From assembly GCA_964019335.1 (NCBI GenBank), contig OZ025669.1:372001-436000 (forward strand): a DNA stretch of 64,000 bases, in the 5' to 3' direction. The notes under the pieces are model-generated. The model saw only the letters and a list, made by a program, of their open reading frames with translations, had not been told where the DNA came from and made no database searches. This DNA comes from Diplonema japonicum. Its lineage: Eukaryota > Protista > Euglenozoa: Diplonemea. Positions 1 to 64,000 of the stretch are shown here, in pieces. Each line of letters begins with the position of its first letter. Position 1 is the first letter of the stretch. The position numbers and the translations under genes are program-made.

Positions 1-47
1 GCGGCACCAACCACCGCAACACAGCATAATGCAAAAACACCTCGAAA

Positions 48-50
<3 letters not shown>
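1..50 (-). CDS. 5' end of a probable secreted protein (runs off the left edge)
   Basis: ATG at 50, directly after an A28 run, reads MFRGVFALCCVAVVGA, which looks like a signal peptide. Same orientation and start context as neighbouring genes. Confidence 0.5.
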
Positions 51-78
<28 letters not shown>

Positions 79-237
79 CCCCCCTTAAGAACCTTAGCAG
101 GGGTAATGAACCAAGAAGAAAAAAAAAAAACTTTTTTGGTCGTCAGTTTGATTGAGATGCGAAACAATGTGGGGAGGGGGGTCGTAAAAATATAAAAAAA
201 AAATTCTTTTTCCCACCTTTCCAGCTTTTTTCTTTTT

Positions 238-801
238 TTATCCTGCTTTGTTTTCAGGGTTGAATTTGCAGTCCTTCTCAGCATGCGCCATTGTCCCGCA
301 CAGGAAGCAGCCCTGCCCGTTGGGCTGTACAATGGGGTCGCCTGCTGACACGCTTTCTTCTACAGGGGGTGCTATTTTCACGTTTTCAAACTGTTTTTCC
401 AAGTCCTTTCGTTTCTCCACTTTAATGTCGTCCAGAATTATGCTCTGCAGCTCCTGAATTTTGAAGAACATGATATCCTCGAAGAGTTGCAGCTGTGTGG
501 ATGTTTTTTTTTTTCTTTTTTTTCCCTTCTTTTTTCTTGTTCCCCTACCTTCGATGCCCCATCCAACTCCTCCATCTCAATTGAGAACCTGCCTTTCCGC
601 AAAAACGCTAGCAACGGTCCAAAAAACTGAGGGTCTCGGTCTAATGATATTTCTTTGCATTTCGGATCCTTTTCCAACACCTCCTTGAAGTACCCGCTCC
701 TTTTTTTTTTTTTTTTTTCTTCCCTCCCCATACTTCATTAATATTTCTTTCGGGGACTGGTACTTCCTCCCACTAATTTCCACCACGACAAGAGATGACA
801 T
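238..801 (-). CDS. KCTD-type BTB/T1 domain protein with C-terminal CCHC zinc knuckle (3 exons)
   Basis: Introns 700-733 (GTATGG..AAG) and 493-548 (GTAGGG..CAG) join three track ORFs: VVVEISGRKYQSPKEILMK|SGYF..LDRDPQFFGPLLAFLRKG..GASK|LQLFEDIMFFKIQEL (BTB motifs), then CFLCGTMAHAEKDC (Cx2Cx4Hx4C). Confidence 0.85.
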
Positions 802-1032
802 TATTTTTTTTTTCTTCTCTCTCTCTCCTTCCCCCCCTTTTTTTTTTCCTTCTCTTTTTCCTGGATTATTAAAAAATCGAAAAAAAAAGACAAAAAAAAA
901 AAGAGAGAAAAAAAAAAAAAAGTGTAATTAAAAAAAAAGGGGGGGAAGGGGTGGTGGTGTAATCTCCCCCCCTCCCCCATGTTTATAACGTATGTAGTCT
1001 CCTCCGTTCCCCCAAAAAAAAAATTTTTTTTT

Positions 1033-2265
1033 TTAATCCGATTTTTTGTCGTTCTGTTCCTGTTCCTCTTCGGGCATTCGAAGAGGCCGCCCCTTCCACG
1101 TCCAACCTATCCCAGTGACGCCCTTCAGCATGGATGTTACTGCAATAAAAACCAACCCCAACGCTCCTACAGGATGCATCCACCATAGAGATGAAGAAAT
1201 CCTCCCATCCTCCTCGAGCTGCGACCTGATGGAGTACTGCGTGTAGGTACAGTACAGAAACGAGACAATGGGAAAAGTCGACGCTGGGGACGCAAGCATA
1301 ATACCCCAGACAAGAGATGTTACAGGTAGACCAAAGGCGAGGATGTTTAATATTGAAACGGCTATTACTGATAAAATAGATTGGTCGAATGCTAAAAAGA
1401 TGTTCTTGGTGTACCCTTCAAAGAGCTCTTTCGTAGTGTTGTACATTTGAATCTCCGCGACAGATGTAAAGTCGTAGAATCTCACGGTGCCCTTCGCAGC
1501 GCACTTCACAAAGTACCCCAGCATCACATCTTCCACAACATGATCGCGGACACCTTTGACAGAATGCCCGCCGAATGCTTCATAACTGCTTCGTTTAAAT
1601 ATCATTATGTGCCCTGCGGCAGAAGCAACCTCCTGTTCATCATCGTTGCACACAGAGTGATCGTTATTGAGGACAAGGTTCATGATGATGAGAGGTTGTA
1701 TAAGTTTCTCTGCGGCGCATTTGCATGAGAATGAAACATCGCCTGAAAGAAGGTCGCAGTCTTCGTTTATGGCGGTTTGGACAGCTTGTTGCAGGCCGTT
1801 TGGTTTTAGTTTGACGTCGGCGTCGAGAAAGCAAATGTGGGTTCCGGTGGCGGTTTTTGAAGCTTGGTAGACTGCCCAACATTTTCCCAACCAGACCTCG
1901 TTTTCAGGTCGGGGGCCTGCCGACATCACGGTCAGCTTGTTTCCGTTTTTGTGTGTTTCTTTAACAGATGTTGCTATCTTGACAGTTTGATCCTTTGACA
2001 TATCGTCCACAACGATAACTTGCAGATCATCAATCCCATCGCAGTTGTCTAGCACGCTTGTCACACATGCCTCGATGTTGTCTTCCTCGTTGTAGGCAGG
2101 GATGACCACGCTTACGCTGAGGCCTTCTTTTACACTCGGTGCGTTCCTCACCCTCTCCCCGGTCTCCTTCCAGAATTTCCGTCTTTTCTCATACATGTTT
2201 CGGTACCCAAACCACGTCACACACCCCATAGCACTCGACGCGAGGAGGGCTACCGGTAGAGGCAT
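1033..2265 (-). CDS. Family 2 glycosyltransferase, bacterial carotenoid/hopanoid GT-like (CruG/CrtQ/HpnB type), membrane-bound
   Basis: Motifs VSVVIPAYNEE, VVDDMSKD, GPRPENEVWLGKCWA, FLDAD, VVEDV, EGYTKN and C-terminal WKGR after hydrophobic helices. Likely start MPLPVALL at 2265. Intronless. Confidence 0.85.
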   Translation of the reverse strand: MPLPVALLASSAMGCVTWFGYRNMYEKRRKFWKETGERVRNAPSVKEGLSVSVVIPAYNEEDNIEACVTSVLDNCDGIDDLQVIVVDDMSKDQTVKIATSVKETHKNGNKLTVMSAGPRPENEVWLGKCWAVYQASKTATGTHICFLDADVKLKPNGLQQAVQTAINEDCDLLSGDVSFSCKCAAEKLIQPLIIMNLVLNNDHSVCNDDEQEVASAAGHIMIFKRSSYEAFGGHSVKGVRDHVVEDVMLGYFVKCAAKGTVRFYDFTSVAEIQMYNTTKELFEGYTKNIFLAFDQSILSVIAVSILNILAFGLPVTSLVWGIMLASPASTFPIVSFLYCTYTQYSIRSQLEEDGRISSSLWWMHPVGALGLVFIAVTSMLKGVTGIGWTWKGRPLRMPEEEQEQNDKKSD

Positions 2266-2440
2266 TTTTATAATTGAACAAGAATAATTCTGTGTGGAGG
2301 GATTTTTCTTAAAGAAAAAAGTGCGGGGGGAGAGAGGGGAGAAAAAAAAAAAAGTGGGGGGGGGAAATCCTTTATCAGAGATTTCTTTTTTTTTTGGGGG
2401 AAATTTGATTTGGCAGAAAGAAGAAAAAAAAAAAAAAAAA

Positions 2441-3925
2441 TCAAAACAGGTCATCCAACAAATCTTGTTTCTCCTTCTCGGTAACTGCCTCCCCTGCCGT
2501 TGTAGCCTTTTCGGCACCGCTTCTCACTGCGTCAACTACAGGTTGGATCTTGTCGGATCCTTTGTCTAGAAAATCAAGCCCGGATGCCAACGCTTTTCTG
2601 TCGGTCATCGCCAAAGCTAGTGTCCCCCGGTTTGGGCCGAAAATAGGAGCACCACAAACATGACCATATGCCATGTATTGATCGGTTTTGGTGGGTAATT
2701 TGAAGACACCGTTGACTTGGTGTTTGATCGAGTCGATCACCCGTTCTGTTTCTTCTGCAATGCCGTCCTTCTCGCAGCTTTGCATCGCAATGTGCAGCTT
2801 CGTCTTCTCGGTTATGGTGAAGACGTCGTCGTTCAGAAGCGCTTGCAAGGAGAGCAACCCGCGTTGCTTCATCTTGGGGTACTTTGTAACGTACTTCATG
2901 ATGTTCTCTGAGACGTCGGTTGTTACTTGCGGTTGTGTGCAGTCTGTTTTAACCCACTCGTAGATTATAGGAGGTGTGATGGACTGTCGGGAACGGGTGT
3001 GGAAATATGTAACCTCGTCCAAAAATGAAATGTGGACCCTTCGTTCTTCAACCAAACATGAGTTCTCTATTGTCAAAACGGTGTGCGGGAGGTTCGGGTA
3101 CAGAATTAACGGGTTTCCCCCTGCTTCAACTAAGCAGAGTTGGACAACAGGTAAATCGTCAGGGAGATGGGATGATGGTGTGTTCCATAAGTCTAGCTGT
3201 GCAAAGACACCTGATCGGTTCTGTTCCTGGTCCTGTGTGATGATGTCGTAGGAGGCCTTCGGCGTACAGAAGAAAACCTTAACAACGTACTTTCCATTGG
3301 GTCCCTTTAGAGACTTTTCCGAAAATCGTTCTTTGCGAAGTTTTAAAGCGGTTTGCAGGACGAATTCCCCACAATCGTCGAGATGCCATGTGGTAAGAGC
3401 ATCTTTTTGAGATAAACGTGTCGCTTTGTCCATTTTAAGCGAACCCTCCTCGAGAAATGTGGGCCATTTGATAAGAGACGGGAGAACAGGGATTGTTTTT
3501 TCATCAGTATCGCGATGAAACATTTGTAAGTTGCGGGGGTTTTCTGAATCGTGGTCGAAGACCTCTGAGAATTTTTGGACCGGGACAAGGTGGTCGACGT
3601 GGATTAGATCCGCTCCGGGTTTTCCCCAGCTGCTGTTGAATGCGAGTTTCGGGCGTTGCAGCTCGTTTGATTTCCCTTTGGTTATGTAATCTATTCCGTC
3701 TTCCCCACATGCTTTGTGTATGTCCTCCGAGTATTTCTTGTGCAGGAAGCAAGGGTTTCCTTCCAGCAAACATTGCATGGCGGCATCGTCGCTTTCTTTT
3801 GTCGGGACTATCTTGCACCTCCACCTCTCGCTCATGTTTTTATAGTATGTTTCACTCAGGCCCCATTTTTTCAAGGTGTCCCTTAAACAGTATTCCAGCC
3901 CGGGCTGCTCCGTGACCACCGGCAT
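2441..3925 (-). CDS. JmjC-domain (Fe/2OG dioxygenase) protein
   Basis: TTWHLDDCG (HxD), VVKVFF and PNLPHTVLT (distal His) in cupin spacing. ATG preceded by A24. Confidence 0.75.
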   Translation of the reverse strand: MPVVTEQPGLEYCLRDTLKKWGLSETYYKNMSERWRCKIVPTKESDDAAMQCLLEGNPCFLHKKYSEDIHKACGEDGIDYITKGKSNELQRPKLAFNSSWGKPGADLIHVDHLVPVQKFSEVFDHDSENPRNLQMFHRDTDEKTIPVLPSLIKWPTFLEEGSLKMDKATRLSQKDALTTWHLDDCGEFVLQTALKLRKERFSEKSLKGPNGKYVVKVFFCTPKASYDIITQDQEQNRSGVFAQLDLWNTPSSHLPDDLPVVQLCLVEAGGNPLILYPNLPHTVLTIENSCLVEERRVHISFLDEVTYFHTRSRQSITPPIIYEWVKTDCTQPQVTTDVSENIMKYVTKYPKMKQRGLLSLQALLNDDVFTITEKTKLHIAMQSCEKDGIAEETERVIDSIKHQVNGVFKLPTKTDQYMAYGHVCGAPIFGPNRGTLALAMTDRKALASGLDFLDKGSDKIQPVVDAVRSGAEKATTAGEAVTEKEKQDLLDDLF

Positions 3926-3961
3926 TTTTTTTTTTTTTTTTTTTTTTTTGTTGTTGCACCC

Positions 3962-4129
3962 TTACATTGGTTTGTACTTTATTTTCAAGAGTAGCATGCA
4001 CATAGCGCCGATTATTGTAAGCATGGTGCACCCAAGCAGCAGTTGCATCATTAGGCAAAAATCCATCCGTTTCACCTTTTCCCAGGTCCATCCGTCTCTT
4101 TCCAGTGTGTCCGCTACTCGCTTCAACAT
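3962..4129 (-). CDS. Putative 55-aa single-pass microprotein (not in the ORF track)
   Basis: MLKRVADTLERDGWTWEKVKRMDFCLMMQLLLGCTMLTIIGAMCMLLLKIKYKPM* fills a non-homopolymer island, with a hydrophobic C-terminal segment. Confidence 0.4.
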   Translation of the reverse strand: MLKRVADTLERDGWTWEKVKRMDFCLMMQLLLGCTMLTIIGAMCMLLLKIKYKPM

Positions 4130-4637
4130 CCTCCGAGGAATTATTGTTTTTTTTTTTTTTTGTGATTGAGTGCGCTGATTTTATGGTTTGCAATAAAAAA
4201 AAAAAAAAAAAAAAAAAAAAAACTAGACATTAAATTTCCGCGTTTTTTTTCGCGCTCCGTTCTGGGGTGCTTCGCGGGGGGGTGCCAAAAATAAAAAGAA
4301 GGAGAAAAAAAAAGAAAAAAAAAAATATTTATAAGATAACGCTTCATATCTCTAAAACCCCGTTTTTTTTTAGTGCCATTTAACTCTTCTTTTTCTTTTT
4401 TGCGCATTTTCCCGGAGCCGGTATTTAAACCTCCAAAAAGAATTCACCGTAATTTTCCGTAAATCTTGCCATGCTTTCACACCGAGGATCGGTACTGAAG
4501 ATCGTGTATCGAGCAAGCTTTTACCCTTATGCTCTATGTAAATTTCTGTTCTTACTGAGCTTGCCTTAGGACACCTGCGTTGCCCATGTACTGTAAAGGG
4601 GAACTACTGAAACCTTTTGCTCCGAAGAACCAGGAAG

Positions 4638-4679
<42 letters not shown>

Positions 4680-6754
4680 AAAAGTTTTAGAGATATGGGG
4701 CGTGAAAAAATAAAGGGAAAGGAGAGAGGGGTGGAGAGAAAAAAGAGAAATCTGAAGGGGAGGGGGGTTCGGAAAAAAAAAAAAAAACAATAAAAAATGT
4801 GTAAAAAAGAGAGAAAGAAAAAAAATATATAGGAGATAAAGGGGGGGAGGGGGGACAAGAAGAGTTTTTCATTCTTTTCCTACACCCCAATCCTTGGCCT
4901 CCTTTCGTTTTTGTCACACCTTTCTTTATTTTTTTTTTTATGTCACCTTTCGTAGTACTAATTGACAGCATCACAACTATCGTGCCTTAGCGACCCGGAA
5001 TAACAAAAAAGGGGTGAAGTAAAACTGCTGGAAAAAAAAAAAAAAAAGCCATTATTTTTTAACTCTTGTTTCTGTTTCTTTTTTTTTTTTTTTTTTTCTT
5101 TGAAAAATTCGAGTTTATGACTCACTATATTCTTGATGATGGGAACAAAAAAAAATAAAAAAAATAGCTATTTTGGAAAACGAACCAGATTTCTTTTTTT
5201 TTTTTTTTTTTTTAAAAGGGTGAAAAGATCTTTGAAAAAAGAACTCCTCTTGAAGAGAAAAAAAGGGGAGAAGAAAGAAAAAAAAAAAAGAAAAAAAAAA
5301 AACAAAGAGTAGAGAGCAGCGGCGACAGAAAGCAGGGGGGAGTAAATTGAGCGGGTGCAAATGGGTTTCTCTTAATGTAGAAGAAGAAGACCCTAAGCCT
5401 TTCTCAGCATCCTTCCATAGCACCTTCTTTGAGAGAAATCCCATTTTTCTTTTTCTTTTTTCTTTTCCGTTTTCCTTTTCTTTTTTGCGTTTGTATTCTC
5501 TACAATCTACCATGCCAGATTATGCTTGGACAGCACTTGCCAAAACAGCTATTGGTTTCAATTGGCAACAAGGTGAGGGAGAAGGAGCTGCAGAAAGTTC
5601 CCCTGTTGTCGCCTTCCTTGACAATTCACTGTAATTGAAGGGGAGAAAAAAAAAAGTGGAGGCGAGCAAGAAGGGGTGTTGATAGTCCCTATTGTAGCTT
5701 GTGGGGTTTGGGGGGGGGGGGGGGGGGTTTCTTCTGAATAAATCGCACGTGTTTTTCTTCTCTTTTTTGCCACCGGGGAAAGAGAAAGTCACTCTGATTC
5801 ACTTTTAAAGCATTCCCCCCCCCCCCCTTCTTCTTCTTCTTCTTTCTCGAATACAAAAACCAGGGGTAGAATTGTCTTTGATAGAAACAGATAAAAAGTA
5901 GATTTGTGGAGCTTTTTTTTCCCCCTTCCCCCCCCCCCCCCCCCCCATTGCAATAACAAATTCATTATCAATATGGTTTTTTTTTTTCTTTTTTTTTTTC
6001 CGTTCTTCTTTTTTTTTCTCGTTTTCTCTTTTTTTCTTCTTCTTATTTTCTTTGCAAAAAAAGAAAGTTGTGAAGTGTTGCGCGTTACAATTTATCTCTT
6101 TGTTAGGTAAAAAGTTTGTAACTACTATTACGCACAAACAACGAATAACTAGTTCTGTTTCTTACCGCCCCCGCCCCCTTTTTTTTTTCTTAAAAATCTC
6201 TTTCTTTTATAAAAATTCATCAACAAAAGATTCCCCCGACACCTAAAGCTCGTACTTCTACCCAAGTGATCAAGAATCATCAAACTAAGAAAAAATGCGT
6301 CGAAAAAAAAAGGGGGGGGAAGAGGAAGCCAGGAGAGAAATAAGAATGTTATAGAGGAAAGAGCAGCCGCAAAAGACCCCCCTCCCCCACCCCAGGAGAT
6401 GCAAAGCCAGCCTATGGGTTGAGACAAGATTAAACAACCCAACCCAAGGGGACACATTAGGAGAAGTGCCCATTCTTTTTTCACAGTACTCCCCCCGCAC
6501 ACCGAAATTTATCAAATTTCTTCTTTTTACCTTTTCTTTGTTCTCCGTGCCTGACCGCAGCTTAGGCGGTGGCTCAAAAAAAAAATAAAAAAAGACTAAA
6601 AAGGAAACTTAAGTAGAAAGAGATCAATCACTTTTTTTTTTTTTTTTTTTTTTGGGCCTCGCTTCCCGCCCTTTTTTTTTTCTTTCGAGTGTTTTAAATG
6701 AAAACCAGAAAAGCGCTTTTCTCAAGAAGGTATTAAAATTTTGAGGACGCAAAA

Positions 6755-6787
<33 letters not shown>

Positions 6788-7066
6788 AACGGGTAGGGGG
6801 AAAAGATAGCGGCGAGCCGGAGTTCCCCTTGCTCTGCCGGGAGTAATTACAACAGGAGTTCTGCCAAAGCCAGAAGAAGAAAAAAAAAAGGAGATGGGGT
6901 GAGATATGACCCTCCCTCCAAAAACCGCTCTTTCCTAACTATCATTACACGGGGCCGAAATGTCTTTTGTTTTTCTTTCTTTCTCTTTTTTTTTTTTAAA
7001 TACAAATTCCTGAACCGAAAACTAAACGACATGTAAGAACAACCGACGGCGGAACTGTCGATTATT

Positions 7067-7099
<33 letters not shown>

Positions 7100-7256
7100 A
7101 AAAAAGAATAATAAATGAGTTAAAGGAAGGTCCATTCTCATCTACTATCTAATATGTAAATGAGCAGATTTTTTTTTTCCCCCATGTTACTACTTTCGCG
7201 TCATCATCGCGTGCTGCGTGAATGAGATTTTTTTTTTTTTCTTTTTTATAAATTAC

Positions 7257-7362
7257 CTCACAAACTGCGTGGTTATAGGAGGTGGGCGTTTGCTTTTCCA
7301 TTTGCTTTTAGATTCATTGCAGTCGCTATCAGGAGTTGATGAGTCCATCGGCTTTTTTTTCC

Positions 7363-7395
<33 letters not shown>

Positions 7396-7467
7396 CCTCG
7401 ACCCATCATTGCCTCCTTCATACCGCTGTGATTCTCCCATACTCTCGCTTGATGCGCCGCAGCCCAT
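7257..7467 (-). CDS. Possible first exons of an N-myristoylated/palmitoylated protein (MGCGASS); 3' exons not resolved
   Basis: ATG 7467 gives MGCGASSESMGESQR. Candidate intron 7362-7423 (GTATGA..TAG) continues in frame as KKKPMDSSTPDSDCNESK..TTQFV up to a GTAATT donor at 7256. Confidence 0.3.
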
Positions 7468-7492
7468 AGTCCTCTCCCTCACCCCCACCCCT

Positions 7493-7532
<40 letters not shown>

Positions 7533-7536
7533 CCCC

Positions 7537-7733
7537 GTGGGAATGGGGAGGTGTGCCAGATGGTGGCAATGCGTGTGGGGTGTGAGGTATTTGGCGTTGA
7601 CAGTTTTACATGAAGCGCAGCAATCAGGCTTCAAGAGATTCCCACAATCCAGGACAACATTCTTCTTTGGTACTTTGCCACAGTTCCCAGCGCTGCTGCA
7701 GCGCAAAGCTAGTTTGGTGCCCCCATGTTGTCC
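7537..7733. ncRNA. Candidate structured RNA or structured UTR element
   Basis: Perfect stems 7652-7660/7725-7733 (9 bp), 7673-7678/7703-7708, 7537-7544/7638-7645 (8 bp), 7611-7616/7628-7633 and 7554-7558/7564-7568 in a GC-balanced island with no convincing ORF. Confidence 0.3.
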
Positions 7734-7817
7734 CCTCGCGTCCATAAAAAAAAAAATTACTTTTAAGGGGGAAGAGAGAGAAACAAAAAAGGGGGGGGTT
7801 TTTTTTTAAAAAAGAAA

Positions 7818-9479
7818 TCACTGCAAATCCTGAGGTTTCGTTGTCGCAGCAGCAATGACATTATTCATTTGGAGCTTCTGCCTGAAGTTCTCCACGTCGG
7901 TCCGCAAATCGTTGTCATACGGCATTATACGAAGCGCAAGCTCGTGGTACTCATAAGCAGAACGATAGTCCTTGAGCCCTGCACAAGCAGCACCCTTTCT
8001 GATATACGCCTTGAGAAGCGCATAGACGTGACTGGTAGACTGTTTGATAACGTTAGATGCTTGCCTTTTAGGGTTTAACTGATTTGTCTCATCGTCGTCG
8101 TCATCATCAGAATCACCTAAAACAGCGGCCATCTCGCCAACGCCACCGTCGACAAGCGAGGCTGCCACTGCCTGGCAACGTTCAATGATTCTGTCGCACT
8201 CCGACGAAGCTTCCTTGAACCGCTTCAGGCACAACAAGCACACCACACGGTTGGCCACCGCGTCCCAGTAATCTTCCCTTTCCGTGATGACGGCGTCGTA
8301 CAATGTTAACGCTTCTTGAAATTTTCTCGTTGCGACAAGTCTGTCCGCATCGCCTTTTTTCAAGGCGACATCTGAAATCTCAAATTCTGTCAGCAAACCG
8401 AGCTCCTTCATTTTTTCCTTCAGCATGGCCATGTCTTTGTTCAAATCCTCCGCGTTTTGTTCCGTCCCGTATCCGATTGCCATTTGAATGTCGTGCAAAG
8501 CTTTCTCATACTCCTCTGACCACCCGTATGCTGCTGAACGTCTTGAATGTGCTTTCATCATGCCGTGCCTGAACCTATCGCCTGTTGTGTTTGATGCTGG
8601 AGTCGACTGCAGCATGTTCAGTGTTAATGTGCAATCCTCGATACACCGTTTGTAATCGTGCATTTGAAGGTACGCAACAGAACGGTTGGTGAGTGCTGCG
8701 AGGAAACAGGTGTCGCGTTTTAAAGCTTCCGAATAAGAGTCGATGGCGCCCTTTAAATCCTTATTCTTGAATTGCTTGTCGCCGCGGTCTTTAAAAAAAA
8801 AAGGTGTGTCTTCTAAGCTTTTCGGTTTGTATCTGGACCGCCTGTAGATTTCTTCGTCAGAACGGGTTCTTGAAGGCATGCTGATTTGCGATGCTGGGGT
8901 GAAGTCGATAGTTACAGTTGTTGTGTCCATTGATCTGACAGGTTGTTCTTCCACGGGAATTATTTGTGTTTGTTTCGTCTCTTCTTGTTTGATGCTTTCC
9001 CCCCATATTGATAGGTCTTTAGACACAGCTTCGCGTTCTTCTTTCACTTTTGTCTCGATTACGGCTCGTTGTTGCTTTTCTAGTTCCCAGTGCTCCGAGA
9101 AGAATCGTTTTTCTTCCTTTACCTTTTGCTGTTCTCTTAGGTCCATTTTTGAACTGTAGGCTTGTTCCGCACGTTTTTTCGACTCCTCCCTCTTGTTCTT
9201 GTCGACGGTGTCGGGTTTTAACTGATGCCAGATGAGGTCCTCTGTCACCTTTACGAGACTGACCCTGACGGTGCCGTTCTCTTCGATCCCGTACCTGCTT
9301 TTCTCGACGTCGATGAAGTGCTTCAGGTCCGCCTCCCATAAGAACGGTGCACAGTTCACCTTTACGTATGCGTCTGCAATGTACACATCTATCGCTACCT
9401 TTTTGACGTGTTTCAGGAAGACGCGGATCAGGATCCGCGTGGCTGTCTCCTCCCATTGGTAGTCGACGCTGACAGGCAT
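7818..9479 (-). CDS. DNAAF4: Dynein axonemal assembly factor 4 (DYX1C1/PF23): CS domain + TPR repeats
   Basis: N-terminus MPVSVDYQWEET..VKVNCAPFLWEADL matches the DYX1C1 CS domain. Charged linker, then TPRs (FKDRGDKQFKNKDLKGAIDSYSEAL; KAYIRKGAAC). Confidence 0.85.
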   Translation of the reverse strand: MPVSVDYQWEETATRILIRVFLKHVKKVAIDVYIADAYVKVNCAPFLWEADLKHFIDVEKSRYGIEENGTVRVSLVKVTEDLIWHQLKPDTVDKNKREESKKRAEQAYSSKMDLREQQKVKEEKRFFSEHWELEKQQRAVIETKVKEEREAVSKDLSIWGESIKQEETKQTQIIPVEEQPVRSMDTTTVTIDFTPASQISMPSRTRSDEEIYRRSRYKPKSLEDTPFFFKDRGDKQFKNKDLKGAIDSYSEALKRDTCFLAALTNRSVAYLQMHDYKRCIEDCTLTLNMLQSTPASNTTGDRFRHGMMKAHSRRSAAYGWSEEYEKALHDIQMAIGYGTEQNAEDLNKDMAMLKEKMKELGLLTEFEISDVALKKGDADRLVATRKFQEALTLYDAVITEREDYWDAVANRVVCLLCLKRFKEASSECDRIIERCQAVAASLVDGGVGEMAAVLGDSDDDDDDETNQLNPKRQASNVIKQSTSHVYALLKAYIRKGAACAGLKDYRSAYEYHELALRIMPYDNDLRTDVENFRQKLQMNNVIAAATTKPQDLQ

Positions 9480-9619
9480 TTGAGTTAAAAAAGCCTTATT
9501 ATGTCGGGTTTATCAAACGGCGGGGGGGAAAAAAAAAAAATGACGGGGGATAATAAATAGAAACGAAAAGTACTGGTGTAAACTAGTTTTATACACAAAT
9601 AAGGGGGGGGGGGGATGTG

Positions 9620-11871
9620 TTATCCCCGCTGTTTGCGTGATGGCTTGTTGCTCCCACTGCTGGCGACCATCGACTGTGACATGGGGTCCATACCTGCGAC
9701 TTGTTCTAGGATAAGAGCTTGGAGTTTAGCATCGTCTTCCAGTGTCGTGACTAGGGATCTGTAGTGCGCGAGGGGTATGTCTGTCTGGACCTCTGCATGG
9801 ATGGTGATGTACTGGGAGAGGTCTTCTATGTCGCCTCCCCACCACGGGCCGTCTACGCACTGTGAGGACTTGATGACGAGCTCCACAACCTTTCCAGGCA
9901 AACAGGTGGCCAGCATGTCGAACAAGGACTGCACCTTCGGTGCTTTCTCGCCTTGAAACGACACAATAATGTCATCCTCATTGGCTAGCCCGTCGAGGCT
10001 CCCCCCTGGCTTGATGTGCAATAGGCGGAGACCTTCACCGTCGTTGAACTCAGACACCTCAACGCCAAGGGTAGGCTCCAAGGTAGGCAGCAGTTCCTTT
10101 GCTTCTTTAACCTCCCTGCACAATCCTTGGTGTGCGTCGAGGTGCCGTGCTTGGTACAGAACGCCGCATTCCTCGCAAGCAGCATTTCTTGAAGGGCATT
10201 CTGAAGACATGTGTTCTGGCATCGCATATGCTCGCAGCACCATCAGGCATATCTTGCACTCCACAGGTCTCTCAGAGCATTCTCTATCAATATGCTGGAA
10301 ATACGATTGTTTCGTGACTTTTGCTCTGCACCGGTCGCACTGCTCCGTGTCGATGACATTCTGCGGCACGACAGGCTTCGCCATCCCCTTCTTCTTCTTG
10401 TTCCGCTTTCTGACGATCTCCAGCTCTGCCTGCAGCATACGCTGCTCTTCCTGTAGTGTGTTATGTGTTGTGTTCAGGTTTTTTTTTGACCACACCTCGA
10501 TTCGAAGTCTCACTTGCTTTAAGTCATCTGCTTCTCTATCCGCTTTGTACTGCAATAACTGGTTGACCTTATTCCTGTGACAGGTTTGTTATATAATAGT
10601 AGTGCATACTGCATGGCTTCGAGTTCAGCTTCGTTCCGCACAGTCTGCACTTGTACCTCGGAAGCACTTATTTTGGCATGTAGCTGTGCAGCCTCTCTGG
10701 CTTCTTCTGCTGAAAGGAACGAGCGTTCCGCCTCGTTTCGCTCTTCCAGCGCCTTCAGAGCAGCTTTACTGACGCCCTCTTCTCGCAGATGGAGGAGGTC
10801 GGAGAGCCTGTTTATCTCCCTCGCTTGGTTCTTCAGGTTCCATGAATCGTTGTGGAACTTTGTGGCCTCCTCGCCTTCGTGCGCTTGGTGAGTCAGTGTC
10901 AGAGACTCATGCTGCTCTTCCAAAGCTACAAGAAGCCTGGAGACCTTCACTTTCTTCACGAGCAGTTCCCGTCCAACTAAGAAGGTGTTCAGCTGTATCC
11001 GTGCGCTCCACCGATCGACCTCCATGCGTCGCCATTCTAAAGCTTCTTCCAGAAGCAGTGCCTCTGCAGCTGCCTCTTGGGTTCTGTCAAGAACGAGCAC
11101 CTCGCGTTCGCACATTAACTGGATTTGTTTGAAGAGCCCGTGCTGGAGGGAGCAGCAGTAGTTGCACTTCAGCGTGCACCAAGGGAGGAGGGACCTCTCG
11201 CAGCGAAGCCGTCTCACTGTCCGGTAGTGCATTTCTTCTTCGGAGATGATAGAGGCGCGGGTGAAGGTTTCGTGCTCGTTGATGCAGGAAAGCTCGAGGG
11301 AGAGCCTTGCGAGGTATTCTTGTTTCTTGAAGTTTTGAACAGCTTGGAAGGTGCTGTCAGCAAGGAGGCAGAGTTCTTGCGAGAGGTGGAGCTCACGACG
11401 GAGGGCAGAAACGTACTCACGCTGTGTGATGTGCTCTTTCGAGAGGGTGTTTGGTGTGTGAGAGTCTTCATGCAAGTATACGATCTCAGTGTAAATGTCA
11501 ACAGCGTGGAGTGTGAAGTCTGTCTTCGCAGGCACCACTGCCACGTCGCCCTTCCCTAGCGAGCACCGCCCCACGGCACTCTCCAGAACCACCTCCCCTG
11601 CGACCACTACGATCGACCACCGCCGCCTGTCGCCTCGTTCCTTTACCGTTCCTCCAAGTCGCATCTTCAGCCTCCCCCTTCCTCCCACCACCACTTCTTT
11701 CACGCCTCCCCCGTCCATCCTCCTTCCTGCCTCCTCCCTTACCCCCTGCCCCACCACATAGAACCTCCCTTCCCTCTCGTTGTAGTAATCACGAGGCCTC
11801 TTCACCGGAAGCGCCGTTGTCACCCATGAAGGTTCTAAAGGGTTGCATCCTGCGCTGCTTGGACGTGTCAT
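9620..11871 (-). CDS. Multidomain protein: cupin-like barrel, coiled coil, TRAF-type zinc fingers, PDZ-like domain (2 exons)
   Basis: 35-nt intron 10575-10609 (GTATGC..CAG) joins the overlapping ORFs in frame (EAMQ|NKVNQLLQY). Motifs: VVAGEVVL..LGKGDVAVVPA; CDRC..HIDRECSERPVECKIC..HMSSECP..CEEC..HQGLC; LGVEV..GLRLLHIKPGGS..DDIIVSFQG. Confidence 0.75.
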
Positions 11872-12058
11872 ACACGGAGGGCCCTGGGGCTTGGCCTGCG
11901 GTGTTTACAGTCGGTGGAAAAAAAAGAGAAAAAAAAAAATCGAAAACCATGTTGCTACAAAGTAAAAAAAAAAGAGGGGGAAAAAAAAAAAAAATCCGTG
12001 TGTAAATGCGGAATTTTCAAAGCAAAATAAAACGTTTCTTTCACCCCCTTTCCCCCCT

Positions 12059-12565
12059 TCAATAGATAGGGTTGGATCGGGGGAGGTTGTAGACGTGCTT
12101 ACCAAGCCTTGCAGAGGGGGGCCGGGTCATACGTGCCAGTATGCAAGGAAGGTTGGAGGGGTTGTAGGATTTGTCTATGGGTTGCGGGAGGGGAGAAGGC
12201 TTGATGATGTTAGGACAGTCATCTTTAGTAGGGGGTCGGTAGGCCCGACGAGAGGAAGAAACCGCTTGCTGCGGTGTGAGCTTCTTCAAAAAGGACGAGA
12301 AGTACCCGTCATGGGGTTGTGCAGGGTTGCGAGGGCCCTTTGGCGCACTGTCTCCTTTCACCATTTCAAAGCCGCTTCCCACAGGGCAGCTGTGTGCCAT
12401 CGCCTCACTCCCACTGCATATCAACACAACGCTATTCACAGCAGCCTTCCTCAGCCTGTCTTCTTTCAACATGTTTCGACGAAGCCCCGTCCCACAGTAA
12501 TAGCAAAAGAAGACACCAGGGGTGTCCGGACACTTCTGTCCACAAGAACTGCACAAAACTTGCAT
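12059..12565 (-). CDS. Hypothetical protein with N-terminal zinc ribbon
   Basis: MQVLCSSCGQKCPDTPGVFFCYYCGTGL (CxxC..CxxC); coding-like composition. Confidence 0.55.
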   Translation of the reverse strand: MQVLCSSCGQKCPDTPGVFFCYYCGTGLRRNMLKEDRLRKAAVNSVVLICSGSEAMAHSCPVGSGFEMVKGDSAPKGPRNPAQPHDGYFSSFLKKLTPQQAVSSSRRAYRPPTKDDCPNIIKPSPLPQPIDKSYNPSNLPCILARMTRPPSARLGKHVYNLPRSNPIY

Positions 12566-12877
12566 CCCCACCCACCCCCGCCCAACCCCTCTTTTTTTTG
12601 TATTGTCAGGACACAAAAAAAGTTTTCCGGATATTGAACCTGACGAAAAAAAAATCTGTTAAACGCGGTCGGGTTGCAAGGAACCCCAAGCAAAGCACCG
12701 CAGGCTCACTCTCCTAGTTAATTTCTTACTCATTCTTCCCGAGTTTCTCAACTCCGCTTCGTGCCCCAAACACCATGGTGCTGCAAAGAGAACGGGGAAA
12801 AAACTTCCGAGCTAGGAAACGTCGGTCACTACCTAATCGTTAAATAATAAAGAAGGGAGGGGGGAAGGCGGGAAAGT

Positions 12878-13465
12878 TCATCCGCCGCCCCTAGCAAGTT
12901 TATATAGTTTACAGTTTCTTTCGAGCCGCAGAAGCTGGGCTTGTTTCAAAGGACGTGGAGGAGGCAGTTCGCTGGGGGCTTTTTGAGGCTTCGGGAGGGC
13001 ACGGCAGGTATCGCAACTAAACTCAGCCGTATGTTTGTAAGATAGAGAGGTAGTAGACAGTGGACGAAGCGATACCTTTGAAATGTCTAAGTGGCTAAGA
13101 GTCCTGGCGACAGGTGCGGTAGAAGGCCGGTACAATTCCCTTCGCTTCAAATTTGCTGCACGTCGTGACTCGCTACTTTGAGTCGGCTTCACGATAATTT
13201 CGGGCTGTGGTTTCCTTCGATGGGGCGTCTTCCTGTCGTCCCCGTTTTCAAGCTCTAGTTTTTCTACAAAGGTGCTAGCTCCGTTCTTTTTCACGCAATC
13301 GAGGCATCTGTTGTAGAAAGCTCCTAAGGACATGTCATGTCTCCCAAAAGGAAACGGGATATTTTGTGAATACTCTGATTCTCTGCGCGGGGAAGGGGTC
13401 CCCACGTCGCGGTTGCTGCTTCTTACCACGTGCCACCCCCACGCAGGTGAGAGACCGGCCTTCAT
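12878..13465 (-). CDS. Hypothetical protein (195 aa)
   Basis: Open, homopolymer-free ORF on the coding strand with ATG start; no recognised motif. Confidence 0.55.
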   Translation of the reverse strand: MKAGLSPAWGWHVVRSSNRDVGTPSPRRESEYSQNIPFPFGRHDMSLGAFYNRCLDCVKKNGASTFVEKLELENGDDRKTPHRRKPQPEIIVKPTQSSESRRAANLKRRELYRPSTAPVARTLSHLDISKVSLRPLSTTSLSYKHTAEFSCDTCRALPKPQKAPSELPPPRPLKQAQLLRLERNCKLYKLARGGG

Positions 13466-13726
13466 GTGTAAGATATTCTTTTTTTTTTGAAGGTTGGTTG
13501 ATAGTTTGCAGGGGGGGGGGGGGGGGGAAACTAAAAAAAAAAGATAAAAAGAGAGACAGAGAGATGGATAAATAAATAAAGAAAAAATTAAAAAAAAAAA
13601 AAGAGAAACCCTTTTTTGGTTTTAAACAAAAAAAAAAAAGAATAAAAACCTTATAGAGAAACCTTTTTGGTTTTTTTTCCCCCCTTTTTTTTGTTGTCTC
13701 GGTGCAATATGGTGTTACTAGCGCCG

Positions 13727-13774
<48 letters not shown>

Positions 13775-14353
13775 ATTTTTATATTTCTTCTTTTTTTTTG
13801 CCACATTTAGGAATTCCTCAACAAAATAACCCCTCCTCCCCCCTTTTTTTTATTCTTCTTTTCCTTTGTTTCTTTTTTTCTTTTCTTGCGTCCCTTACTT
13901 CGTCTTTATTTTTTTTTCTTCTTTGTTTTTCGCCATTTTTTATTTTTCTTTTTTTCTCTTTTTCTTAAAAAAAAAAAGTACCCAACACACTCTCTCCCCT
14001 CCCCTCAACAAAAAATCCTTTTTTTTCTTCCTCCTGTCCTGCAACTCTTCTTTTTTGTTGTGGGGGTCCCTGTTTTTTTTTTTTTTAAACCAGTTTTTAT
14101 AACTCCAGTCAGATTTTCAACTATGGGTGTGAATATAATATTTCACTTTTATTTTCACACCACACTAGATTTCAGGCTTTTTTTAAGAGGAAAACAGGTG
14201 CAGGAATGAAAATTACTTTATGAGTGAATATATCAATATCAACGTCAACCATAAGCACTCTCAGTAAGATTTGTAACTTGTAACTTGTAATACCCCACAC
14301 TTTCAAAGCTGACTGACGTTAAATAAAACAACGGATTTAGTGAAAATGGATCC

Positions 14354-14459
14354 GATTTTCACTTGTGGTGGCATGTTTAGCTCGTTGATGTTACTTCACT
14401 CGCTGCGCTCGTGAAGTCATATACCCACCGTTAAACCACTGCCGCCACGCGTGAAAATC
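14354..14459 (-). mobile_element. Decayed palindromic hairpin element with GNA-triloop core (putative non-autonomous element)
   Basis: Arms GATTTTCAC 14354-14362/GTGAAAATC 14451-14459, GTGGTGGCA/TGCCGCCAC and ACTTCAC 14393-14399/GTGAAGT 14411-14417 around TC-GC-TGC-GC-TC. Confidence 0.5.
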
Positions 14460-15372
14460 ATGAGTCTTTTTTTTTTCTTTTTTTTTTCTCTTTTTTTTTT
14501 CTCTTTTTCTTTGGGTCTAACAGAATCCTCGAAGAATGGGAGGAAGAAACGAAACAAACAGTAAGCTAAGTTCGGAAGGTAAAAGTAAAAAATTAAAAAA
14601 AAAAGAAGAAGAAAAAAAAATGTGGATGGGGACAGAGGGGGGAGGAGGGGGAAATAAATAAAACTTAAAGAATTCGCTGCGGGCTGAGGATCAATGTAAA
14701 GCAACGATATCACCAACAGAAAAACGAAACCAAAAAAAAAAAAAAGAAAAAAGAAAAAGAATAAAAAAGAAAAAGAACCAAAGACCAGTAAGCAAAAGAG
14801 GATGTATATTTAAGGAAGAGGGGCCAGCGCTTGATGGCGCCAACAATAAAAAAAAATATTGAAATAAAAAATAAAAGGAGGACAGCAGCATCATACTGGG
14901 GAATGTTCCCTTTCTACAAGTAGCCCTTTCTTCTTTTGCCGTTTTTCTTTTGGTTCACAGACAAAACATGGAAGAGACCCCTAAATAGAAGGTAAGCAAA
15001 AACCCCTCCTCTCCTACTGCCATACATTCCACTTTCCTTATTGGTCTTCTGTTCTTCATTTTCTTTTTTGCGTCATATCATTTCTTTCTTAAAGGGGGGG
15101 GGGGGGGGTTGGAACTACCATCACGGTGCAGGCAACAAACCAGAGGACACATAGTTAAGAACAGTGAGGGCTAGTTACTCGGCTTTTTTTACGTTAGTTT
15201 TAATAGACCCATCACTTGGCCCATCCCCTTGCTTTCCTCCAGTCACCCATAGTGCTGCTATTAATGGTATCCGCGAGAGGGCAAACAGATACACAGTTCC
15301 TTTCACTTTGACTCGCTTAAGGGGAGGTGCCGTCAAACACCTGAGACCTTGGCCTAAGACCTTGATCTTGCT

Positions 15373-15403
<31 letters not shown>

Positions 15404-15647
15404 GAATCCGGAAAGCCAGAGAGAACCAGGCCCTCTTCTTTGGGAAAAGAAAAAAAAGGGGGGGCGGAAGGAGAGGTTAAAGAAGAAACATGGTTTCCTT
15501 TGTTTTTTTTTTTTTTTTTCCCTTTTTCTTTTTTCCCCCTTTTGTCATCTTTCTTTGTACCGCAACTGAGCAAAGTAAATAATAAAAATAAAAAAAAAAG
15601 GTCGTCGTTTTTTTCTCTTTTTTTTTTCTTTTTTTTTTTAAAACCCA

Positions 15648-18600
15648 TCAACAGCTGATGATGCAGTCCCAGCAAGCTGTTCCAGACTGCAGCACCTCTT
15701 CGACACAAATTTCACTGTAAGTGACTCCATCTAGAGAGCCTTCAAGCGTGATATATTCGGGACAGTGCTGTAATAGATTTCGTTTTTTTTTTTTTTTTTT
15801 TTAGGATTTTCTTTTGTCAAACCTCTTTCTGCGGATAGCTCCTAACAACTACAGTGCAAGCTTCTGTGACCCCGTCCATCCTGTACTCTAGCCAGGCTGA
15901 GTCGCCTGTATTCGGGGCAGCATGCCAGCTCCCGGCTGGCCCCACACTTGACCCTGCTTCATGCGCATCTTCGCTTGGCGAACTGGCAGCCTTAGTTGGG
16001 TCAACAGCCAGGTTTGCACCTGAAGCCGAGAACACCAATAGTTGCCGCACCCTCCAGTTACAAGACTGTGAATGGCGTAGTTAAACATTATGTGAAATAT
16101 ATATATAAAAAAAAAAAACATACCTCCAGCAGCCCTTTGGGCTTCACACGCAGAGCCTTGTAAGCGGGTTTAGGTGTACCAAGCAGAGGGTGGCCTGTAA
16201 AAAAAAAAAAAAAAGAAGTAATAGAAGCCACCCACGAACATACATGCTATCAAGGCAGCAAGCGTGACGACAGCTCTTGCTGCTCGCTCCGAGTTGGGTC
16301 CTGGAGGGGTCGTCCATGACAGTTGGGAAGAAGAGATGCCAACGGAGGACAGCTTCGCCACCCCGTTAGTAAGAGTGGCTTGGTCTCCGAAGAAACTGAG
16401 GTTCCATTTCTGCGGATCTGACGCACAAGGCGTTGCAAGCAGAGAGTTGAACCTGCGTAAGGCGACGCTGCTCACAGCGCTCCCACGGGCTACAGGGTCC
16501 GAGCACAGCACACGGTCGATCTGTGTCTTCAGCAACGACACCAACTGCAGCTGGTCCCTGTTGGTCGTCTCTCTTGTTTTGTTGAGTTGTTCGATCTTCG
16601 CGATAAGCGCTGCCTCTTGGTTGGTGACGGCCACTCTCGCCCGCTCCCCCCACGACTCGACTTGCTTAATGGCGATCTGTGATTCTACGGAGCCTATGTC
16701 ATCACTCTGCTCCAGCAGATCAGCAGCTTTTGAGAGTATCTCGGCCCTGTCATTCAGCCTGTCGATCACCTCACCCGCCTCCACCGTCTCCTTGTCAAGG
16801 GACTGCGTCAGGAGACTCTTTACCACATGGTTCTTGAATCTGCCCCTCCTGTGCAGCTGCGTGCTGCATCCTGTGCACATTGTAACCATGCATTGTTCGC
16901 ACTCCGTCTCAGCGGGCTTGTCCTCACAGTGGTCACACAAAGGCACTTTGATGACACCACTGGGGAGCGACTCTATCCCGTCAGTCAGCGTCGTTGCAAC
17001 CCCGCATTGCGGGCATACAAATGATTTTGAAGGCTCGCCAAACGCCCACCCGGAGGTCGCTCTCAGGAGGGAGTGCATCTTTGTGGTGAACTGGTGCGCT
17101 TGTTCTGCACATGGGAAACACAGACAATGGCCACAGTCGAGTTTTCGAGAGTCTTTCGGCGGCCCCAAGCATGCTGGGCACGTGGCAATCGTGCATTGCG
17201 GGTCGTCTTGTTGCATTGTGAGAATGGCTCCCTGCAGAGCAGTGTGCTCTAGCAGTGTGTTCAGAGAGGGTCGGTTTTTATTGATGCACAGCGAGACGAA
17301 GCCCCTCCACGTGAAGGACAGGTCGCCGAGCGTTGCAGGTTCCCTGCCTGATATCTTTTCATGTATGATGTTCTCGATCTTCATGGCACCGAACTCCCTG
17401 AAGGGCATCCTGCCTGAGAGGATGTTGAGCATGATCATCCCGATGCCGTATATGTCGGACTCCTTGCTGCAGCCGTCTTCAAAAACCTCAGGAGCAAGGA
17501 TGGCCTCAGGACGCATGCCGTTTGCGGGGAGGATGAACTCTTTTGTCTCCATCGCACTCCAAGCTGCCCTGACGATCAGAGCTGAACAAACGTCTACTTT
17601 TATCTTGCTGAGATCGATGAGATAGACGTGGTGCGAGTGCAGCTGACCGTGCACTGAGTTGTGCCCATGGAAATAGGTGACGGCTTGGATGAGCTGGCAG
17701 GCTACTCGTTGGGCGTCACCGCCGCCAAGGGCCCCGGTTGTCGCGACATATTTCGCAAGCGACCCGCCTGACTTCGACTCTGTCACCCATGATATCGTCT
17801 TTTTCCCGTCTTCCCAAAGCCCTTTGCAGGACAGAATGTAATGATGCGATAGGGCGAATATAGACTCGCGTATCTGATCGGTGAGGATCGGGGTGCTGTA
17901 TTCATGCACGTCGACTTCATACTCGTGGAGCGCAACAGAGGTGTCACCTTCCTTGGCGGTGGCGAGATACACTGTGAGACGCCCTGACTGCATCATGACC
18001 CCGTGTTTCTCATACCTCCCAAGCTCTTGCGTGTATTTTTTCGCGAGTTTGCTCCGCCATTCCTCGTCGGCGGAGGGAGCCCCAGCTGTTGCCATACACG
18101 GGAAATCCCAGTCGGATGTTTCAGTCTCACGTGCATCACCCATGTGGCCATTTACCCCTCCCCCGCTGTTTCCATTGGTTGCTACAAGGCTGTGGTTTGC
18201 CATATGATTTCTAGGAACTTCCTTCGCTACCAGCTCCGGTACGCTGAGCTCGACCATCTTCATGCGAACGTAAGCTTGGGCAGAGAGGTGCATGTCCCGT
18301 CCGAAGCCGGCGAATATAGGGTGTTTGAGAAGCTCGTCCGCGGTGGGGCGGGTCTTAGGGTCTTTTTTCAAGCATTTCTTAACGAAATCGTGAAAGTCAG
18401 CAGAAAACTTCTTCGCCTTAACCGGCGAGAGGCCCTTCATAGTGGGCGGCTCTCCACGCAGAACGAGGGAGAAGACCTTCACAGGTTTGTGTTTATGGTG
18501 AGGCGGCTTACCGAACGCGCATTCAAGCGCAGTAATGCCCAACGACCAGATATCAGATGCTGATTGATAACCACCTTGAGACAAGGCTTCGGGTGCCATC

Positions 18601-19127
18601 CAGCACGGCGACCCTGCAAAGGTTTGCCCTTTAGTTATACTAGCATCGGGTACGGATATGCCGAAGTCGGAGAGACGGATGTCGCCATTTCGAGATACTA
18701 GTAAATTGGCGCATTTTAGGTCACGGTGTACAGACCCGATTGAGTGAAAATATCGTAGGCCTTCCAATGCCTGCTGGAGGATCGCACATATAAATGTTTC
18801 GTCGGAGATGCCATCGGGGTACACGGAGTTTATGACATCGAGGATGCTGCCGTGAGGGTGGTACTGTAGAACAAGCCAGAGACCGTTCCCGCAGAGGAAG
18901 CTGCCCTTCATGCGGAGGACATTGGCGTGGCAGCTTTTTCGCATCATTGTTGCCTCGTGTGTAAAGTGTTCCATGCTCATTTCGTTATCTAAATTTATCA
19001 CCTTCACGGCAACTTCTTCGTCTAACGGTACACATCTTGCTCTGTACACCACACTGCTTGACCCTTCACCCACCACACCCAACAGCTCATACTGCGCTGG
19101 GTCCCTTGGATACGCCAAACTCATCAT
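15648..19127 (-). CDS. OSR1/SPAK(FRAY)-type STE20 kinase + WNK/NRBP-like pseudokinase + RING + B-box + coiled coil + F5/8C-like domain (4 exons)
   Basis: Start MMSLAYP 19127. Intact VAVK/HRDLK/DFG/APE kinase, then a degenerate second kinase, a C3HC4 RING and a B-box. Introns 16195-16243, 16066-16123 and 15768-15822 extend the track ORF in frame to TGA at 15648 (AWLEYRM..CPEYITLEGSLDGVTY). Confidence 0.85.
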
Positions 19128-19681
19128 TTTCCTTTCGTCAGGAAGGGGGATGGTGCCACCCCTCACCAACCTCTTTTTCTTTTTTTGTTTCTTTTTCTTT
19201 TTCTTTTTTTTTCCCCTCCCCCTCCGACCCTTTTTTTTTTGGTGTTTTTCTTTTTTTTCTTTTTGCTTGAAAAAGAGAGAAAGCAATAGAAAGTTGTAAA
19301 ATTGATAAATTTCCGGGGGGGGGGGGGGGGGGGGGGTGCTCACTGTGTAAGTGTCAAAAAAGAAGAATCGAGGCAAAGCTTAGGTTGGCTTTAACTTCTT
19401 ACTTTGCACATACAACCTTTTGTTTGAGGTATAGGACAAGAGTGGGTCACAAAAAAAATGGTGATGAACAACGCCCAATAATAAAAAGGTTTTCCCGAGA
19501 AAACTCATTTTCATACATAGGGAAAGGGAGGGAAGCCAAAAAAGAAAGGGAGAAAAAGCCAAGAAAAAATAAATACAGCAAAATTTTTCAGCAAGGGGAG
19601 AGGGGGGGGGGGGGGGGGAAGCAAAGGTAAAAAAAAAAGAATAAAAAAAAATACCTGCGGAAGTAAAGTCCTTACTCAGTT

Positions 19682-19727
<46 letters not shown>

Positions 19728-19804
19728 TATGCAAGGTATGCCAAAAAAAAAAATTATTTTGTTCTCTGGAAAGAAAACCACTCAAAAAAAGAAGAAGGAC
19801 AAAA

Positions 19805-22183
19805 TCAACGGAAAGCGGAGAACGCCTCTCGGCAAAGGTGCTGTTTAGCACTCAAAAGGTTGATGGCATGGACAACACAAGGGTCACAAGTGTGCGAGGC
19901 GATCCGAGAGTAGTCCTTCGCGAAAAACGCGTTCGAGTAAGCCTCAGACCAGTCCCAAGGAACGGACTTCTGAATCTCCTTCGTGTCGTTCCAGTACGTG
20001 ATGTTGGAAATAATTGACTCAGACCGCACTTCATAAACGGGAAAACGTTCTTCAACCCCTACGGACTTAACCAACCACATATCAACCGGACGTAAAACGC
20101 ACTGAAGCGAAGGTATACAAGATGCTGCATCAGGATGACCAGGCACAGCTGAGTACAGACAGAATGTCCCAAGCTCCTGCGCTGCTGTACACAACGCCAT
20201 GCACAACCGGACATTGGTTCCTATAACTGTAACGAATTTCTGTTCAGGGCTTCCTACAGCACCATGCCACACAGACCCACAGCTCAAGCCGACGAAGAAC
20301 TCTGTCGCAAGGTCTAACCGTGTACCTAGAGAGTATCCAAAGAGAAGCCCTGTGAACCTGAAGGAATTCTCCACGTGCGCTAAACACATTTTCGCTGTAT
20401 TCCACCCAGCATACACGGCACTGCCCAGCACCGTTATCACAACACCGTCCGTTCTCTCCAAACAGGTGAGGACCCTGCTCACGCTTTGGTTCAAAACAAC
20501 ACCGACATCCTCGTGCGACGGGTACACCTTTGCCTCTACACACGCCACTACCGATCTTGTTACAACATCCAAACAGCTTCTTGTGCTGTTCTGGCATGTG
20601 CGTACTGATGAGAATGTTGCGATGCTGCTTGCAGTTATCGAATCGAGCGGGTTGTCCTTCACTTCGGTGAACCTTCTTTGCATTACCTTGGATTTGACGA
20701 ATTCGCATCTCTTTGAAAGGCTTTCGGGGACAAGAAGGTTGACGACAATATCGTGTGAAAAGCCTTTAAGCTGCACGGCACCCAAACCAACGACAGCGGG
20801 GGTCATGATTTTATCAGGGCTGTTTAGGTACAGCGGGAGAAGATCGTTCGCCAACGCCATTGACCCGCCGATGGCAACCGCTTCCAACCGTGCAGCTAGG
20901 TTGACGGTTGTTCCGAAGTAGTCGCTTCGCTGAGTGGTTTCGTTCATCTCGATATCGACTTTGCCGTAATGTGCGCCTGCTCTGATGCGGACTCCATTCC
21001 ATAAACCGTTAGGGTCTGTGGCTGAGTTCGGGAAGTGTAAGAGGTTATCCGGCCATGGACAAGTGAGAAGCATCTCTTGTATCTTCAACCCGAAGTTGAC
21101 GGCTTGGACTAACTTCTCGAAGGATATCATAAAAGCGTCGCCGATTGTCTTCACCTCGTACCCGTCATAGAAATCCATGCATGTCCGTACGCTTTCATTG
21201 TGCAGACGCAGCCCGATACGCATGGCGTCGGGCTCCGCGTTCCAAAGCTGTGTAGAGCCTTGGATGTCGGTGAAGAGTATGGCAACCTTCTCACAAGTTG
21301 ATCCGGGTGCTTGACTAAGAGTGGTTTCCATCACCGTGTCGTTTCGCTCGTTGAAAAGCGCGTCTGGTAGAAACGGGCGGTACATTCGAAGGTTCAGTAG
21401 AAGTTGGTGGAATGTTGAGTGCAGCTCTACAGGGAGGCCTGTTTCCTTTAAAGACGATTCAGCTTCTTCGAGATTGAAGAGGGCGAGGCTGCTTGCGATC
21501 GCGTTGCTTGTTGCGATGGTGTTCTGCATGATTCGCTTCTCATGAGCCACCTTCACGGCGAAGCTCTTCGTGATGACAAAGTCAGCCCCGAAGACTATTA
21601 CACTGTAGATAAACGTCGCGATGCCCTCTGAGACTGCCGTCCCGCAAGGTGGGTACAAACAGTTGCAACGTTCCTTGAAGCTTGAGTAGTCAGAGGAGCT
21701 GGCAAAGACATCAAAAAGTCCGAATCTTGAAATTGTTTCAAACATCACAATCAGCATCCATATGACCGTCAATACCATCACCGTTACTGCAGTTCGTGAC
21801 TGTGCCTGACAGATAAGGAGGATGTCTAAAATTAAAATAACGTATGGCCAGTCACGGGACTTGCCTTTCCTAGCTGAGTCCAGATCAGCCATGATCACAA
21901 TCAGCATCAGCACCATAGAGCAGACAAACAACACCCTCTGCGATACGTTTTTAAACACCAACAGCCACAGCAACAGTGCTATCCCGCCAACCAGCACCAC
22001 GCAAGAGGTCCCTGTCATCCATATATTCTCATCTATGGCGTAAAGAACCAACGCCACCGTGCCCCCCATCACCATTGCTAGCGCTAGTACCAATAGCATT
22101 TCCTTCCTTCTTTTTTGTTTGTCGCTGTCGTCCTTTTTCACCACCCACCGCAGTAGCTCGCTGGGCAGCCTGCGGACACGCAT
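19805..22183 (-). CDS. Multi-pass membrane class III adenylate cyclase with degenerate second cyclase domain
   Basis: Likely start MRVRRLP 22183; about 5-6 hydrophobic helices. FTDIQGST, YEVKTIGDAF and DYFGTTVNLAARLE are intact; the C-terminal cyclase-like repeat lacks the Asp/Asn/Arg residues. Confidence 0.85.
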   Translation of the reverse strand: MRVRRLPSELLRWVVKKDDSDKQKRRKEMLLVLALAMVMGGTVALVLYAIDENIWMTGTSCVVLVGGIALLLWLLVFKNVSQRVLFVCSMVLMLIVIMADLDSARKGKSRDWPYVILILDILLICQAQSRTAVTVMVLTVIWMLIVMFETISRFGLFDVFASSSDYSSFKERCNCLYPPCGTAVSEGIATFIYSVIVFGADFVITKSFAVKVAHEKRIMQNTIATSNAIASSLALFNLEEAESSLKETGLPVELHSTFHQLLLNLRMYRPFLPDALFNERNDTVMETTLSQAPGSTCEKVAILFTDIQGSTQLWNAEPDAMRIGLRLHNESVRTCMDFYDGYEVKTIGDAFMISFEKLVQAVNFGLKIQEMLLTCPWPDNLLHFPNSATDPNGLWNGVRIRAGAHYGKVDIEMNETTQRSDYFGTTVNLAARLEAVAIGGSMALANDLLPLYLNSPDKIMTPAVVGLGAVQLKGFSHDIVVNLLVPESLSKRCEFVKSKVMQRRFTEVKDNPLDSITASSIATFSSVRTCQNSTRSCLDVVTRSVVACVEAKVYPSHEDVGVVLNQSVSRVLTCLERTDGVVITVLGSAVYAGWNTAKMCLAHVENSFRFTGLLFGYSLGTRLDLATEFFVGLSCGSVWHGAVGSPEQKFVTVIGTNVRLCMALCTAAQELGTFCLYSAVPGHPDAASCIPSLQCVLRPVDMWLVKSVGVEERFPVYEVRSESIISNITYWNDTKEIQKSVPWDWSEAYSNAFFAKDYSRIASHTCDPCVVHAINLLSAKQHLCREAFSAFR

Positions 22184-22804
22184 CGATTTCAAGTCTTTTT
22201 TTTTTTTGTTTTGCTTTTTTTTTTTTTTTTTTTTTCCCTCCTTTGAAAAAAAAAAAGAAAGGGAAGAAGAACGGGGGGGTAACTTTCTTTTCTTCTCTTG
22301 GAAACACCCTCCCCCCCCGCCCCTGTAAGGAGGCTCAAAAAAAAAAAAAAAAAAAAAAAAAAAAACAAATGGGGCTTTGATTGCAACACTAGGTGGCGTT
22401 AAGCGTGCAATGAAGCACGAACTACCTACTTGATTACAGGGGGCGCTCCTCGGGCGCTCCCCGAGCAGTAGCTTCTTCTGCGTTCCGCGTCGTGTCCTTA
22501 ATGCGTGCGGTGTGCTCAACCCTAGCCAGGGCGTCCCGGGTAACCAAGATTCTGCGCTCGTGCAGTTTGCTGCCTGTTCGTCACCCTGAGCATCTGCGTT
22601 ACGTTCTTCCACTCGGGCGCTACCGGTGATGACCGACGAGGAGGTCAACAGCGAACAACACATCTGATGTACTTCTTATATTTTCATGTTATCCCCACCA
22701 CCTATAACAAAAGAAAATAAAACGGTTTTTTTCTTCTCTCTTTTTTCTTTCCTTCATCCGACCCCTGGGAGGAAGACACAAGTTATGATTTCTAAAAAAC
22801 CCTT

Positions 22805-25800
22805 TTATTGCGTGAGCTCCCGCATTACCTGGTACTCGGCAAAGCCCTTTTTTTAATTTTTATTGTTTTCCCCCCTTCTCTTTTTCCCCATTCCCTTTCA
22901 TACCTTGCCACACGCGGCAATCCAGCCAGATATCATTGCCCAGGAACCTTGCTTGGGAAGTAAAACACCTTTTTTTCCCCTTCTTCCCCCTTTTGGCACC
23001 CCCGCCCAATCATACCATCATATGGCCCAAGCGAAACAAGGATGTGATTCCGCACAGCAGGGGCGTAGGTAGATGAAAGAGGTCCCCAGGATGTAGCAGT
23101 GGCCCCGGAGGTCATTGAACGGATATTGGCGGTGATGTGAGTGGCGTGGGCAGCAGCATTTTGTGCGAGTTTTGGCTCTGCGAGGGAAACGACGTCGCCC
23201 CCTGCAAAGACGGCCCCAGGACAGCCTTGGACAGGGACACGGAAGTGGCTGTCTACCTTGATAAAACCATTTTTGTCTGTGCAGCCCAAAAAATCTTGGT
23301 TTCCTCTTAAGAAATCGGAGTTGGGCTTTACACCACAACACGCGAAGTCCAAATCAATCCCAGACAAGACCTCTACCTTACCGTTGTGTTCTATCCTGAA
23401 CTCGGACCCCATGCCCTCCACCACCTTACGGTTGGTCAAAATCTCAACATTTCTGCATGACAGCCAACTCGTCACTTTTTCCGACAGTGCGCTGTCGTGC
23501 GATTGTAGGATCTTGCTGCCGGACTCCACTAGTATGATCTTTTTTGTTGGGTATTTGTAGCAGATTTCGGCGGCAAGCTCAACACCTACCAGCCCTCCAC
23601 CGACGATGAGCACCTTGCGGGCTCGTTCCAGCTTACGATGGGTTGCCTTGATGGTGCAATGTCTCGATGGAAGAATGGTGAAGTCGGACTTGATCAGCCC
23701 CACATCGTAGCTGGACCCCGTGCAGATGACGAGGAAGTCGTACTGGAGGTGTTGTTTCTCAAGCAGAACGTGGGTTCGGGTCAGCTTCTGAACCTTCGCT
23801 GTGATGATGGTTGAGTTGGGCAGGCAGCTGGCGTAGCTGCGATGGATGAACTTCTGGTATTCGGGGTCGACAAATGTCCGCAACACAGAAGGTGTATTTT
23901 CGAAGAAATCCTTTGAATCAACCAATGTTACGTTGAAATCTCGCTCCAGATTCTTCGCGATCTTGACCCCGCAGTGGCCTCCTCCGATCACTACTACGTT
24001 TTTCTTCTCGGGGTCGGCTTCCTTGTAGGTCTTCGCCACGTCTTGGCTTTCTTCAATGTCTCCACGTTTTAGTTTCCTTTCCCACACAATCGCCTCCTGT
24101 TCTGTTTCGAGCTCCCATGTCACGTCCGCTTCCCTGCAATGCGGGTGTTGCAGTGTGATGGCCATCCCAGTGCGATGGACTTTAAATAATGAGAGGCAAA
24201 GCCCGATCACGGGCCGGTCCCACTTATGGTTTTCGTTTTTGTACATGTAAAGCATGGAGCTTTCTTCTGTGTAGACGGCAAATCTCGCTGTTTTGCACTC
24301 CGAGAAATTTCTGAACCAACACTGTAAAGGCGGCTTGTTTTGCATCCACCCGTTTCGCTTCCAGCCCTTCACCACCCTCCAGAATTGATTCTTCCCTTCC
24401 TTGAACACCATGGACTCGGGGTGCCCCGCTGCTACCCTGACCAGCCCTCCGCCGTCGACCAGTCGCTGGCACAGACCCACCACGTACCCCTTCGTGATGT
24501 ACTTGAAACACACGTCCGAGTCCAAATGCACAAGGACTGTATCGGATATTTCCTCACTCGTGACACAGTCAGGGCACCTCCTCAGACCGCTCCATCGCCC
24601 TTCGTGGGTTAGCGTCTGCAGGCTCTCGATTACTTCATCAAGGAGGTCCCACATAGTTTGCCTTCAGGGGGGAAATAGATAAACTACATAAAGGGGGGGG
24701 GGGGGGGGGGGGGGAAATACACAGGGCGTGCGGTGCATGATAATGAACCCTCACAAAACCTGATACTGGTTGGCCAGTGCCCGTGTGTTCATGGACAGGT
24801 ACGGCATCCGGGCGATCATGTTGAAGTCGTTGTTCTCGTTGTGGAGAACGGCTTCGTTAAGTTCCGATGGGGAGGAGCAAGGTTGCCGCCTGACGGTCCA
24901 CAGAGATCTGTCGGCGTTGAGAAAGATGTGAGGGTGCTCGAGCGCAGCTAATATGACCCGAGAAGGGAACGGCACAAGATGTTCTTTAGGAAGCCCGATC
25001 TCCGGTGCAAGCCGGATGACCACGGGGGCAGACCTCGATTGCGATATTTCGAGAAAATCGGACAACAATTTCAGCTTCGAGACATCCTTCGGGAGCCCGC
25101 TCGGCGTGACTTCGACAACGCAGAACAGCAACGGACTGCCAGGTGTCCTTAACAACTCCGCAACCTCTTTCTGAGTCAACTCATCGAGGACGATAGAATT
25201 CGGAATTCTCACCAAGGCGGGTATGGTTATGGAGTGGAATAGACGGTCTCGGCGCATCGCTTCAGACGCGAGCTTTTGTATCGGCTCTTTTGAAGCCCCT
25301 GCGGTCTTGATGTGGGCGTAAGGTATTTCGCTCAACATTGCGTTCAAATAGTCATCCGCAAGATCATCCTCCAGCACAGGACACATCACCATCGACCGCC
25401 CCAACGACATCGAAGCCCGTTTACGCAAAGACATCCGTCTGCCGTTTGAAGCCATTGACAAGTTACAAAATATGGCTTCTACAGCTACTACGACCACTGC
25501 AGAAGTTATAATAGGATCTCGAAAAACTCGCTCTGCCGTACTGACCAGTGTATGTGGGATAGCGATCGGGTTCTGAGTTGCATGGAATTGCACGAAACAG
25601 GCGAAAAAAGACCAGAGCGACGAAGAGATTGGAAAGCGTACATTGTACAGTGCGGTTAGTCCGTTGTTTGACATGTTGAGTAGTACCTGTGAGGTGAGGC
25701 ATGGGGTGAGAGTTGCGAAGGAGACGGTCTCGCCCTGCATCTCTGCCTTGATGATGTCCCCGCAGCCCACTTTTAAGTCCTTCGTCCCGTCTATGCACTT

Positions 25801-26022
25801 CAGCCACGTGGCTACCCGTTCTTTGTGTTTTGTGGCTCGTGCGTCCCAGCCCCCGCTGTGTTCGATCTGGGCGTCCACGCACCACTCTGCGGTGATTGCT
25901 TCTAGCTGGTCGGCGAGCTTCACCCATTCCTTCCACACCTTCACCTCGTCTGTAATCTGTGGGTTTTGTTTAGGTGTTGTTGTAGTTGTTGTTGCCGTGT
26001 CCACCTCTTCTCTCGTCGACAT
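22805..26022 (-). CDS. Unknown N-terminal region + DEP + PH + FSP1/AIFM2-like FAD/NAD(P)H oxidoreductase (probably 4 exons)
   Basis: Introns 22969-23015 and 22847-22903 give the C-terminus SLGPYDGVLL..ISGWIAACGKGFAEYQVMRELTQ*. Intron 24662-24766 (GTATCA..AAG) links the upstream 24751-26073 ORF in frame (less certain). Motifs VVVIGGGHCG, LIVGGGLVGVELAAE, VFAGGD. Confidence 0.75.
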
Positions 26023-26291
26023 TTCCCTCGCCCTCCACTTTTCCGTTTGTTTTTCTTTTCTTTTTTTTTCCACTGGTTTAAAAGGGCGTTAAACAAAACA
26101 AAACAAAACAAAAAAAAAAAAGAAAAAACAAAGACACAGAATTTTCTTTTTTTTAATATCTCACACTTAGGGGAGGAGATGTGGGGATATGAATGGGGAT
26201 CCTCAAAAAAAAAAAAAGAAGAGTCGCAAAAAATCTTTTCTTTTTAAAACTCTGTCTCAGAGGGAGAAAGGGGGAAAGTGGGGGGGGGAAT

Positions 26292-27456
26292 CTACTGGGC
26301 TTGCGGCGGCTCGACGATTACATTCGAAACCAGGAACATAAAGATGAAGGGTTGCGCAACGCCAGCGAGGATGAGGGGCTTAGAACGAATGGGGACTTTG
26401 CCGTCCCCGTGTGCGTAGTCTTTGAAGTGCTCCATGAGCTGGGAGTAGAGAAGAAATCCAGATGCAAGAGAAAACCTAATTTCTTTTTTAAAAAAAATAT
26501 CCCCTCCATCATACCACAAGAACGGGGCGCACCAAAACGGAAATGGGAGAAGGAACCTTGATAACAAGCACACGCAAATACCCAGAAATTTGTATCCGCT
26601 CATACAAATCGTGTCGCACACCCACATCTATTTTTTTTTTTCTTTTTTTTTTTTTTTTTCTTCAAACCTTTCTCACAGCCCCCAGTGATATCGCGAGTAT
26701 TTGAAGCGCGATGACCTCCAAGAAGCAGACGGCAATACACCACGACGTTTGCGAACCAAGCACCTCGGGTGTAAAGGTATGGCTTGTGCCTCGTATGGCA
26801 GCGCTCAAAAGGACATAAGTAACCAGCGCCATCGAAGGCAGATAGAGGTCCATCCCATTAGGGTCAGAGTCGGGCGCTTCATACTCATAATCTGACATTG
26901 TCATCTGCTGAACTTCGCGCCGACGGTGGTCCGTTGTGTAAGGGAAGGTGATATTCTTCATTTTATTGAGGACGTAGCTGTTCGTGACCCTGAAGTATAT
27001 TTTAAGCCCGTCGATCCAACTCAGGTACTTTGTGATGCCCGGCTTATTCGCTTTGAACAGTCCTTCTGCGATTTCTATCCCGTCCCCGCCCTGGGCCATT
27101 TTTGTAGCCACTGCCATTGCGGTCATTGCGTTGGCTGGGTTGAATGCATTCCCGAAGTCCTGCCCCCAGTCCATGACCATGTTCCCTCCTGCATTTCCTG
27201 CGTTGTTCCATTGTTGTTGTTGTTGATGAGCTTGTTGGGTTGGAGGGAGGTTCACACCGGGCGGAGTGCTTCCTGCCTGTGCGGGTGCCTGTGCACCCCA
27301 CCCTGGCGGGGTGGCGCCACCCTGTCTCTGATGCACCTGTTGTTCTCCTACCCTCCCAAACTGCTGTGGTTGCCCCCAATCCATGGTCGCTGAAGGCGGC
27401 GGCGGCGGTGTGTTCCCCCCCAGGTTTGAACCGTAATTTGCAGTGTGGAATTCCAT
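26292..27456 (-). CDS. YIF1: YIF1 ER-Golgi transport membrane protein (2-3 exons)
   Basis: LKIYFRVTNSYVLNKM..FPY, DPNGMDLYLPSMALVTYVLL, FTPEVLG and SGYKFLGI. Introns 26628-26667 and probably 26476-26514. Confidence 0.9.
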
Positions 27457-28814
27457 TATTTATTTATTTATTTATTTATTATTATTTAAACCTCCGCCCC
27501 CCTCTCTTCCCCCTCTTCTTTTTTTTGTTAATAGATACACTAGGAGAAACCAATTTATGTATAAATATAAATAAAAAAAAAGAAGAAGAAGCAGAAGAAG
27601 AAAGGATCAAGTGGGAATTTTGTAGCGAGCCAGGTAGAAGCCTGGAGAAGGGGGGGAAAAAATTGTGTTTGTGGTCAAATACACATTCGGAGCGAGCTTT
27701 TACCTGTGCGGCCCACCTGTCGTGCATAGTGTGCTTGTCCCCGGTTGGTCCCATTAAAAAAAAAGAACCCCCCCGAGAGGTGTTAGTGTGTGTAAAGGGA
27801 GCTCTTGCGACTATAATCGCAGTGTCATAATGCAACATCAAAGCCATCATCCTTTTTTTTTTTTGCCTTCTGAAAAAGTGTCACAACTGGGGGGGAATAA
27901 AAAAAAAATACCTATTTCGTGATGAACACCAGATGCCTAAAAAAAAGAAAACCTTCGGAAATAAAAGATCAAGAAAAAAAAAATAATAAACGAGGGACTT
28001 CTAATATTTTTCTTTTTTTTTTTGAATTATGGAGAAAAAAAAAAAGAAAAAAAGAAAAGGAACTAGAACCCTGGAGAAGTTTATAAAGCCGCAAACATGC
28101 CAAGGTTCCCCTTTTGTTTAGAGAGGTCAAAGACTCGTTCTTGTAAATAAAAAAAAAAGCGAAAAAAAAGGGGGGGAAATCATAAACTGAAAAATATCTT
28201 CCCCTACTTCACAAAAAGGGGGTGATGGGGAACAAAAATCTCTTCTATGAGTCATATCTTCGCGGGTCAGATCTTCAAAAAAAAAAAAAAAAATCTTTAT
28301 GACTATATAAATCTTTGTTTTCGCACGAGCAAAAAAGGTTTTTAAAAAGCTGCGAAAATTCTTTTGCTCGGCCACAAGTTGCATATAGTTATAAAATCAT
28401 TTATTTTTTGAAAGATAAATATTTGTAACACAAAAAAAAAAAAATCTTGTAAAAGATTTACTTCTTCCCTCTTTCCCTTCCTATCCTCAATTCCAAGCTT
28501 TTTTCTCTGGGTTTTTTTTGCGTCCAGGCACACAATTGTCGATCTGTTAGTTTGTCAGATTTAATTTAAAAAAAAATTTAAAAAAAAAACAAAAAACTCA
28601 ATCTATTTTTGCGGTGCCCACGTGGACTGGCGATCCTACACGTGCCTGTCACCATTCTGCAGTTGCATACTGGTACCGGTCGTCGGGGTTCGCCTTTCAA
28701 CCATGGAATGGCATCTGCGCTAAGAACATCGGTCAAAGTTTCTTCAAATAAGGAAAACTTTGGTAGACGAGAACAAACGATCTCCTGTCGTAGCCATGCA
28801 TCGCCTGGTGCACC

Positions 28815-31808
28815 TCAAACCTTCACGACCCCCTTAAAAAAAAAAAAGAAAACACTTACCGAAACCTCACCCCAGACCAACTCCGGATCTTCACTGGGGT
28901 GAACACAGGGTTTGACCTCATGGGCCAGCTTCTTCAAAACAGGGTCGTTGTGCTCAGCAGCAAGCGCGAGGAGCGGTTCTTTTGTACCTTCCATTGCAGC
29001 TTCCACGGCATTCACAACTTGCATCGGCTTCTCTTCGATTTCCAAACTGCTGCCACACACACCCCAAGTGTGGGATTGCTCGCATTGAGCAAGATCTGCA
29101 CGATACACAGATATGTAGTTGGGAAGCTTATCAGACGACATTGTGAATAAAAGACTGAGCACAGGAGCGAATGTACGGTCGCTGGGGGACCCTGGGATGT
29201 TTGCACTTTCCGCCATGAGCAAAGGTGCACCTATACGAACAGCGATGGTGTTGATCTTCACCGCAAGGAGGTAGGCACCGCCCACAGCCATGTGGTATCT
29301 CCGTGCCTCGGTGCCGATGTTTCCGTGCCACATATGACCGGTCACGAGGCTGGTGCTCTGGACAACCTTGCTGGACTCCGCGAAGTCGATGGCAAAGCGC
29401 ACCGCGAACCTTGCAGCTTGCGCTGCATGCGTGATGCATTTCTTCTCACCGTTCCATATGCACATGACGTTGGTGCCTTGCATTTGCATCACGGTTCCTC
29501 CGCAGCGTTCGCACGCTTCGTCGATGTGCGAAATGAAAACATTGACCTCACCGACCATGTCGCAGGACGCAGGTGGGGTCAGTGTGGAACGGGACACTGT
29601 TGCGCAGGACTTCCCCAGCCTGGTGTCCAGCTTGGCTATGACTTTTTTCTCGCCGCCGCCAGCCAGGGTCGATACAGAGGATTTCGAGGCCCGTCGCTTG
29701 TCGCTGCCTTCTTGTACCTTTATGCTAACTAGACGTTCTTCCAGCTCCGCGGGGACCACTCCTATCAGGTTCCCCGCACCGAAGTCCTTTACCAGCTTAT
29801 CGTCGAAAGTGATTGTTTTTATGTTCAGATTTGTGTTTTCTGGAAAGCACTCCGACGAAGTAATGATCAGCCCACCGTAACCCGTTGCCTGCACACGCGC
29901 TGCTTTGTTCACAGTCGCTCCGAAGAAGTCGATACGTCCTGTGAGGGGGTTCGGTTCAGCCTCCACGGGGCCCGACATCATCCCCATCCGTACACGGAAA
30001 CCGTTCCACATTAGAGATCCGCGCGAATCCAGTATTTTCCTGCAATACAAAGACTGCAGCAAGGAGTCCGGGTAGTTGATGTTCAGCAGTTCCTTTTGCG
30101 TGTCGACGCAGAAGGCCAACGCTTCCCCAACGTCCTGGAAAGCTATCATAAAGGCGTCACCTATGATCTTGACCTCGTACCCTTCATGCTTCACCAGCTG
30201 CGTTCTAATACACGAATGGTGCAGGCTAAGGCTCTCCACCATCCCTTCTGGACACTCGTTCCACAAATTCGAGTTGCCCTGAATGTCCGTGAAGACAACG
30301 GTGATCTTGCTTAAATTGCTCGGCGGAGATGTTTTGGACAACAGTTGCATCTCTGTGTCTTCAGCATCTTCCTCAACCGGGTCGGTGATGTCCTGAGGAA
30401 GGTATTTAATGTACTCCATAAGCGTTGCAGTCAGGAAGGTGAAGGAATTCCCGATGACGTGGAACTCTTTGATGCGAGAGTTTCCTAAGGTGTCGGGGAT
30501 CTCGTCGAGCTTCAGGGTGTTCGCGTGTTCCATTGCGCTCATTAAGGGCGAGAATGAAGCTGAGATTGCGACGCAGATAGCGCAGGCGAAGCATACTCCT
30601 ACAACAGACGTGCACACCGCGATGATGATGAATTTCTTGGCCGACGAGCTAGCTGTTTCCATGTATTCAGAGAGCGGTGTGATCGATACTGCGACCAAGG
30701 GCGGGTATTTTTCTTCAAAAGCGGTACCAACCTTGAGCCAGCCAACAGCGTACTCCGTCCCGTGCGTCCAGCGTTTGTACTGAACAATCCCTGCCGGTGT
30801 CTCATCCACTGTCGTCAACGTCATAAGAAGTTCTCCCAGCGTCCTGTCCACCATGGTTCCCTCATGAATGGTGTCGTTCACAGGCTTTGTTGTTACCACC
30901 GTTGCGTTCGGATGCACTACAATTGCGAACCTCCCTTTCCCTATAGGGACCTCGGCGTGGTACTCCACCACGTACACCTTGCCAGTCTCCGCTTGCCGGA
31001 ATTCCCTCAACACATTACTCATCAACGCCAAGGAGTAGTCGACCTGTATGCTTGCCTCTGGAACATACTCCGAGTTGTACAGGATTCGATGGTACGTGAT
31101 CAAGAACAGCGAACCTACAGGATACACCGGACGCCAAGAAGCTGATATGTTGGGTTCCATAAGGTAGTGCCACCAGGATCTGAGGCGGCTGTCGTACCCA
31201 TAAGAGCCACCCGTTGCCACCGCTGGTGATGTCGGCCACTCGGGGGGTCTGAGTCTTGTAGAGGGCGGGCGTTTTAAATAGAACATTGGTGTGTAGTTGG
31301 AAGTAACGAGGGTGCGGTAGGTGGTGGTCTGATCCGCGAGGCGGATTTCGAGGGATTGGTTGTCACCACGGTAGTTTTTTGATAAGCGGCATTCAAAGTC
31401 GGTGTGGTCTCGGGAGGCGGAGTCGAGACCTTTCACTGAGGTCATTGTGTCGCCGTAGCGCCCGAAGACCCCTAAGTAGTACACTGCGGGTTCATACAGA
31501 TTGTGGCTGAAAAGTGTGATTGTGAAATCTGTATAGTCATCTCTCTCTCCGAACCACACCGTCCCGTACTTCATCATCGACATGACACTGTGCTGCACCA
31601 TGATGGTCAGAGACGTTTCCCTTCCTGTATCAAATGTCGACGTCATGATGCACCATGCGTGATGCAGTCCCTTCTCGGTGACGGACTTCGCACTCTCAAG
31701 CGCAAGGTTTTTGAGCGAATTCCACCCTGTCACAGACAACGCGGCCCCCATCGTCACCACGATGGCGATCACGCTTATTAAAATCATGTGTGTGAGCTTG
31801 ACTTGCAT
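28815..31808 (-). CDS. Receptor adenylate cyclase: TM-dCache_1-TM-HAMP-cyclase-pseudocyclase
   Basis: Start MQVKLTH 31808. N-terminal TM, then YDSRLRSW..Y..D Cache motif, second TM (FIIIAVC..CVAI) and a HAMP-like helix pair. Cyclase motifs FTDIQG, YEVKIIGDAF, DFFGATVNKAAR. Last few codons uncertain (possible 27-nt intron 28833-28859). Confidence 0.85.
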   Translation of the reverse strand: MQVKLTHMILISVIAIVVTMGAALSVTGWNSLKNLALESAKSVTEKGLHHAWCIMTSTFDTGRETSLTIMVQHSVMSMMKYGTVWFGERDDYTDFTITLFSHNLYEPAVYYLGVFGRYGDTMTSVKGLDSASRDHTDFECRLSKNYRGDNQSLEIRLADQTTTYRTLVTSNYTPMFYLKRPPSTRLRPPEWPTSPAVATGGSYGYDSRLRSWWHYLMEPNISASWRPVYPVGSLFLITYHRILYNSEYVPEASIQVDYSLALMSNVLREFRQAETGKVYVVEYHAEVPIGKGRFAIVVHPNATVVTTKPVNDTIHEGTMVDRTLGELLMTLTTVDETPAGIVQYKRWTHGTEYAVGWLKVGTAFEEKYPPLVAVSITPLSEYMETASSSAKKFIIIAVCTSVVGVCFACAICVAISASFSPLMSAMEHANTLKLDEIPDTLGNSRIKEFHVIGNSFTFLTATLMEYIKYLPQDITDPVEEDAEDTEMQLLSKTSPPSNLSKITVVFTDIQGNSNLWNECPEGMVESLSLHHSCIRTQLVKHEGYEVKIIGDAFMIAFQDVGEALAFCVDTQKELLNINYPDSLLQSLYCRKILDSRGSLMWNGFRVRMGMMSGPVEAEPNPLTGRIDFFGATVNKAARVQATGYGGLIITSSECFPENTNLNIKTITFDDKLVKDFGAGNLIGVVPAELEERLVSIKVQEGSDKRRASKSSVSTLAGGGEKKVIAKLDTRLGKSCATVSRSTLTPPASCDMVGEVNVFISHIDEACERCGGTVMQMQGTNVMCIWNGEKKCITHAAQAARFAVRFAIDFAESSKVVQSTSLVTGHMWHGNIGTEARRYHMAVGGAYLLAVKINTIAVRIGAPLLMAESANIPGSPSDRTFAPVLSLLFTMSSDKLPNYISVYRADLAQCEQSHTWGVCGSSLEIEEKPMQVVNAVEAAMEGTKEPLLALAAEHNDPVLKKLAHEVKPCVHPSEDPELVWGEVSVSVFFFFFKGVVKV

Positions 31809-31906
31809 TTTTTCTTTTTTTTGTTTCTTTTTATTTTGCTGTTGGTTTTTTAAATAATTTTTATAAACAAGATTTTTCACAGGGAAGAAAAAAAAAAAAA
31901 AAAAAA

Positions 31907-32869
31907 TCACCACAACTCAAACTGAACGTCCGCAACGTAGTGGAAGACCTGCGGGCGGTACGACTTCACCTTTCGAACCCGGACGACTCTGGCAACGGGC
32001 TTCGGGGAGCATTCCATTGAAGTCATGGCACAATAGTCGATAGAGAGAGAAGCGAGGGGTGGGGAGAAAAGCTGCGGAGGCTGAAGAGGAAGACACGGAA
32101 CGAATGGGGAGAAATGATCCACAGGAGTGGTGAGCGCGGCTTCTTTGGTGCTGAGGTAGTGGTAGTGAACGGTCCCGCTTGGTTTCAGGAACGAGATGGC
32201 ACGGGGTATGAACGGTTTAGCATCTTCTTTTCCGTCGAAGAAGCCCATGGACACTCTGTCAGCGGTACCAAGGAGCTCAGTTCCTATTTCCCTGTTGTCT
32301 CCGTTCTGCACGTGGACGCGATCGCTTACACCGTTGAGTGCTGCATTTTTGACTAAAAATTCAGCACTGACAGGATTTTTTTCAAGAGCGTGTACCATCC
32401 CACCGTTCTTTGCGATGGGAAGCGTGAAGTAGCCTATTCCTGCAAACATATCGACGACTGTTTCACCAGGGGTCGTCAGCTCCCCCATCTTTACCCGTTC
32501 TGTTGTGTTCCCGCTGCTGAACATGATCCGGGCTGCGTCGAAGCTGTATTTCACACGGTTTTCAATGTGTACTGTCTCTGTTTCCCGTTCTGTTTCTTCG
32601 TTTCTCCTTGCTAGCACTATGCTCCCTTGTGGTTTGCGAAGCTCCCCGCCTACCCTCCCCACGTCTTCGATCACTATTCTCAGGTTCAGTCCCTTCACAA
32701 AAGCTTCCCCCACCCTTTGCTTCACCTCGTACGACGTTCCTTCCTTCAGCTGTATCACCGCAAGATCGCCATGCAACTCCCATTTTTTCGGAACCCACTC
32801 CTCGGGTGCCTCCTTGTCCACTCGCGTGTAAGCATTGATGACCTTCTGACGGGGTGCTACGGGAGGCAT
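31907..32869 (-). CDS. TYW2: tRNA wybutosine-synthesizing protein 2 (Trm12/Met-10+ family)
   Basis: PKKWELHGD, ENRVKYSFDAARIMFSSGNTTER, VVDMFAGIGYFTLP, GDNR and VKSYRPQVFHYVAD. Confidence 0.9.
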   Translation of the reverse strand: MPPVAPRQKVINAYTRVDKEAPEEWVPKKWELHGDLAVIQLKEGTSYEVKQRVGEAFVKGLNLRIVIEDVGRVGGELRKPQGSIVLARRNEETERETETVHIENRVKYSFDAARIMFSSGNTTERVKMGELTTPGETVVDMFAGIGYFTLPIAKNGGMVHALEKNPVSAEFLVKNAALNGVSDRVHVQNGDNREIGTELLGTADRVSMGFFDGKEDAKPFIPRAISFLKPSGTVHYHYLSTKEAALTTPVDHFSPFVPCLPLQPPQLFSPPLASLSIDYCAMTSMECSPKPVARVVRVRKVKSYRPQVFHYVADVQFELW

Positions 32870-33054
32870 TATTTTTTCTTTTTTTTTTTCTTCTTTTTTC
32901 CCCACTTTAAAAAGTTAGAAAGAACAGATAAATTTTTCAAAAAAGAAGAAGAAGGGGAAAAAAAAAAAAAAAAAAAAAAGAATACAAGAATTAAAAAGAC
33001 TGAGTGTAATTGATCTCACCTTCTCCCCCTCCCCTCCTCTTCGTTTTTTTTTTT

Positions 33055-33318
33055 TTAACCTCCGGGTGGTAAGCATGACACATCCCAAATTTTGCGGCCT
33101 CGCTTATTCTGCCAATACATACCGTTCAAAACAGGGTTGTGAAGCGAGGCTTGTGTTTTCATCGGGTTTTTAGAGCAGCATTGTCCTTTTGATGCGTAAG
33201 CGAAAAACCGTCTATCCACGCAAGCGATCGCTTTCGGCTTGACGAGGATGGAGTCGTGATGGGGGTCCTCCATGTGGCGTTCAAGATTCGACATCGCGGC
33301 TGCGTCATATTGAGTCAT
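33055..33318 (-). CDS. Small hypothetical protein (87 aa), or a 3' exon of the upstream DnaJ/thioredoxin gene
   Basis: MTQYDAAAMSNLERH.. is a homopolymer-free ORF in frame with the upstream gene's last exon. Confidence 0.4.
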   Translation of the reverse strand: MTQYDAAAMSNLERHMEDPHHDSILVKPKAIACVDRRFFAYASKGQCCSKNPMKTQASLHNPVLNGMYWQNKRGRKIWDVSCLPPGG

Positions 33319-33447
33319 AGTTTCTTTCCCCCGCTCTCTCCCTCCCTTCCTCCCCCTTTTGTTTTTGTTTCTCATAACAAAAGAAACGGCCGTATAATGG
33401 ACACTGTTTTGTTAAAAAAAAACAAATCCCCGCTTCCCCCCCCTTCC

Positions 33448-35879
33448 TTACTCTTCCCTGGGGTAAAACTTAAAGCTGTCTTTTAATATTTGTTTCACCC
33501 ACGATTCCAATACAGCTGCTTCTTTATTTCCCTGGAATACTAATTGTCTCTTTCTGTTGTTCGGTCCGTTGGGGTAAAGGGCTACCAACGGGTAGCCTTG
33601 GATGCCGTACTGCTGGCAGAGATCCTTTTGAGAATCGCAGTCGACGGAGATGACAGGCAGGGGGTGGAGGGTGTTGGCGAGGTTCTTCCAGATTGGTTTG
33701 AGCATGGTGCAGGGCGGGCACCATTCCCCTGCGGAGAAGGCTACAAGTGCTGGTGTGGTCCTGCTCTTCACCAGCTGCTTCAGCTTGGAAGCAGTAGCTT
33801 TAATCACGTGATTGTCGATGAGTTCATCAACCCACGCTGCCATGGCATCTGGACGCCTGTCACCGTCGTAGTTTAGTGGGGTTCGTGCGCCCTGTGCATG
33901 TTTTTTTTTTTTTTTTTTTTACAAATACCTTCAAGTGCAAATGCATAGTAGGGTAGCTTCCTATACCCATCGTGCTGCAGAACTGGCCATGCAGCTCACA
34001 GTCCACGTGTCCGAGTTTGATCTGGGGGGGAAAAAAAGAGAAAAAAAAAAAAAGGTTTTGTTGGTATAGATAGTGATATATACCTTGTCCCCCACGGGGA
34101 GCCCCTCGAGGATTCTTGTTGTGTCCTTCCATGGCTGACGGATCGAGTTGCAGGGTGGGCACCACGACCCTGCGTTGTACAGGATGAACCAGTTATCGCT
34201 TGATTGCCTGACTAGTTTGTTGAAGTTTCCTGCGTTGAGGTCTGTTAGTTCGAGGGGTTCCATTTCCCTTTTGCATTCTTGAAGCATGCTAGCAGGGTCC
34301 ATCAAGTTCAGGTGGTGCGGTTCCTGTGTCTTGGCCTGCACCCCACCGCGGTACATCCTCAACGCAGGCAGCTTGCCCCCCAACCCCAGACTGCTGCAGA
34401 ATGCTTCGTGCTCGGAGCAGTTAATCGATGCCACCCTCAGCCTGGTGTTTTTGCGCGACACGTAGCCTTTCGTGATTCTGGATTTTTTATACTTTTTTTT
34501 TTCTCCCCCTGCATCACACACCTCGCCATGATCTCCCAGTCAGCTTGGTAGTGTGTGCACGACTTGCAGTTGTCATCGGAGGTGAACAGGATCTTTTGAT
34601 ATTTTCATTATGAGGGTTTTTATACATACCGCCCAAGCGGTCGCCTCTTTCAACACCACTTCATAGAAGCTCCTCGACGTGAGCTTCACGATGCTGGATT
34701 TCTGGTGTGTGAAGACGAAGTTGGTGAGGTCGCGGGTGGACCACTGCCGGTCCTCGTAAGGGAAGAATTCGAGACGGAGGGGCGTGGTCTTGATAAACGC
34801 TGGATGGGGAAAGGTTGGGGCGTAGAACGTCGACCGCGTGGCGTACGCAACACGCCAGGCTTTGCTGGATTCCCTGTGTTTATATTATTATTATTATTAT
34901 CACTCTCACCAACCCCAACATACGGAGCCTGCAGGCAAAAATTCCTGTGTTCCCTTTTGGAACAGTCGACCCTGATCACAGAAACATCCTTTTTGGAGTA
35001 TTTTTGAATGGTTTCAACGGCAAGGGCAAGCTCTATCCTGCAGTCCATGCAATCGGTGTATTCAAATGTGACCAATTCCCACGTCTCTGTGACCTCGATG
35101 GTTTTCTTGGGAAGCGACAGATGTTGCGCCGAAGCAGAAGGCACAGGAGCGTGCCTGGACACAGCAAGCATCCCAGGTGTGTAATGCGTGATGTGGGAAT
35201 CGGTGTAGGTGAGAAGGTTCGATGCTGCAAAGTCAACCAACGACTGGGATTCGATACGGCCGTTGTACATTTGGCGGTTCCCATTGTTGAGAGAAAAGAT
35301 GGTGGGGAGGGTCCGCATGCCGAACGACCTGCACAGCTGCATGAGATCGTCGCATTGGACTGTCCCGATGTTGACAACACCTTTCATTCTGGTTGCGAAC
35401 TTTGTCCAGATTTCTGATGCCTCCAGGCAGTCCGGGTAGTTTTTGCCCCAGAATAATATCATCCACTTTTCCTTGTTCTCGATAACGGTGTCCATTTCCT
35501 CTTTGCTCTTGAAGGTGTAAGCGTCGTGAGTCCCTCCGAATAGTTGGGACCTTTTCCATTCGGTGTTTGCATCTGTGCCGATGTCCATTTTGCCCTCAGT
35601 GTCATAGGTGTGTCTTCGTTCTTCATCTGAGAGAATCTCATAGGCTTCGGTTACTTCCATGATTTTGGACTTTGCGAGTTCTTTGGGCCACTTTGTGATG
35701 TCCGGGTGGAGCATTCTGCTCCATTTTTGGTACATTTTCTTGACGTCTTTCGTTGTCGCTTCCTTCGTCAGGTTCATCACCGAATACAGATTTTTCACCC
35801 CGCCGCCTCGACCCCTCTGCCCCTCCGCCGACCCCACCACCGCTGCAAAAATGACCAACCACGCTTTGTAAAAACCCAT
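33448..35879 (-). CDS. DNAJC10: ERdj5-like J-domain + multiple thioredoxin domain protein (6 exons)
   Basis: Signal peptide, J domain with HPD, and Trx-like domains with YPDC, CMDC, CKSC, WCPPC, WCPPC. Introns 34874-34923, 34593-34629, 34478-34521, 34022-34083 and 33892-33928 all restore the frame. Confidence 0.85.
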
Positions 35880-35926
35880 TTTTTTTTTTTTTTTTTTTCT
35901 TTACAAGTTAAAAAAAAAAAAATTGC

Positions 35927-35971
<45 letters not shown>

Positions 35972-36834
35972 TCGTAAGTCTTGAAACGAGCGGGGGATAT
36001 GAGAATGAGACGGGGAATTCACGAGATGGCGGTGGGGAGGGGCAACGGTTCCCCATCACCAAAAGGGGAGGTGGGGAGGTGGGGGGTGGACTGTGAGTGG
36101 AAAGATAGGAGTGTATGTCGAAATTCGTTTTTTTTTTTTCCCCCTTTTCCCCCACCCCTCCCCTCTTTTTTTTTTTTCCTTTTTTTTTTCTCTCTCCTTT
36201 GTCTATAGTTATAAAAAAACAAAAAATTGTGTCTCGTTAGTTCTTAATATTCGCTTCATTCCAAAAGAAATCTCTTTTTCTAAATCACCTTGCTGTGGGG
36301 AGAAAAAGAAAAGAGCAGGTTCTCAGTCCGTCGTTTGTGGGAGAATTGTGATATTTACAGCACTCAAAGGCGTCCTGCTCTTGGGAGTCGCTGCCGGTCT
36401 ATACCACCACTTCCCCCTCAAAAATCTTCTATTTTAAAAAACAGAAAATTGCGAGAAAAAAAAAAAGAGAGAAAAAAAAAACAAAGAAAAGGCAAGAAAG
36501 GTGACCTGAAATCACCCTTCTCCCCCATTTTTCTCCTTTTTTCTTAACGGAAAACTGTAACCGACAAAACAGCAGAGGGCATTTTTTTTTTTTTTTTTTT
36601 TTTTTTTCCCTCCAAAGAAAAGGGTGTATGTGGTGCAAAAGATGAAACAGGAGGGGGGAGGGGGACTAAATGACAGAACAAAACTAAATAAAACAGAAGA
36701 ATATTGGGAGGGGGGATGTAGCAACAATTAATTTTCTTTTTATTTTTATTTTATTGGTGAAATCTCCAGGTAGAAATGTACTGCCAGTTGTCGTCGGGAA
36801 ATAAAATAAAAATAAAATATTGGATTGTTAAAGC

Positions 36835-36958
36835 AAAGTGAACTTTATTCTTCCCTCGGCTGATATGCTATCCCTCGGGTCTTATTTTCCCTCGCTTCGC
36901 TCGGGAAAAATAACCCCCTCGGGATAGAATATCAGCCTCTGGAAATAAAGTTCACTTT
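36835..36958 (-). mobile_element. 124-bp palindromic hairpin element with GCGAAGC core and tandem G.A mismatches
   Basis: 15-bp perfect terminal IR 36835-36849/36944-36958. Inner arms GGCTGATAT/ATATCAGCC, CTATCCC/GGGATAG and TTATTTTCCC/GGGAAAAATAA around CTCGCTTCGCTCG. Confidence 0.6.
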
Positions 36959-36988
36959 ATTTATTCAAAAATCAACAGTTATTATTTT

Positions 36989-38134
36989 TTAGAACATGAC
37001 GGCCCGAATCCTGCGCCTTTTTGCGTCAACAATCTTCTGCACGTTCCCCTCAGCAAGAAATGTCAAGACCAGAATCCTCAGGTCATTAGGAAGCCATGAA
37101 CCCGACTCAACGGGCAATCTCATATTCAACATCAAAAAGCACATCGAGGTGCATTTAAAAACAGGCGTTGTCGCTGGAAAGTGCTCCCACCAACAGTCCG
37201 CACCAGACCGTATTAGAGCTTGTGCCTCGGGGTTACGGCGGACGAGCCAAAGAGAGTAAGAATGCGTCACCGGCGTACGCCAAAGAACCCACGCAAGATT
37301 TTTCGAGATGAAAGCTGGATCAGAATTGTAAGCAGCGAGGATGCGATCCGTTTTGCGGCAGAAGAAGTAATGTGTTGTGAAGAAGGACCCGAGGAGGAGA
37401 AGAGGGACCAAAGCATCAACTTCATCGAAAGCCCTGCGTTCAGAATGCGAAGCATGCTTCCACAAAAACAACGTGATGAACACCAGCAACACGATGAATA
37501 CAGACATTCCAATGGGCGCAACACCAAGCCTTCTGTACACCTTGTTGATCGAGTCGATCACGTCATCAATGCGATCGGTTCCCAAGGCACGTTCCACCTG
37601 CCGCGGCACCTTTGACGAGCTGGAATCGAACAACTTCCCATATTTCAACAACAATTGTGCGGCGAAATGGCCATGAACACCGTATATTTGGTTCGTCGGG
37701 CCTGGCTCAACAAGCTCTATGTGTTTTCTATGAATAACCACGTAAGCTATAAACGACTGACATAGTATTGTAGACCATAGAAACAGCCACACATCACGCA
37801 GGACGCTGTAAGTTGACGTTGCGTTTTTCTTTGAAGGGAAGACAAGTTCCATTCCTACCACGTACATTAGCAGAGCGTTGAAGGTGCACCCGGCCAGGGA
37901 GCCCAGCCATTCCGCTGCTTTCGTGGGGCACCTCAACCCCCATGGGAGGCCATTCCGCAGCCCCGCCCATATCACCGTGAACACCCCTCCTACAACCCCA
38001 CCCAAACCCCATCTTCGAAACGATTTATCAATCACCTCCCTCATCTCAATCTGCTCCTCATTGCTCAAACCTCTTTCGGTTATATCGATCAATGCCTGTT
38101 CTTCACTGTACTCATCGTCTGACGGTGTATCCAT
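36989..38134 (-). CDS. Hypothetical multi-pass membrane protein (381 aa)
   Basis: Long ORF with about 5 hydrophobic segments; ATG after an A-run. Confidence 0.7.
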   Translation of the reverse strand: MDTPSDDEYSEEQALIDITERGLSNEEQIEMREVIDKSFRRWGLGGVVGGVFTVIWAGLRNGLPWGLRCPTKAAEWLGSLAGCTFNALLMYVVGMELVFPSKKNATSTYSVLRDVWLFLWSTILCQSFIAYVVIHRKHIELVEPGPTNQIYGVHGHFAAQLLLKYGKLFDSSSSKVPRQVERALGTDRIDDVIDSINKVYRRLGVAPIGMSVFIVLLVFITLFLWKHASHSERRAFDEVDALVPLLLLGSFFTTHYFFCRKTDRILAAYNSDPAFISKNLAWVLWRTPVTHSYSLWLVRRNPEAQALIRSGADCWWEHFPATTPVFKCTSMCFLMLNMRLPVESGSWLPNDLRILVLTFLAEGNVQKIVDAKRRRIRAVMF

Positions 38135-38289
38135 TTTTTTTTAAACGGTCGGGGGGTGGGTGGGTGGGGGGAGGGCCTTTTTTTTTTCTGTGCTGTACGA
38201 GAGAGAAAAAAAAAGGGGGGAGGGAAGGGAAAGGAATACAACAAAAATTCTATGTCAGTTTTTTCTTTTTTCTTTTTTTTTTTCTCCTT

Positions 38290-40317
38290 TCACTTCTTCC
38301 CGCCACGCTCTCTGATGTAGTTCATAGCGGCTTTTCTGTAGTCGGTGTTCATGTTGTTTGGGGACTTGGATTGCACCCGTTTAGATAACAACTCGAGACG
38401 CCCCAGCTCCGCCATTAAATGCTGGGCATCATGGCTGCCGAGGACCGAGGTTTGGACCGGGGGGGTGGGGGCTCTAAAAGGTGTTGACGTGGCTACGAGG
38501 TACAACACAGCTGCGACGGCGGCAGTGGGCGTTTTGAACGCAACGACCTCGCCGTGTAAAGGCTGCAGGATAGCAAGCCTTGCCGCTTGCTTCTCAACAA
38601 TCCCCGACAACGCGTTGATCTCCATTTGGATGGTTCTCCTCACTACCGCCCCAGCCTCCACCCGCTTCATAATATGCTGCAGTTTAGGTAAGACTTGGTT
38701 AAGATCGGTCTGGGTACTCATGTCCGACACCGAAGCTGATATCAAGTGCAGTTGCGGATGTTTCTTTTGCTTCCAGTCGAACGCGACCTGCCCAGTGTGC
38801 TCGTCGGGGAGCTCCACATAACTCTCTCTATTTTTCATTTCTTCAACATTTTTCTGAACACCCGCATCGGCCGTTCCCACGGGTTCAGTCTGCACTCCCA
38901 CTTCGTCATGCAAAACAGGTGGCGGCAGGATCGGAGGAAACTCCTCATGTTTTTCAACTGGCACATCGATGTCGGTTAATGTAGGGTGTCCTCTGGGGAG
39001 GTCTGCGTATCGAGCAAGGGATAGGTCCTGTTGCAGCCTGAACAGTGTGTCGTTTTTGCATGAAGCTGCTGCGGTTTCTGTAGCACGTAAGGTGAGGAGT
39101 TGTTTTTCCAAGACGTTGATACGGTCGGTGAGTAGCAGCTCGGTTTCTTTTGCGTTTTTGCGCAGAATGGCCATTCCATTGAGGAGGTCCTTTTCACGTT
39201 CACGGCTTCGTTGAAGCTCGAGGTGCGCGCGTTCCGCGTCTTGTTGCGACACGGCTACCATCTGCTGTGCGACGTCAACTGCCGTTCTGGACTCTTTCAA
39301 CCTGCTCTTTGCGATGTCAAGCGACTTACCTTCCGGCGTTTGCTGTTCTCTTAATATTTGGTTTTCAGCTCGAAGCCTCTCGAGATCTCTCGCCATCGAC
39401 GCGTTGGGGTCGTTCCGTTGCTGGATTTTCGTTACTGGTGACGGGGCTTCCTTAACAGGCTTTAATGGTGACGGCGGTAATTTTTTTGTTACTTCAGCCA
39501 CCGGTTCCGGTATTTTTTTCTCTTCTTTCGGAGGCGCTTGTTTTTGTTGCTGTTGTTGTAGCTTCGGCTGTAGTATGAGCTTGTGCTGTGGGTACCTGTC
39601 AACGAGCATCTGCATGAGGTCTTCTTCTTTCCCGTGGTAATGCTGAAGAATAGTTGGTATCTCTGTAATTTTTTCGGGTGCTGTGAGTTTGTAGAATTTC
39701 TGGAGCCTGTTCTGATGTTCTTCGCTGATGGATACAAGGTCTTCTTCCTCTTCTTCTTCCTCTTCCCCTTCTTCTTCACCGAGTTTTTCAGCGACCCCGT
39801 ACCGGTGGTTCAGGTTCTTCCACAGTTCTATTTCTCTGCCTTTCCATTCTTTTGCGATTTGTGGGACATTGTTTATTTTTTCCGTGGCGTGGTTTGCGTA
39901 AAAGAGAAACAGCTCTGCTTCTAAAGGATATCCCTCGGGGTTGTAGTTTTTGTAGAGGTCTTTAAATAAGGTGTCTTGTTTGTCCATGTATTGAGCCACG
40001 ATGTTCGTGGCTTTTGATGCTTTGTCTGGGTTGTACCTCTGGTAGAAGGCTTCGATGGCAGTAGTGAGCGGCATTTTTGCAATGTCTACAGGGCGGTCGT
40101 TGGGATCCACACCAGGGAGCTTCCACGCTGAGGCGCGTGTTGCCGCGTTGACGAAGTACACTTTTCCGTCGTCTGACTTGTTCACCCTCCACCTGTGCGT
40201 TGTTGTGCCTTGCTCCGTACCGTACAACACATAGTAAAAACTCCCTTTGTCGTTGAAGAGGTTATACACGGTCCCGTCCGCCGCAACCTCTGGATTCGCA
40301 AGTGATTTATCGGTCAT
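38290..40317 (-). CDS. WW-domain protein with three helical repeats and a coiled coil
   Basis: Start MTDKSLA 40317. WRVNKSDDGKVYFVNAATRASAWKLP (WW), three FYxxxxxxK..I...Y/W.gke..L...L...Y repeats, and a heptad-rich region. Confidence 0.75.
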   Translation of the reverse strand: MTDKSLANPEVAADGTVYNLFNDKGSFYYVLYGTEQGTTTHRWRVNKSDDGKVYFVNAATRASAWKLPGVDPNDRPVDIAKMPLTTAIEAFYQRYNPDKASKATNIVAQYMDKQDTLFKDLYKNYNPEGYPLEAELFLFYANHATEKINNVPQIAKEWKGREIELWKNLNHRYGVAEKLGEEEGEEEEEEEEDLVSISEEHQNRLQKFYKLTAPEKITEIPTILQHYHGKEEDLMQMLVDRYPQHKLILQPKLQQQQQKQAPPKEEKKIPEPVAEVTKKLPPSPLKPVKEAPSPVTKIQQRNDPNASMARDLERLRAENQILREQQTPEGKSLDIAKSRLKESRTAVDVAQQMVAVSQQDAERAHLELQRSREREKDLLNGMAILRKNAKETELLLTDRINVLEKQLLTLRATETAAASCKNDTLFRLQQDLSLARYADLPRGHPTLTDIDVPVEKHEEFPPILPPPVLHDEVGVQTEPVGTADAGVQKNVEEMKNRESYVELPDEHTGQVAFDWKQKKHPQLHLISASVSDMSTQTDLNQVLPKLQHIMKRVEAGAVVRRTIQMEINALSGIVEKQAARLAILQPLHGEVVAFKTPTAAVAAVLYLVATSTPFRAPTPPVQTSVLGSHDAQHLMAELGRLELLSKRVQSKSPNNMNTDYRKAAMNYIRERGGKK

Positions 40318-40925
40318 TTCTTTTGTTTCTTGTGCATTTTTATTATTTTTTTTTTTTGGCCTTTTTTTTTTTTTTTTTGTTTTGAAATTGAAATTGAAAT
40401 TGGGAGAAATAAAAAAAAAGGGGGGATGAACGGGTATTGAGGTAACAAAAAACAAGAAAAAAAAATGTATACATTGGATATCTGGAATACGGTGATGAGG
40501 CGTTGGTTAGAAGCATCAAAAAAAAAGGGGGGGGAGAGAAAAAAAATCGCTGTGATAAGGGAGAGGGAAGTACCTATTTCGCAGCAAAAAACTGGAAACC
40601 CAGAGGGGTTCGTTGCAAAGGGGGTGAGGAGGGATGTTTTTTCTTCTTCTTTTTTTTTTTTTTTTTTTTTTTTTCTTCTCTCGCCCTGGTTCTGGTTTCA
40701 ACAGCAGCTTTTTCTAGCTTTTCTTCCTAACCAAATGTTACACCTACACAACAAACATTTCACACACACCCCATTTTTTTTTTTCTTTCTTTTTTCTCTT
40801 CTCGAATGCATTTTGTTGCCAAAAGAGTTTTTTTTTTTTTATAAGTGAAAAAAAAAATATGTTAGACTATTGATAAGTATATCATAGTTGAGGGGAAACA
40901 AAAAACAAAAAAAAAAAAAAAAAAA

Positions 40926-43900
40926 TCATGCTTCCTCATCATCCTTTTTGTCCCGCTTCTTCTTCTTTTTCTTACCCTTTCCTTTCTTCTTTTTCTTCTT
41001 CTTCTTGCTCTCCACCTCACCAGCGCTGTCGTAAGAATCGGACGAAAAATACCCTCCGGGCCCCATTTTATCATCAGATTTTATATGCGTCCGTGTAGCG
41101 ATGCAATCAACCTCATCACTCCACGAGTCGGTAACCGCTAGGGAAGTAAGAAACTCGGATAGTGTGATGAAACCATCAGAGTTGAGATCGAGAAGTGACC
41201 AAAGTGTCCCCCATTGTGGATACTTGTCAAGCATGTACTTCTTGAGACCCTTTTTGAACTGTGTTTTTGAGATTTTACCGGACCCTTCTGACAAGGTGAG
41301 AAATAGTCTTTTCAAGCTTATTTTAGTAATGCTCAGTTTGTGAATGACTTCCATGATAAGCTTGGACCGGTTGCGAAGCTCCTCAAGGTCTCGCAGCTTT
41401 TTTTGAATGTGTTTCAACCGAACTTTTCTGTTCTTCTCTCCGTTCGTGAGTAGCAATGCCGTTCGCTTCCATGTAGCGCGTCTGCCTGAAAAATAATTCA
41501 ACCCGAGCTTGACGAACGCATCGGTTGATATCCCCTTTTCACCGTTCTCCATCTCTCTAAACTCAGCTTGGAAGTTCGCGTATTGTTCCGGATCCTGCGC
41601 CTTCCCCTCCCACAAAAGGATGAGATGGTTGTCGTCTGGAGTGTCTTTAATAACCTCATGTTTGAACTGAAAGGTTTTTTTGAACTCGGACAATGAGATG
41701 AACCCATCACGGTTGGAATCGACTACCTGCAAAATGTAGTAGATCGACTCGGGGTCGAGTACCGTAAGATGTTCACGCCTTGTAAGAAACATAAAAAATT
41801 CGTGATACGACAGCTTCTGTGTACCGTCTGTGTCAAGCGTTGCAAAGGCCGCTTCAATATCGTCTATACAGTCACCTATACGAAGTATGACGTAAGGGAT
41901 TATCGCATCGCACCACTGTGCTATCCATCGTGCTGCGATGATCGACTGGTACCTTTGCAGGAATGGTACGTAAGCGATCATTCCATCTGTTTCTTGAACA
42001 GCTACGTGTCGGCATAAGAAGGTCCAAGGGAGGCATGGGATGTGGTGTCTCATGACGGTGACCCATTGCGTTTTCGTGATTTTTCCTTCTTCGCGTTGAT
42101 CTATCTCTTGGAAGCTTCGTAGGAGATCGACTTGTCTTGTGAAGATCAACCCGCGAACCCGCTTCATAACCTCTTCCTTCGGTGTTAGGATTGGTTCGCA
42201 TTCCTCTGAGATGGTTGAAGAGAACATTTCTTTGTTCTCGCCGTCCCATGAAGGGGTTTGGATTGAAGGCGGTGCATTATTCCCTTCCCATTCAAGGATC
42301 ATAACCGCTCCTTTGTTCGTTTGCTTCCCACAGTACTTGCTGGCGGAGAACACCGTTCGGACCAGACCGTTGTGGTGTTCTTTAACACCTGAATTAACTG
42401 TTTGGTGCGATCGGACTAACATGCGAAGTTTGTTTGCTGATAAGAAACTTTCTGTTATGATTTTCGAAAAGTAGACGCCAGCGCCGCGTTTTGATTTTTC
42501 CCACACGTTGTGGATGTCGTCTCGTGGGTCCGACCAGAGCAGGCCTTGCATTATCTTCCCGTCTTTTGACAGTTTCGACCCCCGGGGTACTTTTTTAATG
42601 CGGTTTTGCCTGTTTATCTCCGACAGTTTTAGATCAGTGTATTCCGGGAGCCCGCCGTGGACAATCGCGACCTCCCTCGCGGTGTGCATCAACGGCAATG
42701 TTTTGAACAGTTTTTGAATGTTTTGAAATGTGTCCAAATTGTACTTATCGACCGAGCATTCTTGATCGAACCCGTATTTCATGTTTACACGCTCGTCTTC
42801 ATGGTTCCCTCTATTAACATGGACAGCGTCAGGGTGAAGCAAAACAAGGATCATTATGATAAGCAATGCTTCGACACTATGCTCGCCCCGATCGACGATG
42901 TCACCGTTAAAAATAACCTGGTTGGTAGGAGACGGTGTTCCAAGGTCGTTGAGGATGATGAGGAGGTCTTCGATCTGCCCGTGAAGATCGCCCACAATGG
43001 TTAACACCCCACCGTTGGATGGGATCGGAATTAAATGGACGTTTTTCTTCCGTCTGAAATGTCGTCGAGTGTAGGTTATGATAGATTGAACCTCATGTAC
43101 ATCAGAAGGCCGTTCCCCTTTGAACAGTTTTTTCAAATGGTACACCAATCTTGTGTTGTTTAACCGTGGGATTTCATCTTCGTCTTCTGAAGATTCAGAT
43201 TCCGAAGAATTCGCTTCGTTTCCTTCGTCGATTTCCAGCGTTGCAGTGGTGTTAAGGTCGTGTTCTTCTTGAATTTCAAGGTCGCGCAGAATGAGCGAGA
43301 AGAACAGCTCGTCTATTTGTTTTCGTTCCCTGTAGCCTCGCCAGACTCTTTTGATCTTCCACCATGCGAGGTCCCGCGTTCCGATTTTTTCAGACCGTTC
43401 TTCTAGCGTGAGGATTATGTCGCCTTCTTGGAAGGATGCATCTCGGAATAAGTTTGGATCCACGCTGACTGAAATCCCGTTCACATCCACAACCCTCCAG
43501 CCTTCGTATTTTTTCAAACCGTGCTGTTCTGCAACGCCTTCCGCCTTGAGGATGGTGAGGTCGTTGGTGAGGATCAAACCAATGTCGCCTTTGCCTTTTG
43601 AGATTTGAATCTTCAGTAAGGCCGGTGCTTCCCCGCCAAGACCAGTGTTTTTTACGAGAAGAATTGCAGGTTTATTTTGGTTTTGGATTTTTATGGTTTC
43701 AAAGTGTTTTTTGTCGATAATCCTAACGCCGTCGATGGCGATGACTTCCCAGCCGATGCACCATGGGTCGCCGTCAATTCGCGTGATTCGGTTTTCTTCG
43801 TCAGTGTCCAGGTCAAAACGGGGGAAGGCGACCTTTCGAAAACCTGTGTCTTCCTCACCTTGCGTGGTGTCACCCATCTGAACACCGCCTTCTTGCTCGT

Positions 43901-43937
43901 CTGCTGCGGTAACACGAGACGATTGACAACATCCCAT
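40926..43937 (-). CDS. PPEF/PPP7 (rdgC-like) Ser/Thr phosphatase with IQ motif and EF hands
   Basis: Start MGCCQSS 43937 (acylation motif). IQ-like IKRVWRGYRERK; GDLHGQ, GDIVDRG, RGNHE, HGG, WSDP, FSASKY; EF hands DTDGTQKLSYHEF, DSNRDGFISLSEF, DLNSDGFITLSEF. Confidence 0.9.
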   Translation of the reverse strand: MGCCQSSRVTAADEQEGGVQMGDTTQGEEDTGFRKVAFPRFDLDTDEENRITRIDGDPWCIGWEVIAIDGVRIIDKKHFETIKIQNQNKPAILLVKNTGLGGEAPALLKIQISKGKGDIGLILTNDLTILKAEGVAEQHGLKKYEGWRVVDVNGISVSVDPNLFRDASFQEGDIILTLEERSEKIGTRDLAWWKIKRVWRGYRERKQIDELFFSLILRDLEIQEEHDLNTTATLEIDEGNEANSSESESSEDEDEIPRLNNTRLVYHLKKLFKGERPSDVHEVQSIITYTRRHFRRKKNVHLIPIPSNGGVLTIVGDLHGQIEDLLIILNDLGTPSPTNQVIFNGDIVDRGEHSVEALLIIMILVLLHPDAVHVNRGNHEDERVNMKYGFDQECSVDKYNLDTFQNIQKLFKTLPLMHTAREVAIVHGGLPEYTDLKLSEINRQNRIKKVPRGSKLSKDGKIMQGLLWSDPRDDIHNVWEKSKRGAGVYFSKIITESFLSANKLRMLVRSHQTVNSGVKEHHNGLVRTVFSASKYCGKQTNKGAVMILEWEGNNAPPSIQTPSWDGENKEMFSSTISEECEPILTPKEEVMKRVRGLIFTRQVDLLRSFQEIDQREEGKITKTQWVTVMRHHIPCLPWTFLCRHVAVQETDGMIAYVPFLQRYQSIIAARWIAQWCDAIIPYVILRIGDCIDDIEAAFATLDTDGTQKLSYHEFFMFLTRREHLTVLDPESIYYILQVVDSNRDGFISLSEFKKTFQFKHEVIKDTPDDNHLILLWEGKAQDPEQYANFQAEFREMENGEKGISTDAFVKLGLNYFSGRRATWKRTALLLTNGEKNRKVRLKHIQKKLRDLEELRNRSKLIMEVIHKLSITKISLKRLFLTLSEGSGKISKTQFKKGLKKYMLDKYPQWGTLWSLLDLNSDGFITLSEFLTSLAVTDSWSDEVDCIATRTHIKSDDKMGPGGYFSSDSYDSAGEVESKKKKKKKKGKGKKKKKKRDKKDDEEA

Positions 43938-44435
43938 TTTTCTTTGTTGGGGATGGAGGTGCCTTTCTTTTTGTTTTGTTGATTTTTGGTCTAAAATTCC
44001 AATGAAAGCGTGTTTGGGAGGAGTGTGAAGGGGGGGGGGAATAAAAAACAAGGGTATCTATTAGGGGGGGGGGGGAAAAGTGAACCTCGTAGTTTTTCTC
44101 TTTTTTTTTGTCGTCCTTTTTTAAAAAAAAACAAAAATCAAGGGGAGAGGCCATTTTCGAACGCGGGAGAAAAAAAAAATCAAACAAATGGGCCCATCTT
44201 CCCCCTTTTTTCTTTTTAATTTTTTCATTTTCTTTTTCCCGCATCAAATCTGTCGTCAGGTTCTGCAAATAAATATCAAGTATAAAAAAGTGGAGGGGGG
44301 GGGTAATATCTATAATAAAAGAGAAAAAAAAAATCAATCTACTACACAATTCTTCTTCAGGTCAACAAAAAATTCAGATAAACAAAAAAAGTCTTTCTAC
44401 GCTAACGTATAGGATCCCTACTCCGCCCCTGTTGC

Positions 44436-46010
44436 TCAACGAAGCTCTCGCCTGAGTGTGAAGCCGGATCCGCTTATCCCGCTGGACGTGTCCAGCGAAA
44501 ATGTTTTTCTTACGACAGTAGGACGGTGAGAGGACGCGGTGTGATCAGGTGTGTGTGTGTTACTTTGCCGCATGATGCCCGAAAAAGAGAGAGGGGCCCT
44601 GGGACACGGCCCCCCTCCTCCTCCACCACCACCACCACCACTACCATCACCTCCACCTATATCCCGGCCACCTCCAACTGAGGAAGGGACACACGAAGGT
44701 AGCCGGTCAGTGTCGGGTTTAGGTGGGTTGTAAAGGTCTTCAAAGGATGGATGCGATGCTGGATAAGGTATGTCCCCATCAAGGGGAGACTGGTTCTCCG
44801 TGTCGCGGTGGTTAATGTTCGTTGTCGGTACGCCCTGAAGGATATCCTTCACCTTCTTGTCGATGGTAGCCCTCGTGATCCTCTCAAACGAGACATCAAT
44901 CTTGTTGTTCAACACTTTCGTGATACGCTTCTCGATGTTCTTCGCCCACTTCTGAAGAGACGGCTTCACCCAATTGATGATCAACGCGTGCATTTCGTGA
45001 GATGGGAAAGGACACCCTTCACCTCCAGACGGCACCATCATCGAGCTCCTCGCAGCTGCCGCCTTCTCCGCCTCATCCCTCACCTCAATAATCGCCAGAA
45101 TCTTTTGTATCTGATTCTCACATCTTGCTAACCGATCGTCATATGATCGAAACACGGTTAACCAAGCAGGGTCCCTGTCTAGATATTGAGGTTCTTTAGG
45201 AAGCGAAGCACGAGCAGCCGATGGGTGAGATATGGTATCATACCCCGTGTATGGGCTTGACCTTGCAGTGTCGCCGGACGGTGAACCTGAAGTAGGCCGC
45301 ATGGGGCTAGGCGGTCTGACTTTATGTAATTTTCTAATCTCACCCCCAAGCCCATCCAACGCAATGGCAAGCGAGCTCTTGCTTCCTGTCGATGAGATCC
45401 TATGCCGCCTTGTTGGAGGTGGGACTGTGTTTTCCGGAGGTGACGGGGATCGACCACCTGTCTCGTAGCACCCCAGCTCCTCTGCAAGGGACGTTAATGA
45501 AACCCCCGCCTGCCGTATGCTCGGTTCTTCTTCGAAGAGATACAGCCTTGTCAGATGGATGGTCTGCTCTTCAGGTGAAAATGGCTCTGAAAAGATAATT
45601 TTTATGAATTGGTGATTTGTTGGGATGCCGTCGGGAGACTTCCAGACTTGTACACCTTGTCCTGGAAGGGTCTGGCATTTTACCACCCTCTGTAGGGTGT
45701 CTATGGTTTCTCCAGAGTAGAATTCTGCCGTTTTGGGGTTACCTGTGTCGCTTCTTCTCATTTCCCATCCCATGTAGTTGATCGTGGGGTGGGATGGGAT
45801 TCTGAGAGTTAGTTCGTGTGGGTAGCCGCCGTCGCCCTGCCAGCAGTTGTCGCCTTCCTTCAGCATGGCCTCCGCCTCTTCCCTATCGTTGTTCGCACTG
45901 GACACGATCCTGCACCCTGTGTCCCAGCTTGCCCAGTTCGGGTTCACGTCCGAGCTCATGATGCCGCATGGCGTGATCGGCCTGCAGAACGGGCTTGAAC
46001 TGCGGTGCAT
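44436..46010 (-). CDS. Hypothetical protein with N-terminal galactose-binding-like (IFT25/F5-8C-like) domain
   Basis: NWASWDTGCRIVSS..CWQGDGGYPHELTL..NPKTAEFYSG..QFIKIIF resembles jelly-roll domains. The rest is S/P-rich with a short coiled coil. Confidence 0.6.
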   Translation of the reverse strand: MHRSSSPFCRPITPCGIMSSDVNPNWASWDTGCRIVSSANNDREEAEAMLKEGDNCWQGDGGYPHELTLRIPSHPTINYMGWEMRRSDTGNPKTAEFYSGETIDTLQRVVKCQTLPGQGVQVWKSPDGIPTNHQFIKIIFSEPFSPEEQTIHLTRLYLFEEEPSIRQAGVSLTSLAEELGCYETGGRSPSPPENTVPPPTRRHRISSTGSKSSLAIALDGLGGEIRKLHKVRPPSPMRPTSGSPSGDTARSSPYTGYDTISHPSAARASLPKEPQYLDRDPAWLTVFRSYDDRLARCENQIQKILAIIEVRDEAEKAAAARSSMMVPSGGEGCPFPSHEMHALIINWVKPSLQKWAKNIEKRITKVLNNKIDVSFERITRATIDKKVKDILQGVPTTNINHRDTENQSPLDGDIPYPASHPSFEDLYNPPKPDTDRLPSCVPSSVGGGRDIGGGDGSGGGGGGGGGGPCPRAPLSFSGIMRQSNTHTPDHTASSHRPTVVRKTFSLDTSSGISGSGFTLRRELR

Positions 46011-46276
46011 TTTCTTTTTTTCCTTTCTTCTTTTTTTCTCCCCCTTCCCCTTCTTCCACACCCCCTTTTCCCTTTTTTTTTTTTTTTTTTTTTTCTGCTG
46101 TCCGAAAAAAAAATGGGGGGGAAAAAAAAACAACAACAAAAAAAAGAACAAAACAGGGAGACATAAAAAAAAAAAAAAGAAAAAAAGGGGGTAAATAATA
46201 CAAACAGTGGGGAGGGGGGGAGGACAAAAAAAAAAAAAAAAAACAACAATTCATTAATATTTGACGAACGTAACGT

Positions 46277-46645
46277 CTACAGACCAGGGGACACGGCGTA
46301 GCCGACCGGTCGGTGGGTGCTCGAAGGAGGACTGTTGAGGAAGGGACCCTTCGGGGAGTAGGCGTCGGCAGCCGCAGCCGCAACGCGGGAGCGCTGGATG
46401 GCTATTTGTTCGTCAAGAGTCCTGTTACCTGCGTGTTGTTCGGTGAGGCCAGTAGCTCGGTTGGCTTGGATGGCGCTGTACCGGGCAAGCTCCTGCACCC
46501 TCGCTCTATCTTCAGCAGACCGCACGTCGTGCTGTGCGTCCAAGGCCAGAGACGCAGGATCTCTCACGTAAGGTGTGTGGTACCCAGTGGAGTCAAGAAG
46601 GGGCTGCGGCTGCACAGGGATTGACGGAACATAGTAAGATCCCAT
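46277..46645 (-). CDS. Hypothetical protein (122 aa)
   Basis: ATG after A18; MGSYYVPSIPVQPQP..; coding-like island. Confidence 0.6.
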   Translation of the reverse strand: MGSYYVPSIPVQPQPLLDSTGYHTPYVRDPASLALDAQHDVRSAEDRARVQELARYSAIQANRATGLTEQHAGNRTLDEQIAIQRSRVAAAAADAYSPKGPFLNSPPSSTHRPVGYAVSPGL

Positions 46646-46753
46646 TTTTTTTTTTTTTTTTTTGAGCGGAAAAACCTTTTTTTTTTTTCTTTTTTTTTTT
46701 GTGAATGAAATTTGGGGCAACAAAAGAAAATAAAAAAAAAATAAGAACGTGTA

Positions 46754-46784
<31 letters not shown>

Positions 46785-46799
46785 CTTCTTTTTTTTTTT

Positions 46800-46988
46800 T
46801 TAACTCCACCCCACCGCATCTATCTTGAACGGATTCACCTCCCACGCTTTCAGCCCGTTTCTTTCCAGTTCTTTTATGTTTCTTCTCGCTGCGCTCACCT
46901 TGCCTGCTGCCCCGGTGCCTGGTCTTCCTTCCATCCCGGTGGCTACTAATTTCCCGTTTACGCTTTTAACTTTTACTACAGAGCCCAT
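46800..46988 (-). CDS. Hypothetical small protein (62 aa)
   Basis: MGSVVKVKSVNGKLVATG..; coding-like island between homopolymer tracts. Confidence 0.45.
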   Translation of the reverse strand: MGSVVKVKSVNGKLVATGMEGRPGTGAAGKVSAARRNIKELERNGLKAWEVNPFKIDAVGWS

Positions 46989-47205
46989 CTTTATTCCGGT
47001 ATTCCCCCAGTGTATTAAAAACCTGTTGCCAAAAAAAAAAAAAAAAAAAAAAAAATTCTTGGAGAAACAAACCAAAAAGTTTTATAAAAAAAAAAAGAGA
47101 GAAAAAAAAATTTTTTTTTAAAAAAACCATAAACACCTCTGTCTCTAAAGTGTCTTTCCTTGCGAAGGTCGTTCAAGGGTGTTCTGGGGTTTCAATTTTT
47201 TTTGT

Positions 47206-47239
<34 letters not shown>

Positions 47240-47498
47240 GCGAATCTCTTTTATAATTCGCTTCGGAAATACAATCCACTTGCATGCGCCTTTTAACAAC
47301 AAAGGTCTCAGATACTTTAGAGATATTAGGCATAAATAAAGGGGATGGTTTTTTTTTTTTTTTTTTTTGTTTTTTTCTTTTTTTTTTTGATTTCACCACC
47401 CCATTGTAACTTTAAAAATAGAAAAATAGCCGAAAAAGAATTTTTTGTGGATGGGGGTGAAAACTGGCATTATATATTTTTTTTTTTTTTCAAACACA

Positions 47499-47529
<31 letters not shown>

Positions 47530-47531
<2 letters not shown>

Positions 47532-47816
47532 AAAATGGAGGGGGAGACGGCGAAGGAGACACAGAAGTCGAAGGCGCGTTAAAGTCCTTCCTGTTGTCCA
47601 AATTCACCTGCACCTCCATAAACCTCGTCAGACTCTTCCCGGTATCGATTTCGTCCCCCTTCCTCACCGCCTTGGTGTACTCGAGAAAACCCTCCAAAGT
47701 GGACGGATCCGCCGCTTTCGGATCCCCTTCCCCCATCGCCTCCTTAAAAAGCAAGCACTCCTTGAGATACTGGTAAGGAATCACCGGTTTGTAAACTTTA
47801 CACAATTGAATGTACA

Positions 47817-47854
<38 letters not shown>

Positions 47855-49781
47855 TTTTTTCATCACACCTGCACTCTGAGACCTCTCGGAGGCGGAAGGA
47901 ACATATCGAATAAAAGCTGCCCCATATTGGGGGCTGTCTCGTAGGCTTGTCTAAACAGAAATACGTTTAATGGTGTCAATGCTGTTACGATAGACAGAGC
48001 ATGGTGAATGACAGGGTTCTCCTTAAGCTCAGGTGTGAGCTCGTTGATTTCCAATGCAAGATCTGTGAAGGACTTCGTCAAGCAGCAATACATCATCCGG
48101 TAAGCCGTGAACTCCACCACATGGCTGCTTTTCACTATCATATCGGGACGCTTGTGGAAAGCCCGCAGCTTGGCTTGGCAAGCGTTAAACTCACCCAGAT
48201 CTCCGTGTTGCAAACATATTCTAGCATGTTCTTCATACACTTCAGTCGTGAAACTGTTAAATATATGTTGGACTGTCAAATCCTGCCTTATCGACTTAAA
48301 CTGCTCGTAGCAATATATCCTGACGTCTGTCTTTTTTTTCCTTTCCTTCATGATGTAAGGCAGAGATTCGCGGAGTACGTGCAGCGGCCTTACTATCCGA
48401 GGGTCGTGTTCCAACCCTGCAGCTGAACGTGTGAAAGATTTCTCCAGATCGTTGCATATTCCCACAATTGGCTCGCACTGATCCTCTTCAAACACGTCGT
48501 TGGTGAAGACCGGCTGCATGCTTGGTTGATTTGTAGTGATAGGTGGTAAAAATAGATTTTTCGCTTTCGCTTTTTCCGTTTCCTTCCCGAACCTGAACAT
48601 TCTGTTTACTCTTGCGTCTAGCTGGTCGAGAGGTGCTTGGAATACCGGTTTCGCCGCCTTTTTCTTCACAACCTTGATCATTTTCACTTTTGTAATCTTC
48701 TTCTTTGCTACAGGTACAGGTGAGTAGTCGGAGCTGTAACTGCTGCTTGATGTGTCCCGTCTTCCTCTCTTCCGTCGGGTTCGTCTTCTTGATGATGACG
48801 AGCTGCTGGGTGATCTCCCTGGACGTCTTGGAGGCGGTTCCGTTGGTGGGGGTGGGGGGGGCTCTTCCTCCCGCCGTTTTTTCCTGTCGTCGAACCTTAT
48901 CAAGTCGTTCACCTCGTGGGGGATGGGTTTGGTGTTCCAGTCCACCAATGCCCACTCGGACCTCTTCGGCATGTGTCTCCTTACAATGCCCTGCAAGGTT
49001 TTCTTAACCTCCGCGTCGTGCCCGTTACCTATCTCCAGGCAGCGCGTCACCCACGCCTTCACCGCCTCTGTGATACGTTCTGTTTCCTCTTTGCTCAGCT
49101 TTGGCGGTGGTGACTTGACTTCCTTCGATACTGGTGCTTCCCGTCGCGGCCTTGCCTCTGCTGGCGGGGGTGGCACTTCGGACCCTATATTTATATTTTT
49201 TACATTATTTTTTACCACTCAGCAAAAAAAAAAAAAAAAAACAAACCTATTTTTCTAGCCTTTAATTCCAGAGAAGCGGGTGGCGGCGGGGGGCGAGCAG
49301 CGGGAAGCTGCTGCTGCTGAGATGCGGATTTCATCGGTACATATTGCACTTGCACGGACTTTGGGTTGGACTGAGGAGGCTGTTGCGGAGGAGGCGGCTG
49401 CTGGGGATGAGGGTAGGGGTAAGGATACTGCTGTTGTTGATGCTGGTGGTGATGGTGGTGGTGTTGTGGGTACTGATGATATTGGTGCTGGTATTGGTGC
49501 TGGAAGTGAGCGGGGGGCGGCGCACTATAACCCGGTGGTGGGGCACCGTAGTAAGGCTGGTACCCTCGAGTCTGTGCGTAGTACCGGTTCCATGCATCTG
49601 CATGCTGCTGAGATTGGTACTGCGGCTGAGCTGCGGGGGGTGGCTGTGCTGCTGCGGCCTCCGATGGCTTCGCAGCCACCGCCGTCACTGCACCGGGGTC
49701 ATATTCGTCACCCCCAGTCTTCCCACCCTGTTTGGTTATGCTCACTGGTCGTTCAGCCTCTTCAGGCTCCTCATCTCCCAT
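47530..49781 (-). CDS. SAC3/GANP family protein, THP3/LENG8-like (3 exons)
   Basis: IVGICNDLEKSF..VRPLHVLRESL..EQFKSIRQDLTVQHI..VYEEHARICLQHGDLGEFNACQ, EFTAYR. Introns 49185-49246 and 47818-47868. Confidence 0.9.
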
Positions 49782-49890
49782 GTGATTTCCTTTTTCTCGC
49801 CTGTGGTGGTTGGTTGTCGTTTTCCCTTTTCTTTTTCTCCCGCTATTTTTTTTTTTTTTTTTTTTTTTTTCTTAGGGGAAAAAAAATAAA

Positions 49891-50090
49891 ATCTCGCATT
49901 TAGAGTGTTCGAGCTGTCAAGGGGACCATCCAAAAGAGGATGGTACCGGCAACATTACCCTTGGTTGCCACAGCCGTCTCACCATGCTTGTGCTGTGGGG
50001 GGCACCCGAAGGAGCCCCCCTCTTGCATGTGTAGCGGCCTGGTGCGGTTTCACAGTCCTTGAAACCAACCAGGTTAACGGCACATGCTAG
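49891..50090 (-). ncRNA. Putative H/ACA (AGA-box) guide-like structured RNA
   Basis: On the minus strand: a hairpin with an internal pocket followed 14 nt later by AGA; a GC-rich stem with a cUUCGg loop; ACAGCA (ANANNA); and a second long hairpin ending in AGA. Confidence 0.5.
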
Positions 50091-50260
50091 AAGTGGTTGT
50101 TTTTTATTCTTTGGGGAGAGGGGGGGGGGGGGGGGGGGTCCGTGCAAGGACCTTGTGTAAGGATTAATAGGAAAAAAAAAAAAAAGAATAACCAGACTCT
50201 TAGACCAAATGTTACAATAAGTGAAAAGTCAGACGAAGAAGGGAAAAAAAAAAAAAAAAA

Positions 50261-51115
50261 AGAGGAACTGGCCGTTGTTTGTACGTGCCAAAAAAAAAAA
50301 GAAGAATAAGAATAAAAAAAAAAAAAAACTAATACTCAAAAAAAAGGGAGTGAAGGTGTAATAGAGAGGGAAATATTGCGACGCTCGGTACTGCAGCAGC
50401 GTGAGTTTTTTTTTCTTTTTGCTCTACCGCCAGGAAGGCGGGAACGGGGGGGGGGGGGGGCTAAGGAGGGAAGTGTTTGCTGCGTTAATTCCCCCAAAGT
50501 AGAAAAATAGGAGGGGGGAAGGGGGAGAAGAAAAGGCGGTCTATGGGGGGGGGGGGATCTAATTGCTCACTTAAATTTATTATTGTTAAAAAAGATCCAA
50601 ATTTTCAAGAAAAAAAAAAAAACCTTAAAAAGACGGAGTTTGGTACCTAATTATTAAATTTGTTCCAACAAATGGAATGTGAGGCCTGACCCCTCACCCC
50701 TCGCGGCAAGACCACGATGGGGGTGTACAGGAGACGGGGCAGGGGTGTGTGGCACAAATAGTTTTTCTGGTTGGTCCCCCTCACAAACAAAGAACAACTC
50801 GTTTTCTTTAAGGGTTGAAGTAACATAAGTAAGCAAGTGCCCCACAATAACGTGACTTGGGGACAATAAGGAGGGGGTGTTCATTGATGTGGTGTTTGAA
50901 CCATACTCTCTTTTTTTTTTTTTTTTTTTTTTTCCCAAAAGAAATTAAGAGAAAGAGGATATTGAGGGGAAGAAAAAAAAGATTTTTTTTTTCAATGTCA
51001 ATTCTATCCTTTTTTGAAGGAAAAAAAGAAAAAAAGAAAAAAAAAAAAAAAAAAAAGGAGGGAGAAATACTGCTAAATAAGTAGGTAAGAAAAACAAAAT
51101 ACCGGAGACAGAAAC

Positions 51116-51149
<34 letters not shown>

Positions 51150-51283
51150 AAGAAAAAAGATTTTCGCAATGCACTCGAAGTAGTGGTCTTGGCCAACTAA
51201 CTTTACAGTAGGGCAAAAGAAGAAGAAGAAAAAGAGAGAGACAGAGAAAGGAGAGGAACCGGGCGCCGTTGTTTGTACGTCCC
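50261..51283. repeat. Dispersed ~30-bp direct repeat (copies 50261-50289 and 51252-51283)
   Basis: AGAGGAAC..GCCGTTGTTTGTACGT is present in both copies (16-bp identical core). Confidence 0.6.
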
Positions 51284-51353
51284 TTTTGCTACAGGGGAGG
51301 AAAAAAAAAAAAAAAAAAGAGGGACAGAGAGAAGGGTGTGTGTGTGGATATGT

Positions 51354-51386
<33 letters not shown>

Positions 51387-51799
51387 GTGATCTAATGTTA
51401 CTGAGAAGATGAACTCACCGCTCATTGTGGCAGGAAGGGAGGGTGGTTTTTTTTTTTTTTTTTTTTTTTTTGTTTGTTTTAAGGAGAAAAGAGCAAGCTT
51501 TTGGTGCTCCATTTAACTTGTGTCAGTGCACTTCTTACAACTGGCGTTTAGCCCGACATTGTCTGTGAGGGGGGGGGGGGGGGGTAGAAAAAACCAAATA
51601 AACACTTCATTCAAGTGGCTCCATTTTTTTTTTTCGTAAAGATAATTCTACTCTTCTTTATTTCCATTCTTTACAACTGGAGAGGGAAATGCTCTTTTAT
51701 TTCAAAAGAGACATAATATATTATAAGTTTTTATTTGGCAAAAACAGGGCGTTCGTTCCAACACAGAACAGCGCAGTGAAAATCGGGGTTTGGGGTGGG

Positions 51800-51857
<58 letters not shown>
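51800..51857 (+). repeat. A58 homopolymer, the longest of many intergenic mononucleotide runs
   Basis: Direct reading of the sequence. Confidence 0.95.
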
Positions 51858-51859
<2 letters not shown>

Positions 51860-52377
51860 GCAACTTGGAGCCATGCACACCACAGTTTTCTTCATTATAT
51901 TTGTTTCTTTTTTTTTTTTTTGTTCTCCTTGATGTGGTCTTTTTTTTTTTATTTTTTTGTTCGCTGACAGAGAAAAGTTAATATCCACAACAAAAAAAGA
52001 AAAATAAGGTGATGGTTTGACTAAGGAGGGTATATAAAAAAAAAAGAATTTTTTTTATCGGCCACCATTCTACGGTTGCATCCTGACCCAAGAAGAAAAC
52101 CCTTTATTTTATTTTTTTTTTTAAGATTTCCGATTTTCCCAAGATCGTACCGGGACCCATGAGAATGGCAGCGCATTGACTCAAAAATGACGAAAGCTAA
52201 CTTATCGTACGAGCCAACTTACAATAGCTTTTTTTCTTTTCCTTTTTTTTTTTTTTTTTTTTGGTGTGAAGAACAGAAGGCACAACTAAGGCGTCGTATG
52301 AGGACAAAGCCCACTTTGATGACCACTTTTTTAAGGGGGTTTTTTTGGGTCTCATTTTTTTTTTTTTTTTTTTTATT

Positions 52378-52518
52378 CACTGTAAAAATGAAAAGTGCCG
52401 GACTGACAAGAAAATGACTATTTTCTGTCCAGAGATCTTCTTGAAGGTCACTGGAGATGTTTCTCTTAATATTTGTACGGGCATGTGTGTCGGTCCGAAA
52501 TTTCTCAGTTTTACAGTA
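52378..52518. mobile_element. Candidate MITE with CACTG-type termini and internal inverted repeats
   Basis: ACTGTAAAA 52379-52387/TTTTACAGT 52509-52517, CGGACTGACA/TGTCGGTCCG, AGAAAAT/ATTTTCT and TCCAG/CTGGA; flanked by TT on both sides. Confidence 0.45.
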
Positions 52519-53864
52519 TTTGATAATTCCAATAATGGGAGAGAAAGAGAGAACGGTGGCAATATGGTGAAAGACTATAACATGTAATCACGAGAGGCCT
52601 TTCTTTTTTCCCTTTTTTTTTTTTTTTAGAATAAAGAAAGAAGAAGAAGACCCCTTGCGAAATTATTTCCCGCCCCTCTTTTTTTTTTCTCTTTTTTTTT
52701 CTTCTTCTTTTCTTCTCCCCATTAAATTCACTTCATTTTTTTTCAAATAATAACAGAAAACAAAAATAAGTTAGCCATCTACTGTATTCTTTAACAAACA
52801 AAAAAAAAATTCACTATGATAGGAACGAAGTGGTTAGCAACGGCCCGCAAAAAAAAGATTTTGCATCGGGTTAGTTGTTTCTTGTTTAAAAAAAAAAAGA
52901 ATACGAGTAGCATAATAAATAATAAATAAATAGAGAAACCCCCAGTTACTCAAAACTGCAAGGGAAAATAGAAAGACAGGGAAGAAGGGGAAAAGAACAG
53001 GTACCAATTCCTTTCAAAATTAAAAAAAAAAAAAAAAAAAAATGTATTTGTGCATAACGGCTACGAACCTTTTTACCTAATAAAAAGATTATTTTGTAAC
53101 ACATAAGCTTCAAATATTTTCATTTTCCCTTTTTTGAGATGAGACAAAAGGAGGGTCCTGTTTTGGCAGTCCCGTTTTTTTTTCTCTTTTTCTTCTTCAA
53201 ATTTCGTCTTTCTAGATGGGGGTGACCTGCCAGATTTTGATGGGGTTAAAGAGGCACTGGAAAACCCGGCCTATGTTTGTACAAGGGGGGGGGGGGGGGG
53301 GAGCAAAGCAAAAACGAACGTTATTGGAATAATCATATAATAGGGGGGAGGGGGGCTCTGTTGAAAGACAAATAGAAAAGAGAAAAAAAAGCAGAAGAGA
53401 AGCAAAATATTTCCCCCCCCCTTCTTTTTCTTTTTTCTCTCGTTTTTTTCTTCTTTTTTTTTCATGTGCTTCCAACACAGTGTCCCCAAATTTTCTTAAC
53501 AAATGTGAATTGACATCTTGAAAAAAAAATACATTTGGGAAACCGTGATTTCAAAAAAGAAAAAAAAAAAAAAAAGAGACAGTTAAGGGTACCTGCGGTA
53601 TGTGGCAGGACGCCTAAAAAAAAACTTGTTCATTTTTTTTTTTACGGGGGGCAATCTGCGCAATTTGCAAAAAAAAAAAGAAGGGAGGAAGGGGTTCACA
53701 GATAGAAGAGGGAAAAAAAAAAAAAAAAAAAGAAAAGAAAAAAAAACCCCATAGATAGATTCAGATAATCTCATCAAGATAAATATTATTCTCATAAGCA
53801 GGTGCAGAACGCTGAAGCGGTGGCTGTTTTTTTTTTTTTTTTTTTTATATATATATATTTTTTT

Positions 53865-56800
53865 TTAAACGCTTACCACTCCGAAAGCAGAAGGTGGCGG
53901 CCCGTTTAGCGGCCGTAAAGTACTCACATCTTTCAACAGAACTACCCCATCGTCGCGCCTTGTTTTCCAATAATTACCATCCGAGAAAGAAGGGTCGGTT
54001 GGGTCATAGTGAGGCGAGACAAGGGTATAGGCACCGTCGTAGCCCTGCATGCGGGATCCAGAAGCCAATGGGTTCGGCCCCGCACCATTTATCAACGCAT
54101 CTTGCAGTTCTTGAAGCAATTTTGACGAATTTGAAGACTCGGCAGCTGATGAAACTGCGTACCGCGACTGATGCCCCTTGGATCGCACTGGAGGGCCTGA
54201 GAACACAGAGGCTGTAGAAGAAGCAGCAACCACAGATTCAAGTGCTTCTATTCTATCAAGGAGAACACCTTCTCGTTTCTTGGCCTGTGCCTGTGCCGTC
54301 ATTACATCTTCGATATCCCGCATTTCTTCATCTATGCTAGGAACTGTACTGCCGTACCTCTTAGGAGGTAAAATGTGGCTTGCTCCTCGTGTTCTTGCTC
54401 CAAAGGATGACCCGCTGCTCCCTTGTGGTGTATTTGCTCGTAGATCTCCCGAAGGTTTCACCAGCCCTGGTGTGGCGGGAGTTGGTGGTACAGGTGGCAG
54501 CAATACATCCTTTTCGACATCGTTGTACTGAGTTGGTTCCACTGGGAACGGCTGCTGCAGTGGATCTTGCTTCCTTCGGTTCATCAACAGCAACGCCATC
54601 ATCAGGCAGCAACACAGCACCAGCAACGCCAGCAACAGCCACAACCACCACGGCACACCCGACTCGTCGTCGGTCGCGTCGCTGTTCCCCGCAGCTGCGT
54701 CCTTATAACCCGGCGAATCGATGTACTCCGGTGTGCCCTTCTCAACATCAGCAGGCGACCCCACCCTCTGGCATCCGTTATTGAACACGATGTACCCTTC
54801 AGCACAGGACTTGCAGACGCAGTCTGTTATCTGCCCAGTAACGCTGGGGCCGTATGTCCTGCAGTTATCAATTGGAGTGCATGCCGGTGCCTGTGTGGGC
54901 GGTGCTGCAGTTGGACTCTGAGTGACGGTGCCTGTGGTAATTTTAACATTTCTTCGCTTAACAGTTGACATACCTGGGTTGCTAGTTGGTACGGCTGTTG
55001 CTTTTATTGGTGAAGCAGTGTCAGGCGCCGTAGTGGCTGGGGACTTCGTTGAGGGAGGATCTGTCGCAGGTGTCTTCGTGGCTGGGGCTGCTGTGGCAGG
55101 TGCGCTGGTGGCAGGTGCTCTCGTAGCAGGTGCCTTCGTGGCAGGGGCTTTTGTCTCGGGAGCGTTTGTTGCAGGAGAGTTTGTGACTGGTGCTTTCGTA
55201 GCGGGTGCACTGGTGAGAGGGGCATTTGTTTTGGGCGCTGCGGTATTCCCTGGGCTGAGTGTCGGGGCTTGTGTCGGCGAAGCCGTTCGTGGGGAAGTGG
55301 TAGGCGGCACTGTAGGCGTCGCTGTTGGGGGGGCGCTAGTTTTCGGTGCTAACGTAGTAGGTGCTGCTGTTGGCACTAAGGTAGGAACAAAAGTGGGCAC
55401 TGCCGTTCTCGGAACAGAAGTCGGCGCGGCGGTGGGAGCGGCCGTAGGGATTGCTGTAGGGACAGCAGTTCTTGGGGCTGTCGTAGGGATCGCCGTCGGT
55501 ACTGCCGTTGCCCCAGGAACTAGTGTGCTAGGCACAGCCGTCGTCCCAGGGACTAATGTCGGCACAGCAGTGGGGCTAGCAGTCGGAGCGGCTGTAGGCG
55601 ATGCAGTTATCCCAGGGACCAGTGTCGGCGCGGTGGTGGGAGCATTAGTTGGCACACTCGTCGTCCCAGGAGTCAATGTTGGTGTTCCCGTCGGTGTACT
55701 TGTTGTCGGCGAGGCCGTTGGAACGGTAGTGGGGCCAGCCGTTGTTCCCGGGGTCAGCGTAGGTACGGAGGTCGGTACATTTGTGATGGGGGCTACCGTA
55801 GGTGTGGCAGTAGGAGCTGCTGTTGAGGGTGATACTGTAGGAACCGAAGTCGGAGCTGCAGTCGTTCCAGGTACTAGCGTCGGGGCTACCGTCGGTACTG
55901 CAGTCGCGGGACTTGCTGTTGGAACGCTTGTTGGGGTAGCAGTCGTTCCCGGTACGAGGGTGGGAGTAGCTGTGGGAGTGCTTGTGGGCACTAAAGTGGG
56001 AATCGCTGTCGGAGCACTTGTCGGCACTGCGGTTGTGCCCGGCACAAGTGTGGGGACTGCAGTTGGTACCGCGGTTGGGGCCGCTGTTGGTGTATTTGTT
56101 GGAATCGCCGTTACAGGAGAAGAAGTAGGAATAGAAGTCGGGGATGCTGTTGTCCCTGGTGCAAGCGTTGGTGCAGCAGTTGGAATGGCAGTGGGAACTG
56201 CGGTGGGAACACTCGTTGGTATTGCTGTGGGAACAGCCGTGGTGCCCGGTGCAAGAGTTGGAACAGTCGTGGGTGTAGCTGTGGGAACAGCCGTGGGGAT
56301 ACTCGTTGGAGTTGAAGTAGGAACAGCTGTGGTGCCTGGTGCAAGAGTTGGAACGGACGTAGGTGCAGCTGTGGGAACTGCCGTGGTGCCTGGTGTAAGA
56401 GTCGGAACAGACGTAGGTGTCGCTGTGGGAATCGCAGTTGGAACACTTGTTGGTGTTGCCGTGGGAACTGCCGTTGTGCCTGGTGCAAGAGTTGGAACTA
56501 CCGTTGGTATAGCTGTGGGGACTGCCGTGGGAACACCTGTTGGAGCTGTTGTGGGAACAGCCGTGGTGCCTGGTGCAAGAGTTGGAACAGCCGTGGGTAT
56601 AGACGTAGGTACTGCGGTGGGAACACTTGTTGGTGTTGCCGTGGGGACAGCCGTGGTGCCTGGTGCAAGAGTTGGAACAGACGTGGGTGTAGCTGTGGGA
56701 ACTGCAGTAGGTACACTCGTTGGTGTTGCCGTGGGGACAGCTGTAGTTCCTGGTGCAAGAGTCGGAACAGACGTAGGTGTAGCTGTGGGAACTGCCGTGG

Positions 56801-59800
56801 GAACACCTGTTGGAACTGTTGTAGGGACAGCCGTGGTGCCTGGTGCAAGAGTCGGAACGGACGTAGGTGTCACAGTGGGAATTGCAGTGGGAACGCCTGT
56901 TGGAGCTGTTGTGGGAACAGCTGTGGTGCCTGGTGCAAGAGTTGGAACAGACGTGGGTGTAGCTGTGGGAACTGCAGTAGGTACACTCGTTGGTGTTGCC
57001 GTGGGGACAGCTGTAGTTCCTGGTGTAAGAGTTGGAACAGACGTAGGTGCAGCTGTGGCGGTGGGGACGCCTGTCGGAACTGTTGTGGGAACAGCTGTGG
57101 TGCCTGGTGCAAGAGTCGGAACAGACGTAGGTGTCACAGTGGGAATCGCAGTTGGAACACTTGTTGGTGTTGCTGAGGGAACAGCTGTAGTTCCTGGTGT
57201 AAGAGTTGGAACAGACGTAGGTGCAGCTGTGGGAACTGCCGTGGGGACGCTTGTTGGAACTGTTGTGGGAACTGCCGTAGTGCCTGGTGCAAGAGTCGGG
57301 ACAGCCGTGGGTGTAGCTGTGGGAAGTGCAGTAGGTACACTCGTTGGTGTTGTAGTGGGAACAGCTGTGGTACCTGGTGTAAGAGTCGGGACGGCCGTGG
57401 GTGCAACTGTGGGAACTGCCGTTGGGGTGCTCGTTGGTACTGTTGTGGGAACAGCTGTAGCACCCGGTGTAAGAGTCGGAACAGCTGTGGGTGTGACCGT
57501 AGGGACCGCTGTAGGAACACTCGTTGGTGTTGCTGTGGGAATCGCAGTTGGAACACTTGTTGGTGTTACCGTGGGAACAGCTGTAGTTCCTGGTGTAAGA
57601 GTTGGAACAGACGTAGGTGCAGCTGTGGGAACTGCCGTGGGGACGCTTGTTGGAACTGTTGTGGGAACTGCCGTAGTGCCTGGTGCAAGAGTCGGGACAG
57701 CCGTGGGTGTAGCTGTGGGAAGTGCAGTAGGTACACTCGTTGGTGTTGTAGTGGGAACAACTGTGGTACCTGGTGTAAGAGTCGGGACAGCCGTGGGTGC
57801 AACTGTGGGAACTGCAGTTGGGATGCTCGTTGGAACTATTGTGGGGACAGCTGTGGCACCCGGTGTAAGAGTCGGAACAGCTGTGGGTGTGCCCGTAGGG
57901 ACCGCTGTAGGAACACTCGTTGGTGTTGCTGTGGGAACTGCCGTGGGGACGTCTGTTGGAACTGTTGTGGGAACAGCTGTGGTGCCTGGTGCAAGAGTTG
58001 GAACAGACGTGGGTGTTGCTGTGGGAATCGCAGTTGGAACACTTGTTGGTGTTGCCGTGGGAACAGCTGTAGTTCCTGGTGCAAGGGTCGGAACACCTGT
58101 GGGTGTCACAGTGGGGACCGCTGTGGGCGCAGCAGTTGTTGGAACTGCAGTTGGGACATCTGTAGTTCCTGGTGCAAGAGTCGGAACAGCTGTAGGTGTG
58201 GCTGTAGGGACTGCCGTGGGCGCAGTTGTTGGATTTGCAGTAGGGGTATTTGTTGGCGTTGCTGTGGGAACTGCCGTGGTGCCTGGCGTGAGAGTCGGAA
58301 CTGCTGTAGGTATACTTGTGGGGACTCCAGTGGGTGCAGTGGTTGGAACAGTCGTCGGATTTGCGGTGGGAACACTTGTTGGTGTAACAGTTGGGACCGC
58401 TGTAGAACCCGGCACTAGAGTCGGAACAGCTGTGGGTACGGATGTAGGAACTGCAGTTGGGTTTGCGGTCGGAACGTTTGTTGGAACCGCCGTGGCGCCT
58501 GGTGCAAGAGTCGGAACAAGCGTAGGTGTGGCTGTGGGGACTGAAGTCGGAGTGCTGGTTGGAATGGCTGTTGGGGCTGTAGTTCCCGGTGCAGCAGTCG
58601 GAACTGCTGTAGGTGCTGACGTGGGAACCGCAGTCACAGGAGTACCTGTTGGAACAGCAGTAGGCGTAGCGGTTGGCACGTCAGTAGGCACCGCAGTCGG
58701 TACAGCAGTTGAACCTTTATTTATTAAAAAAAATATCCCCTACTTTCACACCCCTTACACACCTGGTGACAAGGTAGGAACGGCTGTGGGTACCAATGTT
58801 GGAACTGCAGTGGGTGTAGCAGTCGGAACAGCTGTCGGCGAGCTGGTTGGAACCGCAGTTGCTGGGGACCCTGTTGGGACGGCAGTTGGCGTGGCGGTCG
58901 GCACAGCAGTCGTGGGGACAGCTGTCGGCGTGCTGGTTGGAACCGCAGTTGCAGGGGCCCCTGTCGGGACAGCAGTTGGTACGGCAGTTGCTCCTGTTTT
59001 AAATTGTGTTCATATTAGTTACAAGGGAAACAAAGAAAACTATATTTCAGGTTAGCGTTTTCGCGCAACCTTACAGTGTTTCCTTTCAAACTTTAACTGT
59101 GGCCGATGAACTGAAATGATGCCACGTTCTTGCTCCAGGAAGCGGTGCTTGTGTTCCAGCCAAGTGCCTGAAACGTGTGCAGAACACTTGATCTTCGCCT
59201 TCTTGGTGTCCGCAAAGAGACTTCTGAACCCGGCTTATTTTTCTTCTCTTCTTCTTTTTCACTCCAACACACCTGGGGAAAGGGTAGGAACGGCAGTAGG
59301 CACGGATGTAGGGACTGCAGTGGGCGTGGCTGTTGGCACAGCTGTGGCAGGTGCTGTAGTAGGAATGGCTGTTGGGTTTGCTGTAGGAGTGCTGGTTGGA
59401 TTAGCAGTCGGAGCTGCTGTAGGAACACCAGTAGGAATTGCTGTTGGTGTGGCAGTTGGCACAGCTGTGGTAGGTGCTGCGGTTGGAACACTGGTCGGCA
59501 CAGCTGTTGGGTTTGCTGTGGGGACTGCAGTGGGAGTGGCTGTGGGGACAGTTGTAGGAACAGCAGTCGGCACGGCAGTCGAACCTTTATTTATTAATGA
59601 TTCCTAAAATAGCAAACACACCTGGTGTCAAAGTAGGAACGGCAGTTGGAACCGCAGTGGGGACTGCTGTCGGTGTGGCAGTCGGCACAGCTGTGGCAGG
59701 TGCTGTAGTAGGAAAGGCTGTTGGGTTTGCTGTAGGAGTGCTGGTTGGATTAGCAGTCGGGACTGCTGTAGGAACACTAGTAGGAATTGCTGTTGGTGTA

Positions 59801-61470
59801 GCAGTCGGCACAGCTGTGGTAGGTGCTGCGGTTGGAACACTAGTAGGGACAGCTGTCGGCGTGCTGGTTGGAACAGCAGTTGCAGGGGCCCCTGTTGGGA
59901 CAGCAGTAACCGGGGCTCCTGTTGGAACAGCAGTTGGTGTGGCTGTTGGTACCGCAGTGGGGACACCAGTAGGGGTAGCAGTCGGCACAGCTGTGGTGGG
60001 AGCTGCGGTTGGAACACTGGTGGGGACAGCTGTCGGCGTGCTGGTTGGAACAGCAGTTGCAGGGGCCCCTGTTGGGACAGCAGTAACCGGGGCTCCTGTT
60101 GGAACAGCAGTTGGTGTGGCGGTCGGCACCGCAGTGGGGACACTTGTCGGGGTAACAGTCGGCACAGCTGTGGTAGGTGCTGCAGTTGGAACACTGGTGG
60201 GGACAGCTGTCGGCGTGCTGGTTGGAACAGCAGTTGCAGGGGCTCCTGTCGGAACGGCGGTAGCTGGGGCTCCTGTTGGAATAGCAGTTGCAGGGGCCCC
60301 TGTCGGAACAGCAGTAGCCGGGGCTCCTGTTGGAACAGCAGTTGGTGTGGCGGTCGGCACCGCAGTGGGGACACTTGTCGGGGTAGCAGTCGGCAAGGCA
60401 GTAGGTACTGATGTCGGTACTGATGTCTCGCCAGGAACAAGAGTCGGGATGGCAGTTGGCGCGGCCGTCTCACCAGGAACGAGCGTTGGTGCAATGGTTG
60501 GTTCGGCAGTGGGTTGTGCTGTCGGAACTGAAGTCTCTCCGGGTACGAGTGTAGGGACAGCCGTAGGCACTGCCGTCTCTCCTGGCACAAGAGTGGGTGC
60601 TATCGTAGGTACGGTTGTTGGCACAGCTGTTTCACCAGGTACCAAAGTTGGCATCGCCGTGGGCTGTGCAGTCGGCACTGCAGTCTCGCCAGGAACGAGT
60701 GTGGGTGTTGCCGTAGGTTCTGAAGTTGGAACAGCAGTAGGTACTGATGTAGGCACAGCGGTGGGTACAGCTGTTTCACCAGGTACCAAAGTTGGCATCG
60801 CCGTGGGCTGTGCAGTTGGCACTGCAGTAGGTACCATTGTTGGTTCAGCAGTGGGTACAGCCGTCTCGCCAGGAACAAGCGTAGGCATCGCCGTTGGTTG
60901 TGCAGTTGGTGTGGTGGTGGCTGGTGCCGAGGTGGGTATTGCTGTAGGTTGTGCAGTAGGCACAGCCGTTTCACCAGGTACCAAAGTTGGCATCGCTGTG
61001 GGCTGTGCAGTTGGAACTGCAGTAGGTACGGCAGTCTCACCAGGAACAAGTGTAGGCATCGCTGTGGGCTGTGCAGTTGGAACTGTAGTTGGCACTGCTG
61101 TCGGTACGGCAGTAGGCACAGCCGTTTCACCAGGTACCAAAGTTGGCATCGCCGTGGGCTGTGCAGTCGGCACAGCTGTTGGCATAGCTGTGGGCACAGC
61201 AGTCTCACCAGGAACAAGTGTAGGCATCGCTGTGGGCTGTGCAGTTGGAACTGTAGTAGGTACTGCTGTCGGTACGGCAGTAGGCACAGCCGTTTCACCA
61301 GGTACCAAAGTAGGCATCGCTGTGGGCTGTGCAGTCGGCACTGCGGTAGGCGTCACCGTAGCTGGTGCTTCAGTCGGCTGTGCTGTTGGGTTTGCAGTGG
61401 GCGGAGCAGCCAAAGCCATTGTGACTATACAGGACAGGGCCAGGCATAACCTGTTCGCACCATATGGCAT
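53865..61470 (-). CDS. Giant mucin-like Pro/Thr/Ala/Val-repeat type I membrane glycoprotein (~2400 aa, 4 exons)
   Basis: Signal peptide MPYGANRLCLALSCIVTMALA. PTAVPT/PTLxPG repeats joined across introns 59585-59621, 58994-59272 and 58715-58762. Cys-rich juxtamembrane module, TM PWWLWLLLALLVLCCCLMMALLLM, cytoplasmic tail. Confidence 0.85.
54980..61405 (-). repeat. Coding tandem repeats (PT-x-x tetrapeptides and higher-order PTLxPGTTAV units)
   Basis: 12-nt periodic degenerate repeats with longer near-identical blocks, e.g. 57181-57420 vs 57578-57817. Confidence 0.9.
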
Positions 61471-62491
61471 TGTCCTCTTACTTCTGTATAGGGTGAGGCT
61501 GCAGAAATGCGTAAGAGAAGAAGAGAAGAAGAATAATAAAATAAATAAAAAAGAAACTTTGCAAACGCGGGGGTGAGGGCGGGGATAGCTTTGTTTCCCC
61601 CCCCCCCTTTTTTTCCCCCTTTTTCTCTAACTCCCCCCTTCCCCCGGGATATCAACCCCCAACAAAAAAAAAAAACAAGGCCTTTTTTTTACTTTTTTTT
61701 TTTTTTTTTTTTACTGGTACAACATCGTCGGGTGCTCAATCTCCCCTTTCCACTCTTCCCCTTTCGCTTAATCTTTTTGAAACCGAAAACCATAAATAAA
61801 GAGGCGAAGTCTTAGCATGTGGTTCAACTGTTTTTGTTGCTCCTTTATTTTTATTTTTCCTCTCGCATTTGCAAAGTTTACGGTCAAAGATGGAGAGGGT
61901 GTCAAGGAAGGGGGAAGGGGGGGTGAGAGACAATAAAAAATACACACTGTTTTGTTTCTTTGTAATTCTTTTTTCGTTCCCTTCACTCTCCCGGGCTTCT
62001 TATACAACGAAAGGGAGGGGATTATACCTCTACCCTTTTTTCCCCTGTTTCTTTTTTTTTTTCTTCAAAAAGTGTGTGTGGGGGGAAAGAAACGGGTGCA
62101 AACGATATTCTGAGTTCAAAGGAGAAAAAAACGAAGGGGAAAGCAAGGGGGGGGGGGGGGGGGGGGGGTCAAAGGTGTCGAAATTAGGCCAAAGTTATAT
62201 CTTGCACATTTGTGACGCAAAAAATCACCTATACCACCCCAAAATTTCCCAAAAAACCTTTTTTTTGGCCGAGCTTCGACGAAATATGCAAGTGGGATGC
62301 CCTAAAAACGCCATTTTAATTTCTTTGGGACAGAACCGGTACAGTCACTGTCCACTGTCACCCAAAGGGTGGGGGGAGGGGGGGGACAAGGAGAAGGATA
62401 CTTCAAACTTGCATCAGTTAGCGTATCAAAAGGGGGGGGAGGGGGAAAACATGAGATGGGGTGGGAAGAGCAAACTTGGATATTTTCCTTC

Positions 62492-62529
<38 letters not shown>

Positions 62530-62733
62530 ACACACAGAAATTAAAATGTGCCAGCATGTGTGTACCTCCTCCCCTCTCCTCCCCATAAGAAAGAGAAAAA
62601 AAAACACTAAGAAAAAAAAAAGAATTGTTTGAAAAGAAAGCGAAGAGTTTACCTTACGCTTCCCCATCCCCCCGTCGAGTTTTTTATATACAGAAAGCAC
62701 ACCACAACTCCCCCCCCCCTTCTTCTTCTTTTT

Positions 62734-63314
62734 CTACAGGCATATCGCGGCTCTGTGGCTGAAAGCCTTGGTGTATTCACTGAAGTCAATACCCCCCTTG
62801 GCGGAAAGGTTATGTTTCTTCATGGTGGCATCAACAAGAGAGCTAATGTGCGAATCCTATTTTTTTTTCTCTTTTTTTTTGTTTTCACACATACGTCCAG
62901 GGTGAGGTAGTTGGACTCAAGGCATGACTTGAGAACAAGGAACAAGTCCTCCCTTGAGATTTCACCGTCCTGGTCAACGTCGTAAATCTTGAACAGAAGC
63001 TTCAGCTTGCCTTCCTCCGTAATGTGCTTGTTCTTGTTTTGGTAAATAGACAGCGAGATCACAAACTCCTGGAAGTCAACGAACCCATCGTGGTCCGCAT
63101 CGAACATCCTGAAGAGGCCGTCGACGAAGGTAGAGCTCCCCTGGCTGGAGAGCATATCTTTGAACTCTTCCCTGTCGATGAGGCCGTCATCCTTCCTAGC
63201 CGCCGCGAGCTTCTTGAAGTTGTCCTGCATATTTCTAATCTCGTCGGCGCTGAAGGAGGTCTTCTCGGTCAGCCCAGCGATCACCTTCTCATCCTCAGGA
63301 GACACCACAGGCAT
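62734..63314 (-). CDS. Calcineurin B-like (CBL/CNB/NCS-type) EF-hand calcium sensor (2 exons)
   Basis: TSFSADEI..FKKL..DDGLIDREEF, FDADHDGFVDFQEF, YDVDQDGEISREDL. Intron 62857-62894 adds DSHISSLVDATM..IDFSEY..*. Confidence 0.85.
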
Positions 63315-63387
63315 GTTTATTTCTTTCTTACTCTTGTGTATTCTGAACGCGGTTTGGTGTGGTGTGGAAAAAAAGAGAAAACATGGG

Positions 63388-63421
<34 letters not shown>

Positions 63422-63440
63422 CAAGCAAGAGTTGTAAAAC

Positions 63441-64000
63441 TCACGGCACGAATTCCCTCGAGAACAAAGTAACATCGCTTGCCCAAGCGTCCTCCCATAC
63501 GGGTACCTCGGGGTGCGTGATAACCTTCTGTGCGTTCAACGGTGTGTCAAACCCGAGGTTCGTCTTGATTCTGTCATTGTTGACTAGAGAAGCGTGCTCA
63601 GTCCATGCTCTAGACTTGCTTGCGCTTGGGTTGCGGTGTTTGAGGGGTGCTAGCCTTGTTTGAACCGAGTTTGGCGTTTCCAAGCCGTCTCTCTGCATAG
63701 GCGGTAGGCAGACATGCTGGAAACCCATCTTGGTGCAGTGCCCCAATACCATGGACTTCGGTATTGTGGGGCGGGACAGGTGGACAATGACACACCCATC
63801 GGGTGCGACCTTTAGGGGCCAGTCTGTGGGTGTCACGACGTCCCTCGGTGATGCAATGACCACCACTTGCACACCATTTGTGCGGAAGATAGCAGCCTCA
63901 CCGACATTGCTGCAGACGATCATCAGTGCGTTGTCCATGATGAGCTCCACAGAGAAGACGGCTGTGTCAAGGGCTTTGAAACAACTTACTAGTGAAGCGG
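63441..64000 (-). CDS. 3' part of a hypothetical protein (runs off the right edge)
   Basis: The frame stays open from the window end to TGA at 63441. Confidence 0.6.
   Translation of the reverse strand, partial: ASLVSCFKALDTAVFSVELIMDNALMIVCSNVGEAAIFRTNGVQVVVIASPRDVVTPTDWPLKVAPDGCVIVHLSRPTIPKSMVLGHCTKMGFQHVCLPPMQRDGLETPNSVQTRLAPLKHRNPSASKSRAWTEHASLVNNDRIKTNLGFDTPLNAQKVITHPEVPVWEDAWASDVTLFSREFVP

Follow-up and report, generated by a model that had tools for sequence, protein, structure and literature searches.

A gene of Diplonema japonicum, located in the 64,000-nucleotide stretch of contig OZ025669.1 that was analysed here (the window), is expressed as one four-exon unit whose single mRNA spans two kinase domains, a RING, a B-box, a long helix and a C-terminal region with likeness to discoidin domains. 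On balance, we consider it probable that the encoded protein is an intact FRAY kinase with a dead WNK domain as its built-in partner, joined to a TRIM-like ligase and a discoidin-like domain, in which an old kinase pair was extended in diplonemids. The first-pass annotation of this DNA, made from the letters alone, had noted the arrangement as one that it did not recognise. Every tested detail of that observation was confirmed, no earlier description of the architecture was found, and the literature on WNK in Euglenozoa, Diplonema or Euglena yielded nothing relevant.

Gene structure and transcript evidence

The coding sequence fills its interval exactly, from an ATG at 19127 to a TGA at 15650-15648 (Table 1). 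The uninterrupted minus-strand open reading frame begins at 19127 and meets a stop at 16170, and its final 24 codons are intron read-through. We used the public transcript-derived protein EukProt P0001 (Diplonema japonicum, 1056 aa) in place of the spliced product and searched the window exons individually. P0001 begins at internal Met 50 of the window protein and matches the gene in four blocks with local identities of 89-100%. By tblastn, its residues 1-913 correspond to 18980-16242, with all 913 exon 1 residues at 100%; the exon 1 junction was taken from the sequence. A 3461-nt contig from the public run X7 covers the four exons, which adjoin one another in the record; contigs of X5 and X6 still contain intron 1. 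The three introns missed by the open-reading-frame track, as the first-pass annotation had claimed, are real, since they are spliced out in both P0001 and the X7 contig, and these two records unite the four exons rather than distributing them over separate mRNAs. An artefactual gene model, with at least two adjacent genes or a chimeric assembly taken for one, is a practically negligible alternative: the plain frame does end ahead of the discoidin-like part, but a single unbroken frame spans both kinases, the RING, the B-box and the helix, the transcript-derived protein and the spliced contig connect every exon, and collinear proteins of 1110-1282 aa (1105 residues in D. japonicum) occur in five other species.

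An early suspicion that this was a kinetoplastid open reading frame without introns was ruled out by the GT..AG introns and the transcript match. Position 19169, a contig end shared by three runs, was considered as a spliced-leader site, but the purine-rich low-complexity tract directly upstream of it (19176-19269, coding strand) breaks assemblies, and we make no claim for this position.

Table 1. Features of the fusion gene, in positions of the window
Feature	Positions	Strand	Basis
Complete coding region, 4 exons, 1105 codons + TGA	15648..19127	(-)	ORF list, motif coordinates, P0001 tblastn, X7 spliced contig
Exon 1, 961 codons + 1 nt; both kinase domains, RING, B-box, coiled coil	16244..19127	(-)	P0001 tblastn; junction from sequence
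Kinase 1, residues 13-272, FRAY/OSR1-SPAK-type STE20 kinase by sequence	18312..19091	(-)	Pfam, PDB phmmer, tree, Foldseek
SDWDF motif, residues 338-342, disordered linker	18102..18116	(-)	alignments of the fusion family
Kinase 2, residues about 355-644, WNK-derived pseudokinase	17196..18065	(-)	Pfam stretch, profiles, HMM, tree, AU test, AF2
C3HC4 RING, residues 650-709	17001..17180	(-)	eight ligands invariant in six orthologues; Pfam zf-C3HC4
B-box, type 1 spacing, residues 728-772	16812..16946	(-)	Pfam on segment alone; invariant ligands
Long single helix, residues 784-875, presumed coiled coil	16503..16778	(-)	AF2, pLDDT 71-78
Conserved hydrophobic segment, residues 949-967, across intron 1	16178..16283	(-)	Kyte-Doolittle scan
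Intron 1, 49 nt, GTATGT..ACAG	16195..16243	(-)	sequence; absent from P0001 and X7 contig
Exon 2, 71 nt	16124..16194	(-)	sequence, P0001 tblastn, X7 contig
Intron 2, 58 nt, GTATGT..ACAG	16066..16123	(-)	X7 joint 16065/16124 skipping 58, CT..AC; sequence; P0001
Exon 3, 81 codons, core of discoidin-like domain	15823..16065	(-)	sequence, P0001, X7 contig
Intron 3, 55 nt, GTTTGA..ACAG	15768..15822	(-)	sequence, P0001, X7 contig
Exon 4, 39 codons + TGA	15648..15767	(-)	sequence, P0001, X7 contig
Putative discoidin-like (F5/8 type C, galactose-binding-like) domain, residues about 973-1105	15651..16162	(-)	exons 2-4; orthologue Pfam, alignment

The two kinase domains

Pfam Pkinase matched the whole protein with 248 bits in two stretches, one for each kinase domain. 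Kinase 1 had been described as intact and similar to OSR1, SPAK and BLUS1, a description that agrees with all of the comparisons made here. Its catalytic set is complete (K42, E58, HRD 134-136, DFG 154-156, APE 178-180) and invariant across 14 aligned sequences. Against the PDB, phmmer scored OSR1 at 222 bits, SPAK at 215, STK25 at 198 and MST3 at 194, and Foldseek ranked SPAK and OSR1 first. In the maximum-likelihood (ML) tree, for which STE20 sampling was limited, the domain falls into a clade with OSR1 and BLUS1 (99/98) that leaves YSK outside. Judged by residues and grouping, kinase 1 is thus a catalytically intact STE20 kinase of the FRAY (OSR1/SPAK) type. Its T-loop threonine, T169 within QTFAGSPCWMAPE, is the counterpart of OSR1 T185; in the alignment, the long forms of Flectonema, ENA, Lacrimia and Artemidia carry Q, H or A at this position. 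The linker that leads to kinase 2 is disordered, spans about 50 residues and carries an SDWDF motif, of which W340 is invariant in the family; similar motifs are WDFP of the euglenid fusion proteins and AWNFN of plant BLUS1. A Pfam scan of the window protein gave no match to the CCT domain (OSR1_C, PF12202).

Kinase 2 presents the opposite case in its residues. It has a Leu in beta-2 (GRLTVY) where WNK has Lys, a His in beta-3 (VALHE), HGQ for HRD, and KVDVC at the IGDLG position, so that DFG/DLG is missing. None of the VAIK Lys, HRD Asp and DFG Asp (0 of 3) is present, the sequence hallmark of a pseudokinase, and the domain reads as catalytically dead in every family member. Among its relatives, the euglenid ones still have a Lys in beta-2, as WNK does, and none in beta-3, and HRR or HRN occupies the HRD position. 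The loss of the beta-2 Lys, HRD and DLG/DFG together means that kinase 2 is better described as a WNK-derived pseudokinase than as a WNK.

Since the window kinase 2 alone shows no WNK preference against the PDB (PDK1 41 bits, WNK3 34), its assignment was drawn from family profiles and the tree. Kinase 2 of the short paralogue described below scored 82.8 bits with WNK3, 75.6 with WNK1 and 64 with RAF1, and a two-sequence profile gave WNK3 100.9 versus 79 for RAF1. The exhaustive representative search ranked whole proteins, so that multi-kinase proteins inflated the ranks, and matches were therefore rescored per domain. Scored in this way, a 10-sequence kinase 2 HMM gave WNKs, including one named 'wnk kinase' and one with OSR1_C, 117-146 bits, and other kinase domains about 100 or below. 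The ML tree, computed without an NRBP sequence, separated kinase 2 plus WNK from the rest (100/99), with the kinase 2 family as sister to the WNK kinases; among the PDB matches listed, there was no NRBP. Placement of kinase 2 with STE20 was rejected by the AU test (lnL difference 38, p 0.003). For the window kinase 2, a word-indexed protein search returned nothing beyond close orthologues and an unrelated ENA protein (39 bits), and for that of D. papillatum it returned two diplonemid-type proteins and 23 weak kinase matches, the named ones bacterial; these small numbers are an effect of the word index, not absence.

Together, the profiles and the tree indicate that the kinase 2 family derives from WNK. 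The first-pass view of a WNK-like domain stripped of the beta-2 Lys, HRD and DFG/DLG is therefore upheld by residues, HMM, tree and AU test alike, and neither kinase 2 nor kinase 1 strayed from WNK and FRAY, respectively, in this tree. It is very improbable that kinase 2 is a tandem duplicate of the STE20 kinase 1, or another non-WNK kinase with a convergent likeness to WNK. Although tblastn aligns the two domains at 25% identity and STE20 kinases appear among the PDB matches of kinase 2, this explanation conflicts with the profile and HMM margins in favour of WNK, with the strongly supported split and the AU test, and with the beta-2 Lys pattern of the euglenid members.

A kinase fold that AF2 models with confidence (pLDDT mostly 80-95) has been kept in all members, from euglenids to hemistasiids, together with seven invariant non-catalytic residues (H401, W438, E439, T449, D558, Y560, R619), and this argues for a selected non-catalytic function of kinase 2. 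Such conservation weighs against the view, which we find unlikely, that kinase 2 is a degenerate structural spacer without any link to WNK signalling and the protein simply a STE20 kinase with an E3 ligase. That view could draw on the loss of all catalytic hallmarks, the divergence of the long-form domain to the point that by itself it shows no WNK preference, the variable T-loop Thr of kinase 1 among long forms, and an interdomain packing for which AF2 shows no confidence.

The TRIM-like and discoidin-like parts

The first-pass annotation had also read a C3HC4 RING, a B-box and a coiled coil behind the kinases. This reading is in line with zinc ligands that are all invariant in six orthologues, in the RING (C650, C653, C665, H667, C670, C673, C705, C708) as well as in the B-box (C731, C734, C743, C746, C751, C754, H759, H767), by Pfam matches to the B-box, and by a single AF2 helix of 92 residues after it. 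Within the RING, a conserved insert of 31 residues separates C6 from C7; Pfam zf-C3HC4 matched the RING over the full model at 20.7 bits against a cut-off of 21, and the AF2 pLDDT of the RING is 56-65. The B-box segment alone exceeded the cut-offs of ANCHR-like_BBOX (28.5, cut-off 27) and zf-B_box (25.3, cut-off 24.1), and both matches fell slightly below them with the whole ORF as query. The AF2 model of the RING/B-box/coiled-coil (RBCC) region is of low confidence (pLDDT 58.5), and its Foldseek matches were weak (all E > 0.001) and mostly to TRIM RBCC, RING and B-box structures, with E of only 0.004-0.05 for the TRIM RBCC structures of TRIM28/TRIM72. RING, type-1 B-box and long helix stand in TRIM order, and E3 activity is predicted.

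Between the helix and the C-terminal domain lies a segment that, in each of the six long-form orthologues, has the highest hydrophobicity of any 19-mer (Kyte-Doolittle 1.5-2.2). It has an uncharged core of 11-15 residues, with Arg before and Pro after, and may be a membrane anchor or a packing helix. If it were a single transmembrane helix, the protein would be membrane-anchored and receptor-like, with the kinases and RING/B-box in the cytosol and the discoidin-like domain outside or in the lumen, where it would sense a ligand and pass the signal on to the kinase and ligase; such an arrangement would correspond, in reverse, to discoidin-domain receptor kinases or to the membrane-anchored TRIM13/TRIM59. 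The rank of the segment in six of six long forms, its location exactly at this junction, the flanking Arg and Pro, and the extracellular location that is the rule for F5/8 type C domains all suit such a topology, which we nevertheless consider doubtful: the uncharged core is short for a bilayer, the protein has no signal peptide and places about 950 residues N-terminal to the segment, and AF2 confidence there is below 50. Moreover, solved TRIM structures show a helix C-terminal to the coiled coil that folds back onto it, and a packing helix of this kind would equally explain the conserved hydrophobicity.

The C-terminus can be read, from an orthologue match and alignment, as a divergent discoidin-like domain. 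PF00754 (F5_F8_type_C) matched the Flectonema orthologue P0002 at 31.2 bits against a cut-off of 28.2, and P0003 stayed below it at 23.5. No PF00754 match was found in P0001 or in window exons 2-4 scanned singly, so that the discoidin/F5-8C-like domain of the first-pass annotation holds for the orthologue and is not matched in the window's own protein. ESM Atlas features gave 0.94 to F5_F8_type_C clusters, which we take as a lead only, and a paralogous discoidin-like domain occurs in the same genome (G000:C50, E 0.009).

Origin, partners and comparison with known systems

The same genome encodes a short paralogue consisting of kinase 1 and the pseudo-WNK only (G000:C57), and the pair is also found in other diplonemids and in euglenids; D. 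papillatum P0008, named 'Serine/threonine-protein kinase fray2', is such a short kinase pair. This distribution implies that the fusion is old, and its age and that of the long/short duplication follow from the taxa together with the congruent ML topologies of the two kinases. They point to a single origin of the pair before the euglenid/diplonemid split and to a diplonemid duplication into a short form with the kinase pair only and a long form, to which the RING/B-box/discoidin-like part was added in diplonemids. The pair is not peculiar to this gene, being a module of greater age that occurs without the ligase part as well. The fusion shared by euglenids and diplonemids is apparently undescribed.

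Elsewhere in the D. japonicum genome, we found a separate canonical WNK of the active type (G000:C86), SLC12 transporters, MO25, and a stand-alone gene with the RING/B-box/coiled-coil arrangement. The nearest further STE20 genes are MST1/2-like and YSK-like, which leaves the two fusions as the only FRAY-type genes found. No PF12202 match was obtained in a six-frame search of the whole assembly (a short 63-position model, one assembly), and none of the three proteins checked (long form, short form, WNK) contains an RFxV motif. Given that kinase 2 is dead in all members and that the genome retains a separate active WNK, the protein does not appear to be the self-contained cascade first proposed.

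In animals, signalling from WNK to OSR1/SPAK is central to ion and volume control, and the two are linked by CCT-domain/RFxV docking. The dead WNK domain might replace this docking by regulating the FRAY kinase, or serving as its docking partner, from within the same protein. It could act on kinase 1 by allosteric contact, or recruit a separate active WNK that would phosphorylate Thr169; since the T-loop Thr is missing in four long forms, WNK-type phosphorylation cannot be the general route of long-form activation. An AF2 model of the two kinases, a check suggested by the first-pass annotation, gave no confident arrangement between them (pTM 0.50). The RING/B-box/coiled-coil unit would form a dimer that ubiquitinates targets held by the discoidin-like domain, thereby coupling kinase signalling and ubiquitination within a single chain. 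Since the genome encodes SLC12 transporters and MO25, the protein may plausibly take part in controlling ions or volume, and osmotic signalling by the fusion protein is a candidate role.

A broader, joint proposal, in which the fusion is read as a natural 'Rosetta stone', is possible rather than probable: that the WNK-OSR1/SPAK partnership is older than the split of Euglenozoa, animals and plants, that a covalent dead WNK stands in place of CCT/RFxV docking, and that diplonemids built a kinase-TRIM hybrid. Here the dead WNK would work in cis, as an NRBP1-like activator or a landing pad for a free WNK, and in the long form the kinase module would be tied to an E3 ligase of TRIM-like type whose discoidin-like domain would bind the targets. 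If true, this would be the first kinase-TRIM hybrid and a tripartite-motif protein outside animals. Two kinase families fused and kept from euglenids to diplonemids provide independent genomic evidence of a very old functional link. Diplonemids rank among the most abundant heterotrophic protists of the sea, which lends ecological interest to their salt and volume signalling. In the single chain of this natural fusion, the control of a FRAY kinase by a dead WNK domain could be studied in a simpler setting, in organisms that gave no match to the CCT domain; regulation of WNK signalling by a pseudokinase, NRBP1, has been recognised only recently (PMC12266122). The RING/B-box/coiled coil, here and in the stand-alone gene, bears on the view of the tripartite motif as an animal invention (PMC2533329).

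The closest relatives, P0008 and the short paralogue, share the kinase 1/pseudo-WNK module with the window gene, homologous in both domains and collinear, but end after kinase 2, without the RING, B-box, helix and discoidin-like domain. OSR1 (OXSR1), SPAK (STK39), Drosophila Fray and plant BLUS1 are the known counterparts of kinase 1, for which SPAK/OSR1 are the best matches by sequence and fold (38-40% identity). Kinase 1 has in common with OSR1/SPAK/BLUS1 the T-loop motif TF(V/A)G(T/S)PCWMAPE, its Thr included, and a W-x-F motif behind the kinase domain. Unlike OSR1/SPAK, the window protein has no CCT domain (OSR1_C), and its kinase is followed by the WNK-derived pseudokinase and then by ligase-like and discoidin-like parts. 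WNK1-4 and plant and protist WNKs form the sister group of the kinase 2 family, with which they share the missing beta-3 Lys and the WE.G...VTE and (V/I)D(V/I)Y..G stretches; the diplonemid kinase 2 differs in lacking the beta-2 Lys, HRD, DLG/DFG and a CCT-like domain. NRBP1 and NRBP2 are WNK-related pseudokinases that activate the WNK pathway, which the animal NRBP1 binds and activates (PMC12266122). They offer the concept of a dead WNK relative on the WNK-SPAK/OSR1 axis and, as the first-pass annotation noted, NRBP has HGN where kinase 2 has HGQ for HRD. NRBP1, however, stands alone as a protein, has a CCT domain of its own and acts with TSC22D adaptors, whereas the pseudokinase of the window protein forms one covalent chain with the FRAY kinase.

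The tripartite motif has been described as exclusive to metazoans (PMC2533329). With TRIM/RBCC proteins (TRIM28/KAP1, TRIM25, TRIM72 and the membrane-anchored TRIM13/59), the diplonemid protein shares the order of its predicted parts (RING, B-box, long helix, variable C-terminal target-binding domain), but it has a single type-1-spaced B-box, the conserved insert in its RING and two N-terminal kinase domains. Its host is a diplonemid, and the likeness in domain order could reflect either homology of the whole module or convergent assembly. Kinase-E3 fusions are also known in Arabidopsis KEG (RING and kinase) and plant U-box kinases, and a pseudokinase-kinase tandem in JAK JH2-JH1. These proteins resemble ours in joining a kinase to a RING-type ligase, or in a dead kinase that regulates a live one in cis, and differ from it in kinase families, domain order and evolutionary origin.

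The spliced gene and its surroundings

The gene lies in contig C22 of the 62.5-Mb Diplonema japonicum assembly, on the minus strand, where the first-pass annotation had bounded it at 15648-19127 and predicted three introns; the bounds proved exact and all three introns are removed in transcript-derived sequence. The start codon opens a stop-free frame as far as 16170, the last 24 codons of which are intron read-through, and three short introns with canonical ends can be read from the sequence. Exons were searched singly, and P0001, a 1056-aa Trinity transcript product of D. japonicum (EukProt, accession EP01064) that begins at internal Met 50, stood in as the spliced product. P0001 aligns to the window in four blocks, at 100% identity over its 913 exon 1 residues and at 89-99% in the short junction blocks. 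From this four-block match and the introns it follows that the spliced product has 1105 residues and ends at the TGA. A 3461-nt contig of sequencing run X7, contiguous in its own coordinates, joins all four exons as one spliced mRNA (15649-15767, 15823-16065, 16124-16192 and 16243-19169), although X7 may equal the EukProt transcriptome data set, so that this contig and P0001 are not necessarily independent support. The contigs of runs X5 and X6 retain the introns and thus derive from DNA or unspliced RNA.

Features of the gene and its flanks (window positions)
Feature	Position	Strand	Detail
Start codon	19127	minus	ATG
Intron 1	16243-16195	minus	GTATGT..ACAG, sequence
Intron 2	16123-16066	minus	GTATGT..ACAG, sequence
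Intron 3	15822-15768	minus	GTTTGA..ACAG, sequence
Stop codon	15650-15648	minus	TGA
Flanking tract	15470-15650		long homopolymer and purine-rich
Flanking tract	19170-19345		long homopolymer and purine-rich
C run	19310-19334		25 C, inside flanking tract
Adjoining ORF	19805-22663	minus	952 aa

The gene is flanked by long low-complexity tracts, and the contigs of X5, X6 and X7 all end at 19169 and also at 15649. Because of these tracts and contig breaks, the true mRNA ends are unreadable from the contigs. Short contigs of run X1, from a different coded organism, cover window positions 16298-19112 and differ at ~1-3% of positions, which suggests that the same gene is carried by a closely related strain or species. 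The adjoining ORF encodes several hydrophobic helices followed by ILFTDIQGST and KTIGDAFM motifs and, from its translation alone, resembles a class III adenylate/guanylate cyclase bound to the membrane.

An OSR1/SPAK-type kinase joined to a WNK-derived pseudokinase

A Pfam scan of the whole protein returned two protein-kinase stretches and one B-box, the latter just below its cut-offs. Kinase 1 (residues 13-272) carries the beta-3 Lys (K42), the alpha-C Glu (E58), HRDLK, DFG and APE, and its catalytic residues are invariant in 14 family members. Its best solved relatives by sequence are OSR1 (222 bits) and SPAK (215), followed by STK25 (198) and MST3 (194), and residues 1-645, modelled with AF2 (mean pLDDT 80.4), have SPAK and OSR1 as their top fold matches at 38-40% identity. 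The initial assignment of this domain to the OSR1/SPAK type is thus borne out by both sequence and fold. The T-loop threonine, Thr169, sits in TFAGSPCWMAPE, as it does in OSR1, BLUS1 and the euglenid relatives, and is replaced by Q, H or A in four other long forms, the proteins that combine the kinase pair with RING, B-box, helix and discoidin-like parts. A W-D-F motif is found in the disordered linker of the long-form protein.

The proposed WNK affinity of kinase 2 stands as well. The window's own domain, with PDK1 (41 bits), RAD53 (39), MST3 (36) and WNK3 (34) as its PDB matches, is by itself too diverged to show it; the answer came from its relatives. With kinase 2 of the D. japonicum short form, a paralogue on contig C57 comprising the kinase pair alone, the first 15 PDB entries were WNK3 (82.8 bits) and WNK1 (75.6), with RAF1 next at 64, and a whole-domain profile of the two D. 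japonicum kinase 2 domains gave 100.9 for WNK3 and 97 for WNK1 versus 79 for RAF1. A family HMM built from ten diplonemid kinase 2 domains, used to score every retrieved sequence per domain, gave ~160-214 bits for the Lacrimia short form, the Namystynia long form and euglenid proteins, 117-146 bits for stand-alone kinases (including an Anaeramoeba "wnk kinase", a Gonapodya kinase with OSR1_C and the D. japonicum WNK) and ~100 or less for other kinase domains. In a maximum-likelihood tree of 67 domains, sampled without NRBP (LG+C20+F+G4, ultrafast bootstrap/SH-aLRT), the kinase 2 family and WNK together stood apart from all other domains with 100/99 support, the kinase 2 family itself receiving 99/97 and the WNK clade 97/90. 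A grouping of kinase 2 with the STE20 kinases, a rival chosen after a tblastn alignment of kinase 2 with kinase 1 but also after the first tree, was rejected by the AU test (lnL difference 38, p-AU 0.003).

Aligned with WNKs, all kinase 2 family members lack the HRD Asp and the DLG/DFG Asp, and the beta-3 position is His throughout. Euglenid members keep the beta-2 Lys and a WNK-type GxGxYK glycine loop, with HRN at the HRD position. In diplonemids the glycine loop is diverged and the beta-2 Lys lost, the HRD position reading HRR in short forms (ILR in NamyShort, CLK in JGIShort) and HGQ, HQQ, HRH or HHH in long forms. Since the kinase fold is kept with high confidence in the AF2 model and certain non-catalytic residues never vary within the family, kinase 2 is a conserved dead kinase rather than a decaying sequence.

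The ligase-like and discoidin-like parts

Scanned alone with Pfam, residues 640-961 matched ANCHR-like_BBOX (28.5 bits, cut-off 27) and zf-B_box (25.3, cut-off 24.1), while zf-C3HC4 reached 20.7 against a cut-off of 21 and spanned the whole model. The eight RING and eight B-box zinc ligands are invariant in six orthologues, which is in keeping with the RING first recognized by eye and, together with the B-box scores, upholds the B-box. After the B-box, AF2 places a 92-residue helix (pLDDT 71-78) in a model that is poor overall (58.5). Foldseek with the RING/B-box/helix model gave no match below E 0.001; the weak matches above that value were mostly structures of TRIM28/KAP1, TRIM72, TRIM21, TRIM2 and TRIM25, together with B-boxes.

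A conserved segment rich in Ala, Val and Leu (residues 949-967) sits between the helix and the C-terminal domain and is more hydrophobic than any other stretch in six of six long forms. One possibility is a helix packed against the coiled coil, of the kind seen in solved TRIM structures. Another is a short membrane anchor; the protein would then be receptor-like, its discoidin domain facing outward.

The C-terminal domain of the Flectonema orthologue matches Pfam F5_F8_type_C at 31.2 against a cut-off of 28.2, which was not reached in P0001, in P0003 (the long-form protein of an ENA assembly) or in single exons. Language-model features also pointed to F5_F8_type_C (0.94, a lead only), and we term the domain discoidin-like rather than a proven family member. 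A paralogue of this C-terminus occurs on another D. japonicum contig (G000:C50:134348-134566; L019, ORF 1288-1959 -), with 29% identity to exon 3 and F5_F8_type_C at E 0.009, encoded in a single exon behind a long coiled-coil region.

History, pathway partners and a possible mechanism

The long form is present in D. japonicum, Flectonema neradi, the ENA assembly, Lacrimia lanifica, Artemidia motanka and Namystynia karyoxenos, the short form in D. japonicum, D. papillatum (annotated "fray2"), Lacrimia, Namystynia and a JGI metagenome, and a two-domain protein of the same kinase pair in Eutreptiella and Euglena. The D. japonicum short paralogue (G000:C57:82895-84697; L001/L002), the orthologue of D. 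papillatum "fray2", has 607 aa, with a FRAY (OSR1/SPAK-type) kinase, a WNK-derived pseudokinase with HRR for HRD, and no ligase part. The kinase 1 and kinase 2 topologies within the tree are congruent: euglenids are sister to diplonemids, which split into long-form and short-form groups. On the simplest reading of these topologies, based on euglenids and diplonemids, one fusion would predate the euglenid-diplonemid split, followed by a diplonemid duplication, after which the ligase-like and discoidin-like parts joined one copy.

After the two fusions, the closest STE20 genes in the D. japonicum genome are MST1/2-like (291 bits) and YSK-like (220 bits), and the fusions are therefore the sole FRAY-type kinases found there. 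The MST1/2-like kinase (C65:118000-118851), whose score refers to human MST1, is separated by ~7 kb from the single MO25 gene found (C65:125382-126431, 254 bits), and both share a strand. A free canonical WNK of ~375 aa (G000:C86:79695-80426; L010, ORF 1408-2598 +) has GAFKKVY, VAWNE, HRDLK and IGDFG, and its score against human WNK3 and WNK1 is 250 bits; Pfam found its kinase domain only, with no CCT-like domain. Searched in six frames, the assembly gave no OSR1_C (PF12202) match, and the long form, the short form and this WNK all lack an RFxV motif.

In animals the CCT domain of OSR1/SPAK serves as the docking site for WNK, which phosphorylates the T-loop. Since CCT is unmatched, RFxV is absent from the three proteins and a dead WNK is fused to a FRAY kinase, we propose that kinase 2 is the regulatory partner of kinase 1, either acting allosterically on it or recruiting the free WNK. 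A packing of the two domains, raised at first pass, did not emerge from AF2, which gave no confident arrangement (pTM 0.50). Thr169 of the D. japonicum long form is a possible WNK target; given its replacement in the other long forms, their regulation cannot generally depend on it. By analogy, and because the genome encodes SLC12 cation-chloride cotransporters and MO25, osmotic or chloride signalling is a plausible role. NRBP1, a pseudokinase related to WNK, both binds the animal WNK-OSR1/SPAK pathway and turns it on (PMC12266122).

The gene models are already in public protein sets, one relative being named "fray2" in NCBI, and full-text literature searches pairing WNK with Diplonema, Euglena or Euglenozoa gave no description of a FRAY/pseudo-WNK fusion. 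The architecture is real, conserved and apparently undescribed; its component domains are known. Another kinase/B-box combination in the D. japonicum genome is a NEK-like kinase whose C-terminus carries a B-box-like zinc finger (G000:C51:362802-363566; L011, ORF 1348-2922 +; weak Pfam hits, E 0.016).

On the TRIM plan, the RING/B-box/helix part would form a dimeric E3 ligase whose targets are bound by the discoidin-like domain. The tripartite motif has been stated to be exclusive to metazoans (PMC2533329). A tripartite-like order also occurs in a stand-alone D. japonicum gene (G000:C112:105599-106012; L015, ORF 1396-2730 +), whose 417-aa product has a RING, a B-box, a second B-box-like motif and a long helical, coiled-coil region; its RING carries an insert before the last Cys pair, similar to that of the long-form RING. 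The diplonemid long-form gene has a RING, a B-box and a presumed coiled coil in the same order as TRIM proteins, which could reflect common ancestry or convergent assembly.
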